NCBI GenBank assembly: GCA_048881705.1
Contig: JBHLSH010000013.1
Span: forward strand, 1 to 58,303
Origin: Candidatus Heimdallarchaeota archaeon
Lineage (GTDB): Archaea; Asgardarchaeota; Heimdallarchaeia; Hodarchaeales; Hodarchaeaceae
Reading direction: 5' to 3'
DNA length: 58,303 nt
Below, piece after piece: positions 1 through 58,303 of this stretch. The notes under the pieces are model-generated. The model had not been told where the DNA came from. It saw nothing but the letters and a program-made list of their open reading frames with translations, and did not search any database. Every line of letters starts with the position of its first letter. The first letter of the stretch is position 1. Made by a program: the position numbers and the translations under genes.

Positions 1-1166
1 ATGGGTACCTCCATCAAAGTGGGAAAGTACATAAACACACCAAATAGGACGCCAATCAGATTTGCAAGGATAGTATTACGTCCTACCAGCGTTACTACTA
101 GTTCAGGAGGAATAAAGAATTTCACAAAGCCAGCGATGACCACACCTATAATGATTAATGGGAAAATGGACTTCACAAAAATCCAGGTCTCGAAAAGCCA
201 CGCACGAATGTCATCTGTATCAAACTGGTTCCTTACGAAGAGAAGTAATCCAAGAACCACTAGGCTTGTTAAGAGTAGTTTAATCACCATATTACTTATA
301 GCGGGACTTATGACAACATTCAAGAGATTAAGGTCCTCGGAAAAATACGTAATTTGAGACGTGCCAGTCATTAATACATAAACTAGCCAGAGAAATAGTA
401 CTAATTCCTTACTAGGAATTTTGAAGGTTAGAATGATAAGAATCAGCAACCCCAGAAGAAAGATGATGGTTTGAACAAGAGTAGGGTTCTGAAGGAGTGG
501 AGAAATTACTGGCCACCCCGAAAAAAGAGTATTACCCAGAGTACCAATTATATTAGAATCTAATGTAGCTAAAAGTATCGAAGCAATTCCTAGTCCAACA
601 ATTAGGAGCATGTTTGATTTGGAAACCTCCATATTATTAGGTATACGAGATTCCTGCGTTGTTGGATCTGTAGTGATACTGGCTGGATTATTTGAGTGAT
701 TGCCATTTTGATCTATCTTTTTTCCAAAAACAGCTGCCATAATTAACCCTATGAGGATCGCAAAAATGATCGCTAAAATCCCTCTTGCTATAGCAATGTC
801 CATTCCTACAAGCGTTCCTGTATAGGTCAGTGCGAGAATGTTAATTGCAGGTGCAACAAACAAGAAAGTTATCGCTGGCCCCAATCCTGCTCCCCGTTTC
901 CAAATACTCACAAATAACGGAAGAACTGTACAGCTACAAACTGCTAACAGAAAACCACCAGCTGTTGCTATAGGATAGGCTATTTTAGAGTCAGCATCTT
1001 TTCCCATATATCGGGTAATCAAGTCTTTAGGAATAAAATAAGACATGGCTCCTGCAATAAAGAAAGCAGGAACAAGACAAAGTAACACATGAAGAGAAAG
1101 ATAATCTAGTAAAGTTATTATAGCGCTTTCTAGTGCTCCTTGGATCAGTCCAACGAAATCAACCAT
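1..1166 (-). CDS. DUF318/ArsP-family permease (runs off the left edge)
   Basis: Not in the ORF track because no stop lies in the window. Manual translation from ATG at 1166 gives MVDFVGLIQGALESAIITLLDYLSLHVLLCLVPAFFIAGAM...LAVCSCTVLPLF...GAGLGPAITFLFVAPAIN, with the CSC motif of DUF318 permeases. Divergent from ArsR. Confidence 0.85.
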   Translation of the reverse strand, partial: MVDFVGLIQGALESAIITLLDYLSLHVLLCLVPAFFIAGAMSYFIPKDLITRYMGKDADSKIAYPIATAGGFLLAVCSCTVLPLFVSIWKRGAGLGPAITFLFVAPAINILALTYTGTLVGMDIAIARGILAIIFAILIGLIMAAVFGKKIDQNGNHSNNPASITTDPTTQESRIPNNMEVSKSNMLLIVGLGIASILLATLDSNIIGTLGNTLFSGWPVISPLLQNPTLVQTIIFLLGLLILIILTFKIPSKELVLFLWLVYVLMTGTSQITYFSEDLNLLNVVISPAISNMVIKLLLTSLVVLGLLLFVRNQFDTDDIRAWLFETWIFVKSIFPLIIIGVVIAGFVKFFIPPELVVTLVGRNTILANLIGVLFGVFMYFPTLMEVP

Positions 1167-1200
1167 GTACAGATCCTTCTTCGGAGATACTTTTCGTATC

Positions 1201-1246
1201 ATATCGATAATCTTCGATATATAAACATATCGAAATATCGAAATAT
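1201..1246. promoter_or_regulatory. Putative ArsR operator overlapping divergent TATA-like boxes
   Basis: Perfect inverted repeat ATATCGA-N6-TCGATAT (1201-1220), then tandem ATATCGAA at 1227-1234 and 1235-1242. TATATAAA at 1218-1225 and TTTAAAA just after 1245. Confidence 0.55.
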
Positions 1247-1334
1247 TTAAAATTATGGATAAGCAAATGATTGAAATAACCATCAGGATATTTGGTTGTA
1301 GAAAATTTTGAAATGATTTGAGGCCCATTCTAAA

Positions 1335-1721
1335 ATGAGTGTTTCTGTCCTGGAAGGAAAATTAAAAGACTTGCTAGATTCAGAATTGGTCGTCTGGAAG
1401 TCTGTTTCGAATCGAATAGAAGAATTAAAACTCCTTAAAAGCAGGCTTAACACCTTAAAGGAACAAACACAGTTCAAAGAGTTTAGAAAGCAGATAAAAG
1501 CTTTGAATCATACAGTTAGAATTCAAATTCTGACAGCGATAAATAACGGAGTAAAATGCTCTTGCGAACTTGAATATTTAACGAATCTTGCTCAAGCAAC
1601 GGTTTCTCATCATCTTTCATTGCTTGAGGATGCAGGTTTGATAGCTCGAACACGAGAAGGAAAAAGGAGTTTTTTCTCAATTAAGAATCAGGAAGTTGTG
1701 GATTCGTTCATCAGCTTTTAA
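1335..1721 (+). CDS. arsR: ArsR/SmtB-family metalloregulator
   Basis: RIQIL...KCSCELEYLTNLAQATVSHHLSLLEDAGLI..TREG matches the ArsR winged helix, with a CxC metalloid-binding motif before the recognition helix. Confidence 0.88.
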   Translation: MSVSVLEGKLKDLLDSELVVWKSVSNRIEELKLLKSRLNTLKEQTQFKEFRKQIKALNHTVRIQILTAINNGVKCSCELEYLTNLAQATVSHHLSLLEDAGLIARTREGKRSFFSIKNQEVVDSFISF

Positions 1722-1772
1722 CTCTTCCTACTCCCTAATAAACTTAGATTAAATAGAATAGAAGCGTTCTAA

Positions 1773-2226
1773 TGTTCTAGAAACTGGATAACCAAATTCG
1801 GATTTGATGAATCGGCTAAAAAGATTGAATCCGATTCCGACCCCAATTCCCGATTTAATCTTGATCAATTGGTATATGATAGTGAATCAGATTGGGTTGT
1901 TATATTTGAGGGACTTAAAAAGGATTTTGTCGCTAGTCAAGACAAGCCGTGACGGAAATCGCTTTTGGAATAAGACATTCATCAATCCTGGAGGTGGAGA
2001 AGTCAGTCTATCAATTATCGAACCAGGTGAGAACTCTTTTATGCCTTCTGGATAGATAAGCTCAATTGGTAAAGGAATGATTGACTTCTGGTGAGTGAAA
2101 ATAACAGAGACTGATAGTAATTCCGCTTGTAGCAACAATATTTCGGGATGGCCATTTTTTGTAGGGTTTTTTGCCTTGAGTGTTATTCTAACTAAAAAGA
2201 AAACACATTTTCAGAGAAATTCGTAA
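1773..2226 (+). pseudogene. Decayed C-terminal part of a secreted beta-propeller surface protein with a C-terminal anchor
   Basis: Reads ...KKDF/(frameshift at 1929-1932)LVKTSRDGNRFWNKTF...SIIEPG...G*ISSIGKGMIDFW*VKITETDSNS...NISGWPFFVGFFALSVILTKKKTH. This resembles the DxWLVKTDxxGNxxWNKT propeller repeat. In-frame TAG at 2053 and TGA at 2092; final TAA at 2224-2226. Confidence 0.6.
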
Positions 2227-2348
2227 CCCAAAGTCGAAATTAGTGTTTTTGACAAGGTATGGATTTTTTTCCTTTTTCTCTTTCTTTTCGTAGGACGGAA
2301 GGTATCGTTCGAAATCCCCCCCAAATCTTACTATGATGAAAAGGAAAT

Positions 2349-2834
2349 TCAACGATTATCAAATCCTGATTTTGAAAGATTGAATCGCTTAATCAATTTA
2401 TAATCATGTTCTCGATAATGATCAGTACTATTTCCCATTATCAACCGGAATACTGTCTTTCGCGAATCTTTAAAAAAGGACCGAGACTTCAGGTCATCAT
2501 TTGAAAGCTTCTCTATTTCAATTATTAGATTTGTGAAAGTTTTATTTGCTTCTACCAAGATTTTTTCTAATGATAATCCATTGGTTTGACTAAATATGAA
2601 TGAATTTCTTTTTCTAATTGATTCATTCCAGAATTTAATATTTTTTATCGATTTTTGTCTTAATGCGTTTACAATTTCAAATTCATACCAATAAATATGT
2701 GCTATTACATCTTTCAGAGTCCATTTATCTTTTATTATTTCATTGGCATATCCATTATCGATTAAAGTCTTGATTAACAAATTCCACCGGTTTCGCTCCC
2801 GTTTCATTGTACTAATGAATTCTTTTAATGTCAT
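2349..2834 (-). CDS. DinB-like four-helix-bundle protein (ClbS/DfsB, DUF1706-like)
   Basis: WTLKDVIAHIYWYE...HYREH motifs. ATG at 2834 preferred over TTG at 2873. Confidence 0.8.
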   Translation of the reverse strand: MTLKEFISTMKRERNRWNLLIKTLIDNGYANEIIKDKWTLKDVIAHIYWYEFEIVNALRQKSIKNIKFWNESIRKRNSFIFSQTNGLSLEKILVEANKTFTNLIIEIEKLSNDDLKSRSFFKDSRKTVFRLIMGNSTDHYREHDYKLIKRFNLSKSGFDNR

Positions 2835-2948
2835 AATAATCGCGCTTTTCAAACTGATGATTAATATTGACAATCATCAAAGGTGATTTATTCAATTCTA
2901 ATGTTTTCCACATTTTTCGAGATTAGGTTCAAGATAATATTTCTTATG

Positions 2949-3091
2949 GCGCCATACGGCGCATGTAATCCTTAAGCACATGGAGAACCTCCGTAAGGAT
3001 TCATCATGAGCGATATGTTGTCATATATATGGTCGTTAAACTCGGATGAAAGGACTTACACCTGAATGAACGACCTTGATATGAGATGAGC
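2949..3091. ncRNA. Candidate structured non-coding RNA or cis-element
   Basis: Paired segments: GCGCC/GGCGC (2949-2962); AATCCTTA/TAAGGATT (2967-2974 with 2994-3001) enclosing GGAG/CTCC; GGTCGTT/AACGACC (3031-3037 with 3069-3075) extended by TCATAT/ATATGA. Internal GGATGA-N12-CTGA. Confidence 0.4.
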
Positions 3092-3268
3092 ATTATAACA
3101 ACAAATGTCGATTGAATATGCAGTATAATTGGGGGAGTGGTATCGATTTTTGCATTTTGCTTACCTCTTCAGGAGTTCTTAAAAACTTCAGTATGTAAGA
3201 TATTGTGTCCCCAGCTAGGATCATCGTTCTCTATTCTAATAGCTAAAAACAAGAATGAGCGGTCAGAA

Positions 3269-4363
3269 GTGATCCAAGAAGTACCACAGTACCAATTAAT
3301 GGACTTTTGGCCCTATTTTAAAAGACATAGGATTATGAACGTACTAGCCCAAAATTTGGTGTGGTCTAAAGTGAGTGGATTTGTAAATAGTTTGACAAAT
3401 CCAGAGGTTGTAATGTTTCTATGTCAGCAGGGGCCTTGTTTTTTAACAGGAAATAGCAAAGCTGAAGAGTTAAAAGAGTTTTTAGTGAAAATTCCGGAAA
3501 AAACATATATTTACGTACCCTCGCAGGAATGGGAATCAAGTTTTAGAGCTCAATGGACCTACTTTGGATATATTCCACGTACTGAACTTTCTGCTAAGAG
3601 TTTATCCCTACAGATTATTCGCAGGATATTCAGTCCATTACCTAAGGAATTTCAGTTGAAGAAGGTTGATATAGAAGCAGTAAGACAAATTCCAAATCAA
3701 AATTTTTCAAATTATTTAGTAGAAATGAAAAATTATTTTGGAAGTCCCGAGAAATTTATCGAAGAAGGAGTGGGGTTCTGTATTCAGAAAAATGAAGCAA
3801 TTTTGTGCGTGGTGATTGGTTTTTTGGCATCTGTCCCAATTACTCAAAGTCTTGAACTCTATATTGCAACTCATCCAGATTACCGTGGAAGAGGTTTTGC
3901 AACATTAGTAGGTGCCAAGATGATTGAATATTGTTTAACAAAAGGAATTGAACCCCATTGGGATGCAGCAAATCCATTATCTGTGAAGCTAGCGCAAAAA
4001 TTAGGATATACCCATCCTGAACCGTATAAATGCTATTACTGGCGAAAAAATCCATGGTCTATTTCGGAACTAAAAGAAGTTTTTCATCCTCAATTTGAAA
4101 AAGGATTAAGAAATATGCAATTGATCAAATCAGAGATAGCTTCAGTGATGGTAAAACAACAGAATAAAAACACTAGACTTACCCTCTTATCACGATTAAT
4201 TAAGGCTCAGTGGAATTTTAAAGAAATTCTTTTAAATATCAATCGGTTTCTCGAAACTAAGATTGTAAAAGAGTCAGATGTTCCGCAATTCAAAGAATAT
4301 GGGGAAAAACTTATGCAGGAACTTGCGACTTTGGAACATCTCAAGAATAGACTAAATTGGTAG
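3269..4363 (+). CDS. GNAT-family N-acetyltransferase (PF12746-like) with helical C-terminal extension
   Basis: GFCI...ELYIATHPDYRGRGFATLVG...YCLTKGIEPHWDAANPLSVKLAQKLGY. GTG start at 3269 (MIQEV) chosen because it aligns with the N-terminus of the paralog at 47196. Confidence 0.85.
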   Translation: MIQEVPQYQLMDFWPYFKRHRIMNVLAQNLVWSKVSGFVNSLTNPEVVMFLCQQGPCFLTGNSKAEELKEFLVKIPEKTYIYVPSQEWESSFRAQWTYFGYIPRTELSAKSLSLQIIRRIFSPLPKEFQLKKVDIEAVRQIPNQNFSNYLVEMKNYFGSPEKFIEEGVGFCIQKNEAILCVVIGFLASVPITQSLELYIATHPDYRGRGFATLVGAKMIEYCLTKGIEPHWDAANPLSVKLAQKLGYTHPEPYKCYYWRKNPWSISELKEVFHPQFEKGLRNMQLIKSEIASVMVKQQNKNTRLTLLSRLIKAQWNFKEILLNINRFLETKIVKESDVPQFKEYGEKLMQELATLEHLKNRLNW

Positions 4364-4567
4364 AGAATTTTTTTCTCTTTGAAGGGAGGAGAAGAAGCTG
4401 TAACATCTATCAAAATTTCTTCGTTCAGGAGATTTAGATCAGCAGAAACTATTTATAGTTGAATTTTAAACTTTTAATACTTTGACCTTATGTATAGAGG
4501 AATTGGATATATATGATACAAATATGCGGCAAAGGATAGCGGATATCTTGGCTGAGGGGAAAATATA

Positions 4568-5626
4568 GTGGCACACTTAATATCTACAAAACATTATATC
4601 CACCAACTAACGTTGACAGGAGTATTAAAAACATGGAAAAAATCGGATTACGAGTTAATAAACCAAGCAAGGGTTTACGAAGACAAAACGAAAAGCTATT
4701 GGGCACGACTCAATTACAGGATTTTTCCATTCAATGAATTTCTATATATCTGGGGATTGAATTCCATAACGATTTGGAACGCCAACAAATTACGATTCGA
4801 AGAAAATTTGGATTTTCCTGGGATTTTGGATGATTACGTAAAGCAAAACCGATTTAGGATCCGAAGTTTGATTGTTGATAACGAAAGTGTCTATGCATTT
4901 TCTCAGGGTGGGAAGCTCATTATTTTAGACCGTAGGTTAAATAGAAATGTCTTTTCCTCGCTAGGATCTGATTTTCCAGTGAAAGTGAAAATGCACAAAA
5001 ATGATAATCCCTCGAACTACAGCGTATCTGGTGTTTATGATTATAAAAACGTAATTTTCGTCAGCGGAGGATTTGACGATTTTCCGCCTGGGGGAGCCGA
5101 GAAAGATTGGATAGCCTTTTTGAGCATTTTTGATAAAAACCAGAGAAAAATCATCTTCACGAAAGAAACAAGGCATGCTCGAATTAAAGGGTTAGTAGCC
5201 GATGATCAATATTTATATCTGCTAAAATTTTACGAATATGGCCCCGGTGCCTATTTTGGCTTTTTAAACTTGAAATGTCTCGAATTTGTCCCTACCTGGC
5301 ATTCCTTTTTTGATGTTTTCTTCTTCCATATCAGAATTCATGAGAATAAGGTGTACTTGGCTTCAAAAAAGAAGATTTACATTATTAAAACCCAAACTTT
5401 GCTCAGATTATGTAAAGAAGAGCGAAGAACGGATAATGGTTTGAATCGACCTATCTCAGAAAAAAAATTGACATGTATATTCGAATTAGCTATTAACGAT
5501 CAATCTAAAGATCCCACGATCTCAGATTTGGTGGTCGATGATCAACATATACTCATAGAGTCAGATAGGGAGCAAGTTTGGGTGTTAGATCCCGAAAGCC
5601 ATCAGGTAGTCTGTAAGCTGGAATGA
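4568..5626 (+). CDS. Hypothetical protein, beta-rich (possible propeller)
   Basis: 352-aa ORF with recurring short beta-strand patterns (SLIVDNESVYAF, GLVADDQYLYLL, DLVVDDQHILI). No family recognised. Confidence 0.6.
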   Translation: MAHLISTKHYIHQLTLTGVLKTWKKSDYELINQARVYEDKTKSYWARLNYRIFPFNEFLYIWGLNSITIWNANKLRFEENLDFPGILDDYVKQNRFRIRSLIVDNESVYAFSQGGKLIILDRRLNRNVFSSLGSDFPVKVKMHKNDNPSNYSVSGVYDYKNVIFVSGGFDDFPPGGAEKDWIAFLSIFDKNQRKIIFTKETRHARIKGLVADDQYLYLLKFYEYGPGAYFGFLNLKCLEFVPTWHSFFDVFFFHIRIHENKVYLASKKKIYIIKTQTLLRLCKEERRTDNGLNRPISEKKLTCIFELAINDQSKDPTISDLVVDDQHILIESDREQVWVLDPESHQVVCKLE

Positions 5627-5768
5627 AAACCGCTTACATCCGTAATTTACTTGCTCCCCTACCACGTTGAGGCGCACTATATCTTATCTCAATCGGAAGC
5701 TACAGCTTGACACGAAGTAAGGCCCAGATCCCATCCTTCTTTGGGGGGGAGGGAGTCTTTCTCCTTTT

Positions 5769-6845
5769 TCACCATCTATATCTTTTTAGATATAAAATCC
5801 CACCAATCAAAAGCACGATCACAACTTCGAATCCGTTTACTGGTTCAGATGTACTAGCGCTAGTGCTCTGTCTAGTAACTCCGACCCACCCAATTCGGTG
5901 TGCAGAATAAAACCTGGTTTCATACTGATTATTCGAGACTGTAGTGTACTGAAACGTAATGACATAGAAACTTCTGGTTAAATTGCTTATTTGGCCACTC
6001 ACACGATAAGCACGCAGGTAATCACTTTCGTAAGTGGTAGAATAGTCTTCCCAAATATATAGGGTTCGCCAGTATAGGTTAAGTTTAATGGTTAGCTGGG
6101 TAAGATCAAAATAAACCCAGCTTATGAGGATTTGATCAAAAAAGATGGAGTCGTTTTCCACAGTAACATTTACTTCGCCATCCTTCCAGTCATAGGGCCC
6201 GCCAACACACTCAGAAATAGTATATGTAAGTTGAGCTGAGGTTGAATCTTGAAGTTGAGGACGAGAATAAGGAAAGGGGTCATATTGAAGGTCATAGCCA
6301 GTACTTGTAACAGTCAAATTTGCCCCATACGTGTCTACGGCAACAAATCCAGTAGGAAATGCTTCTTCAAGAGAAAAATCCAAACGATAAAAACCGTTTG
6401 GTAAACGAAACAGTATATGATTTTCGATAGCAAATTGAAATGTGGTTGGCGTGGTTGAAATTCCTACTGGATATAAATCGGGTGTAATAACAGTGGCGGC
6501 TCCCGAACTCCGGGACAAGTTCATGCTTGAATTCTCCCAATCCGCTTCAATTGATATATAGATTCCACGAGAATCCGCGTACGAGGTTTTCAGCTCCACT
6601 TCTCCGGTATTCCAGATTTCATATACTATATCAAAGTTGAAGTAGGTGCAATTATAGAGATGAAGAAGATTCCAAGTAACTGAACGCAAACGCAAATGTA
6701 TATCTGGTTTTTCATCGAGTTCGCTAGCCTGCGCTTCTACAGGGTCGGTTTTCGAGCTTTTGACAATCACAGAAGGTATGAAAAACGATATCAAGACGAT
6801 AAGGCTCAGGATTTTAATAGATTTGATCCCTTTGTCTAAATCCAT
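5769..6845 (-). CDS. Secreted surface protein with C-terminal sorting or anchor signal
   Basis: N-terminal hydrophobic signal, many N-x-S/T sequons, ends TSASTSEPVNGFEVVIVLLIGGILYLKRYRW. Confidence 0.75.
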   Translation of the reverse strand: MDLDKGIKSIKILSLIVLISFFIPSVIVKSSKTDPVEAQASELDEKPDIHLRLRSVTWNLLHLYNCTYFNFDIVYEIWNTGEVELKTSYADSRGIYISIEADWENSSMNLSRSSGAATVITPDLYPVGISTTPTTFQFAIENHILFRLPNGFYRLDFSLEEAFPTGFVAVDTYGANLTVTSTGYDLQYDPFPYSRPQLQDSTSAQLTYTISECVGGPYDWKDGEVNVTVENDSIFFDQILISWVYFDLTQLTIKLNLYWRTLYIWEDYSTTYESDYLRAYRVSGQISNLTRSFYVITFQYTTVSNNQYETRFYSAHRIGWVGVTRQSTSASTSEPVNGFEVVIVLLIGGILYLKRYRW

Positions 6846-7125
6846 TCTCTCCAGCTTCGATCGTCCATTTTACGGTATTCAAATATTTATAAAACTATGC
6901 TCTGGAATTATAGACAAAGAACCCAGGTTTTCTTTTCTTCCCTCTTAATCTTGAGCCTTTTTTTATCATTACAGCTGCAGGGCAACTAGCTTTAGAGACC
7001 TGGCCTAGGAGGCCAAATTTTCTTACCGCAAATGCAATTGTCCGAACAGGGCAGTTTGGAGACTCCTTTGAATGCCCTTTTCTATATTTTTTTATAGTAG
7101 AGAGTCTGATTTTGTTCGATTTCAA

Positions 7126-8247
7126 ATGAGATTCAATTCGATGTTAAGTACATTGAGTATCGTTATTCTGCTTATTGTAATTCCTAATTCAATTTATTTT
7201 ACATCAGCTAGGCCTGCTGATCCAGTTATGTATGGGAATTCTGTTACTCCTAGCAAATATAACGTTAATATGACAATAGTGGATGAATTAAATGAAGGAG
7301 GGGGTGCTAAAGATATAGAAATTGTTGAGGGTATTGCTTATGTGTTATCAGATTCAGGGTTGAATGTCTACAATGTTGCTGACCCAAGTAATGTCTACGA
7401 ATTAGGTCATTATTATACAGATGGTTATCTCGGGCATTCAATAGCGGTATACAAGGATTATGTGTTTGCGGCAGCAGATGATAAAGGATTGAAAATCATC
7501 AATGTCACTGAACCTGCAAATCCAAGATTGGCGACCACCTATACAAATACTCGACCCGCAGGCATCTTTATTCAAAATGAATTATTATTTCTAGCCAATT
7601 GGATAAATGATTTTGAAATCTACGATATAACTAACGTTCCTTTGATAAGTGAAGTGATAAGATTCAAGGGTAACGGATTTAATCGTGCATTCGCATCTGA
7701 TGATTTATCCATCGGGTTTGCCAACAATGGAAGTTTACTGATATTAGATATCAATAATCCGGAAAATATTAAAGAAGCTAGACAGATAAATGACGAGGAG
7801 ATTTCCTGTGTAGCAATTTATCGCGACTGTTGGTATACGGGAGGGTCAAATGGAATTAAGGTGTTTAATTCAACACAACTATCAAATCCTGTATTGGTGA
7901 AGCATTTTACGGAGACAGAATCGTCATTTATTACTAATTTGGCAGTCCTAAATGGATTCTTATATGCTTCAGATTTTGAATTAGGGTTTAGAATATTTGA
8001 AATTTCGGAATCGTATAATTTGTCAGAAATTGGCCGCCATGAAGTAGGGGGTGTCCCCTTAGGATTTCAAGTTGAGGGGGAAATTGCATATGTTGCCAGT
8101 CAAAGAAGGGGCATAGAAATAGTGAAAATCCAGATTACGGAGACAAGGGCGACGTACTATGGATCAGAGGTTATTCTTCTGAGTATGTTTATTCTGGGTC
8201 TCTTTGCAGGAAGAAGGATGGCTCGAAAAGAACATTACCCTAGATGA
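7126..8247 (+). CDS. LVIVD-repeat beta-propeller surface protein
   Basis: Repeats such as IAVYKDYVFAAADDKGLKIINVTEPANP and LAVLNGFLYASDFELGFRIFEIS. Signal peptide and C-terminal TM plus basic tail. ATG at 7126 preferred. Confidence 0.85.
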   Translation: MRFNSMLSTLSIVILLIVIPNSIYFTSARPADPVMYGNSVTPSKYNVNMTIVDELNEGGGAKDIEIVEGIAYVLSDSGLNVYNVADPSNVYELGHYYTDGYLGHSIAVYKDYVFAAADDKGLKIINVTEPANPRLATTYTNTRPAGIFIQNELLFLANWINDFEIYDITNVPLISEVIRFKGNGFNRAFASDDLSIGFANNGSLLILDINNPENIKEARQINDEEISCVAIYRDCWYTGGSNGIKVFNSTQLSNPVLVKHFTETESSFITNLAVLNGFLYASDFELGFRIFEISESYNLSEIGRHEVGGVPLGFQVEGEIAYVASQRRGIEIVKIQITETRATYYGSEVILLSMFILGLFAGRRMARKEHYPR

Positions 8248-8324
8248 TTGTTTGGTTTTTCTTATCAAGTTTGGGGGAGAACATTGGCTATTGCAGGTTT
8301 TCTATATGCAATAACAAACCTACT

Positions 8325-8351
8325 ATTATTATTATTATTATTATTATTATT
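8325..8351. repeat. (ATT)9 trinucleotide microsatellite
   Basis: Nine perfect ATT units between convergent genes. Confidence 0.95.
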
Positions 8352-8416
8352 CTTGATCCTCTACTTTCCCCTTAGGCCTTATCCGATCAGGTTATTATCG
8401 TTTATTTGATTTGTCT

Positions 8417-8704
8417 TTACCGAGGACTGGATGAGCGCCATCGTTTAAGAGTGGGTAGGAGGATTCTGAGATAATCTCTTGCTTCTGACGTCGTCATATT
8501 ACGGGACTTTATAGTAGAAGGGACGGAGCTTTCAATCATTTCCTTAAGAGTAATTTCAGGTTCAATAAATTGTCCATTTTCATAACAATCATTACAATAA
8601 TCATCACAAAATGTTCCATCTTGTTCGGATCCTCTTTCATCAGTATTGGTTGGAAGACCACAGCTTTGACACAGAGGGGTAACTGGTTTCTTTTTGATCT
8701 TCAT
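8417..8704 (-). CDS. Zinc-ribbon domain protein (Zn_ribbon_2-like)
   Basis: CQSCGLP...GSEQDGTFCDDYCNDCYENGQF...LKRW pattern. Confidence 0.85.
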   Translation of the reverse strand: MKIKKKPVTPLCQSCGLPTNTDERGSEQDGTFCDDYCNDCYENGQFIEPEITLKEMIESSVPSTIKSRNMTTSEARDYLRILLPTLKRWRSSSPR

Positions 8705-8725
8705 TTTTTTGTCCCATTTTTAGTA

Positions 8726-9115
8726 CTATAAGATTCTGTTGGCCTTTTGTAGATCATCTACGCCGATGATTAATCTATTATTTTCGGCCAAATAAATCAA
8801 ATCAATATTTATTCCTTCCTGAGCTAACCTACGAAATATACTCCCTCCAGACCCGGGTTTCTTTACCATGTCTCTAATATCGATAACGAGGACATCACGC
8901 TGTTCCTTAATATTGAACCCAGCTCGTTCCAGTACATTATATGTTTTTCCAGGTTCTTCCACTAGAATATGAACTATATCTTCTCCTTCGCATAACGCTC
9001 CAGAAAGCCCTTCCATATTAATATTTTCCTTACCTAAAAGTTCTCCTAGTTCAGCCAACTTACCAGGCTTGTTTTCTAAAATAATGGCAAAATCTTTCAA
9101 TTGAGAAAACCTCAC
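8726..9115 (-). CDS. Tandem ACT-domain protein
   Basis: LENKPGKLAELGELLGKENINMEG and KKPGSGGSIFRRLAQEGINIDLIY are two ACT repeats. Confidence 0.88.
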   Translation of the reverse strand: MRFSQLKDFAIILENKPGKLAELGELLGKENINMEGLSGALCEGEDIVHILVEEPGKTYNVLERAGFNIKEQRDVLVIDIRDMVKKPGSGGSIFRRLAQEGINIDLIYLAENNRLIIGVDDLQKANRIL

Positions 9116-9216
9116 TATCTATTTTCTTATAGATAGAGGCGTTATAGTATTTATAGTTTCCCTCCAGTCATATCCAGGAACGACTTCACAGCGAATAGCC
9201 AAGGAGGTAGTTAACC

Positions 9217-9963
9217 TCAAATTTTAGAATACGTGATTATTTCAGTGCCTGGCGGACTTCCTGATATCCTTAATACTGATTGATTAGGGATTTCCTGCCA
9301 TTGGTTTTTAAGAATACTCTGTGCTAACGGTTCAGAACCAATGATGATAGCCCCATCTTGCTCGTAAAGGAATAATGTATAGTAATTTGGGAGTTTTTTA
9401 CACCAACGCACCACATACAAATCCTCTCCATCACTCAGCATGCAGTTAATCGACGAAAAATCGTTTTTCATTGATATAATCGAATCAGTAAATGTACCTA
9501 AGTTAGATTCATTTGTGGTAAATGCTGATAGTTTTGTTAGTAGGTAGTGAAAGAAAAATTCCGTATCTGAATTATCGGAAGTCTGCATGTAGGCCGTATC
9601 CCGTGAAAGAGTGTCTGCTTCATATATTGTTCCATTATGAATAAAGGCCCATTTTTCAGTTACAAATGGCTGGGCATTTGCTAATGTAATTGGTACAGTA
9701 AGGCTTGCTTTTCTTAAATGGCAAAGTACGATTTGAGGTTGTTTTTTTAACGAAAATATTGCTTTATAATACTGTTCTGAGTCGTAAGCTGATCCACGTT
9801 GTTTGTCAATCAAGCTCATTGCATAGTTTGCCTCATTGGATCTTGCAATTCCCCACCCATCTTGATGCGGGGCTTTTTTGCCAAATTTGGCGAGTTTCTG
9901 GAATTCTATGACGATTTCTCGCCAGGATTCAACATAACCGTATATCGCTAACAAGCGACACAT
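9217..9963 (-). CDS. Class II glutamine amidotransferase (Ntn fold, YafJ/EgtC-like)
   Basis: N-terminal MCRLL, HQDGWG, HLRKAS, FIHNGTI and SDTE motifs. Confidence 0.9.
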   Translation of the reverse strand: MCRLLAIYGYVESWREIVIEFQKLAKFGKKAPHQDGWGIARSNEANYAMSLIDKQRGSAYDSEQYYKAIFSLKKQPQIVLCHLRKASLTVPITLANAQPFVTEKWAFIHNGTIYEADTLSRDTAYMQTSDNSDTEFFFHYLLTKLSAFTTNESNLGTFTDSIISMKNDFSSINCMLSDGEDLYVVRWCKKLPNYYTLFLYEQDGAIIIGSEPLAQSILKNQWQEIPNQSVLRISGSPPGTEIITYSKI

Positions 9964-10080
9964 TGTAACTTATCACCTGAATGCCTTTATTATGTCTTTC
10001 AGGATATGTTTTCCTTAAATAGGATTGTCTCCTTTGACGATAAACTTTTCTACCGATTTATGTAAAGTTTTTTGAAAAAT

Positions 10081-10578
10081 TTAAGTTAAGGGATTCCCAA
10101 TAAGGTGATTATGAACAAATCTTAACATTTTTTTTTCTATAGCCCATTTTATTATGTTATAAGCGATTTCATAGCTGCACCATTTCCAATCGGTATGTTC
10201 AGCTGGATTCAAGACGGGATCTTGACGCTGATTGATAAGAGCTATGAAACTATGGAATTGAATCTCCTTGAGTTCTTCTTGAAGGTGAGGAGGAGTTTTT
10301 TCCCCCTCATCGTCTTCATTTTCTGTGTAGAGTTCAAGAGGAATGTTAAGTGGGAGTAGGAGGTCAGGAATGTATCCTGTTTCTTCGAACAGTTCTCGTT
10401 TTGCAGATTCAAAAGGGCTTTCTCCTTTCGGGTGATCACGAGCCCCCATGGTATTCCCCACGGAACCACTTACGCATTGCCAGTTGTAACTCAATGTAGC
10501 TCGTTTTATCATGAGGAACTCGAGTTTATCATCTCTGTACCTGATAGGATAAACATTGACCATAGCTCTCTGAACCAT
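10081..10578 (-). CDS. NUDIX hydrolase (NudB-like)
   Basis: WQCVSG...GESPFESAKRELFEETG Nudix box and EHTDWKW. ATG at 10578 preferred over the track start. Confidence 0.88.
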   Translation of the reverse strand: MVQRAMVNVYPIRYRDDKLEFLMIKRATLSYNWQCVSGSVGNTMGARDHPKGESPFESAKRELFEETGYIPDLLLPLNIPLELYTENEDDEGEKTPPHLQEELKEIQFHSFIALINQRQDPVLNPAEHTDWKWCSYEIAYNIIKWAIEKKMLRFVHNHLIGNPLT

Positions 10579-10924
10579 TTCTTTCACACTAACTCTTGTT
10601 TGCACCCCCTTATGTGCTGATATTATATTACACGCTGGTAATAGTCTACCTATAAAGAACTTTTTTTGAGCAGGGTGGCTCGGAGTCGCCGCCTGAAAAA
10701 GGTTGAAATTGACTACAACGAACTCGTGCCTAAATATTCTCATCTTTTACAAAAACTAAAAAATAACGGATTATACTAATTCATTTCTTCAATTCCTTTC
10801 GATATACGAACTTAGGAGTCCCGCAACGTTAGTAAATAAAGTGATATTCTATCGGGTGTTTAGCTTCTTGCCTACTTTCAATTTCATATTTATGGATACC
10901 TATTTTACATCCAAACTCTGCATG

Positions 10925-10949
10925 CAGTATTATAAAAGTAACAATACTG
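10925..10949. promoter_or_regulatory. Inverted repeat enclosing a TATA-like box
   Basis: CAGTATT-N11-AATACTG, overlapping TATAAAA, in the divergent NUDIX/AKR intergenic region. Confidence 0.35.
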
Positions 10950-11095
10950 GTTAAAATGCTGTTTATTGCAGAAATAATTATTGTGACGTATCTGTAACCG
11001 GTGAGCTGTTTATCGACTTTTGCCTGAAGACGTGTATTTAAGAGAAATTAATCCATTTCCACTCTAGGTAGGTGGATTTATGGTGAGGTTTTGGA

Positions 11096-11947
11096 ATGGA
11101 GTTTGATCTATCTTCAACTGTTACTCTGAATAATGGTGTTAAGATTCCTCTTTTAGGTTTGGGAACCTATAAGCTTTGGGGGAAGACTGCTGTAAAGGCC
11201 GTTTCTTGTGCTTTAAATGCCGGTTATCGCCATATTGATACAGCTTGGGCTTATGGTAATGAAAAACGAGTAGGAGAGGGTATCAAGAATAGTGGTATAG
11301 ACAGGGATGATGTTTTTATCACAACTAAACTCTGGAATAGTGATCACGGTTATTCTGAAGCGTTACGTGCTGTTGATAAAAGCTTAAACAATCTCGGGGT
11401 CGACCATATTGACCTTTACTTAATTCACTGGCCTATTGAAGGATACATTCAAACTTGGAAAGCATTAGAAAAATTACTGGATAAAGGAAAAGTAAGAGCA
11501 ATTGGTGTTAGTAATTTCAAGATTCACCACTTAAAACCACTTTTAGCTGATACCAGTACAATTCCTACAGTTAATCAGGTCGAATTCACTCCTTACCTGT
11601 ATCAAAAGGAATTATATCAGTTTTGTACCGAGAATAACATTAGAATCGAAGCTTATAGCCCGTTGACACGGGGAACAAGGCTACAGGATACAGAGTTAAT
11701 TAAAATCGCTGAAAACTATGGTAAAACGGGTGCTCAAATCTTAATCCGCTGGGGGTTACAACACGGTTTGGTCGAAATCCCGAAATCAAAACGTGAAGGA
11801 AGGATCATTGAAAATTCTGAAGTTTTTGATTTTGAGATCTCTGCAGAAGATATGGTAAGATTAAACCAGTTTCATGAAAACTTAAGAGTGATTGTGAGTG
11901 GGATTCACGACGAACTTGTAAAGAAATATCTTACAAGACAACAGTAG
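11096..11947 (+). CDS. Aldo/keto reductase
   Basis: GLGTY, GYRHIDTA..Y, FITTKLW, DLYLIHWP, IGVSNF, NQVEF and IPKS motifs. Confidence 0.95.
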   Translation: MEFDLSSTVTLNNGVKIPLLGLGTYKLWGKTAVKAVSCALNAGYRHIDTAWAYGNEKRVGEGIKNSGIDRDDVFITTKLWNSDHGYSEALRAVDKSLNNLGVDHIDLYLIHWPIEGYIQTWKALEKLLDKGKVRAIGVSNFKIHHLKPLLADTSTIPTVNQVEFTPYLYQKELYQFCTENNIRIEAYSPLTRGTRLQDTELIKIAENYGKTGAQILIRWGLQHGLVEIPKSKREGRIIENSEVFDFEISAEDMVRLNQFHENLRVIVSGIHDELVKKYLTRQQ

Positions 11948-12261
11948 AACGCCCCTCCCAAAAGTAATAAGGTTTAATAAATTTTCGCTGACATCTAGCA
12001 TCATATTTTCATCCAAACAAGTCTTTCCCTGATGACCTCACGGACATATCGGACGACAAGATATAGAAACACAATCGCGAAAAAACCATTGAAAATGGGA
12101 ACTGTGGAGTATCTTTGGAGTTTAAATTTTCATTTTAACGCTTATTTGGTTTTATAAAAAATAGCAACTAGCGTTGGTTATGCTCAACATGCAATTTCTT
12201 AAGCGAGAGTTGACGAAACAGTTAAATTCCTGGCAAAAACCAATAGTTGTGGTGAAAGAAG

Positions 12262-12585
12262 ATGTATGATTGTAAAATCACGGTGATCAAGAGAACAACA
12301 AATCCAGAAATCGTGAAAACATATCTTAAGGAGGAAATGCAGACAACACAGGCGTGTTCACGATTTGAAGATAGCCAAGAGTTTCTTGTTCCTAAAGAAT
12401 CGAGATATAGGCCCCCAGAGGGCTTTTGTGAATGGGCGTGGGCGGATATACGTCACGATTTACTCATGCTTGCCTATGGTGGCTCCATCCCACACATGAA
12501 GGATGAGAATTCTAACATTGTGGGTTGTACCGACTGGTTCCGACCGGTTTACTTCAAAATTGAGCGGATAGATTCCTCGATATAG
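12262..12585 (+). CDS. TIGR04076-family protein
   Basis: CKITVIK...ACSRF..GFCEWAWADI...GCTDWFRPVYFKIERI. Confidence 0.8.
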   Translation: MYDCKITVIKRTTNPEIVKTYLKEEMQTTQACSRFEDSQEFLVPKESRYRPPEGFCEWAWADIRHDLLMLAYGGSIPHMKDENSNIVGCTDWFRPVYFKIERIDSSI

Positions 12586-12683
12586 AAATAAACCGTATTC
12601 ATTCACGGGGGGAAGTTAGTTCTGTAAGTGTGGTTGGGAAAAAAACACCTTTTACCATAAAAATCATTTGTAGTTGTAAAAAA

Positions 12684-12845
12684 ATGAGAGAAGGCTATTA
12701 ACCAGTAGGAAAAGGAAAAGCCGCGGCCACATCTGCCTACACACAAGTCTGTACCATGTGTGGATCTAATAAAACGACCCTATGCCTGAAGTGTTTATGT
12801 CCATTTTGTGAGTTGCACACCAACGAAATGGATCATTTTTGTTGA
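12684..12845 (+). pseudogene. AN1-type zinc-finger micro-protein interrupted by TAA at codon 6
   Basis: MREGY*PVGKGKAAATSAYTQVCTMCGSNKTTLCLKCLCPFCELHTNEMDHFC*, i.e. C-x2-C-x7-C-x2-C-x4-C-x2-H-x5-H-x-C. Confidence 0.65.
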
Positions 12846-13187
12846 GTAGATTCTCGTGATCTGAATGTTGAAGTCAATTAGAAGTGAGCTAATCGCGCAT
12901 TACTAATGGAAATCGGATTGATTTTCTCAGAACAGAGATTTTTAGACACAACGATTCTAACATCTTTTACTCAGATTACACAGAATCTTCTGTTTTTATC
13001 TAACGCTTTAAATTATAAAAGTCCCTTACCCTCAAAACTCGGTTTGTTGTGAGGAAAGTCGAAAATGATTCTTTTTTCTCACAAAATATAAGAGAACGGA
13101 TTCTAGAGAACATCCTCTATCGAAAAACTTAACCGATCGTGGGAGGTCAGAGTTCCACCGATCCACATCTTCAGACGCGTTAGAATT

Positions 13188-13709
13188 ATGGAAACCCAAC
13201 GCTATTATACCAAGATCTTCTTGGGTCTAGTGTATATCGTCGTTTCTTCGATCATTTTAACCCTCATATTGAGAGAAGTTTTTAGAATAAATACAGGACT
13301 TCAAGATTTGTGGCGATTTTTTTTTCCCGTGAACAATAGAGTTGAGGCCCCTTACCAACTTTTTGGAATCTTGTTAATTATCCTGGGATTTATATTGGTT
13401 ATCTGGGCAAATTATATGCTATTAATTGTTGGTAAAATCGGATTAGCAGATAGAGAACCTTTTCATGTACCCACCACGCTTATTGTAGATGGACCGTACA
13501 AGTTTAGCCGGAATCCCATCTATACGGGTGTGTGTTGCTTGGTATTTGGTCTGTCTTTCTTTATAGGTAGCGTACCCTTGTTTATGCTCGGAATCGTGAT
13601 AATGACATTTTTTTGGTGGTTTTTAATTCGATGGGAAGAGAGACACCTTGAAGAAGCGTTTGGAGAAAAATATTCAGAGTACAAAAAACGAGTAAGACGG
13701 TGGTTGTAG
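13188..13709 (+). CDS. Isoprenylcysteine carboxyl methyltransferase (ICMT/PEMT) family membrane protein
   Basis: LIVDGPYKFSRNPIYTG...WEERHLEEAFGEKYSEYKKRVRRWL. Confidence 0.88.
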   Translation: METQRYYTKIFLGLVYIVVSSIILTLILREVFRINTGLQDLWRFFFPVNNRVEAPYQLFGILLIILGFILVIWANYMLLIVGKIGLADREPFHVPTTLIVDGPYKFSRNPIYTGVCCLVFGLSFFIGSVPLFMLGIVIMTFFWWFLIRWEERHLEEAFGEKYSEYKKRVRRWL

Positions 13710-14090
13710 TTAATTAATCCACGATCTGTTTTCTAGTTTGATGAACTTGGAGCGAATATACCAGGTCAAGTTAAAAATGTCATTCAGGAACGTAGCTTCA
13801 CTAGAGTAATCGCTCTTTAAATAGAAATCCAGATTTTGATGGATAACAGTCAAGTGAATCTTGTACCATTTTCTTTTTTGCCCAGGTTTTTACAAACGTT
13901 TGATGCCAATTCTACGTAGCCACTTTTCACGAAGTAACACCCCAATTCCAACCTTTTGTTATACTTGAGTTGTAAAGCGATCGTTGGTTATTGCACATCT
14001 GCCATAGAATCAAAAGATTTAGAAGAGAGAAACACATCTCATTATTCCTCCAAAAAACCATGGCCACATATTCTCCTTCTGTTCAGTCAT
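13710..14090 (-). pseudogene. Frame-intact pseudogene (126 codons, 4 internal stops) directly after the carboxylesterase
   Basis: ATG 10 nt after the esterase stop. MTEQKENMWPWFFGGIMRCVSLF*IF*FYGRCAITNDRFTTQV*QKVGIGVLLREKWLRRIGIKRL*KPGQKRKWYKIHLTV...SWIN*. Confidence 0.45.
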
Positions 14091-14100
14091 CGAAGCCCAG

Positions 14101-15810
14101 CTATTCCTTAAAGGGGATGAAATCTTCAAGCATCGTCAATATCTGCCCTCGTTCAGGTTCTTTGAACTCAGAATTAACAAGATCTAGTACATCTTGAACG
14201 GTGATTTTTTCACTGGCGTATGATAGCCTTAAGTCGTTGAAATCTGCATCAAGGATAAGAACCTTGTCTTTCCCTTCAGTGTTGTTCCAAGCAGGCCAAT
14301 GGGGCAGGCCACTATTATTAGGATTCCCAGTTCTCGCAAAATTTGCCAGATAGGTCATGCACAAGGTTTTCAACTTTTCACGACCGATCCTGTTTTCCTC
14401 TGTGTGAGTCTTTCCTATCAAAAGGGCAAAATCTGATCCACTTGTACCTAGGAAGAAGGGGATATCAGCGCCATGGTGAGCTCCTAGCTCTTGACCTTTG
14501 TTTTTTGGCAGTACACTGACCCCTCGTTCATCTGGGCTTCCCCAATCAAACCTGTAGACATAAACAGGTACGATACTGTTTGAGGTCATTTCGCTGGCTG
14601 GTTGATCAACACCGTTTACACGCCATAACATGGAATGATAATGCCAAACCCTGGAACTCAGAGTAAGATCCTTAGTGAAATGACCAAAGAGGTTCATTTC
14701 ATCTTTTGTACAACCGATTATTACCGGCACCTGGTTTGCCCATTCCCCAGACGTAAAAACTTTATACCCCTCTGCAGGTATAACTGTCCCATCAGTAATA
14801 ACAGAACGCCATTCTGCCATTCCAAAAGCAATAGTGGGAATATTCTTTGTAATCGTATAGGCTGATTTTGAACGCAGATATCTATTAATCTCATTATCTT
14901 GCATTTTGCTGATGTACTTCACAGCTTCTTCTTCATTCGCAACTTTTCGATCTTTGATGAGCAATGTAGCCAAAAGTCGTTCACTCTGAGCCTTTGCTTC
15001 CTCAAGAGAACATAATGACGTCAGACCACTCTCTACGACAGCCCGATGGAAGAGTCCCTTTGCAGAGGGAGATACTAAAAGTGAAAGCACATTAAATGCG
15101 CCTCCAGACTCGCCCGCAATAGTAACATTGTTTGGATTACCTCCAAAAGCTTTGATGTTATCCCTTACCCATTGTAAGGATTTAACCAGATCCAGAGTTC
15201 CATAATTCCCACTTTGGTCTTCTGAAGAACCAGAACCAGTCACAGCAGGGTGTTTGAACCAACCCATTGCACCGAGTCGATAGTTGACAGAAACGTAAAG
15301 CAGATTAGATTGTCTGGCCAGAGTATTACCAAGATAGCTGGCCGTGTTAGATGACCCAATAGAATTACCTCCCCCATGAATATACAAGTACACGGGGAGA
15401 TCAGACTCCGAGCTCTTAGGACGCCATATATTGAGGTAAAGACAGTCTTCTGAACCTGTTGAACCCATGATAAGCATAACCTGTGCAGCAGAATTACCGA
15501 ATTTTGTTGTTTTGCGAGTTCCAAGCCAAGGGATAGGATCAAGTGGTGCTTTCCATCTTAAATCTCCTACTGGAGGAGTGCCATAGGGAATTCCTTTCCA
15601 ACACCAAGTATTTTTGTCTGAAAACCCAAGAACCACTCCATACTTCGTCTGAACAGTTGCTTCATTATTCCAATTACCCAGCTCATATGTACTGTCAGCA
15701 GGTTTTGGGGTAAAATGACGTTTTAACGGTTGAGAAATAGTTCTCTCCAGGTAATTCTTTAATCTGAAAAATGGCGAAAAGAGTGAAGCATATTTCATTA
15801 TTTGAGGCAT
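14101..15810 (-). CDS. Type-B carboxylesterase/lipase family protein
   Basis: SEDCLYLNIW, HGGGN oxyanion loop, GESGG nucleophile elbow, catalytic Glu (DEMN) and His (HHGAD). Confidence 0.95.
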   Translation of the reverse strand: MPQIMKYASLFSPFFRLKNYLERTISQPLKRHFTPKPADSTYELGNWNNEATVQTKYGVVLGFSDKNTWCWKGIPYGTPPVGDLRWKAPLDPIPWLGTRKTTKFGNSAAQVMLIMGSTGSEDCLYLNIWRPKSSESDLPVYLYIHGGGNSIGSSNTASYLGNTLARQSNLLYVSVNYRLGAMGWFKHPAVTGSGSSEDQSGNYGTLDLVKSLQWVRDNIKAFGGNPNNVTIAGESGGAFNVLSLLVSPSAKGLFHRAVVESGLTSLCSLEEAKAQSERLLATLLIKDRKVANEEEAVKYISKMQDNEINRYLRSKSAYTITKNIPTIAFGMAEWRSVITDGTVIPAEGYKVFTSGEWANQVPVIIGCTKDEMNLFGHFTKDLTLSSRVWHYHSMLWRVNGVDQPASEMTSNSIVPVYVYRFDWGSPDERGVSVLPKNKGQELGAHHGADIPFFLGTSGSDFALLIGKTHTEENRIGREKLKTLCMTYLANFARTGNPNNSGLPHWPAWNNTEGKDKVLILDADFNDLRLSYASEKITVQDVLDLVNSEFKEPERGQILTMLEDFIPFKE

Positions 15811-15816
15811 GACCGT

Positions 15817-16122
15817 TCACCAAGAGCTTAATAAACTGGTCAGTTTGATTTCTGATATATCATAATATAGCAATTTCCAGCGCTTCATTAAAGGATGCAT
15901 AATGGGCATGAAATCGCCCCACACCAGATTTAATATTCGATTTTTCTTTATTCTGATGACTGTTCCTTTGTTAAACAAGTAGAATCTCCTTCTTGCTCCT
16001 TTTTCAAGAAAAGCCAGATAATAATCTGAGGAACTTGAATAACATATCTCTGCTAAACGTATTCTTATCAATATTCTTAAAAGAAAGGAAGAAATAGTTA
16101 ATTAGGTGGAAAAGTTGTCCAT
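15817..16122 (-). pseudogene. Probable decayed small gene in frame with the esterase
   Basis: ATG at 16122 gives MDNFST*LTISSFLLRILIRIRL...WKLLYYDISEIKLTSLLSSW*. The TGA at 15817-15819 is three codons before the esterase ATG, in the same frame. Confidence 0.35.
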
Positions 16123-16175
16123 CTTTTTTGCACAAAGGATCTGACTTATACTGATGTGACAAAACGCTTGGAAAC

Positions 16176-17129
16176 TTAATTTGATGAAACGGGTACTCTC
16201 TCCATGACCCAACTAATACGAAAAGGTTTGCCAATATAAGGTTTCATTTCTTCAAAAAAAACTTCTGTTTTTTCGGTTCTCTCCCATGCTCCTCTAAAGA
16301 TGTTTTTTTCAGCAACTAATCCGGTCAAAAAAGAAATAAAACCAGGATAAGCTAATTTTGCTTCTGGTAAAACAGCGGTAGCGATGATCTGAACGAAATT
16401 ACGGATAAATTTTGTCCACATTGCTCTACCAATTCCTAATATTTCTCCGTTTTCATTTAATAATACAGCAGGGATCTCATTCCGCAATCGAAATCTCCTT
16501 TCTTTCGTTTTATTAAATGACTTTTTGTAACGCTTTATTATATCCCCCATATCGGCTATTTCGGCGGTTAAACGGTCAAGATTATTCAAATCTTCTTTTC
16601 TTGCTTTACGTGCGTAAAATCCTGAGGGAAAGGAACGAGTTTTAAGGGGAGCGTCAAAAAGGAATTCTTGAATTGAAGATTTTGCTGAAAAACCGAATTT
16701 TCTATAGAGATGCAACGCAGCTTCATTATTAGTTTCAACATCTAAAATTAACTTCATTCTTCCATATCTCTCAACAATATATTCCATGACAAGATTCCCG
16801 ATGCCTTGTCCCTGAAATTTTGGTCTCGTAAAGAGATTACCAAGCGTATACTCATTTTTCTTTTTATCATGAATGACTGTAAAACCAGCACAAATTGTTT
16901 CTTCTTTGATAACTACAATATGGTCTGAGTTTCGGGCGATTAATTTCCATGGGATTCCTAAAAGAAATCTATTTAACTGACACATCCTTTTAAGAAATTT
17001 AAAACTCACTCCAAGGCCTTTCTCTGCCCTATCTCTAGTAGATTCAAAAGCATATTCAATAAAATCTCCAAGTTCTTTATTTTTTAATTTTCTAAACTTA
17101 TAATTATTTTTCACAATTTTGCGATTCAT
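16176..17129 (-). CDS. GNAT-family N-acetyltransferase (tandem GNAT-like domains)
   Basis: LGNLFTRPKFQGQGIGNLVM...VETNNEAALHLYRKFGF, followed by a second degenerate GNAT domain. Confidence 0.88.
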   Translation of the reverse strand: MNRKIVKNNYKFRKLKNKELGDFIEYAFESTRDRAEKGLGVSFKFLKRMCQLNRFLLGIPWKLIARNSDHIVVIKEETICAGFTVIHDKKKNEYTLGNLFTRPKFQGQGIGNLVMEYIVERYGRMKLILDVETNNEAALHLYRKFGFSAKSSIQEFLFDAPLKTRSFPSGFYARKARKEDLNNLDRLTAEIADMGDIIKRYKKSFNKTKERRFRLRNEIPAVLLNENGEILGIGRAMWTKFIRNFVQIIATAVLPEAKLAYPGFISFLTGLVAEKNIFRGAWERTEKTEVFFEEMKPYIGKPFRISWVMERVPVSSN

Positions 17130-17212
17130 TGGAATAACCTAATTGTATATTCGATCATCGAATTTATTCTACGACCGAAGTTTAATATAATTTTCCTTGG
17201 AGGTAATTTCTC

Positions 17213-18010
17213 ATGCAAAAAGAGAGTAAAAACCGGAACAACGATAATGGATCTAGTAAAGGAAACGAAGAACTAAATAAAGTATTAACTGAAGTTTTTA
17301 AAGTCGATACAAGATATGCAATAATAACTGCTTTACGTATGTACGGATCATTAAACATAAAAACATTATCTAAGCTGTTACAAAGAACAGAGTCAACGAT
17401 ATTTCATCATTTAACTGAAATACAGAAATTCACCCCCAGAATAATTGAAATTGATCAGGAAATGACATCCACTAATAGAGGGAAGTTCTTCCAATTAACC
17501 GAGATCACACGAGACTACTATAGAACATCGGACAGTCTAGAGGTATTTGAAAACGAGATTCCTGCAATATTCAAAAAATGGTCAGGAATTTCAGTCGAAG
17601 AAATCGCCCAAGAGATGATTAATGCCTTAAAGAAAAAGCCAGATTTAGGCCAAATGGCTCAAAGTACAAGACGATCCTTAGCATATCATCATTGTATTGA
17701 GAATTTTATCCTAAGCAATTTTGAAAAGGTAGAAAATGCGATTAAAAATGATCTTATCCCCGAACGAAAGGATTATCCCTTTGGAGGATACTCACTTCTC
17801 TCTATCGCTCTGAATATTTCATCGCCCAAGCATTCTCTAAGAATAGCTGAACTCATCACAGATTTTTTCGCGAATCTTCATCGTTTAAAAAAGGAAATTA
17901 CGTCTGAAATGGATGAAAGAGGGATAAAACAAGAAGATATGATAACAGAGCATTATTACTTTTTTGGAGGAGTTATTAACGAATTTAATTTCACAAAAAG
18001 AGAGAATTGA
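17213..18010 (+). CDS. Winged helix-turn-helix transcriptional regulator (ArsR-like N-terminus)
   Basis: TRYAIITALRMYGSLNIKTLSKLLQRTESTIFHHL...GKFFQLT. Divergent from the GNAT gene. Confidence 0.75.
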   Translation: MQKESKNRNNDNGSSKGNEELNKVLTEVFKVDTRYAIITALRMYGSLNIKTLSKLLQRTESTIFHHLTEIQKFTPRIIEIDQEMTSTNRGKFFQLTEITRDYYRTSDSLEVFENEIPAIFKKWSGISVEEIAQEMINALKKKPDLGQMAQSTRRSLAYHHCIENFILSNFEKVENAIKNDLIPERKDYPFGGYSLLSIALNISSPKHSLRIAELITDFFANLHRLKKEITSEMDERGIKQEDMITEHYYFFGGVINEFNFTKREN

Positions 18011-18085
18011 ATCATTGTTACCTGCTAGATTACCTCTAAAGAGCTTGAAAGCCTCTTAAAATGCTCAAGAGTTGATAAATGTGCG

Positions 18086-18934
18086 ATGGAGAAAGAAGTG
18101 ATGGAGTACAAAACGGTAAACAATGAGTTAATTTGGACCGATGTAGGCTATGGAAATAGTGCGGCAATAGATCTCGGGAAAAAAGTCTTTGTGATAGATT
18201 CGATGCTGAACTGGGAACTAGCCGCCGAATGGCGAAGTGTTGTTGAGCACCATTTCGATAAACCAGTGTCAGGGTTGATTCTCACTCATCACCATGAAGA
18301 TCATACCTTTGGGAACCAGGTCTTTTCTGATGTACCCATCATTTCTAGTCAAGAGATTCGCCGGCAGACCTTGCTTTTTGAAAAAGAAATCTGGGTTCAT
18401 GAATCCCCTGATGATCGAGCAGAGTGGGAAGCAGGAGGGTATGGCGTCAAGAATCTCGTCCTCACTCATTCGAATGTATGTTTTGAGAAGAGCCTAACAC
18501 TCTATGGCGATAAAAGATTGGACCTGATAGAAGGTGATGGGCATACCATGGGGAGTACCTATTTATGGCAACCTGAATCGAAAACATTGCTTTCGGGTGA
18601 TGTTGTTTTTGCACGACAGTTTCCTTACGGTGGTGACGAGACCTGTAATATTGTCCGCTGGCAGCAGGTGATTGAAGAGTTAATCGCTCTCGATCCGGAG
18701 ATCATCATTAGTGGACACGGGCCAGTTGCCACTTTAACAGATCTAAGAGAAATTAATGAGTTCTTCGTCCAAAGTATTGCTTTCTTACGTAACAAACTTG
18801 ATGAAGGGTTAACTTGGGAAGAAATTGCGCAAGATCCTCATTTTCCAGAGTATTATTCTCAGGATCGGAGTGAACGGAAGAAAGTGACCATTGAACGCTG
18901 GGCTGCATTTTTCAACAAGGAATATAACAGATAG
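18086..18934 (+). CDS. MBL-fold metallo-hydrolase (CphA/cyclase-like)
   Basis: THHHEDHTFGN, GHT, SGD and ISGHG metal-binding motifs. Confidence 0.9.
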   Translation: MEKEVMEYKTVNNELIWTDVGYGNSAAIDLGKKVFVIDSMLNWELAAEWRSVVEHHFDKPVSGLILTHHHEDHTFGNQVFSDVPIISSQEIRRQTLLFEKEIWVHESPDDRAEWEAGGYGVKNLVLTHSNVCFEKSLTLYGDKRLDLIEGDGHTMGSTYLWQPESKTLLSGDVVFARQFPYGGDETCNIVRWQQVIEELIALDPEIIISGHGPVATLTDLREINEFFVQSIAFLRNKLDEGLTWEEIAQDPHFPEYYSQDRSERKKVTIERWAAFFNKEYNR

Positions 18935-19044
18935 TATTCAAGGAATTTGTTTACAATTTATTCTGGATGATGAATGATATGAAATTTGAAAAGCAGGATC
19001 TATCGAGAAAGCCCTCAATTATTCACTAGAGTGTGGGATTCAGT

Positions 19045-20313
19045 TTATAAAACCTCTAATTTGATCGGCTGGACCGATGAATAACAGATTTTTACAGAAC
19101 TCTCTTCCTCAGAGGTATAAGATTCCCTGATATCATTTCGTAATTTGTTTACGAGCTCGGCGTGAATACCTGAACGATAATACATAATTCCCATAAAGAT
19201 AGTGTTAGCTCCGGTTAATACGAAGAAAATAAGAATAATAACCAAGAGTCCAACGATTCCTCCACTCGCCAGTTGATCTGTTGAAACCATTTTATCGACT
19301 AACCAGGCAACTGAGGGGATTCCAAATGCTAGTGTGAAGACATTACTAATTGAGTCGGAAGCAAATGTGAGCAAGGTGGTTTCTATGATTTCATTACCTG
19401 AATCATCCAATCCTGCGGTGCTTATACTGGTTTTGGCGACCTTCAATTCCGCATCTTCCCAGACCCAAACCCATACAAAATATACTGCCATAATAATGGG
19501 GACTGCAAGAAACATAAACAGAAATCCAAAGCTTGAAAGGGCATCTATTGATATTATCGATTGGACTGGGGGGTCCCCTCTCAATAAAAGAATAATTCTA
19601 ACGATTAGAGCTGAAATACCTACATTTAACACGAAAAAAGGTTTCCAATTGCTGACGACAAACTTGGCCAAATCCATACCGTTTTTCATGGTTTTTACCT
19701 CGGAATCAGCTTCAATAAACCAAGTACCTCTTAAATTTACTCCAGGAATGTAGCTGAGAAATGCCAAAAATGGATATGATAGCGACAAAAATCTTTTTGG
19801 AACGAAATAGAGATATCTATAGATCCTCGGAAATAAAATGAAGATAAACGCTGTAAATGTGGCGAGCAGGAAATAGTTCCCAACAATTGCAACGAGAATG
19901 AGGATGCCCAAAAAGGTCAAGCTTATTTTTCCAAAACCCATAACCTGAAAATCTTTCTCTTTACGGGCAATAGGGACCATCTTTTCAACAATCAGGCCCT
20001 TTCTATTCAAAAAATATGTTACAACAAGAGTGATCGGGAATAAAAAGACTTGAAGCAGGACATAAGCGAGAGAAAAAATAAGTGGATAAGCTGTGAAGAA
20101 ATAAATTAAACATATTACGATTACATACTTCCATATGCTGGGTGGGGGTTCCGATGAGTGTTTTTTCCAGGATTTCATCTGAAAACCCTTGCTGACAGTA
20201 TAGATTGGTAAAAATGGCAATAAAACCAATGAAATGAATTTTTTAAAATAACCAAAGCTATTGAACTGGCTTCTAAAGGAATATTCGAAATCATGTGGAG
20301 TTTCTGATTTCAA
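19045..20313 (-). CDS. Polytopic membrane protein of unknown function
   Basis: 422-aa ORF with about 9-10 hydrophobic segments. Confidence 0.7.
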   Translation of the reverse strand: MKSETPHDFEYSFRSQFNSFGYFKKFISLVLLPFLPIYTVSKGFQMKSWKKHSSEPPPSIWKYVIVICLIYFFTAYPLIFSLAYVLLQVFLFPITLVVTYFLNRKGLIVEKMVPIARKEKDFQVMGFGKISLTFLGILILVAIVGNYFLLATFTAFIFILFPRIYRYLYFVPKRFLSLSYPFLAFLSYIPGVNLRGTWFIEADSEVKTMKNGMDLAKFVVSNWKPFFVLNVGISALIVRIILLLRGDPPVQSIISIDALSSFGFLFMFLAVPIIMAVYFVWVWVWEDAELKVAKTSISTAGLDDSGNEIIETTLLTFASDSISNVFTLAFGIPSVAWLVDKMVSTDQLASGGIVGLLVIILIFFVLTGANTIFMGIMYYRSGIHAELVNKLRNDIRESYTSEEESSVKICYSSVQPIKLEVL

Positions 20314-20522
20314 CGCAGCTCCACCTCCTTGTGATATTTCTTAGGGTAGAGAGATCGCTTTAGAATGTTTCCATTCATCATGTTGGAAACAAGTGGAAAA
20401 GGTGTTAGATCCCGTTTTTTATGTCGTTACCCGAACTATAATGAAAATCTTGAAGGCCTCGTTGGTTGTCCCTCAAATTAAATCAATCATGAGGATATCT
20501 CTTCCCTGCATGACGAGGACAG

Positions 20523-22466
20523 TTACCTCATTCTACCAGATTCTAATTGCCTCATTCGCGCTATTGCTGTATTTAGAACCCCCTTTAATAAATGGAGAAG
20601 ATGGGCACCCTTAGGTGTAAGAGAATAGAATCGAAAACGAGCATCGTGAACCCCTTGTGCAAAAGGTTCAAATTTGAGATAGTTAAGGGAGTGTAATCTT
20701 TTAATCTCGTAAGAAAGAGTTGCTGGAGAAATATCCAAGATTTTCGATAACTCTAGTGTATGAACATTGTCAGGATAGTGATAAGCGATTTCAATTAAAG
20801 TTAAGACAGATCTTCCTTTCAATTTAGATAGAAAATCATGCCTAATTTCAGATGGAAAATATTCTATTAAAGAAGACGGTTCAGCGGGGGGTTCCAAGAC
20901 AGGAAACGATTGTAATTCAGGAATAATTCCTGAAGAAATATTATCCAATCCAATAACCACTTTACGATAAATATTTTTTAGGACATCGTAAGGAGCGGAC
21001 TGAAGAATTTCACTAAATCCTTGAAGGGCATTGATCTTGGCATTGTAAACAAGGTAGCTTCCTATTCCAACAACCGCGATGAGGACGATAAGGAGGATAA
21101 TAATTTGGACGTTTGAACTTAAATTCCCGATTTTCAAAATGATAGGTTCTGAAATATAGGTTGTTTTGTACCCATCGGAACATAGGGCAACAATTTTGAT
21201 TAGAATCTGCGATCCATCAGCTAAGGAGGATTCACCCCAGGTATAATAGGTATTTGTATAATTAATGATTAATTGACTCCAGGAGTTGCCATTATCTGAG
21301 GAAAAAAATAGAGAATAGCTAATGGAGTGGCCCATAGAATCATAGGGTGAATTCCACCGTAGAAGGGAATATTCAGTCAGGAGTTCCCCTTTTTTAGGTT
21401 GTATCAAACTTGGAAACGTAAGAAAGTGTAGGCCATCAATCTGATCGACGGACGTTAGAGGGAACGGGTCAGTATTAGCTGCCCTTCCCTCTATCCAATA
21501 GGCATTATCAACAATTCCATTACCATCATCATCCGGAACTGTCCACTCGCTCCAGTAGTTTTGATGAAACACATTATCGATCCCGTTGTCGACTGCTTGA
21601 GACGTCAGGTCCAGATTATTCTGAATAATATTCGTTGTAACCAAGTTATTTGTTGATTTCAGATCGAGAATTACCCCAATTTTGCTACTTACAATAGTAT
21701 TTTGGATAATTTTGCAGTTATTGGCATTTACTAGATCGATGCCGTAGAAATTCTGTAACAACATATTTTGGGAAATGGTATTATTTACAGAATAACCAAT
21801 CTGGATACCAGGTCCTCCCCCCGCGTCTTGAACGGTATTATTGGCGATTATATTGTTATTTCCTCGTATAGATATTCCGTTAATGTTATCATGAAGCTGA
21901 TTGTACTCTATAAGGTTATTGTTCCCGTCCACAGCAATTGGAAACTCAATATTAAAAAAAGTGTTATTAGTGATTGTATTATAACTTGAATTATCCGCTA
22001 GGATAATACCCATTCTTTCATTGTTTCCTCCGAGGGTATTTTTCAAGACATTATTTATGATTGCACCATTTTTGACATGGGAAAAAACAATCCCATGGGG
22101 GCCGGTTAGAAAACAGTTGATTATTTCAAAATATTTATCAGTGTTGCTTATAGATATTGATATCCCTTGGGGGGGGAAACTTTCTATATTTAATCCATCA
22201 ATGATAAAGGGATTGGATACGGAGCCATTTCCAGACCAATCTTTTGCGGTCGCGGTAGTAGCAAAGTTTTCATTCGAGTCGATGGCAATCGGATTATGAG
22301 TCAAGAATCTTGAAGCCAATCTGGTTCGGGAACCCTGAGGTTTGTTTGATTTGAGCAATGGTTGGATTTGATAAGAAGTGGATTCCTGTACACCTGAAGG
22401 GGATTCTATAAAAAGGAATCCTCCAGCCATCAGGCAAAGAACCAGAAATACTTTAGATGAAAACAT
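20523..22466 (-). CDS. Membrane-spanning transcription factor: NosD/beta-helix + Ig/FN3-like ectodomain, single TM, cytoplasmic MarR-type winged helix
   Basis: Signal peptide; NNxIxxN beta-helix repeats; WNSPYD...YSLFFSSDNG..W; TM VQIIILLIVLIAVVGIGSYLVY; C-terminal LELSKILDISPATLSYEIKRL...DARFRFYSLTPKG. Confidence 0.85.
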   Translation of the reverse strand: MFSSKVFLVLCLMAGGFLFIESPSGVQESTSYQIQPLLKSNKPQGSRTRLASRFLTHNPIAIDSNENFATTATAKDWSGNGSVSNPFIIDGLNIESFPPQGISISISNTDKYFEIINCFLTGPHGIVFSHVKNGAIINNVLKNTLGGNNERMGIILADNSSYNTITNNTFFNIEFPIAVDGNNNLIEYNQLHDNINGISIRGNNNIIANNTVQDAGGGPGIQIGYSVNNTISQNMLLQNFYGIDLVNANNCKIIQNTIVSSKIGVILDLKSTNNLVTTNIIQNNLDLTSQAVDNGIDNVFHQNYWSEWTVPDDDGNGIVDNAYWIEGRAANTDPFPLTSVDQIDGLHFLTFPSLIQPKKGELLTEYSLLRWNSPYDSMGHSISYSLFFSSDNGNSWSQLIINYTNTYYTWGESSLADGSQILIKIVALCSDGYKTTYISEPIILKIGNLSSNVQIIILLIVLIAVVGIGSYLVYNAKINALQGFSEILQSAPYDVLKNIYRKVVIGLDNISSGIIPELQSFPVLEPPAEPSSLIEYFPSEIRHDFLSKLKGRSVLTLIEIAYHYPDNVHTLELSKILDISPATLSYEIKRLHSLNYLKFEPFAQGVHDARFRFYSLTPKGAHLLHLLKGVLNTAIARMRQLESGRMR

Positions 22467-22737
22467 CCAAATAACCCCGCGTTCTATCTAAAATAGGTAT
22501 GTTAGCCAATTAATATGTGTTATATAATCAGGATATTTCCTGGTGCGGCGTTTTCTATTCTTTAGAAGAATGGGCGATCTTTATCTCAAAAAACGCAAAA
22601 AAAAACGTTTTTCCATCAATATCCTTGGAATTTTCCAATGAGCGTACGAGAAAATTCCCACTCTATAAAAACCTGACAGAGGAGTTAAGGTTTGGAAGTG
22701 TATCAAAGCGAATCAGTTTTTGGATTCCTTTGTAATC

Positions 22738-22938
22738 ATGGCATTAATGAGCTTAATCGCATCAATAACTTGTCTATTTATCGATCAGCTGAATGAGACC
22801 CAACCAGCAATAGCCAAAATAATTTATGAATTTGTTCGCACCTACGGTGTAGACACCTTAAAATACGAGGAAAGATATGGGAATGGCGTAACACCTTACC
22901 GAGATGCCAACCGTCAAACATTAGATTGGTTGGAATGA
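22738..22938 (+). CDS. Small hypothetical protein or gene fragment
   Basis: 66-codon ORF from ATG 22738, protein-like but unrecognised. Confidence 0.3.
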   Translation: MALMSLIASITCLFIDQLNETQPAIAKIIYEFVRTYGVDTLKYEERYGNGVTPYRDANRQTLDWLE

Positions 22939-23038
22939 AACTTCCATGGTGGAAACGTTTAGCTCTAAGATTACTGGCTTTTGGTTGAAATCAGGTCCAA
23001 TCGATATTTCTAGAAACCAATGGGGAATAAACATGATG

Positions 23039-24244
23039 CTAAACTGCTTTTTTGAGTGGTGAAACAACCAGGAAAAGAAAAACAAAGACTGTAAGAACGA
23101 GGAGAACGCTTACGGAAAAATAAGCGGCAAAAAATCCAATAAAATTGATGAGAAAACCCGTAATAAAAGGACCTAGCGAATGCCCTATATCCATAATAGA
23201 TGAAAGCATTCCAATGGAGGAAGCTACTTCATCATCCAAACTGAAGTCAGATACTAAGGCAGCAGTTGAGGAAGTAGTCAAAGCCACACCGATGCCAAAA
23301 AAAATCGCACCCAACATATATGCTGCAAAATTTTCTTGAAATGAAGCAAATATAATGAATGAAAAGGCACTTACAACCAACCCCAAAGAGACAAAAGGTT
23401 TTCTTTGCCATCTATCAGAAAAGGCACCTGATACTGGTTTGATGAGGATAATAACCGAAATTTGCAGTGCCATAACAAGGCCAATAGTAAAAGGGTCCCA
23501 TCCAAAAGCCTCCATTTGGACGGGAAGAAAGGTTTCAAACGCACCTGAAGCAAACAAGATCATGGCTTCAACTGTACTTGTAATGATGATCCCTCTATTT
23601 GTCAACAGACGTTTGAGATCTGTTGACCCAATTCGAGAGGAGACTATTTCTTCACCAGGAAATTCTTTTTCCCGTGGTAAGGTTAATCCCAGACTAAAAG
23701 CTACAATACCAGAAACCGCACAGGTTAAGTATACCGCGATAAAGGAACCTATGGTAATTAAAAAGCCAGCTAAGGCCGGGGCAATAACACGGCCCAGCAT
23801 GGTCAATGAAGAGTAAAAGCTCATTCTCGAAGCCCTATTGACAGGATAATAAGAAACAATAAGAGACAGGACAATAGGGCCGAAGATCGCGGTGGCGATA
23901 CCATGAAAAAACCGTACAGGGATGAGTTGCCAAGATTCAGATACGAAAAGATATAGGAAGGGGGCAGCTGCAAAAAAGAACAAGGAAAGCTGAATTATAC
24001 GTATCTTCCCCCACCTGTCCGCTATTGCTCCAGCTGGAAAACTAAGTAAAATCCCAGGAATGGGACCAATGGCGGCGATAATGCCAAGTTGCCAATCTTC
24101 AACCCCCAAATGAGAAGCAAAGAGCGAAAGAGTAGGGTTTTTTGCCATGGTACTACTTAGAAGGGCAAGAACGCCAACTAGGCACACAAGGTAAAATAGG
24201 AAAGAAGAAGTTTCGCTCCTTGAATTCTTAGAAACCTTAAACAC
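23039..24244 (-). CDS. MFS transporter
   Basis: GAIADRWGK and GAFSDRWQRK motif-A repeats, about 12 TM segments. GTG at 24244 preferred because TTG at 24295 overlaps the chrB-like gene. Confidence 0.9.
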   Translation of the reverse strand: MFKVSKNSRSETSSFLFYLVCLVGVLALLSSTMAKNPTLSLFASHLGVEDWQLGIIAAIGPIPGILLSFPAGAIADRWGKIRIIQLSLFFFAAAPFLYLFVSESWQLIPVRFFHGIATAIFGPIVLSLIVSYYPVNRASRMSFYSSLTMLGRVIAPALAGFLITIGSFIAVYLTCAVSGIVAFSLGLTLPREKEFPGEEIVSSRIGSTDLKRLLTNRGIIITSTVEAMILFASGAFETFLPVQMEAFGWDPFTIGLVMALQISVIILIKPVSGAFSDRWQRKPFVSLGLVVSAFSFIIFASFQENFAAYMLGAIFFGIGVALTTSSTAALVSDFSLDDEVASSIGMLSSIMDIGHSLGPFITGFLINFIGFFAAYFSVSVLLVLTVFVFLFLVVSPLKKAV

Positions 24245-24260
24245 CCTTAATACAGCAAAA

Positions 24261-24767
24261 CTAGTGTGAACTATACCTTTTCTGAAAAAACTCATTCCGT
24301 TCTTTTCTTGTCATCTGCTTCATTTCGTCAGGATACTGCTCTTGGAGTCGTTTGTATCGGAAGAACGCTAGTAATGAATCATAAACAGCCATTTGTTTTT
24401 GTAACGAATCGTGATCGTTAAAACTGATAAGCGGGATTCCAGTTGCGATAGCCTCCAGACCGACGGCGAGATTGGTTTTATCGATCGATCCTGTATCTGC
24501 TGCGCGAACGACCTCTGCAAGCTCCAAAAGAGCTGGATCTCTCAAATTAAATTTCTTGATTATGGCATTGAAGGTACATTGGTCGCCTACGTGACCCAAT
24601 TCTGTTCCTTTAATATCAAACGGTGTCCCTCCCACAGCATCAGCGACTTTCTGAACATCTTCAGCAGGAACAAACAAGAATTCAGCCTCTGCATCAACAA
24701 AACGTTGGATAAGCCAAGGACAAGCTACTCTATCGACATGTACATAATTCCTAGTTACCCAAATCAT
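24261..24767 (-). CDS. Chromate-resistance ChrB C-terminal-domain protein (ChrF-like)
   Basis: MIWVTR..VHVDRVACPWLIQRFVDAEAEFLFV...CTFNAIIKKFNL.DPAL..LAEVVRAAD. Confidence 0.9.
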   Translation of the reverse strand: MIWVTRNYVHVDRVACPWLIQRFVDAEAEFLFVPAEDVQKVADAVGGTPFDIKGTELGHVGDQCTFNAIIKKFNLRDPALLELAEVVRAADTGSIDKTNLAVGLEAIATGIPLISFNDHDSLQKQMAVYDSLLAFFRYKRLQEQYPDEMKQMTRKERNEFFQKRYSSH

Positions 24768-25091
24768 ATTCCGCACTCCGTATTCGACAGAAGGGTTGGT
24801 AACAATAAGAACCATTTTATATAAAATTGACGGTTTTTAAATCGATAACCCTACAAGTTAGAGGACGTGCAGGATTAAACAACGAACATGACCCCAGAAA
24901 AAGAGAGGTTTATGACAACATATAATAAAAAAAACCTTAGCATGACATAAATTATATTTTTAAAATGTATTGGTCTTTTCTCACTATTTATCGGAAAGGT
25001 ACACTTGTATACATCAAGTTCACCTCTGAAAACATTTTATTTCAAATTGCCTTCTTGAATATGTTTTTAAAGTAAGAAACCAGAATGTTAC

Positions 25092-25820
25092 GTGGAATAC
25101 AAAATGAGAGTAGGCATCTTCAAACTATTCAGCAAAAAGATAATCCGTAGAAAGGCATGGGGAGTTCATAAAAGAGCCATAGTCCAGATATTGACACCGA
25201 GATGCCGAAAGGATGGAAGGCCTGAATATGGTCGTTTCACACCCAAGGAAATGAGACACATAATATCTCGGGCTGAATCGAACATTCAAGAGTTAATGCC
25301 GTATTTCAAAGACCACGATAACATCGGCAATTACATGAATGAATATGGCGGATTGATACACCTAGCTATATATCGGGCTATGGTGGAAGAAAAGATAGAT
25401 CCCAGATACGCCACGAATCTGGTCGCAGACCTGATATGGCAAGTTCGTGTGAACATGAAGGGTGTGGTTCCAATAATTGATCCGTTGAGACTGAGACTGG
25501 CTAAAATCCGAACGAAGGATCCAGTAGCCTATCTCGGAAAGCGCCTTGAAGATGCTTTGAAATTCCCATATAGCGAACCAGGTTATAAAACGAAACTGTA
25601 CAAAGATGGAAACGTATTTTATCTGGATATCTATTCATGTCCAGTTTATGATTTCTATGCCCAATTCGGGCAAGAAGAGAAGGCTTTTTTTAGAAGAACA
25701 TGGTGTACCTATGATTATACTGTGGCGGAACACCTTGTTGAAGGCGGCAGATATCAGAGAGAACACACGTTATCAGATGGGGATGAAGTCTGTGACATGA
25801 GATACTTCATCAGTAGGTGA
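25092..25820 (+). CDS. L-2-amino-thiazoline-4-carboxylic acid (ATC) hydrolase family protein
   Basis: CPVYDFY...WCTYDY...REHTLSDGDEVCDMRY three-Cys pattern. Confidence 0.8.
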   Translation: MEYKMRVGIFKLFSKKIIRRKAWGVHKRAIVQILTPRCRKDGRPEYGRFTPKEMRHIISRAESNIQELMPYFKDHDNIGNYMNEYGGLIHLAIYRAMVEEKIDPRYATNLVADLIWQVRVNMKGVVPIIDPLRLRLAKIRTKDPVAYLGKRLEDALKFPYSEPGYKTKLYKDGNVFYLDIYSCPVYDFYAQFGQEEKAFFRRTWCTYDYTVAEHLVEGGRYQREHTLSDGDEVCDMRYFISR

Positions 25821-25937
25821 AAACCCCATCTTACCTGTTTAAATCCCGGAAACCAGGATTCCTGATTGGGGGTGAACACCGACCCTGGTCAATTCGTTTT
25901 TCGAGTAGGCGCGCTTTAGCCAATAACGAGATCTAAA

Positions 25938-26573
25938 TCATGAAGAGATTTTTCCAATCCGACTCGCCAAAATTGTCAATTGCTTAAAATCGGAGTTTTC
26001 AGTAATCCCTAAAGCCTTCATTGTGACAAACCACTTTGTTTTATCAACAATTATCTTTAGTTCGCTTAGGCCGTCTCCGAAAGTTATCTCAAAGCTCCTC
26101 TCCAGATCAGAAATATCCTCTAAGGGTAAATTTAAACCTTGTAAGACCCTATTGGCAAGGTGCTTGACATAATGACAATGGGTCAAATGCAATAATCTTT
26201 CGACCTGTACGCGGTTTTTACCGGCAAGCATGGGATTGGCGGGATTATTCTTCAATAAGAGAGTAAATCCCCTGGTTGATCTCTTCATAGATAGGTCAGG
26301 ATGCGCCACATCCTTGATTGCTTTTCGTAGGCTATCCTCCTGCGAAAAAAGACCAGCACGCTCCGAACGCGGCTCAATGATCCATCTTTGTTCCAAACTG
26401 TACCCCGGTGTCGGGGAACACGACAACCTTAATATATCCGATTGACAAAAGATTAACTCTTCTATACCCCAAAAAAACGTTACATCCCAATTTCTTGCTG
26501 AGCAAGGAAGGTGAATATAGGTTGTTTTTGGACTGGGAGAATCCTGTCTTCTATCTTTTTTTTGGCAACCCAC
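25938..26573 (-). CDS. Hypothetical protein (true start probably downstream of 26573)
   Basis: The C-terminal ~140 aa look like soluble coding sequence. The N-terminus of the track ORF looks non-coding. Confidence 0.5.
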   Translation of the reverse strand: MGCQKKDRRQDSPSPKTTYIHLPCSARNWDVTFFWGIEELIFCQSDILRLSCSPTPGYSLEQRWIIEPRSERAGLFSQEDSLRKAIKDVAHPDLSMKRSTRGFTLLLKNNPANPMLAGKNRVQVERLLHLTHCHYVKHLANRVLQGLNLPLEDISDLERSFEITFGDGLSELKIIVDKTKWFVTMKALGITENSDFKQLTILASRIGKISS

Positions 26574-26690
26574 ATAAGCAAAGTCACAAGAAAAAAGAAA
26601 ATATTTCCCTCCGACAAGAAAGTAGAGGAGGTTTGAAAAGCCTTGCGGATAATCAGGGTTCGAGGGATCTGATATATTGGAAATTTGGAA

Positions 26691-27665
26691 TTATAACGCG
26701 AAATATGTCTCTATAAACGGAACGATTATAGGAAGAACCACACCGACAATTGCGATAATAGCGGCGAAGAATAGAATTGGAATGGAAATGAGATCCCGTT
26801 GCTCTTTGTACTCGTTGTCCTGGATTTTTTGGATATTTTTTAAATTCCCTTTCTCGGAGATTCGGTTAGCCATCAATCCTGCCAAAACAACCGCCACTGC
26901 AGTTAAGGACACACCCAAGCTGAACTGATTGACTAAAGTATTCAGAGACCCAACGAAGGCCGTCTGATCAGCTATTTGAGCCTGTATTTGAAAAATGGGC
27001 AGCCGTATGGCGGAGAGAGCGGCCACCAGGTTAACTCGTACTATTGTTGATATTTCAGAGGAAGCTAGATTGACAGAATTATTGATGAAGTTAAACACCA
27101 AATTATAGTTCGCGAGATTCAGTGTCTGCTGTATATAAAATCGTAAACCAACTTCTTCAACAACAAGATTTCGATTTTTGGTTGCATTGATCCAATCTTG
27201 TTTGGTGAGATAATACTCGAATCCTTCCTCATCAACAGTGGTAATAGGATACTTGGCACTGAGAGGTTTGCCTGCAAAATAATTATCAAGCGTGTAGGTC
27301 AGATAAAACTTAGATTGCCTATTTATGGCCGTAATCAAGAGCAGAATCTGATTGGTGTAAGCTCTCCTTTGAGGGACAGTTAATGTGTTGTTTAACATTT
27401 CCAGTTCCGCATCAAGCTGTATCACCGTGGCTCTCATATTTTGTACTACAGTGTCCTTTGGAGTTTCAATAGTCATTATTTGCTGAGCTAATGATTCCAT
27501 TCTTCTAACTTGAGTTTCCCATTCGGTAATCTGTTCTTTGAGGTTTGTTTCTTGAACCACAAGCTCAGTTTGATAAAATCCAGAAATAAATGCGGCTGCC
27601 GATATAAAGAGTATTATTGCGGTCGAAATCTTGCCTTTAAAGTCAAAATTAGTCAGAAATCCCAT
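26691..27665 (-). CDS. Membrane protein with N-terminal TM, long helical ectodomain and two C-terminal TMs
   Basis: AGGAGG RBS before ATG 27665. Heptad-like segment TNLKEQITEWETQVRRMESLAQQI. Confidence 0.7.
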   Translation of the reverse strand: MGFLTNFDFKGKISTAIILFISAAAFISGFYQTELVVQETNLKEQITEWETQVRRMESLAQQIMTIETPKDTVVQNMRATVIQLDAELEMLNNTLTVPQRRAYTNQILLLITAINRQSKFYLTYTLDNYFAGKPLSAKYPITTVDEEGFEYYLTKQDWINATKNRNLVVEEVGLRFYIQQTLNLANYNLVFNFINNSVNLASSEISTIVRVNLVAALSAIRLPIFQIQAQIADQTAFVGSLNTLVNQFSLGVSLTAVAVVLAGLMANRISEKGNLKNIQKIQDNEYKEQRDLISIPILFFAAIIAIVGVVLPIIVPFIETYFAL

Positions 27666-28070
27666 CGTTTGGAACCTCCTTCTTTTTAAAATTCTTTGCC
27701 AGAATACGAATGAATTAGAATTCAAAGGATCTGGGGGAATAACAGTTTTTTTTTCTGAATTTGCGAATTTTACTCAGAAGTTTTCTTCGAAGTTCGAAAC
27801 AATCCCGCGATAATGCAGATTTGAGCCTCCAATTGAGCTAAACTGATTCCAGGCAAAGTTTGAATGTTGCCAGGATCGTCATCAAAAATCAATTATCCCA
27901 GATTCTACGACAAAAAACTGTAGATTAGTACCCCCTAACCTCTCAAACCAATTAAGGATCGCCTTAATGAGAAAGAAAAAGGTTGGGGAAAAGAAATCGG
28001 GAAGATCCGCAAAAATGCACGAACATAACATCAATAAAAAGATAAAATGATTTGGAGGAAGGAAGAGATC

Positions 28071-31000
28071 TCATTTCTTATAGATTTTTCGGGCAAAAAG
28101 ATAACAAATTCCAAGGACCACGACGAATAGTCCTTCAAATCCTGGAGAGATCTTTTGAATTGTAGTCGTAGAAGTAGAACTGGAACTCGGGGGACTACTA
28201 ACTGGATCGGGATTTAAAGGGTCTGTGGTAATCGGATGAGTTTTATCTACTGTAACAATTACAGAATCTATCGCTGTATTTCCCGAATAATCGGTTACTA
28301 CAAGGGTATAGTTATAGGTGCCTGCAGGGGAGTTTCCAACATCAATGGACACTGAGGAATTCTTAATCCATCTATCTGAGGAATAAAGTACACCATCCAG
28401 ATAAATTTCATAAGCTCCTGCATCGTTATCAGAGATCTCCCAAGTTATAATGACTGAAGCGGTCCCTTCTATGTATGTTTGGTCTGGAAGATGAGATATT
28501 ATAGGTGAGTTGCCGTCAGCCACGCTGATAGTCACATATGAGGAGGTTGTAAGCCCGTAGAAGTCCGAGAAGATAATCGTAAAGATATGGTCTCCAAAAC
28601 TCAATCCATCGAGAACGTAGGTAATCTCGGTATTATTTTCCCAAGTTCCACCAATTATGGTACCATTAGCCAATACCATGGAATAGGTGGTGGGATTATA
28701 GTCGATTGCGACCCATGAGAGTACAAGACCTGTACTGTCATCAACAGTCTGATTCTGAGGTGAGGCCAAAATTATCGGGGCAGTGTTATCTATTATCGTT
28801 ACAAAAACCGTATCTTGGGCAAATGATCCCCGAATATCATAAACTACCAAAGTAAAGTTGTATATTCGTGGCGCTAAATCAGGGATTAGGGTCATGATAG
28901 TAGCGGTTCCTATCCAGGGACCGGACTGAACAATAGAATTGTTTCTATAAATCACATAGACATCAGGATTTAGATCTGAGACAATCCATGTAATATTCTT
29001 ATCAAGACTGTGTTCCAGGATAAAGAAATCGGATTCATTACTAATATTTGGAGCCGTTGAATCTATGGTCACAAAAACGAAGACGGTATCATTCAGAACA
29101 TAGCTTTGAGACGTATTAACCCAAAGGGTATAATTGTATGTTCCTGGACCTAGATTATCAACGGAATAGTTAATAAGGGTGTTATTCGTCCAAGTTCCGC
29201 CATCAACTGGGAAGCTATCCTGATAGATTGTATAGCTCCCCGTATCATTACTGATAATACTCCAATAAATCAGGTTGTTTATCATCCCTTCAGTGTACGA
29301 GATATCCAATGGATGATTTATGGCCGTGCCCGATAACGCTTTTACAACAACGAAAATGGTATCTGAGGTTGTTAGATTGCTTATGTCTTTCAGAACAATC
29401 GTATAGTTATAAATACCAACAACTGCATCATATATGATTAAATCAATGGGAAAGCTGCTGTTCCAATTATCAGACTGAATTAGGACTCCATTCTGATAGA
29501 TTTCATAATCCGTAGGATTATAATCACTTGCAATCCACGAGATTATTGTAACCGATGTGTTTTCTGCGATTGTTTGATTTCCTGGACTTGTGACTATCGG
29601 AATGGTTGAGTCAGGAAGTACCGTAACGAAAACAGTGCTGGTGGCGTTTAACCCTGAAGTATCATAAACGATCATGGTTACATTATAAGTGCCAGGAGCG
29701 AGCCCTGTAGGATCAAAATAAATGTACGAACCTGAAGTCCATGTCCCATTAGTATATTCGGAATCATCAACGAATACCGTATAATTATCCGGATGTTTAT
29801 CCGTGGCAATCCAGGTGATGGGAAGCGTGAAATAACCGTATTCATAGGAGATATTGGCGGGTTGGCTTACAACAGGAGTCGTTCCATCATAAATCATGAT
29901 ATAATGCGTAGAAGAATTAATATTGGAAGAAGAGTCATTTGCATAAAGTATAAATTCGTATACTCCCAATGGTAAACTAGTTACATTGACAATAATGGTC
30001 TGCCCAGATTGCCAAGAGCCATTGGCATAAAGTACGCCATCTTTGAATATGGTATAATTCCATGGATAAAAATCTGTAAGAGTCCAGTTGATTGATATAT
30101 CAGGTGAATCCTCCATAAAAACAAAAACTTTACCAGATGTTAAATTCGGGGGGATGGTATCCAATACCGTAACAAAAATGGTGTTACTTTTTATATTACC
30201 ATCTGTATCGCGAAAAGTAACAGTAACATTAGTTTCACCTAAATCGAACCCATCAACGGATACATTAAAGAATTCTCTTGATGTAAAAGTATTTGTTCCT
30301 TGTGAACTCCCATTAAAAAATACTTCATAATTATCTGGACTCTCATCTATTGCTCTCCATGTCAAATTATGACCGATTGAATGGGTTTCGTAAGTCAAAT
30401 TGGTAGGAGAGTTTATAATTTCTGGATTAAATGTTTCATTATTCCAAATTGACAAGGGAAAGTTATCTTCTACCCCACCTAAACCATCTAACGCATAAGG
30501 CGTATCAAGAATTCCATCTGAATTAGAGTCCATTCCCAAATGATCTAACCAGAAATTTCCAAATGTCCCATTGTCAGCATAGTTTGTAGACGTGCTAGAG
30601 AACCCTTGTACTACATTATGTAAAAAATTGTTACCATAAAAGGTATTATTGTCCGAGGAGGAAAAATAAATTCCATAAGAATTGTTTATGACATTGTTAT
30701 CAAAGAAAGTGTTATTGTCTCCACTCCAGACGTAGAATCCATAACCGTTGTTTACTATTGTGTTGTTTTGATATCGGCCATAAAGACCATTTAAAATCCT
30801 TAAAGCGTAGGAGTTTCCTTTGAATGTATTGTTATAAACCCAGCTCGCGCCGACATTACTGTTCAAGCCATATGTATTGTTTGTGAAAGTATTTTCGTAG
30901 ATAGTATTATTATCGGAGCTGGAAGCAAACCGCACACCTTCTCCAGTATTATTTTCAAATATATTGCCAGAAAAAATGTTGTGACTAGTAAAACTTTGGA

Positions 31001-31868
31001 AAAAAATTATGGTATCACCATTGTATTTGAAAATATTCTTTGAAATAGTATTATATTCAAAAAATGAAGATGACCAGATAGAGTATTGTATATTATGAGA
31101 AAAGGTATTGTTATAATATGTATTGAAATCACAGCTTGATGAATGTGCGATTCCATTGAGGTTATAGGAAATATTATTGTGATTAATCTTATTATAACTT
31201 GAGACAGTTAGTTTAATGGCCCCAGTAATATCTGTATTCTCAATAATAGTATTGTATTCAATAATATTGGCATTACTTACCCAAATATTGATTCCGATTT
31301 CGTGGTTATTTTGTATAAGATTATGAGTAATATTGTTTCCATCACTGCTGGACAAATATAAACCATACTGAGTATTGTTAAACAAGGTATTATTGTATAT
31401 CGTACCTACATTATTAACACTTGAAAAGAAGATTCCTGATGAACCAACTCCAGTCATTTCTATATAGCTATTGCGAATAACGAAGTACATTGTCGTTGCG
31501 ATGGAAATCCCATAGATACCATCAGTACTATTAACTATTGCTACATTTTCGATGATGTACGGATTACTTGAAGAACCATTTCCTAGCCAGCCTTCATTTA
31601 GTGCCTGGCTGGCAAAATCAGAGTTTCCGTTGATTACGATGGGATCATGGGCTGTATAGGACTGAAGATTAAACAGAGGAAAAGAGGAGTGTATAGGTGT
31701 CGAGGCCGTTAGGGGATCTAGAGTCTCAGATGTAGTATTCCAGGGAGAAGTGTCGAGATCGGTATGATTTAGGATGAACCAATCAGTGAATGCAAAGGTG
31801 GCTAAAGAAGAACAGATGAGTAATAAAGCGAGGAAGAAAACAGGTTTTTTAGACCTAAAAATCATCAT
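28071..31868 (-). CDS. Giant cell-surface protein: NosD/beta-helix domain + 8 Ig-like repeats + Ser/Thr linker + PGF-like C-terminal anchor
   Basis: Signal peptide; (N-x-T-I-x-x-N) beta-helix repeats; eight ~91-aa repeats; ends SSSSTSTTTIQKISPGFEGLFVVVLGICYLFARKIYKK. Confidence 0.9.
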   Translation of the reverse strand: MMIFRSKKPVFFLALLLICSSLATFAFTDWFILNHTDLDTSPWNTTSETLDPLTASTPIHSSFPLFNLQSYTAHDPIVINGNSDFASQALNEGWLGNGSSSNPYIIENVAIVNSTDGIYGISIATTMYFVIRNSYIEMTGVGSSGIFFSSVNNVGTIYNNTLFNNTQYGLYLSSSDGNNITHNLIQNNHEIGINIWVSNANIIEYNTIIENTDITGAIKLTVSSYNKINHNNISYNLNGIAHSSSCDFNTYYNNTFSHNIQYSIWSSSFFEYNTISKNIFKYNGDTIIFFQSFTSHNIFSGNIFENNTGEGVRFASSSDNNTIYENTFTNNTYGLNSNVGASWVYNNTFKGNSYALRILNGLYGRYQNNTIVNNGYGFYVWSGDNNTFFDNNVINNSYGIYFSSSDNNTFYGNNFLHNVVQGFSSTSTNYADNGTFGNFWLDHLGMDSNSDGILDTPYALDGLGGVEDNFPLSIWNNETFNPEIINSPTNLTYETHSIGHNLTWRAIDESPDNYEVFFNGSSQGTNTFTSREFFNVSVDGFDLGETNVTVTFRDTDGNIKSNTIFVTVLDTIPPNLTSGKVFVFMEDSPDISINWTLTDFYPWNYTIFKDGVLYANGSWQSGQTIIVNVTSLPLGVYEFILYANDSSSNINSSTHYIMIYDGTTPVVSQPANISYEYGYFTLPITWIATDKHPDNYTVFVDDSEYTNGTWTSGSYIYFDPTGLAPGTYNVTMIVYDTSGLNATSTVFVTVLPDSTIPIVTSPGNQTIAENTSVTIISWIASDYNPTDYEIYQNGVLIQSDNWNSSFPIDLIIYDAVVGIYNYTIVLKDISNLTTSDTIFVVVKALSGTAINHPLDISYTEGMINNLIYWSIISNDTGSYTIYQDSFPVDGGTWTNNTLINYSVDNLGPGTYNYTLWVNTSQSYVLNDTVFVFVTIDSTAPNISNESDFFILEHSLDKNITWIVSDLNPDVYVIYRNNSIVQSGPWIGTATIMTLIPDLAPRIYNFTLVVYDIRGSFAQDTVFVTIIDNTAPIILASPQNQTVDDSTGLVLSWVAIDYNPTTYSMVLANGTIIGGTWENNTEITYVLDGLSFGDHIFTIIFSDFYGLTTSSYVTISVADGNSPIISHLPDQTYIEGTASVIITWEISDNDAGAYEIYLDGVLYSSDRWIKNSSVSIDVGNSPAGTYNYTLVVTDYSGNTAIDSVIVTVDKTHPITTDPLNPDPVSSPPSSSSTSTTTIQKISPGFEGLFVVVLGICYLFARKIYKK
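28240..30440 (-). repeat. Eight tandem ~91-aa Ig-like repeats (protein level)
   Basis: Consensus P-x-I...I-x-W...D-x-x-P-x-x-Y-x-I...G-x-W...L-x-x-G-x-YNYT...D-x-x-G...DTVFVTV, counted eight times. Confidence 0.85.
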
Positions 31869-32214
31869 GATTATCCATCCTAGGAAGTGAAAAGGAGCGC
31901 GGGAAAAAAAGTTCAAGATAATTAGTAGCTACTAGTATTAATAAGACGATCTAGACAATTTGACCAAACTTCAGAGAGAGTAACATCCGTAAAATCAATG
32001 AAGCCCTATTTTGTTTCCTCCCCAGGCTTGAAATGTGGACAAAACTAGGTCGGTTTCTTCCTTTTCTTTGGTCATTCCTTATGACACAATTTATTTGGAT
32101 TTACATTTTCTCAAGAGCAAATATCTTTGAATTTTACTTCTACCTCCTTGACTTTCCTCTAATCTTGAATTTCTTGCTTCTTATTGAAGAGCGTTGGCCC
32201 GATGTGATATGATG

Positions 32215-33276
32215 CTAAGTTCTCTTGTTTTTTATTCTGGAAAGCATTAAAACAATGATTAATGGATATAGCAGAACCATATCAAATCCTTGAGTTACAA
32301 CAGAAGAGGAAGAAAGAGCGTTCGATTTCAGATCCGGGACTATTCGGACTTCGTGTTCTCCCCTGAGTAGTTCATCGTATAGATTAAACCTGACTGGGTA
32401 CTCATAATCGCGTTGAATGTACAGGACAACATCTCGGGTTTGAGGATACATGATATACGAATATACAGTTCCTATATAGCTTGAGGTTCCTTCCAGATGT
32501 ACCATTCGAAGTATCTCTTGAATGTGTTTCTCGGTTATGTCATTATTGTCTATGAAATACTCTAAATTATTCTTGACTGCGCTATACCGCGGGCAGGGAT
32601 AGGATCCATGTGAATAGTTATCTAGGTTAAAATTTGTTGAGATTAAAAAATCCCCAAACTTTCGTGTAAATGCAACATGATGATTTCGACCAGCACTAAT
32701 CACCACTGCCTTGCCGGTTGCATCCGCCCAATGAATCTGATTTCCCCACCAACCGCCCATATTGTGAGTCATGTGCCATTGTATAACATCTTCTACGGTC
32801 GCACATTCCTGTAAAATGACTTCCCAGTCGCTTATGCTGCTCCTTGCAGGCCCTCCTTGGTTGGGAGTCAGATAAACGGGTGGCATTACTCCATTGGCAT
32901 CAAAGCATAGGCCTTGAGAATTCATCCCTCCGACCGCTAAACCATCGATATCGTCGGCTCCTGGGAGATTATCCGTAAAGCCAAAATAAACTGCGCCATA
33001 AGTACTTTCATCAGGGGCAGGTACAAACCAGAATCTTGTATTCTTCCGTGGGCCGCTTTCATCTTCACTACTGGCAAAATAGATTTCATTGTTGAATTCT
33101 ACAGTAAAAATGGTACAACCAGTGACAGGCAAGACGGGAAAATCCTGTGAGCTCTGGGGGAGGTTATTATCATAAGAAATTTGATAAGGTATTTCAACAG
33201 TTAGAGATGAGATTCTTATTGACGTAAGAATAAAGACAAAGCTGATTGCAAATATATAGATGTGAGTCTTCTCCAT
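32215..33276 (-). CDS. Surface-anchored Ntn hydrolase (choloylglycine hydrolase / penicillin V acylase-like)
   Basis: Signal peptide, then GCTIFT with the nucleophilic Cys; GMNSQGL, ISTNF, PCPRY; C-terminal SSSSVVTQGFDMVLL...RIKNKRT. Confidence 0.8.
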   Translation of the reverse strand: MEKTHIYIFAISFVFILTSIRISSLTVEIPYQISYDNNLPQSSQDFPVLPVTGCTIFTVEFNNEIYFASSEDESGPRKNTRFWFVPAPDESTYGAVYFGFTDNLPGADDIDGLAVGGMNSQGLCFDANGVMPPVYLTPNQGGPARSSISDWEVILQECATVEDVIQWHMTHNMGGWWGNQIHWADATGKAVVISAGRNHHVAFTRKFGDFLISTNFNLDNYSHGSYPCPRYSAVKNNLEYFIDNNDITEKHIQEILRMVHLEGTSSYIGTVYSYIMYPQTRDVVLYIQRDYEYPVRFNLYDELLRGEHEVRIVPDLKSNALSSSSVVTQGFDMVLLYPLIIVLMLSRIKNKRT

Positions 33277-33571
33277 GATTTGCACCTTTGCTCTCTAACC
33301 ATTCATGAGTTTATTTAAGCATTCAGAAGGAGGCATTTAATCTAGAAATATCTCCTTATATATAACCAGGATTTGAGAGATATGGAGTTTTTCTGAAATT
33401 CAGTCAAATATAGGGCAAGCAGGGAGAAAAAGATACTCTAGAGTATAGTTCGAGAATCCTCTGAAATCTCAGAGCTTTTTTTAGATAAAAATTGAGAAAG
33501 TTCGAAAACCTTCTAAAACGAAACAACGTGAAGAAAGTTTTATTAGGCAGAAAATCATAATATATGGTATT

Positions 33572-33985
33572 ATGGATGAGGCACAAGAGAGGGACATCAA
33601 TGCGGTTAAAGAGGTGTTAAACCAATTTGCTATTGGTTTAAACTCAGGAAATTTAGATCACTGGATGTCCATATGGGCTGACAACGCGGTACAGATGCCA
33701 CCGGACACTCCGAGTAGAATCGGGAAAAATTACATACGAGAAAGAAGTCAGGGCACGTTTGAACGTATGAATTTTGAAATAAAGATCGATTTAAAGGAGA
33801 CTAAGGTATATGGTGACTTGGGAATAACTAGATGCAATTACACGTTGAAACTTATTCCCAAAGATGGCGGCGAGACGATTAATGCGGTGCCAGATGGTAA
33901 GGCTTTAACCTTATATAAAAGACAATCTGATAGTTCTTGGAAGATCATATACGATTGTTTCAACTCTAATGTCCCTCCAACCTAA
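33572..33985 (+). CDS. SnoaL/NTF2-like DUF4440 (YybH-like) protein
   Basis: WADNAVQMPP...IGKNYIR...GKALTLYKRQSDSSWKIIYDCFNS. Confidence 0.85.
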   Translation: MDEAQERDINAVKEVLNQFAIGLNSGNLDHWMSIWADNAVQMPPDTPSRIGKNYIRERSQGTFERMNFEIKIDLKETKVYGDLGITRCNYTLKLIPKDGGETINAVPDGKALTLYKRQSDSSWKIIYDCFNSNVPPT

Positions 33986-34101
33986 ATAGGATGGGGTAAA
34001 CCTATATCAGGAACAGATTTAAAACAAATCTGTTTTAGGATGTCCCTGTAGTCAATTCATTCTACATAAACATCTGATCTGCCGGCAAAATCTTTCTCAA
34101 A

Positions 34102-34332
34102 ATGAATCAAGAAACTCTGGAACAATTTTATGTAACAGGGGACTATTCCTTACTCTTAGAAGAAGTTAGAAGATTAGCATATGACCAGACAGCAGCAAAT
34201 TTAACCGACATTGACTCTATATACGTTTCTTTTCACAGCAGAGCATTGATACGACTTGGAGGAGTGAATGAGGCTGAAACCCTCATTTATAACGCATCAA
34301 ACATGCTGGTTACCAAACTCAGAAGAGCATAG
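34102..34332 (+). pseudogene. Truncated helical (TPR-like) N-terminal fragment
   Basis: 76 aa (LEQFYVTGDYSLLLEEV...SRALIRLGGVNEAETLI) ending 18 nt from the convergent merB-like gene. Confidence 0.35.
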
Positions 34333-34349
34333 TTGGATTAAACGTATTG

Positions 34350-35264
34350 TTATTCAGGATCATTGTGGTATGTACTACCAACAAAAGAACTCATGAGTTT
34401 TTTACCAAATGGCGTTAAAGAGTAGATTTCCTTGAGATGGGAAGGATGAGCTTCTTCTATGAGACCATTTTTTATCAGAGTACTTGTCAACATACCTTTT
34501 ATCTGTTCGTAGGAATATGTATCTAAGAGAAGCTCATTGTTTTGAATGTACTGTTCAACCAGTTGATCCCCAGTCAAATAATCGTGCTGGTAGAAGGAAA
34601 GGATAGCAGAAAAGAAATCTTCGAGCAGTTTTACAATATTCTCTCTCCCAAAAGAGTGTTTTCCGTATTTTAACGCAGTGACAAAATCCAAGCTGTCCAC
34701 TCTAGCCAAATGTTTCCCTGTTAGGGTTTCCCTGTCTGTTACAAATCCGATATAAGGACAAAAATCAACTGCTTGATCAATAGCCTGGCCTACTTGTATT
34801 TCACTGCCTTTGGGGTTTGTGATCACTAATTCCTTAAATTTTTCACCTAATTGAGAAATTACATGGTCATCGGAGAAACTAGGATCTATTGTGAATTGAA
34901 TGGGCTCATTGGTTACTTGATCTGTACTCTCAATGGTCGTTGTTTTCCCAAACAGATAAGGAACTCCAAGTGCATCTATAGCGCACATGGCATACCCAGC
35001 CCCAATTCCTTCAACATGGACCTTGTATTTGGTTTTATTCGGGGAAATTGGATAAGCCCCTCTTAGATTATCATTTTCGTCATAGCTAAGCATTGAAAAG
35101 GTTTTAGTCAGTGCAATATAGTTGAATTTATCAAATTCGAAAGAAAACTGAATTTTCAATTCCTCGAATGATTTTCCGACTAATAAATTTTCCAACACTT
35201 TGATGTGAAGGTTAAGAAACTCTTTTACTTTATCGTTTGTGGTATTTATTTGGATTCGAGACAT
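34350..35264 (-). CDS. merB: Organomercurial lyase MerB-like protein with extra C-terminal winged helix
   Basis: RGAYPIS, YAMCAIDALG (C-x2-D), TIESTDQVTNEPI, FCPYIGF; tail LIKNGLIEE...YSLTPFGKKL. Confidence 0.75.
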   Translation of the reverse strand: MSRIQINTTNDKVKEFLNLHIKVLENLLVGKSFEELKIQFSFEFDKFNYIALTKTFSMLSYDENDNLRGAYPISPNKTKYKVHVEGIGAGYAMCAIDALGVPYLFGKTTTIESTDQVTNEPIQFTIDPSFSDDHVISQLGEKFKELVITNPKGSEIQVGQAIDQAVDFCPYIGFVTDRETLTGKHLARVDSLDFVTALKYGKHSFGRENIVKLLEDFFSAILSFYQHDYLTGDQLVEQYIQNNELLLDTYSYEQIKGMLTSTLIKNGLIEEAHPSHLKEIYSLTPFGKKLMSSFVGSTYHNDPE

Positions 35265-35305
35265 TCTAATTTCCCAGTCTTCGTTTGATCGATAGTCAAT
35301 TTGTC

Positions 35306-35327
35306 AATTGTCTAGTATTCGACAATT
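35306..35327. promoter_or_regulatory. Putative operator between the merB-like gene and its divergent regulator
   Basis: Perfect AATTGTC-N8-GACAATT, abutting TTATAT. Confidence 0.5.
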
Positions 35328-35374
35328 ATATTTTTGATAGTTAACCTTTTAAATGTTTGTGTTTATGTAAAATC

Positions 35375-36013
35375 ATGAGTAAATCAACACTTACGGATTC
35401 CAAACTGACAATGGAATCGTTGAATAATATTGTTACTAATTTAAAAGATCCTATTCGAGGGTACATCTTTATTGAGGTATTAAGAAATCCAGAAATAACA
35501 GCTAACGAGCTGAAACATCGTATGAAGTTGAAAGGGAGCAATATCTACTTTCATATTAATAAACTGGTGGAGAATAATATTCTCGAGTACACTGGGTTTG
35601 AAGAGGTTGAGTATAAGAGCCAAAGTTTGTCCAGAAAGAAGATTAAGCTAAAAGATTGGATAACAAACGAATTGGTTATGAGTAATCAAACTGAATTATC
35701 TGATGACCTCGTAAAGGCTGTTTACTTACTGCAGCTGAATTTATCGGTTGCGGTGTTGAATCAACAGATTCGTGATCTAGAACAAATTGATGAAAAAGCA
35801 TTTACTGAATCACTAAAAAGCGGCGAAATCCCGCTTAGTGTTTTTTCTTTCGTCGATCGCGAAATAGTCCGCCAAATTTCGGATCAAATCACGGAACTAG
35901 TCAATGCTTGTAATGATAAATATGTCGGAAGACCCATGATAGAAGTGATGAAGGAATGCAATTATGGGGTAGTAAGTGGGTTGTTTTCCTTTAATGACCT
36001 ATTAGATGAGTGA
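35375..36013 (+). CDS. ArsR-like winged-helix transcriptional regulator
   Basis: LKDPIRGYIFIEVLRNPEITANEL...GSNIYFHINKLVENNIL. Confidence 0.8.
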   Translation: MSKSTLTDSKLTMESLNNIVTNLKDPIRGYIFIEVLRNPEITANELKHRMKLKGSNIYFHINKLVENNILEYTGFEEVEYKSQSLSRKKIKLKDWITNELVMSNQTELSDDLVKAVYLLQLNLSVAVLNQQIRDLEQIDEKAFTESLKSGEIPLSVFSFVDREIVRQISDQITELVNACNDKYVGRPMIEVMKECNYGVVSGLFSFNDLLDE

Positions 36014-36249
36014 TTCCTGACATTATTTCTTGTCATTTAAATTATGATACTCCCCATTCCCTTCTGGTTTTCTTGCAGGAATTGCTCTTATTTCAGGATT
36101 TTAAGGAGATCTTTTACCCTTTTTTATGTTGTATAGTTTTGTAGAGGCTTTACTTCTGGCGCTGATCGTTTGGTATGCCTGGAGCTGGCCGCTGCAGGAA
36201 GAGAAACCCTAGTAAGAGCATTTCACAAACAAATCCTCTAGGGTACTAT

Positions 36250-36900
36250 TCATGATAAAAATAAAAGCCATCCTCCTATGATAATCTCAAAAAGGAGAAC
36301 TAATAGACCCCCGCTTAGAACGCCTTGAAATTTGGGTTTGATAAACCAGATTCCGATGCCGATACCATAGAGAATGCTCGCAACAATCCCGAACCATCCA
36401 ATAAGAACTGGAACAACATCAGTGGTGATAAACAGAACCGAGTATGCCAGGGTTCCAATGGAGAACAAGATCTGGGCAAAAGCGAAATTAGCGTGTCTTA
36501 GTTTGATAATGTTCTGGGCCGCGCCAAGCAGCTCATGTTTTGCAGCACCATTAGTGTCAGAGTATTGTTTTCCAATATAGAGAAGCCCCCAGTATTTTTT
36601 TCTGTTGAAAATCTGGATCAAGCCTTCTGCTACGCGGGAGTTAAGCCAGATCAACCCAAGAACTATGTTATAGTGACCAAATGCAAGAAACAGCATGATA
36701 GCAAGGAAAATTATGCTAAGGTGCTCAATAAGGAGTAATCCGAAGCTTATTTCAAATTTTCTGGGATCATCATGGATTTTTTTAAGCTTAGGCTTGGAGT
36801 TTATATCAGAACCAATTCCATGACCGAGAATTTCACTTAAAATGTTCAGAATTATTATAATCAGGAAGAGTAACCCAGATAGACGCATTTCGAGATTCAT
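36250..36900 (-). CDS. DUF4386-family membrane protein
   Basis: LSGLLFLIII, SRVAEG, FSIGTLAYSVLF...VPVLIGWFG, LFEIIIGGWLL pattern. Confidence 0.8.
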   Translation of the reverse strand: MNLEMRLSGLLFLIIIILNILSEILGHGIGSDINSKPKLKKIHDDPRKFEISFGLLLIEHLSIIFLAIMLFLAFGHYNIVLGLIWLNSRVAEGLIQIFNRKKYWGLLYIGKQYSDTNGAAKHELLGAAQNIIKLRHANFAFAQILFSIGTLAYSVLFITTDVVPVLIGWFGIVASILYGIGIGIWFIKPKFQGVLSGGLLVLLFEIIIGGWLLFLS

Positions 36901-36993
36901 TGAGAATCTGCCAACCTCGTTATTCTATATTTATAAAACCCGTTCTTGTATTGATAACCTTAGCGATTTAACATTGGCATGATGAGGTGGTGA

Positions 36994-37026
36994 ATGCGTA
37001 ATTCTGACAAACCCAAATTTAAATGA
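36994..37026 (+). other. 10-codon leader ORF overlapping the GNAT start (ATGA)
   Basis: GAGGTGGTGA directly upstream of ATG 36994. MRNSDKPKFK*, with TGA at 37024-37026 overlapping ATG 37023. Confidence 0.35.
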
Positions 37027-37559
37027 CGAAGGAGATACCAGCTCTTTCAGATAACCACCCAAACATTCTAGAAGAAGTTAAGATGAGAATCAGAGAGTAT
37101 AGCCCAGCCGACAAGGTTCAAATTCTTCAATTACATGTAGAGTTCGAACAGGAATTTTCTCCCGATATCTACCTTGAGAATTCCTTATCGACACAAAGCG
37201 AATTAGAAGAAAGATATACCTATTTTATCCATCAAGAAGGGCAATTTTGGGTGATGGAAGAACGTGGAGTAGTCGTGGGTTTGATCGGAGTTCAATTACA
37301 GGAGAATGATAGGGCAGAACTCATTCAACTTCGTGTGAGAAAAAGCCACCAACGGAGGGGGATTGCAACATTGTTAATTAAGAAGGTTGAAGAAACGGCT
37401 TTATTCCATGGAAAGAAACAGATTTATCTTCAGACGGCGGAACCCCTCATTAAGGCTCGAACCCTATATGGAAAACTCGGTTATATTTTGGAGAATACCT
37501 CAAAATTTTCTGGGTTTACTGTGATGACTTACAAAAAGGATTTGGTAACAACTAAGTAG
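37023..37559 (+). CDS. GNAT-family N-acetyltransferase
   Basis: AELIQLRVRKSHQRRGIATLLI...ARTLYGKLGY. Alternative start at ATG 37083. Confidence 0.9.
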   Translation: MTKEIPALSDNHPNILEEVKMRIREYSPADKVQILQLHVEFEQEFSPDIYLENSLSTQSELEERYTYFIHQEGQFWVMEERGVVVGLIGVQLQENDRAELIQLRVRKSHQRRGIATLLIKKVEETALFHGKKQIYLQTAEPLIKARTLYGKLGYILENTSKFSGFTVMTYKKDLVTTK

Positions 37560-37697
37560 CCCTAGTTTGCGATTGGGCTTTTGAAGATGATTTTCAAACG
37601 ATTTCTTTCCCCAATAAGATGGGGAAAAAAAGCTAAATGATAAATCAAAAAAAGAAGCAACAGCCTATAGTAGTACGTGATTTCTCTCTGGAATGAT

Positions 37698-38540
37698 TCA
37701 GGTACCAAAAGCCATTTTTTGGAGTCTTGAAATTCGCTCTTCGATTGATGGATGAGTCGAAAACAGCCCTGCCAAACTACTACCAGATAGGGGATTCATG
37801 ATGTATAAATGACTTAAGCTCGGATTAGGCGTGTCGCGGGAGCGAGAATGACGGGAATAAGTGTCAAGTTTTCCTAGGGCATTTGCCAATCCTATGGGGT
37901 TTCCAGTGATTTTGGCCGCTCCTTTATCCGCAGCAAATTCCCGTGATCTTGAGATAGCTAACTGTACAACAATTGCGGCAATGGGAGCAACTATCCAAGT
38001 TACTAACATCGCAAGAGGATTCACAGAGTTCTCACGGTCAGAATAGCTAAACCATATTGCCATTCGTGATATGAACATGATTGCTGATGCAAACATCGCT
38101 GCAATCGTCTGGATAAGTGTATCCCAATGCTTCACGTGACTCAGTTCGTGTGCGAGAACACCATCTAGTTCTTCAGCATTCATTGCTTGTAAGAGTCCTG
38201 TATGAACTGCAATGACTGCCTTTCCTGGAGAGCGGCCTGTCGCAAATGCATTTGGTTTTGGATTATCTACTATCGCCACACGAGGCATTGGTATTCCAGC
38301 CCTTGCTGCTAATTTTTCAACCCGTCTATAAAGTTCGGGTGCCTCGGATTCATCTACTATGCGTGCTCGAGTCATTCGTAGAATTAAGGAGTCTGAGAAC
38401 CAATACGAACCGAATACAAAAATGCCTGAAAAAAGCAGGAACATTAGTGGCGGAATATTGAAGATTATGGATAATACGTATAAGATCCCTATCAGAATCG
38501 TAAATAGCATTCCAGTCTTGAAGAGATTCCCTATATCCAT
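37698..38540 (-). CDS. htpX: Zinc metalloprotease HtpX (M48)
   Basis: PNAFATG, HELSH, ISRSREFAAD, FSTHPSIEERI. Confidence 0.95.
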   Translation of the reverse strand: MDIGNLFKTGMLFTILIGILYVLSIIFNIPPLMFLLFSGIFVFGSYWFSDSLILRMTRARIVDESEAPELYRRVEKLAARAGIPMPRVAIVDNPKPNAFATGRSPGKAVIAVHTGLLQAMNAEELDGVLAHELSHVKHWDTLIQTIAAMFASAIMFISRMAIWFSYSDRENSVNPLAMLVTWIVAPIAAIVVQLAISRSREFAADKGAAKITGNPIGLANALGKLDTYSRHSRSRDTPNPSLSHLYIMNPLSGSSLAGLFSTHPSIEERISRLQKMAFGT

Positions 38541-38691
38541 TTGTTTTGTCTACCTTTTATTATGATTTGATTTCATCTAATCTATTACCTATTTATTATG
38601 ACTATCTTCCCAGAACCCCAACGAATCGTTTTTAGGCGATATTAATGAGTCCTACATACATGACCAATCATTCAAACTAAGGAGGTCTATT

Positions 38692-39654
38692 GTGCCAAAA
38701 ACATTGATGTGCGATCCGGAGTTATTGAAAAAGGACCTAAGCGGTCGCATCTATATCGTGACGGGGGCCAACTCTGGGGCGGGATTAGCGACCTCTTCGC
38801 AACTGGCTCACCAGGGAGCACACGTAGTTGGTGCTTGCCGTCGCGTGGATGCAGGAAAAAGGGCTTTCGCTAAATTAGCAAGCGTTCGCGGCTCAGTTGA
38901 AGTGATAGAGCTTGATCTCGCCAGCTTCGCCTCAATCAGGCGTTTTGCTGAAATGTTTATGGCCAAGCACGACCGGCTGGACGGCCTTATTAACAACGCT
39001 GGCATCATGTATGCTCCCGAAGGAAAGACGGAAGATGGTTTTGAAAGCCATTTCGGCGTGAACTACCTCGGACACTTTCTTCTCACAGAACTCCTGCTTG
39101 AAACATTGAAGGCAAGCGCTCCATCTCGCATCATATGTGTATCAAGCGTACTCCACATTGGGACGAGGAACCAAGTAGGGGAGATATATTTTGACGATCT
39201 CAACTTTGAGAAACGGCAGTATGACCGGAATCTTGCGTATACACAGTCCAAGTTGGCCATAGTTCTCCACGCACTAGATCTCTCTCAGCGTCTGAAAGGT
39301 ACAGGGGTGTCAGCTTTTTCGATTCATCCAGGATGGGTACGCTCCAATCTGGCAAGACATGCTATCCCAGGGGCAGTGTTTATTCAGAACGTCTTGATGA
39401 GACCGTTTAGCCGTTTTCTTGGTACGATGTCAACTTATGAAGGCGCACAAACTACCCTCCACTGCCTTCTCGATGATGACGCGCCACAGCACAGCGGCGA
39501 GTACTTCAGCCAGAATAGTATTCTCTATCCCAATAAAGAAAACCGCTCAGGGGGATGGCCCATGCGCTCCCCCAACAAGTATGCAAACGATCGAGAGCTG
39601 GCCAGGAAACTCTATCAAGTTAGTCTCGAGATAGTAGGCATGTCGGCCAATTGA
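38692..39654 (+). CDS. SDR oxidoreductase (retinol-dehydrogenase/WWOX-like)
   Basis: TGANSGAG, NNAG, AYTQSK, HPGWVRS. Visibly GC-richer than its neighbours. Confidence 0.92.
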   Translation: MPKTLMCDPELLKKDLSGRIYIVTGANSGAGLATSSQLAHQGAHVVGACRRVDAGKRAFAKLASVRGSVEVIELDLASFASIRRFAEMFMAKHDRLDGLINNAGIMYAPEGKTEDGFESHFGVNYLGHFLLTELLLETLKASAPSRIICVSSVLHIGTRNQVGEIYFDDLNFEKRQYDRNLAYTQSKLAIVLHALDLSQRLKGTGVSAFSIHPGWVRSNLARHAIPGAVFIQNVLMRPFSRFLGTMSTYEGAQTTLHCLLDDDAPQHSGEYFSQNSILYPNKENRSGGWPMRSPNKYANDRELARKLYQVSLEIVGMSAN

Positions 39655-39692
39655 AGAAAAAAACGCAAACGAATGTCCAAGGTTTGAATAAG

Positions 39693-40610
39693 ATGAATAA
39701 AGACTGGACTACAGATGAAATGCCTGATCAGTCAGGAAAAATAGTTATAGTTACGGGGGCAAATAGTGGGATAGGTTACGAAGCAGCGAAAGAATTCACA
39801 CGAAAGGGTGCTGAAACAATACTTGCTTGCAGAAATATTGGAAAAGCAGCGAAAGCAGCGAAGAAAATCAACAAAGAAATACCCAATGCCAAAACAGTGG
39901 TCATGGAACTCGATCTCAATAGTTTGAAATCTGTGTATAAATTCGCCGAAGGATTCAAACAAAAATATTCTAAGCTAAATGTCCTCTTAAACAATGCTGG
40001 AATTATGTTTGTCCCATATAAAACCACTGAAGATGGATTTGAGACCCAAGTTGGGATTAATCATCTGGGGCATTTTGCTCTTACGGGTTTGTTATTTGAT
40101 TTGTTGAAAAATACCCCAGGGGCGAGAGTTGTTAATGTATCCAGCAATGGTCACGCCATGGGAAAGATGGAGTTTAGGGAAGACGCTTTCATTTACAAAG
40201 ATGGTAAAGGCTACTCTAGGATGCGAGCCTACGGACGTTCAAAGCTATCGAACCTTCTTTTTACTTATGAACTGGACAAACGGTTCAAAGAATCAAACAT
40301 TGATGCAATTGCCGTCGCAGCTCATCCGGGGTTATCAAATACGAACCTAGTTCGGCAATGGTATGCCAGAATCCTCAAACCATTCTACTTTTTCTTCATG
40401 CAGAGTGCAGCAATGGGAGCGTTACCTTCAATTCGTGCTGCAGTAGATCCCGATGTCAAAGGAGGCGAATATTATGGCCCAGGAAGGATGCGAGGACAAA
40501 GAGGCCCTCCTGTAAGGGTGAGATCCAATGCCGCTTCACACAATACGGAACATGCCAAAAAATTGTGGGAGCTGTCTGAAAAACTTACTGGGGTTACTTT
40601 CCCGATCTGA
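39693..40610 (+). CDS. SDR oxidoreductase (retinol-dehydrogenase-like), second copy
   Basis: MNKDWTTDEMPDQSGK, TGANSGIG, NNAG, AYGRSK, AHPG, YYGP. Confidence 0.93.
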   Translation: MNKDWTTDEMPDQSGKIVIVTGANSGIGYEAAKEFTRKGAETILACRNIGKAAKAAKKINKEIPNAKTVVMELDLNSLKSVYKFAEGFKQKYSKLNVLLNNAGIMFVPYKTTEDGFETQVGINHLGHFALTGLLFDLLKNTPGARVVNVSSNGHAMGKMEFREDAFIYKDGKGYSRMRAYGRSKLSNLLFTYELDKRFKESNIDAIAVAAHPGLSNTNLVRQWYARILKPFYFFFMQSAAMGALPSIRAAVDPDVKGGEYYGPGRMRGQRGPPVRVRSNAASHNTEHAKKLWELSEKLTGVTFPI

Positions 40611-40751
40611 ATCAGATCAAAAGGTGACACACCAGCAACTTGCTTTATTAGGAAAAAAGAAGAAAGAAAGGGGGGAAGCTAGTAATAATATCATACGGCT
40701 TTTTTGACTTCTTCTCCATATGCAGGACTTGCTTAAGGTGTTCTAACTGCC

Positions 40752-42980
<2,229 letters not shown>

Positions 42981-43039
42981 CTATTCTCAATTCTATAAAT
43001 TTTTTACCTATTTCAAGTATCTCCCCTTTTTCTGATTAG

Positions 43040-43267
43040 AATAATACCGCCATTGCAGAGATATTATTTGAACATATGATGTCGGGGACTATTTGGTGAC
43101 AAATTGATAATGATATTTAAGGATAAAGCGACAGTTTCCAACAATTCAAAGGCACTGACAGATAATGGACTCCCGAAAGAGATTAATGTGAAGGGAGTTT
43201 CGCGATTTGAAGTAAAAAATACCCCCATCACCACATTATATGTAAAACTTGTGGAAAAATTATCGAT
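43040..43267 (+). pseudogene. Fur/PerR-family regulator relic
   Basis: DKATVSNNSKALTDNGLPKEINVKGVSRFEVKNT, then a -1 frameshift in the C5 run (43222-43226) to HHHIICKTCGKIID. Upstream part is degraded. Confidence 0.75.
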
Positions 43268-43699
43268 CGATCAATAATAAGGTTCCAGGGAATTTCCCAT
43301 TTGGATCACCTGGCTAACTGCAGAAATCGCTCTCAACATACTTGGTCTTCACTACAGAATCGACCCGAATTGCGAATTGCCAGTTCCTTTTATGTTTACA
43401 TCAAGGATGATGGATGTTCCTATGTCCTTTACTTTATCTTGAGTTGAAACATGGACGTGTTATCAGGTAGCGCTTGATGTTTTCCACACATGGGGCATAC
43501 TAGGATCCTAGTTTCATTATCATCGTTTTTAACCAGCCAAAGTCCCCCACAAGAGCAAAATATCGAGGGATTAGTTTCAACTGACATGTTCATACTTCCT
43601 TGAGAATTTTGTTATGTAACTCTAAACTCACAACAGAGCGACCACGAAAGATACGATTTTGCCGGCAGAAAAAAAAGAAAAAGGGAAATGGAGTAGAAT

Positions 43700-44161
43700 T
43701 TATAGAGTTAGTCGTTTTCTACCTGTCCCTGGCATTTTGGGAAGATATAGTTGTAGTGTCCCATCTTTGAAGGAGGTTTCGATTTTTTCCGTATCGATTG
43801 AGGTCGGCAGAGAAATGGCCCGCCGAAACCTATAGGCCACACGTTCCCGCCGAAGGTATTTTCCGTCTTTTTCAGTTTCTTCTTCCTTTTTTTCCATGTT
43901 ATGCTCTGCTGATATTTCAATCGATTCAGGTGTTACATCTATGGAGATATCTTCCTTTTTAAACCCGGGAATGTCGGCTTCGACAATAAATTTGTCATCT
44001 AGTTCGCGCACGTCTACCAATGGGGCAAAAACTCGATCCCTAAGAGCAAGATCTCGGTCACCAAAGACATTAGCAAATAAATTCCGCATTTCATCTTCAA
44101 GACGAGATACTTCTTGGAATGGATCTAGCCCCCATTTTCGATCTCTTCTTATTAAACTCAT
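43700..44161 (-). CDS. hsp20: Small heat-shock protein (Hsp20/alpha-crystallin)
   Basis: PLVDVRE..DKFIVEADIPGFKKEDI...RRERVAYRFRRAISLP...FKDGTLQLYLPK. GGAGTGA RBS. Confidence 0.95.
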   Translation of the reverse strand: MSLIRRDRKWGLDPFQEVSRLEDEMRNLFANVFGDRDLALRDRVFAPLVDVRELDDKFIVEADIPGFKKEDISIDVTPESIEISAEHNMEKKEEETEKDGKYLRRERVAYRFRRAISLPTSIDTEKIETSFKDGTLQLYLPKMPGTGRKRLTL

Positions 44162-44567
44162 TTAAATCACTCCTTTCATATTTCATCTTGTTGGTTGGGA
44201 ATAATTCCCTATTTGAAGCAGATTTGTTAACGTATTTATATTTTTCGTTTGAATAGATCCTCTCAAATAGAATTATTCACCCTTCTTACGTCGAAGAATT
44301 TGATTTCCTTTTTTTATTCACAGAGTAATATTTTCGGAGATTCCATATGTTAATAAAATATGTAAAGGATGGAATAATAAATTGTTATGACCATATCTCT
44401 TGTAATTAAGACAGTATCATTGTAATTCATTGTTTTCTAGCGAAATGGCTTTTTCTAAGCTACGTTTGGCTTTTGTCAAGAATAGATAAGAGTCTTTTCG
44501 GTTTCATCTCAATCACGAAAGAAGATATATATTCAAATAATCCTATTCTGAGACTATCCGGGGAGTG

Positions 44568-44702
44568 ATGGCAAAAGACTTGATCATTAATTTTCTAGTT
44601 GGACTCATTCCGCTTATTTTCCTAGCAATCTCCTTTCATACCATAGTCCGTCTCATCAGATATTTTTACACGTTTCTAATCCTGCACCTGTCACCATTCT
44701 AA
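44568..44702 (+). CDS. Putative 44-aa hydrophobic micro-protein
   Basis: GGGAGTG immediately before the ATG. MAKDLIINFLVGLIPLIFLAISFHTIVRLIRYFYTFLILHLSPF*. Below the ORF-track cutoff. Confidence 0.4.
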   Translation: MAKDLIINFLVGLIPLIFLAISFHTIVRLIRYFYTFLILHLSPF

Positions 44703-44885
44703 TAGACCACCTGATGGCAAGTCCGAATGGTCGACCTGGTTCGGTAGAGTAAGGAACAGGCGTTCCACCCCATCCTCCAATTGAGAGAAGACGACTAACT
44801 CTTTAAAATTGGTCTGTACTTCCTAAGGTATAGCGGGCCCGAAAGTTGGAAAATATTCCAGGACGACAATGGAAGACACTAAGGG

Positions 44886-45722
44886 TCATTCATCCTTAGA
44901 TCTCTTCACGGGAGTCTTGATTGCTTTCAATGAAAAAGTTAAAGGGATTTTTTGAAACCGTTCTGGGAGGTGCCACCATCCATCTTCTTTTTTTTCGAGA
45001 AAGGGAAGCATTCTCCACGAAATAAATGGAAATTCATGAATAAATTCAATTCGCAATCCTGCCTCTATGAGATTATTCGTAATGGATCCCAGATCGTGCA
45101 TCCACCCATATTCTTTGATGTTGGTTAATCTTATGTCTTCATCCGCATACGAGCCTTCCGCATCAAACTCAAGTGGCTTATCTTGATGAAAATAGGGATA
45201 ACGAATACGTAGCTCGTCTTCGCATTCGTCGTCGAAGATGTTTCCGGTCGGATGAGAGTCTAGGATGTAGAAAATGCCACTTGGCTTTAGATAATAAGAA
45301 ATAAACCTGGCCCAGGCTTTCAGATCGGGCAACCAATAAATTGCGCCATTGCTAGTGAAAACCACATCAAAAGAATGTGATTCCAAGCTTGTGCGATCCA
45401 ACTCATAAATGTCAGATTGAATGAAGGTAGCGTTAATGCCAATTTCTGCACTCAATTGTTTGGCCAGCGCGATCGCTCGACCAGAAAAGTCCACGCCTGT
45501 GACTTGAGCTCCTAATCGAGCCCAAGAAAGGGTATCTTTACCAAAATGGCACTGTAAATGTAATAATTTCTTCCCTCGTACATCGCCAACTTCATTAACT
45601 TCTAGATTACTTAACGAAATACCTCCCTTCTTGAATTCTTCAACATTGTAGAATTTCCCTTTGAAGTGAAGGTCTGCCAGTTCATCCCACCGTCTTTTAT
45701 TGACTTCAATATACTTCTTCAT
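44886..45722 (-). CDS. Class I SAM-dependent methyltransferase
   Basis: LLHLQCHFGKDTLSWARLGAQVTGVDFS, FDVVFTSNG, LKPSG.FY. Confidence 0.92.
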   Translation of the reverse strand: MKKYIEVNKRRWDELADLHFKGKFYNVEEFKKGGISLSNLEVNEVGDVRGKKLLHLQCHFGKDTLSWARLGAQVTGVDFSGRAIALAKQLSAEIGINATFIQSDIYELDRTSLESHSFDVVFTSNGAIYWLPDLKAWARFISYYLKPSGIFYILDSHPTGNIFDDECEDELRIRYPYFHQDKPLEFDAEGSYADEDIRLTNIKEYGWMHDLGSITNNLIEAGLRIEFIHEFPFISWRMLPFLEKKEDGWWHLPERFQKIPLTFSLKAIKTPVKRSKDE

Positions 45723-46071
45723 CGGGATTCCGCTCTTGGGGGCTTAAAAGTAACAGAGTAGGTAAATATTATCCTTGGGAGTTTAAAAGGGGAATGCTAG
45801 ACTCCAAATCCCCTTTCTGAGGGAGTTATAGAAAAAAAAAGGGGTAGATGAATTCAATCCAATCGGTTCACTAGCCCAGAAGATCTTTCATTGAATCTAT
45901 AATTCCTTGGTTTGATCTCAACTTTGAATCATTCCTTGACAGGTAAGAACCAGCCAATACGTTGCAGAGAGTATGAGAAGGAATACGATTAATTACTTCA
46001 TGCATCCTAAAGGAACATTCTCAGTCTTTGACATCTCTTACTTTATCTTAGATTGAAGATTAGAGCGTTGA

Positions 46072-47196
46072 TCAAAGATAGTCATTCACATCTAATAATT
46101 TTAGGAACTCTCGGAAATGCTTATCCTCATTGATTGAGGTCAATTCTTCACTTTTAATGACGGGGGGCCAATTTTCCCAACCATATTGATAAGCTCTCTC
46201 AAGATATTTGACCACGGTCTTAACATCCTTCTTAGTAGCGTATGATCTTGCCGCCAGAATATAGGCCCAGGTAGGAACATCGTCGATCTCAAATGCTTGT
46301 TCAAAACTCGCGATTGCTTCGTCATATTCCTTATCATAGAAATGTCTCATTCCCTTTTCAGCGAAGTGCTCAGCTTCATTGAACATACAAATATACTGAA
46401 TATATTCTCGTTCTGTGTGAAAACCCACCTTTTTCGCTACACCAATTGAACCGTAATTTTCCTCCTCACAATGCCACCCGACAATCGAATAACCACGAGA
46501 AAAACAATACTCAACAGCCGCCGCGGCGGTAAGTGCCCCCAGACCTTTCAATCGATATTCCTCTGTAGTGATTATCCCGATCTCACATTCATTTCCACTT
46601 GCACAATCGGGATTTACCCAGACCACGATTTTATTTCCATGAACTAAACACATGCCAAATCCGAGTGTTAGTTGATAATCCAAATAGTATTCGATCCACT
46701 CGTTGATGTCCTTTGGGATCTCTAAGGACGCGATATCGAGAGTGGTGTCCACGTGAAGTAATCTATAACCCTCGGGGATATTTTCTTTCCAGTCTAGAAG
46801 AACAGAGCTACAGGTAAAGTGAATTCTATGAACTGGAAGTGGAATCCGTATATCGAAAACATCTGGAAATACTATTTTCCAATCATCAGAATCTATGTAA
46901 AAGAATAGATAGCTGAGAAAACGTGGGTTGACAGGAGAATAGAATTCCCTTTTAAGAATCATATTATGAAATAATTTCTTCAGTCCCAGGTTGAATCTAG
47001 GTACATTTGGATTTCCTGCGAGAAACCAACCTTCGGTTGTGGCCATGAATCCACAATGGGGTTCCTCAGTGTTATTTACCCAGATTTTGCCAGGCGATGA
47101 ACCCTCTATGACCGCTCTTACAACAAGATGGAAGTCAAATTTCCTGAATACGGATCGAGCATTCTCGTAATCTTGGATCTGGAGTTCTTGAAAGAT
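46072..47196 (-). CDS. GNAT-family acetyltransferase (PF12746-like) with C-terminal TPR; apparent ATC start
   Basis: The track ORF (ATG 47046) extends 50 codons upstream without a stop to ATC at 47196, 6 nt after AGGTGA. GFGMC...EIGIIT.EEYRLKGLG...WHCEEENYGS. TPR: AEKGMRHFYDKEYDEAIASFEQAF. Confidence 0.8.
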   Translation of the reverse strand: MFQELQIQDYENARSVFRKFDFHLVVRAVIEGSSPGKIWVNNTEEPHCGFMATTEGWFLAGNPNVPRFNLGLKKLFHNMILKREFYSPVNPRFLSYLFFYIDSDDWKIVFPDVFDIRIPLPVHRIHFTCSSVLLDWKENIPEGYRLLHVDTTLDIASLEIPKDINEWIEYYLDYQLTLGFGMCLVHGNKIVVWVNPDCASGNECEIGIITTEEYRLKGLGALTAAAAVEYCFSRGYSIVGWHCEEENYGSIGVAKKVGFHTEREYIQYICMFNEAEHFAEKGMRHFYDKEYDEAIASFEQAFEIDDVPTWAYILAARSYATKKDVKTVVKYLERAYQYGWENWPPVIKSEELTSINEDKHFREFLKLLDVNDYL

Positions 47197-47215
47197 TTTG
47201 GATCACCTTAAATCG

Positions 47216-48283
47216 TCATGAAACGCTACTCGGATCTACAGATTGAATTTCCCTCTTGAATGCATATCGTTTTAGCCAGAGAGCTACATACACCAACAAT
47301 AGTAAAACTGGTACCTCGATTAGAGGGCCAACAACGGTCGCCAACGCCTGATCTGAATTGATCCCGAAGGTGGCGATCGCAACTGCAATAGCAAGCTCAA
47401 AATTGTTCGAAGCTGCCGTAAATGCCAGGGTGACGGTTTCGGGATAGCTGAACCTAAGGAACACGGAAAGGAAAAAGCTTATCAGAAACATCCCAATGAA
47501 GTAAATGAAGAGTGGGACTGCAATAAGTAAGATATCCAGGGGTTGTCCCAGGATTTTTTCGCCCTGCATAGAAAACATCGCTATGACGGTGAACAACAAG
47601 CCAACTATGGCCGTTGGGCCGAGTTTTGGAATGAAGACATTGGTGTACCAGTCATTACCTCTTCGACGACGGAGAATTTCTCTTGTTAAGAATCCGGCAA
47701 TTAGGGGAATGCCCAAAAAAATAAAGACACTTCGTGCGATATCCAAAATATCAATTGTCGTAATACCGATGAAAATCCACGCATAGATGGCATAGAATAA
47801 GATTTGAAAAACACTGTTAAGAGCTACGAGAATGGCACATTTTTCGGCATCTCCCCCAGCAAGCATATTCCAAATGAGAACCATCGCTATACACCTTGCT
47901 AATCCAACCAGGATTATTCCCTCCCGATAGCCAGGATAATCCATTAAGAATATCCAAGCAAGAAGTGTCATGAAGATCGGGCCAATAACCCAGTTCTGAA
48001 CAAGCGATGTGCCAAAGAGCCTATACTCTTGAAGCGCTTGAGGAATCTTCTCGTACTGTACCTTGGCTAGTACAGGATACATCATCCACAATAGGCCAAT
48101 GGCAATCGGGAGAGAGACCGTATCAATTTGGACTTGATTGAAAATATCTTGAATATTAGGGACTAGACGATTCATGAATAGCCCGATAATCATAGCAACT
48201 ATGATAAACACGGGGAGAAATTTATCTAGCATTGATATTTCTTCTGTTACAGTTTTAGATATGCGTATTTTGTCAGACCTCAA
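47216..48283 (-). CDS. acr3: ACR3-family arsenite efflux transporter
   Basis: LDKFLP, GLLWMMYPVLAKV, QNWVIGP, GLARCIAMVLIWN, ASNNFELAIAVA, GPLIEVPV. Confidence 0.96.
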   Translation of the reverse strand: MRSDKIRISKTVTEEISMLDKFLPVFIIVAMIIGLFMNRLVPNIQDIFNQVQIDTVSLPIAIGLLWMMYPVLAKVQYEKIPQALQEYRLFGTSLVQNWVIGPIFMTLLAWIFLMDYPGYREGIILVGLARCIAMVLIWNMLAGGDAEKCAILVALNSVFQILFYAIYAWIFIGITTIDILDIARSVFIFLGIPLIAGFLTREILRRRRGNDWYTNVFIPKLGPTAIVGLLFTVIAMFSMQGEKILGQPLDILLIAVPLFIYFIGMFLISFFLSVFLRFSYPETVTLAFTAASNNFELAIAVAIATFGINSDQALATVVGPLIEVPVLLLLVYVALWLKRYAFKREIQSVDPSSVS

Positions 48284-48684
48284 AATAAATCCCGTTACAC
48301 AAATTCATGATTTACGAGTTCCCATACCTGGAAACAAAACCAGAGGAACCCTTAACATCGTTGAAGAAACTCAGTCTTTGTTTTGAAAACGTCTGATGAA
48401 ATTCTCCTATATCAACTTTTTTTCGGAAATTTACACGGGTTAGTTCTACATGGATTTGAATTTTAAAATGTAAAATAGTATTTAATTAATGTTTCTTTGA
48501 ATCGATAGAGGCTAATACCTCTAATGTCAAATGAGTGTTGTAAGTGGAAAAGACGGTCGATAAGTTATCGGAAAATATAAGAGCAAATACATTGAAATAT
48601 GGAAATACAAAACTCACAGATTCCTCCATGATAGTTTGTACAAGAGGTCCGCAAGTAGGTTTTGAAACCGCTGGAGTAGAATTT

Positions 48685-49203
48685 ATGAATGCATTTGGGA
48701 TGACTGAATTAGAGCAGTTGTTTTTTGGAGTTTATTTGATGGCTCACGGGTCGATATATTCGATATTCTTGATTTATCGTTTTGATAAAGATAGCGACGC
48801 TTATTTGGGATGGAACGGGCGATCCTGGTTATTAGATAATATAATACCCGAAAATATTGTCAATTTTATAGGGAAAGCGACCTGGATTTTGATTGTGTTA
48901 TTATTCATTGTGAGTGGTTTAGCTATTCTAGATTTATTGATCTTAGATGAGTTTTTAGGTCCATTAATCATCATTTCGGCGACGATTGCGACATTTGCTT
49001 ACATAATATTCTACGATGGGTTATCTCCAACTCCGTTCCATTGGATACTAGGAGTAGTGATCAATTTGGCTGTAATTGCCTTTGTGATCTTCTTTCCGAG
49101 TAATGTCATATTATTATTGGCAATATTAATACTTGTAACCCTGTATGGAATGTTATTTCATGTCAAAATCGTGTCTAGAGTTATAACCTCCCGATCCTCA
49201 TGA
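48685..49203 (+). CDS. Hypothetical membrane protein
   Basis: About 5-6 TM segments. ATG 48685 follows GGAG; the track extends to GTG 48544. Confidence 0.65.
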   Translation: MNAFGMTELEQLFFGVYLMAHGSIYSIFLIYRFDKDSDAYLGWNGRSWLLDNIIPENIVNFIGKATWILIVLLFIVSGLAILDLLILDEFLGPLIIISATIATFAYIIFYDGLSPTPFHWILGVVINLAVIAFVIFFPSNVILLLAILILVTLYGMLFHVKIVSRVITSRSS

Positions 49204-49437
49204 TTTACATGTCATGAAAGTTAAGCATATTTATCTCGAGTGAATACAAATGAGAAATGGATAAAATTCCTAATCTGAAAGAAATTAAATGTGATAGAAA
49301 TCCCAATACGATTTTCCGCCGTAAACCAGGATAGAGCGGCACGCGTTCGTTATTGGATGGAGTGTTTTAGAGCCGTTATGAAATTCGGAAAAGAATAAAC
49401 TACTAGTGGTAAAACTAGAGTCTTTCTAGGACAGTAA

Positions 49438-50403
49438 ATGAGAATTTTTATTGCAGGCGGTACAGGCGTATTAGGGAAACGCTTGTTACCTTTACTTATC
49501 AAACAAAACCATCAAGTGGGGGTTTTAGCACGATCCGAGGAGCAGAAAAGATGGATCGAGAAGCAAGGAGCGATTGGAATTCAAACAGATTTATTCGATC
49601 GGGAAAGAATGATCCCGGCCATTCAAGGTTATGAAGCAGTTCTACATTTAGCTACGGCGATTCCTCGAAAGAGTCGAACCTCTCCTAAAGATTGGCAACT
49701 TAATAGAAGGATTAGAGAGGAAGGTACAGATGTCCTTATTTCTGCGACTTTAAGGAATAAATGCGAACTATTTATCATACAAAGCGTGACATTCAATTAT
49801 GGACATCGCGAGGGGGCCTGGGTAGATGAATCAATAAAGCCTTCAGTACCAGTTCCCAGCTCGGTCAAGCTCTCCAAAGAATTTCAGGAACTAAATGACA
49901 GTAATGTTATCATGGAGAACAGAGTTCTAAATGCGGTTGAAAATAAGAACCTTCCCGGTATTATTTTAAGATTTGGATGGTTTTACAGTTATGACTCGTT
50001 AAATATATCGCAATTCGCCAAAAATCAATTCTCTTATGTTGGAGACGGATCCGCGTATTGGAATATTATTAGTGTTGATGACGCCGTGGAAGCCATTGTG
50101 AAAGCAATAGAGAATTATAGGGAATGTATAGGCATGACGTTCAATGTGTGCGATAATGAACCTGTAAAGGTGAAGGATCTACTAACATATTCGGCCAAAG
50201 TAGCGGGCTTCAAAAACCCAAAAAAAATTCCGGAACTTTTGGTCAAGAATTATGCAGGTACATATGCATTAAGCTTTCTAAAAAACTCAGTTCGTGTAAA
50301 GAACATCAATGCCAAAGAGAAGTTGCAATGGACATTACGTTATCCGACATATAAAGAGGGGATAAAAGAGGAAATCAGAAAGTTCCTTGAATACAGTAGA
50401 TAA
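49438..50403 (+). CDS. NAD-dependent epimerase/dehydratase (extended SDR)
   Basis: MRIFIAGGTGVLG, VLHLAT, LRFGWFY, FNVCDNEP. Confidence 0.92.
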   Translation: MRIFIAGGTGVLGKRLLPLLIKQNHQVGVLARSEEQKRWIEKQGAIGIQTDLFDRERMIPAIQGYEAVLHLATAIPRKSRTSPKDWQLNRRIREEGTDVLISATLRNKCELFIIQSVTFNYGHREGAWVDESIKPSVPVPSSVKLSKEFQELNDSNVIMENRVLNAVENKNLPGIILRFGWFYSYDSLNISQFAKNQFSYVGDGSAYWNIISVDDAVEAIVKAIENYRECIGMTFNVCDNEPVKVKDLLTYSAKVAGFKNPKKIPELLVKNYAGTYALSFLKNSVRVKNINAKEKLQWTLRYPTYKEGIKEEIRKFLEYSR

Positions 50404-50440
50404 TTGCTTCCAAAACTGATAGAGATAACGGGTATGTGTT

Positions 50441-51433
50441 TTATGGATTGGCATTCAGAACTAGTCTTTTGATGGTTCGAGTAATCACCATACTGATCCA
50501 TTGGTGGGCAATGGTTCCTTTGATTTTCAACAGTTTTAACGACGTCCAGAGTCCTGAATCACTCTGAGTTGTTATGAAATATTGTACAGCTTCATTTATC
50601 TTCTCTTTTTCAAGTGTATGATTTAATGAAGCCAGGGAATCGAGTGCAGAAAGCAAATCAGTAAACCAGAAAGGAAATGCGAATTTACACCAAAAGTCTG
50701 GGGATTTCCTATCTGAATATGTATCAGCTTTAAAAAACCGATCTATTAACAGTTCTCCCGCTTTCAACGTTTCTTCGATCTTCGAATATTTCGGATGAAC
50801 GGCCAACGCTCTTAAAACGACACCAGTCACCAAATGAGAAAAAGGTTTTTTCCTATCAGGGAGGACGGCTTCCATTTTATATTGTGGAGTAATGCTATCC
50901 AATTTCAAGCGTCGGGTGCGAATTGGAATTGCCCATCCTCCATCATTTTGACGGATACTCAGTAACCATTCTAAACCTTTCAGAACCCGCGGATCATTAG
51001 TATACCCAGCCTTGATTAAGAGTTCAAGTATCCCTGCGGTATAGTTGGGAGTGTATTGATTTCCATAGATGCCCCTTATATCCCCCTCAGTGGTTTGAAA
51101 GGATAACAGGAAGTCACAAGCCTTCTGAATGGAAGTGTGCTTTTTATTCAACATGTATTTTTCAACTAAGAACCCCAACTGACGATAAGTTTCAAGCTGG
51201 TTGTAATTCTCTTGTGTTCTGACAACCAAGTTGCCAGCTGGATATTTCCAAAAGCCGCTTTCGTGCTGTCTCCGAAAAATCCTCTCTACTTCTTTTGATG
51301 TCCAAAGGTCACCTGAAGGATCCGTCTCTTCATCAAGTAGAAACTTCCGTGTGTTTAGACGGACGGCTAAATTCGACACCCTTTCTAGTGGGGACAAAGG
51401 ATCAAATTTGAAGATCTCAGTCCATTCGGCCAC
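50441..51433 (-). CDS. Prenyltransferase/squalene-cyclase (QW) repeat protein
   Basis: RQHESGFW, FQTTEGD, IRQNDGGW and TQSDSGLW QW-type repeats. Confidence 0.8.
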   Translation of the reverse strand: MAEWTEIFKFDPLSPLERVSNLAVRLNTRKFLLDEETDPSGDLWTSKEVERIFRRQHESGFWKYPAGNLVVRTQENYNQLETYRQLGFLVEKYMLNKKHTSIQKACDFLLSFQTTEGDIRGIYGNQYTPNYTAGILELLIKAGYTNDPRVLKGLEWLLSIRQNDGGWAIPIRTRRLKLDSITPQYKMEAVLPDRKKPFSHLVTGVVLRALAVHPKYSKIEETLKAGELLIDRFFKADTYSDRKSPDFWCKFAFPFWFTDLLSALDSLASLNHTLEKEKINEAVQYFITTQSDSGLWTSLKLLKIKGTIAHQWISMVITRTIKRLVLNANP

Positions 51434-51459
51434 ATTTAATCACCATCAGGAATGGGATT

Positions 51460-51564
51460 ATGGAAAAGCATCAGTTTATTTCAAATTTATTGTTAGTTCA
51501 AGTATTTTTTATCGTCATCCTTTTTCTAAGCAATGGTCTGATCACTGGTTTGGGTATTTTTTGA
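51460..51564 (+). CDS. Putative 34-aa single-TM peptide or signal-peptide relic
   Basis: MEKHQFISNLLLVQVFFIVILFLSNGLITGLGIF*, after a purine-rich leader. Confidence 0.3.
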   Translation: MEKHQFISNLLLVQVFFIVILFLSNGLITGLGIF

Positions 51565-51667
51565 GTCAAATTGATATCAATGGGTAACTCTTGATTAATG
51601 TAAAACCTTAATAGTCCACAGATCCGCAGATTCGTGAAGTTTCATTACCGAAAACAGAGGGCGCAGT

Positions 51668-51862
51668 ATGAATTCAAATGAAATAAACTACAATAAATTT
51701 TGGGGTATCTTCTTTTTTGTACTGCTGGGAACTATGGCTTTCATCTTTTTTGGGCCACCGATTAATCTCGTCTTAATCTTCATCATCACTTTAGAGGGAT
51801 TTCTTATATTGAAAAGAGGTGACTCAAATAGGAAAAAGGGCGAGAAGTTCACACTAAGGTAA
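51668..51862 (+). CDS. Small two-TM membrane protein
   Basis: 64 aa, two hydrophobic helices around GPP, basic tail. Confidence 0.5.
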   Translation: MNSNEINYNKFWGIFFFVLLGTMAFIFFGPPINLVLIFIITLEGFLILKRGDSNRKKGEKFTLR

Positions 51863-52628
51863 TAATTCGTCCAGCCCAGCTTAAGGTTAGCTGTTTAATC
51901 CCCTTATATGTATTTACTGCACCGAACTCGATACGTACCCTATCCTCGACTCCCACCCGAGATATTTGTTCGTTCCACAGTACCAGAACAACTTTGCCCG
52001 TGTTATCCCGAAGTTCCGCGTCAGCAACGGCCAGTGATTTTCCAGTGGATCTGGATTTTACCCTTCTAGATGCCGATACCGCATGGATGACCCCTTCGAC
52101 GGTGACATCCTTCATTCCCTTTTTTAAATCCGCAATTTTTGTAATCCCATAAGGCATAGACGAATCCATCACTTTTTGGTACCATATACCGCGCCAGCCA
52201 GGGTATTCATCATCCCATCCTATTTGAATGAACCCCAGCTTTTGGTAAAAGTGATTCGTCCTCACGTTCCACTCAGGGGTTCCTAATGTCCATAACTGGA
52301 CACTGGGATATTGTTCCCAAAGTAATTCCATCGCCCTGGCAGCAATGCCCTTGTTATGATGAGCAGGATCAACAAAAATTCTTTCTAAAACACGATGATG
52401 TTTAACTCCTCGAGAAAAAATCCCGCCAACGATTTTTTCCTCAAAGAGTATCTTATAGTAATCCATGAACTTCATAAATCGAAGTTGGGCAGCAGAAGTG
52501 TCATATCCAGGGGGGCCCCCAGGGCCAGGAGCCCCTACTTCGGAATCACTGTCAAACGCCTTTTTAGAAATTAAAGCAAGTTTATGAGCGTCCTCTTGCT
52601 TTGCTTTCTCAATATTAACCGTAGGCAT
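51849..52628 (-). CDS. GNAT acetyltransferase fused to a C-terminal SSB/RPA-type OB fold
   Basis: N-terminal: LERIFVDPAHHNKGIAARAM...RTNHFYQKLGF. C-terminal: ITKIADLKKGMKDVTVEG...ADAELRDNTGKVVLVLWNEQ...RVRIE...NTYKGIKQL. Confidence 0.88.
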   Translation of the reverse strand: MPTVNIEKAKQEDAHKLALISKKAFDSDSEVGAPGPGGPPGYDTSAAQLRFMKFMDYYKILFEEKIVGGIFSRGVKHHRVLERIFVDPAHHNKGIAARAMELLWEQYPSVQLWTLGTPEWNVRTNHFYQKLGFIQIGWDDEYPGWRGIWYQKVMDSSMPYGITKIADLKKGMKDVTVEGVIHAVSASRRVKSRSTGKSLAVADAELRDNTGKVVLVLWNEQISRVGVEDRVRIEFGAVNTYKGIKQLTLSWAGRIITLV

Positions 52629-52643
52629 GGCTCTAACATGCTT

Positions 52644-53240
52644 TCATTCTCGAACTTTTTTTGATGGTGGATTGGCACGAACAATCGAAGCTGCTTTTTC
52701 AGCTACACGAATCAGCTCTTTGAGTATCTCCTCAGAGACAAATGGTGGTTTAAACTCGAGAGTATCCTTGTATTGCTCGAGGTATCTCTCTTTTGTTAGG
52801 TTTTGGTCTTTTAGCTTGCCCAACAGCCGATAACTTCGCATTGGCCTCTCGATCCATCGCATAATCTCATCTCCATCTTCATCCGCGAAAACAATTACTG
52901 GAATTTTCTTTCTTCCTGCAGTTGAATAGAACGATTCGATTTCGTCAGGATAACTATCACGAGAACTGATACGAAATGTCCAGTTAGGAAGGATGTCTGC
53001 AAGTACAGCTATGATAGGAACTCCATTGGCACAATCACCACACCAACTTTCCGCGATGCAAAGTACACGCAGTTTCTCATTCAAAAGTGAGACTTTATCC
53101 TGGGGAAGCCTGTTAACTGCCATTTGACCAGCATTAAAACTGTCGTTCATCCTTTCTTTGTGTTTATCACTTTTTTTAGTGTATTCTTTGTAAGAGATGC
53201 CATTCTCGAATAGTTTATTGAATGAATCATGTTTATTCAT
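52644..53240 (-). CDS. Thioredoxin-family protein (Thioredoxin_9-like)
   Basis: LCIAESWCGDC, KIPVIVF, WIERP. Confidence 0.9.
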   Translation of the reverse strand: MNKHDSFNKLFENGISYKEYTKKSDKHKERMNDSFNAGQMAVNRLPQDKVSLLNEKLRVLCIAESWCGDCANGVPIIAVLADILPNWTFRISSRDSYPDEIESFYSTAGRKKIPVIVFADEDGDEIMRWIERPMRSYRLLGKLKDQNLTKERYLEQYKDTLEFKPPFVSEEILKELIRVAEKAASIVRANPPSKKVRE

Positions 53241-53289
53241 TTAATCCATTTCCAAAATGATGTCTATGGGAAATCAATCGTAATACATT

Positions 53290-54876
53290 TTAGGAACATA
53301 TGTCTCCTTTTTCAAGTTCGGAATCATAGAACGAGTCCCAATACCTCTTCTGTTTGATCTTCCCTTTTCGCAGTACTTCTTCCGTCATATTCTCGCTAAA
53401 TGGATTTTGGAGTTTTTCCTGGATCAAAAATTGGGCTTCCGTCTTCAGATTCCATAATGTCTGGAGTTTAACGGAATTTAAGTGGTAATAACGTATTTCG
53501 GAGAGATTTTGGTCTTCATCGAGTCTTAATTCAAAGGGTCTCCGTGTAATGAAGTAATATAGACAACCGAAGACCGCTACGCTATAGACCAATCTATAAA
53601 CAAGCATCGCAATCGCATAGCTAAATCTATCAAGCCCAACTGGGTCTAAACCAAAGAAGTTCGGAATCAGCGGTCTGATCCTACTTTGTATCAGAGAAAA
53701 GATATCTATATCAAGAACTGTCAGGAATACAAACATAAACACCAGTATCAGAAGTAAAACAAACGAAAAAATCATTTTAAGATAATAAAGCCTGATTTGA
53801 TATCCCCGTATGGGTTCTACAGAATGATGGAGTCCTCTCATTATGAAAGTCGGCCTTCCCTTCCGCTCGTATTTTCGGGCAGATTTTCCCTTTTTCTCTG
53901 TAATACAGTAATGGAGGTTGTCAGATCGGATCATAGATACTTGCCATTTATTTTTGGTGGTTTTCTCCAAGTAAACGAATATAGGAGCGTAGTCCATATC
54001 ATGACTGAGTTTTCGGATTATAAAGTTCCAAATGCCAGTCAATTTGTTTTTAAGGATAGTATCCTGATATAGGATAAGAATGACGGACGCAATGATCAAG
54101 ATTAACAGAATTATTGGAACTAAACCTATCTGGATAATCCATTGGTCAATTTCGGTTGATTCAAGATTAATAGCATACGCAAGAATAATCGTCCAAAATG
54201 GATTGAAGAAGAAGAAGAATTCTATGATTAGAAGGATCCCAAAGATGACCATGAGAATGACTAATAACAGCGACCTTACTGAAACTACTTTTTTCCTATA
54301 ATAGGTATAGCTAAGGTCAGCCATTCCTGCAATAAAGATTAATGAACCAAGGATAACTGCGAAACCGTAGTAATATTGCGATACTATTAGAAATTGATCA
54401 GGATCAACCCCCCCCGTGGAGGTTTCGACATAAGTGATGGTATCGAATTTAAAGTAAATTGAGATGAAGAAAAGAAAGAGTAACGGCAAAACGAGGTTGT
54501 ACATTGTGATTGGTAGTTTTTGACGGACATAGGTATAAATATATTGAATACAAAGCTTCGATGAGTCTTCAACTGTACTTTCATCCCCAAGAACCCGATA
54601 TAACATACCCCCCCACGAATTACTTTCTTTTTCTGAGTGGAGACTTTGACCGAGCAGCTTGATTTTCGGTTCATGTTCCTTAGCATGACCCACAGCTTGG
54701 GAGCTTTCAGTGAGATCGTAGGCATTGACTAATGGCAGATACTTATCGGGTGTCGACTTGATATGTTTAATTTGCTCTAGGATTGCATTCCGAGAAAAAT
54801 GATTAGGCCATTCGCTATCTTTGGCGTCCTGTTTTAAGTTTTCAATAGATGGTGCAATAGAATCGCAATATTTCAT
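53290..54876 (-). CDS. Polytopic membrane protein with soluble domains, unknown function
   Basis: 528-aa ORF; GGAG RBS; about 4 + 2 TM segments interleaved with soluble regions. Confidence 0.75.
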   Translation of the reverse strand: MKYCDSIAPSIENLKQDAKDSEWPNHFSRNAILEQIKHIKSTPDKYLPLVNAYDLTESSQAVGHAKEHEPKIKLLGQSLHSEKESNSWGGMLYRVLGDESTVEDSSKLCIQYIYTYVRQKLPITMYNLVLPLLFLFFISIYFKFDTITYVETSTGGVDPDQFLIVSQYYYGFAVILGSLIFIAGMADLSYTYYRKKVVSVRSLLLVILMVIFGILLIIEFFFFFNPFWTIILAYAINLESTEIDQWIIQIGLVPIILLILIIASVILILYQDTILKNKLTGIWNFIIRKLSHDMDYAPIFVYLEKTTKNKWQVSMIRSDNLHYCITEKKGKSARKYERKGRPTFIMRGLHHSVEPIRGYQIRLYYLKMIFSFVLLLILVFMFVFLTVLDIDIFSLIQSRIRPLIPNFFGLDPVGLDRFSYAIAMLVYRLVYSVAVFGCLYYFITRRPFELRLDEDQNLSEIRYYHLNSVKLQTLWNLKTEAQFLIQEKLQNPFSENMTEEVLRKGKIKQKRYWDSFYDSELEKGDICS

Positions 54877-55105
54877 ACAACCATACTCCTAAAGATCTTT
54901 CTGACGAAAAATCCCTTAAGTTATAAATTGTCGGAAACGAGAGAAGGAGTTCCATCTCGAATCAAAAAGTTCCAAGTCAATTCATTTTAGCAGAAATTGG
55001 CGGGATATCGATTGTCTTAAACTGATGGCTTTGGTTTCGAAAGTTAGTACATACATAGAGGGATTTATAAAAACACGAAGTGTTATTGATGAACGGTGAA
55101 CGCTT

Positions 55106-55696
55106 GTGGACGAGGAATCCGTGTTTAGGTTACTCTTTGTCTCCGTTTATGCCGTCTTTGCTGGTGTGAGGATTTTTTACAGAAGTCAAACTCTCGGAAG
55201 AGAGAGTGAAAAAGTATATAGTTTGTTTAACAAAGCTACGATAGCACTCATGATCGCAATTCTGGGATATTTTCTATCTCTGGGTTTATGGTTTTTCATT
55301 CCCCAGATCATTATTCAATTTTATGTTCCTTTGCCATCATTGGTGCGATGGCTTGGAGGGGGTTTAGCTACAGTGGGTATTGCGCTTACTGTATGGATTC
55401 ATCACACCTTGGGTAAGCAATATGCTGCCAGGTGGGAAATCCAAAAAGATCACCAGTTGATCACCGCTGGCCCTTATAGTAGAGTTCGTCATCCTATGTA
55501 TACAACCTTCAACATATTCGGTATCTCGGTTGCATTAATAACCGCGAATTTATTGGCTATCTTCTTTGCTATTGCTATTGCAATCCCTTTCTTTTGGATA
55601 GCAAGGAATGAAGAGGAGATTCTATTGGAACAGTTTGGAGATGAATATTCAGAGTATATGAAAAGAACTGGACGATTTCTACCCCGTTTTGGTTAA
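55106..55696 (+). CDS. ICMT/Ste14-family methyltransferase
   Basis: HQLITAGPYSRVRHPMYT...NEEEILLEQFGDEYSEYMKRTGRFLP. Confidence 0.9.
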   Translation: MDEESVFRLLFVSVYAVFAGVRIFYRSQTLGRESEKVYSLFNKATIALMIAILGYFLSLGLWFFIPQIIIQFYVPLPSLVRWLGGGLATVGIALTVWIHHTLGKQYAARWEIQKDHQLITAGPYSRVRHPMYTTFNIFGISVALITANLLAIFFAIAIAIPFFWIARNEEEILLEQFGDEYSEYMKRTGRFLPRFG

Positions 55697-55912
55697 ATTC
55701 TAACATTGTTAGGTGAGAAACCCGTCTCCTTTCCCCAAATGGTAATATAAAATCTTAAAGATTTTTGGAAGGTCGTCCTTAGATAGGCAGGTACACCTCC
55801 CAACCTTCGGGATTAATGGCGAGGGAACGACTACCTAGTATAATGAGCATTAAACCGCTTGGATAGAGGTGACATTACGCCTTTTATCTAGATAATTACG
55901 TATCAGACGAGA

Positions 55913-56848
55913 ATGTGTCTATACATGCTGGTGAACGTGTTGATTAGAGAGCCGAAAATTCAAATAAGAGGGTTAACGAAATATTACGGTTCTACCCGTG
56001 GAATAGAGAACTTGGATCTCGAAGTGCAAAGTGGTGAAATATTCGGTTTCCTGGGGCCTAATGGCGCAGGAAAAACAACAACCATCCGCTGTATGATGAA
56101 TACTCTTCTAGCTACGAAAGGAAAGATCAAAATAGACGGGGAAATAGTTTCACGGGGAAATCCTGGCTTACGTGGAAAGATAGGTTACGTTCCAGGTGAA
56201 TTATCGTTACCCGAATATTATACGGTAGCAGAATTCCTAAATTATATTGAAGCGATGCGCGCAAGGCCAGCAGTACGAAAACAAGAAATTATCGATCGAT
56301 TTGATCTCAATTCTAACCTTCACAAGAAAATTGGCGCTCTTTCAAAAGGCAACAAGCAGAAAGTGGGCATTGTAGCGGCCTTTATGAACGATCCTGACGT
56401 CCTAATCATGGATGAGCCCACCGCGGGATTAGATCCCTTACTCCAGCAGGTGGTATATAAAATTCTCTTAGAATCGAAGAGGGAAGGAAAAACCCTTTTC
56501 ATGAGCTCTCATAATCTAGAAGAGGTTCAAAAGGTATGTGACCGAGTCGGAATAGTTAATGATGGCTTTCTCATCAGTACCCAAGAAATTAATACCCTTA
56601 ATAGGAATGTCCCTCGTATCTTGGAGGCACGGCTTCGAAATCCAAATGAAGTACGCCTTACAGAGTTTGGTGATCGGCTTTTGGAATTTCGGAAACATGA
56701 TAATTTCGTTAAACTATTAATTGGAGTGGAGGATTCAATTAAAGATAATATCGGCATCCTATTGGCTATGGATCCTGAAGAACTTGTGTACCCTCCCGCC
56801 AGTCTGGAAGAGTTCTTCCTCCAGTTCTATGAGGAAAAAAGAGGGTAA
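55913..56848 (+). CDS. ABC transporter ATP-binding protein (ABC-2/drug-exporter type)
   Basis: GPNGAGKTT, LSKGNKQK, LIMDEPTAGLD, SSH. Confidence 0.96.
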   Translation: MCLYMLVNVLIREPKIQIRGLTKYYGSTRGIENLDLEVQSGEIFGFLGPNGAGKTTTIRCMMNTLLATKGKIKIDGEIVSRGNPGLRGKIGYVPGELSLPEYYTVAEFLNYIEAMRARPAVRKQEIIDRFDLNSNLHKKIGALSKGNKQKVGIVAAFMNDPDVLIMDEPTAGLDPLLQQVVYKILLESKREGKTLFMSSHNLEEVQKVCDRVGIVNDGFLISTQEINTLNRNVPRILEARLRNPNEVRLTEFGDRLLEFRKHDNFVKLLIGVEDSIKDNIGILLAMDPEELVYPPASLEEFFLQFYEEKRG

Positions 56849-56855
56849 TACGAAG

Positions 56856-58303
56856 ATGATCGCTCAATATACAGCCCACCGTTATTGGCTGAATTTGAAA
56901 AGGCACAGGATTTCTTTTTCTCTAGCAACACTAGTATTGACTGCCGGAATTGCTCTGATTTGCCTTATTTACCCTGGACCTGATGCCCTGAAGGCCTTCA
57001 TCAACGTTCCAGTTTTTCAACTTATTACTGGCATAAATAATGTAGCAACCGCTGGTGCGCTCATCTGGTTGTTGATATTCTTTGGTTCCATAGTTTTAAC
57101 CATTTTCTACCCTTTAATCGGGATTTTTTTCGGTGTCAACATATTACCTTTCAATGAGAAAGAAGGAAAAGAGCTAATCTTAAGTACCAATAAATCACTC
57201 ATTTGGTATTTTGTTGAGAACCTTCTCATAGTTATTGTAATGATTCCACTTTCTGTACTGCCAGCGTACCTTACGGGGGCAGGCTTTCTGTTGTCAAGCG
57301 GTGGCGAAGTTGACCTGTCCGCTCTTACTATCGCTGCAATCCTTCCAATGTTCTTCGTTTTTGTTGTTACTATGATAACTAGTTTGGGGTCTGCTATCTG
57401 GTCATCTCCAAAAAGTGGTTATGCATTCGGAGGCGTTTTTTTCATTGTCTCGTTTACCTTAAACCTCCTTCAGCAAGAAATAGACTTTGTCAAAGATATC
57501 AACCTCATGTCGCAAATCAACTCCTTTCAGCATGCCATTGCAGGAACGTGGAATGAGGAATTCATCTTCAAATGCCTTGTTCTGAGTCTACTTCTTTCAA
57601 TAATGACGATTGTGTTTCTTTATAGAGTAGATCATATTGCACCGCGGTTAAGCTACAATAGGGGGGACAAAGAAGAGGATACTCTTGGGATAATGGCCAA
57701 ATTTTCCTTCATTCGAACTCCTGTCGAATCAGTACTTTCAAGGGTAGGGTGGAAATATCCTGCATTTCGGGATCAACTTCAGTCATCCGCGGGTTTTTTC
57801 CTAATTTATCTACTCGTAACGAGTATTTTACTTGTGGTTGTCGCAATTGCATATCCAGGAGATGCTTTGATGGCAGATTTATTATCCACAATGGTTTCAG
57901 AGTTGATAACATCGCCTGTCTTTGCGGCTTTTCTCTTCGGGCATGCGGATGCGGTTACTCCGACGCTTGGAGGTTTTGTGATCATGAAGTTGTTTATCTT
58001 CCATTGGATATATTACGGCCCGTTTCTCTTCATTGCAACCTACAACATTATCATGCGGGATCGTAATGCAGGTTACGATGAAATCACATGGTCTATGCCC
58101 CGTACTCGGGCTCAAGTTATCACTCAAAGGACGATTGCCACGCTCTTATATCTATGGATTATTACAGTTTTCAATTTCATTGCTCTATATTCTGGAGAAA
58201 TGGTACTCGGCTTTTTTGTTGATGTCGCGTTAACTGATCTCGTGACTACAATTTCGGCCTTTATCTATCTTGCAATAGGTTATAGTATCTTTCTAGTTCT
58301 ATT
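56856..58303 (+). CDS. ABC-2-type permease, internally duplicated (runs off the right edge)
   Basis: Not in the track because no stop lies in the window. Open from ATG 56856 for 482 codons; two halves with IYPGPDALKA and AYPGDALMAD. Confidence 0.85.
   Translation, partial: MIAQYTAHRYWLNLKRHRISFSLATLVLTAGIALICLIYPGPDALKAFINVPVFQLITGINNVATAGALIWLLIFFGSIVLTIFYPLIGIFFGVNILPFNEKEGKELILSTNKSLIWYFVENLLIVIVMIPLSVLPAYLTGAGFLLSSGGEVDLSALTIAAILPMFFVFVVTMITSLGSAIWSSPKSGYAFGGVFFIVSFTLNLLQQEIDFVKDINLMSQINSFQHAIAGTWNEEFIFKCLVLSLLLSIMTIVFLYRVDHIAPRLSYNRGDKEEDTLGIMAKFSFIRTPVESVLSRVGWKYPAFRDQLQSSAGFFLIYLLVTSILLVVVAIAYPGDALMADLLSTMVSELITSPVFAAFLFGHADAVTPTLGGFVIMKLFIFHWIYYGPFLFIATYNIIMRDRNAGYDEITWSMPRTRAQVITQRTIATLLYLWIITVFNFIALYSGEMVLGFFVDVALTDLVTTISAFIYLAIGYSIFLVL

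Follow-up and report, generated by a model that had tools for sequence, protein, structure and literature searches.

A conserved archaeal GNAT acetyltransferase fused to an SSB-type OB fold, with a possible role at single-stranded nucleic acid

GNAT acetyltransferases carry a motif A (Q/R-x-x-G-x-G/A) that serves the acetyl-CoA pyrophosphate, a helix 4 Tyr as general acid and a motif B Asn, and the β6-β7 hairpin generally borders their acceptor site. Protein and polyamine acetylation are poorly mapped in archaea, and to our knowledge no acetyltransferase is aimed by an SSB-type OB fold. The SsoSSB residues W56, W75 and F79 make stacking contacts with bases, on a face that binds RNA as well (PMC5346138), and characterised OB relatives of the SSB type bind RNA besides ssDNA and can be RNA chaperones (PMC5346138, PMC10684826). 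Here we describe a protein that joins these two folds, encoded in a Candidatus Heimdallarchaeota contig; the window referred to below is the whole stretch of 58,303 nucleotides that was analysed. The gene and its two domains are laid out as follows:

51849..52628, minus strand: GNAT-OB fusion coding sequence (P0001), complete, 259 aa plus TGA stop, from the ORF list and translation
52161..52628, minus strand: GNAT acetyltransferase domain, residues 1-156, from Pfam Acetyltransf_1/_7/_10, VIA-align and Foldseek
51852..52139, minus strand: SSB/RPA-type OB fold, residues 164-259, without a C-terminal tail, from profiles, AF2 and Foldseek

The reading frame is intact from its ATG start to its TGA end, with an upstream open frame longer by 5 codons only, and a second assembly of the same species (L029/G102) carries a 100% identical copy. 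The original prediction of a complete GNAT joined to an OB fold of about 100 residues is borne out by this single 259-residue frame and by Pfam, NCBIfam, profile and Foldseek support, the per-domain HMM and Foldseek searches giving matches well above chance for both halves; the strings it quoted (KIADLKKGMKDVTVEG, DNTGKVVLVLW, VRIEF and YKGIKQL) are all found in the translation, and its boundaries (GNAT about 52170-52628, OB about 51849-52150) agree with those re-derived above. The full-length AF2 model (pLDDT 92.6, pTM 0.87) superposes over 257 residues (TM 0.96, rmsd 1.2 Å) with the ESM Atlas model of a family member from Thorarchaeota, an independent prediction, such that inter-domain geometry is conserved among the models and the OB is predicted to keep one position relative to the GNAT. 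Foldseek and VIA-align searches with the full model matched the GNAT part alone (residues 1-158) and returned no solved two-domain template, and a homodimer prediction with two GNAT-OB copies (alignment A1; score 0.00, mark 0.42) was uninformative either way. That no characterised protein has this architecture, as initially proposed, agrees with our structure and literature searches, in which a full-text search found no paper on a GNAT fused to an SSB-type OB.

A census across archaea recovered hundreds of GNAT-OB homologues of about 260 aa in Asgard archaea, Bathyarchaeia, Theionarchaea and Methanofastidiosia. In the two groups counted, about a fifth of the sampled genomes carry the fusion (Asgard, about 61 of 301; Bathyarchaeia, 44 of 251), which establishes it as conserved, neither unique to one assembly nor an assembly artefact. 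The family tree shows paralogues and mixing across phyla, and even members whose GNAT halves have diverged to about 35% identity retain the OB. Matches from contigs assigned to Patescibacteria and Krumholzibacteriaceae bins fall within clades of Bathyarchaeia, where their branches are very short; we treat these contigs as mis-binned, not as evidence of bacterial members. A defence or mobile-element origin was likewise set aside: the protein matches no PADLOC family of anti-phage defence, tblastn against 50,697 phage records gave no match, and plasmid matches are to stand-alone GNATs alone, on Bacillus-type megaplasmids (30-34% identity). Among 118 full-length family members, the set behind all residue counts given here, the cofactor, catalytic and stacking residues are kept, so selection for function acts on both halves; the best explanation is that GNAT-OB is a conserved but optional archaeal two-domain enzyme family.

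The assignment of the N-terminal half as a GNAT is supported by a match of residues 60-133 to Pfam PF00583 Acetyltransf_1 (E 1.6e-10), by the expected order of strands and helices of the GNAT alpha/beta fold in the AF2 model, by VIA-align of model residues 1-158 to about 50 GNAT structures (Z 19.5-15.5, with RimI-like, Ard1 and others at 19.5-17), and by Foldseek matches of the GNAT part to PaiA, 8osp and 3fnc. Its main features are:

52500..52520, minus strand: GGPPGYD loop, residues 37-43, between helices 1 and 2, a GNAT subfamily signature
52341..52358, minus strand: acetyl-CoA motif A, HNKGIA, residues 91-96; G94 in 118/118, position 96 G or A in 118/118
52245..52247, minus strand: Tyr128, candidate general acid, aligned with PaiA Tyr142 by profile-to-PDB search; 117/118, and invariant in alignment A2
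52179..52217, minus strand: extended β6-β7 hairpin WDDEYPGWRGIWY, residues 138-150, with Trp/Arg/Tyr specific to OB-fused forms

HNKGIA follows motif A with His, not Gln or Arg, at its first position, and the motif B Asn (N121) is kept in all 118 members; judged by these residues, a catalytically competent, acetyl-CoA-dependent GNAT half would be the best explanation. Within the GGPPGYD loop, no member lacks G38, P39 or Y42 (118/118), and D43 is kept in 117/118. The loop is common to stand-alone and otherwise-fused relatives (alignment A2) and is accompanied by a second mark, the W-T-L-x-T-P-x-W-N-x-R-T / FYEKLGF block, and the two together mark a separate 'GGPPGYD' subfamily, newly recognised here, of which this GNAT is a member. 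Members of this subfamily are common in stand-alone form in Bacillota, and elsewhere they are fused to a SWIM zinc finger or to acidic pentapeptide repeats (net charge -6 to -10). Pentapeptide repeats are known for DNA mimicry (Qnr/MfpA), and the pentapeptide and SWIM fusions suggest a nucleic-acid or polyanion theme for the subfamily.

By profile, the closest solved GNATs are the polyamine acetyltransferases PaiA (2e-12), SSAT2 (1.5e-9) and DpA (1e-8), and by fold they are protein N-terminal acetyltransferases (RimI-like, Z 19.5; Ard1, Z 19.2). Both classes act on cationic amines, an observation that speaks for a cationic acceptor; the acceptor class is nonetheless a guess, because similarity to polyamine and protein acetyltransferases lies far below family cut-offs, with 18-20 bits against 250 for NF053587 (PaiA), 15 against 218 for the second polyamine-acetyltransferase equivalog, NF011709, and 22.6-23.8 against 86.4 for the TIGR01575 rimI model.

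The β6-β7 hairpin carries W138 in 116 and W149 in 113 of the 118 members, together with conserved R146, G147 and Y150, and is shorter and devoid of these Trp/Arg/Tyr residues in stand-alone relatives. As W138, R146, W149 and Y150 are typical base or phosphate binders, their restriction to OB-fused forms argues for a reading in which the nucleic acid or an attached amine is itself the acceptor, be it an exocyclic base amine (ac4C-like), an aminoacyl-tRNA or an aminoacyl-nucleotide, with the OB holding the strand or the tRNA 3' end. Precedent exists among GNATs of RNA and aminoacyl-tRNA (TmcA/NAT10, TacT/AtaT/KacT), KacT was matched weakly in the profile search (1.9e-5), and the OB also matches a tRNA anti-codon family (PF01336). 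We nevertheless consider such an acceptor quite unlikely: with a mean net charge of -7 the GNAT half is acidic, unlike GNAT toxins that bind tRNA; neither PF13718 (the TmcA-type GNAT) nor a helicase is among the Pfam matches; the gene, mostly monocistronic, has no conserved antitoxin-like neighbour in a survey of 72 loci; and, since stand-alone subfamily members are common in Bacillota, the core enzyme needs no nucleic-acid handle.

The C-terminal half passes the Pfam cut-offs for PF01336 tRNA_anti-codon OB (2.2e-6, 28.0 bits against 27) and, barely, for Ssb-like_OB (1.6e-5, 25.4 bits against 24). The NCBIfam model of short archaeal SSBs, NF005049, covers residues 155-259 at E 2e-13 with a score of 47-51 bits against a cut-off of 188, short of the curated SSB threshold. 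A profile built from 30 family OB domains and searched against the PDB retrieves SsoSSB (2e-14), P. abyssi RPA (4e-10) and hSSB1 (2e-6). Modelled alone by AF2, the domain (pLDDT 93.3) is a five-stranded barrel of the SSB/RPA subtype whose strands 3 and 4 are separated by a helix, and Foldseek superposes it on SsoSSB (1o7i, TMq 0.86, rmsd 1.6 Å) and on ssDNA-bound hSSB1 (5d8f, TM 0.82). The best 50 listed structural matches are ssDNA-binding OB folds (SSB, RPA, POT1, Teb1, TEBP), except for one HIN domain bound to dsDNA and a small number of OB domains that are uncharacterised. At the three base-stacking positions of SsoSSB this protein has:

51975..51977, minus strand: Trp218, equivalent to SsoSSB W56, base-stacking position; 118/118 members
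51918..51920, minus strand: Ala237, at the SsoSSB W75 position; Tyr in 98/118 members (83%)
51906..51908, minus strand: Tyr241, equivalent to SsoSSB F79, base-stacking position; Tyr in 90/118 and Phe in 28/118 members

Elsewhere in the OB, V190 (SsoSSB I30) is present in 118/118 and R/K188 in 116/118 members. All three stacking positions are aromatic in 98 of the 118 members and two of the three in this protein, so that the stacking aromatics initially read from LW and TYKG are present as W218 and Y241 but not at the W75 position, where Ala237 may, from sequence comparison, weaken strand binding in this copy. With the ssDNA-contact positions under purifying selection across the family, the initially proposed targeting to single-stranded nucleic acid is reasonable on present evidence; a restriction to ssDNA is too narrow, because characterised OB relatives bind RNA too (PMC5346138, PMC10684826). 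The protein ends with the last OB strand at residue 259, leaving no C-terminal tail. The same genome encodes three stand-alone short SSBs of 168-181 aa with sequence past the OB, and the fused OB is therefore not the general SSB of the cell. Close relatives of the fused OB in stand-alone form were sought by shared words, an approach that would miss distant stand-alone SSBs; three matches came up, all on contigs shorter than 1 kb and probably fragments of the fusion.

The two halves differ in charge across the family, the GNAT half averaging a net -7.0 ± 5.3 and the OB half +3.4 ± 2.1, a combination of acidic enzyme and basic OB that is new here; in this protein the GNAT half has a net charge of 0, unlike the negative family mean. 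These data lead us to favour, tentatively and at somewhat less than an even chance, a model where the acceptor of GNAT-OB is a polyamine or a cationic protein, acetylated at single-stranded nucleic acid. The basic OB would bind a short single strand of DNA or RNA through the same face as SsoSSB and hSSB1, and strand binding would place the acidic GNAT active site beside the strand. There the GNAT would N-acetylate a cationic amine, either on a basic nucleic-acid-binding protein (Lys or N-terminus) or on a polyamine, and the resulting loss of positive charge would loosen the hold of the target on the nucleic acid. We infer the nucleic-acid binding, the cationic acceptor and the effect of acetylation in this model. 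An acetyltransferase directed by single-stranded nucleic acid, either as an ssDNA/RNA-gated writer in which strand binding by the OB would turn on or position the acetylation of chromatin, SSB or RNA-binding proteins, or as an enzyme that acetylates the strand without the helicase module of TmcA/NAT10, appears unlikely.

To place the gene in its genomic context, all ORFs in flanks of up to 6 kb were clustered for 72 GNAT-OB loci. In the window, two co-oriented genes lie upstream of the fusion:

52644..53240, minus strand: Thioredoxin_9 protein with a WCGDC motif (Pfam PF14595, 1.8e-27), upstream neighbour at a 15-nt gap
53290..54876, minus strand: multi-pass membrane protein of 528 aa, no family match, adjoining in the same-species locus alone

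The original prediction had read this arrangement as a redox/DNA-damage operon. Co-orientation of the membrane protein, thioredoxin and GNAT-OB genes holds, with gaps of 49 and 15 nt, and together with the WCGDC-bearing thioredoxin-like protein it is what an operon of the three would lead one to expect; the gene order is nevertheless found only in this species (L029/G102), and the remaining 71 of the 72 loci lack it, among them those of relatives at 66-70% identity. With these neighbours at 1/72 loci only, the operon is not supported: as a family-level feature it is already contradicted, and we find it hardly credible as an account of the gene here. Neighbour families reach 9 of the 72 loci at most, same-strand ORFs within 50 nt of GNAT-OB are heterogeneous and limited to 9/68 upstream and 6/66 downstream, and the gene is mostly monocistronic. 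Alongside Ala237 and the zero net charge of this protein's GNAT half, the lack of a conserved neighbour pointing to a target counts against our best reading.

Repair genes lie near GNAT-OB in three Thorarchaeota loci:

L098: UvrA-like gene 3 nt upstream of GNAT-OB
L094: UvrA C-terminal remnant upstream of GNAT-OB
L069: UvrA-like gene 3.3 kb upstream and AlkZ-like DNA glycosylase 38 nt downstream

These UvrA-like and AlkZ-like neighbours would fit a DNA-damage role, the initial idea minus its thioredoxin, with the OB as a sensor of ssDNA exposed where forks stall or lesions lie and the GNAT as the enzyme that marks the repair or chromatin proteins there. They amount, however, to 3/72 loci and at most two independent events in a single lineage, replication or repair neighbours occur in 0 of the other 69 loci, and SSB-type OB folds also bind RNA and can be RNA chaperones (PMC5346138, PMC10684826); we regard this role as very unlikely.

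The variable neighbourhoods often hold genes of detoxification type (glyoxalase, DinB_2, nitroreductase, MFS, aldo-keto reductase, DrrA-like ABC ATPase, and HxlR, HTH_20 and FilR1 regulators). The optional and patchy occurrence of the gene, its paralogues and its cross-phylum mixing are typical of accessory detoxification genes, and the structural neighbours of the GNAT include the resistance enzymes BAR, tabtoxin resistance protein and streptothricin acetyltransferases. GNAT-OB could on these grounds act on a small molecule (xenobiotic, antibiotic or metabolite), with the OB as a structural, regulatory or ligand module and strand binding irrelevant or merely regulatory. We hold this to be doubtful: all SSB contact positions are kept down to about 41% identity to the query, which is hard to square with an unused face, the OB is retained by the members with about 35% GNAT identity, and its best 50 listed structural matches are mainly ssDNA-binding folds.

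Should acetylation directed by nucleic acid prove true, it would represent a mode of regulation or modification new to archaea, among them the Asgard lineage, the closest to eukaryotes. The conserved and, by the models, rigid GNAT-OB would then be a simple system in which to test how acetylation is coupled to single strands of DNA or RNA, through which basic proteins or polyamines could be loosened from nucleic acid or exposed strands marked; an ordinary detoxifying GNAT with a borrowed OB would be of modest interest.

Among known systems, SsoSSB (1o7i, 2mna, 7wcg) and hSSB1/SOSS-B1 (5d8f, 4owx) share the single-OB subtype of the fused domain. The equivalents of SsoSSB I30, W56 and F79 are kept in the GNAT-OB family and the W75 position is Tyr in 83%; the OB is basic, but it is fused to an enzyme and lacks the flexible, charged, partner-recruiting C-terminal tail of SsoSSB and hSSB1. 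On the enzyme side, the polyamine acetyltransferases PaiA/SSAT/SpeG (1tiq, 2bei, 8a9o) include the best profile-to-PDB match, with PaiA aligned over nearly the whole GNAT domain at 2e-12, and the GNAT half is PaiA-like in its Tyr128 (PaiA Tyr142) and as a short single-domain GNAT that is acidic on average. Identity is nonetheless 18-20%, the GGPPGYD loop and the WTLGTPEWN block are found only in the subfamily of GNAT-OB, and the polyamine enzymes have no nucleic-acid-binding domain. RimI and archaeal Ard1 (Naa10) (9mto, 4pv6, 5isv, 4r3k) rank first among the structural neighbours (Z 19.5-17.1, rmsd 1.6-2.4 Å over about 140 residues) at 15-18% identity, and what brings them to their targets is the ribosome or a partner subunit instead of an OB. 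TmcA/NAT10 and TacT/AtaT/KacT, acting on RNA or aminoacyl-tRNA, offer a functional analogy for a nucleic-acid acceptor; compared with TmcA/NAT10, which combine a helicase domain and a PF13718-type GNAT with a tRNA-binding tail, GNAT-OB has only 259 aa, with no helicase and no PF13718 GNAT among its Pfam matches, and compared with the TacAT, AtaRT and KacAT modules it has no conserved adjacent antitoxin gene and an acidic GNAT half. A 2026 preprint describes Asgard histone acetyltransferases whose GNAT is not the one found here, having a GKGLMS motif together with Glu95 and Asn138. Finally, the Bacillota GNAT-pentapeptide fusions (Fictibacillus norfolkensis WP_191753328.1; ESM Atlas cluster n=134) belong to the same GNAT subfamily, with a GGPPGY loop and 28-41% identity (32-44% by the whole-library search), and likewise carry their extra domain C-terminally. 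They are bacterial, also uncharacterised, and bear an acidic, DNA-resembling beta-helix in contrast to the basic OB described here, a parallel fusion to DNA-like repeats that suggests a wider, unstudied link between this GNAT subfamily and polyanions.

The fusion forms a single reading frame whose translation contains every string quoted from it in the original prediction. Its 3' end is overlapped by a small opposite-strand ORF, and upstream lie the two genes with which it had been proposed to form a redox/DNA-damage operon:

Window 51849-52628, minus strand: GNAT-OB fusion, one intact ORF of 259 codons, ATG to TGA
Window 52644-53240: Thioredoxin_9 gene with a WCGDC motif, upstream of the GNAT-OB gene across a 15-nt gap
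Window 53290-54876, minus strand: multi-pass membrane protein of 528 aa, upstream of the thioredoxin gene across a 49-nt gap

The 528-aa protein matches no family in Pfam, NCBIfam or PADLOC and, among the loci examined, occurs only in the same-species genome. It and the thioredoxin are absent from 17 other loci with 1.5-kb flanks and, with flanks of up to 6 kb, from the other 71 of 72 loci, and they neighbor the fusion only in the second assembly of the same species (L029, genome G102). The gene order is thus no family-level feature, and a thioredoxin operon is a very improbable account of function. Clustering of flanking ORFs across the 72 loci gave no family in more than nine of them, the commonest being a generic ABC ATPase, and further recurring families (reductive-dehalogenase-like protein, FilR1-type regulator, AFOR, SDR and PEMT/ICMT) are each limited to related genomes. 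Same-strand neighbors within 50 nt were found upstream at 9 of 68 loci and downstream at 6 of 66. The PEMT/ICMT-type membrane methyltransferase lies a few kb from GNAT-OB at about five loci (window 55106-55696, plus strand; L084:3576-4118; L075, about 5061-5465; L023; L021), probably reflecting local synteny or chance. Also in the window, a 330-aa protein (50441-51433, minus strand) has as its sole match a partial squalene-hopene-cyclase C-terminal domain (PF13243, 1.7e-8; terpenoid cyclase/prenyltransferase alpha-alpha toroid), and is 94% identical to its counterpart in the sister assembly versus 100% for the GNAT-OB, thioredoxin and membrane proteins. Repair genes near the fusion in three Thorarchaeota loci lend weak, lineage-restricted support to a DNA-damage link:

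L098:3097-5982, plus strand: UvrA-like gene 3 nt upstream of GNAT-OB, with more UvrA-like ORFs downstream
L094:5786-5977: UvrA C-terminal remnant upstream of GNAT-OB
L069:6-2720: UvrA-like gene 3.3 kb upstream of GNAT-OB
L069:6813-8039, plus strand: AlkZ-like DNA glycosylase 38 nt downstream of GNAT-OB

The assignment of the C-terminal half to the SSB/hSSB1-type OB folds was borne out by domain models, family profile and structural comparison. In Pfam, PF01336 (28.0 bits, cut-off 27) and PF21473 (25.4 bits, cut-off 24) barely exceed their gathering scores; residues 155-259 match the NCBIfam short archaeal SSB model (E 2e-13), and a profile built on the OB domains of 30 family members retrieves from the PDB SsoSSB, the Sulfolobus solfataricus SSB (2e-14), Pyrococcus abyssi RPA (4e-10) and human hSSB1 (2e-6). 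Modeled separately (pLDDT 93.3), the domain overlays both SsoSSB (1o7i; TMq 0.86, rmsd 1.6 A) and hSSB1 in complex with ssDNA (5d8f; TM 0.82). Its 50 leading structural matches listed are ssDNA-binding OB folds (SSB, RPA, POT1, Teb1, TEBP), except for one HIN domain bound to dsDNA and a few OB domains that are uncharacterized. With the NCBIfam, profile and predicted-structure comparisons added to Pfam, we consider the OB assignment firm.

Residue conservation was counted across 118 full-length members. In the GNAT half, all 118 have G94, N121 and either G or A at motif A position 96, and Y128, the aligned partner of Tyr142 in the polyamine N-acetyltransferase PaiA, is kept in 117. In the OB half, all 118 have W218 (SsoSSB W56), V190 (I30) and a Tyr or Phe at position 241 (F79), and 116 have R/K188. 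Tyr occupies position 237 (W75) in 98 members; the protein in the window is atypical, with Ala237. W56, W75 and F79 of SsoSSB make stacking contacts with three bases, and RNA is bound with high affinity on this same face (PMC5346138); Saccharolobus SSB is a reported non-essential RNA chaperone (PMC10684826). The proposed targeting is therefore plausible, the strand-contact positions being conserved across the family, but ssDNA is too specific a term: the probable ligand is single-stranded nucleic acid, whether DNA or RNA.

The fusion is not unique to this assembly, the family being found in Asgard archaea, Bathyarchaeia, Theionarchaea and Methanofastidiosia. A word-seeded search gave 343 proteins, the best 120 of which are almost all two-domain, nearly all of about 260 aa, named nothing more specific than 'GNAT family N-acetyltransferase', and derived from Heimdall/Hodarchaeota, Promethearchaeota, Theionarchaea, Methanofastidiosia and Bathyarchaeota. 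A one-genome-per-species scan found 94 relatives; of the genomes sampled, about 61 of 301 from Asgard archaea (counted from the scan listing) and 44 of 251 from Bathyarchaeia have a full-length form, and three ESM Atlas clusters with the two-domain architecture (104, 56 and 56 members) are archaeal throughout. The family tree splits into two halves, both well supported, with Bathyarchaeia in each and Theionarchaea nested beside Bathyarchaeia; Thorarchaeota hold two paralogous lineages, with two copies in several genomes. Even in divergent members, with just 33-36% identity in the GNAT half, the OB fold is still attached. Taken together, these data point to an optional gene that sediment archaea sharing a habitat have duplicated and exchanged. 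Two loci binned as Patescibacteria and Krumholzibacteriaceae (L041, DATLAV010000029.1; L053, DATKWN010000031.1) nest among Bathyarchaeia with very short branches and are probably mis-binned archaeal contigs. Record JBHLRO010000003.1 is deposited as 'Candidatus Thorarchaeota', yet among its genus-level kin are closed genomes submitted under the names Heimdallarchaeota or Hodarchaeota, and its own GNAT-OB protein groups with theirs, so that the label looks inconsistent. GNAT-OB is not core replication machinery; the same genome (G000) encodes three stand-alone short SSBs (168-181 aa, E 1e-26 to 2e-32 to NF005049):

Contigs C71:118-375, C7:61172-61432 and C50:19856-20116 (L002, L003, L004): three SSB paralogues with closely similar N-termini (…HDVKI…PLEK…NVVF…)

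A GNAT that detoxifies small molecules and has co-opted an OB fold would suit this patchy distribution and the detoxification-type neighborhoods, but leaves unexplained why the strand-binding residues are so strictly conserved, and we regard it as unlikely.

The full-length AF2 model (pLDDT 92.6, pTM 0.87) and an independent ESM Atlas prediction for a Thorarchaeota member agree over 257 residues (TM 0.96, rmsd 1.2 A), so the two halves seem to share a single fixed packing throughout the family. An extended beta6-beta7 hairpin bearing conserved W138, R146, G147, W149 and Y150 is present in the OB-fused forms and absent from stand-alone relatives; it could be either a docking surface for the OB fold or an extension of the binding path. 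On average the GNAT half is acidic (-7.0 +/- 5.3) and the OB half basic (+3.4 +/- 2.1); the corresponding charges in the window's protein are 0 and +7. The reading that fits best, and that we tentatively favor, is one where the OB fold would tether the enzyme to single-stranded nucleic acid, at which the acidic GNAT site would transfer an acetyl group to a cationic amine of a basic nucleic-acid-binding protein or a polyamine. That nucleic acid or aminoacyl-tRNA is itself the acetyl acceptor is disfavored by the acidic GNAT half and by the lack of TA-like or TmcA-like features, and seems less likely still than detoxification.

Literature and structure searches found no paper or solved structure describing the GNAT-OB architecture, and those with the full model no solved chain spanning both domains. 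The GNAT half matches Pfam GNAT models at residues 60-145 (best 1.6e-10) and aligns with about 50 GNAT structures (Z 19.5-15.5). Searched alone against 1.84 billion representatives, it recovers 255 clusters at E < 1e-10 that share a subfamily signature, AF..D...G..GGPPGY(D/S)S and W.L.TP.WN.R..HFYEK.G. This subfamily is mostly stand-alone (about 150-165 aa) and largely from Bacillota. In Bacillota it is also fused to pentapeptide repeats (P0148, P0186, P0231, P0261, the last being Fictibacillus norfolkensis WP_191753328.1), with 134 members in one Atlas cluster, and one metagenomic protein (P0134) joins it to a SWIM zinc finger. Other fusion partners are a second GNAT, DUF3795, an AAA_18 kinase-like domain and a transglutaminase-like domain. 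The pentapeptide-repeat and SWIM fusions appear to be unstudied architectures; the fused repeat domains are acidic, with a net charge of -6 to -10, and the solved pentapeptide-repeat proteins Qnr and MfpA are DNA mimics. Scores far under equivalog cut-offs place GNAT-OB outside the PaiA, SSAT2, DpA, RimI and Ard1 families, among which its nearest solved relatives are by profile PaiA (2e-12), followed by SSAT2 and the polyamine acetyltransferase DpA, and by fold the RimI-like and Ard1 protein N-terminal acetyltransferases.
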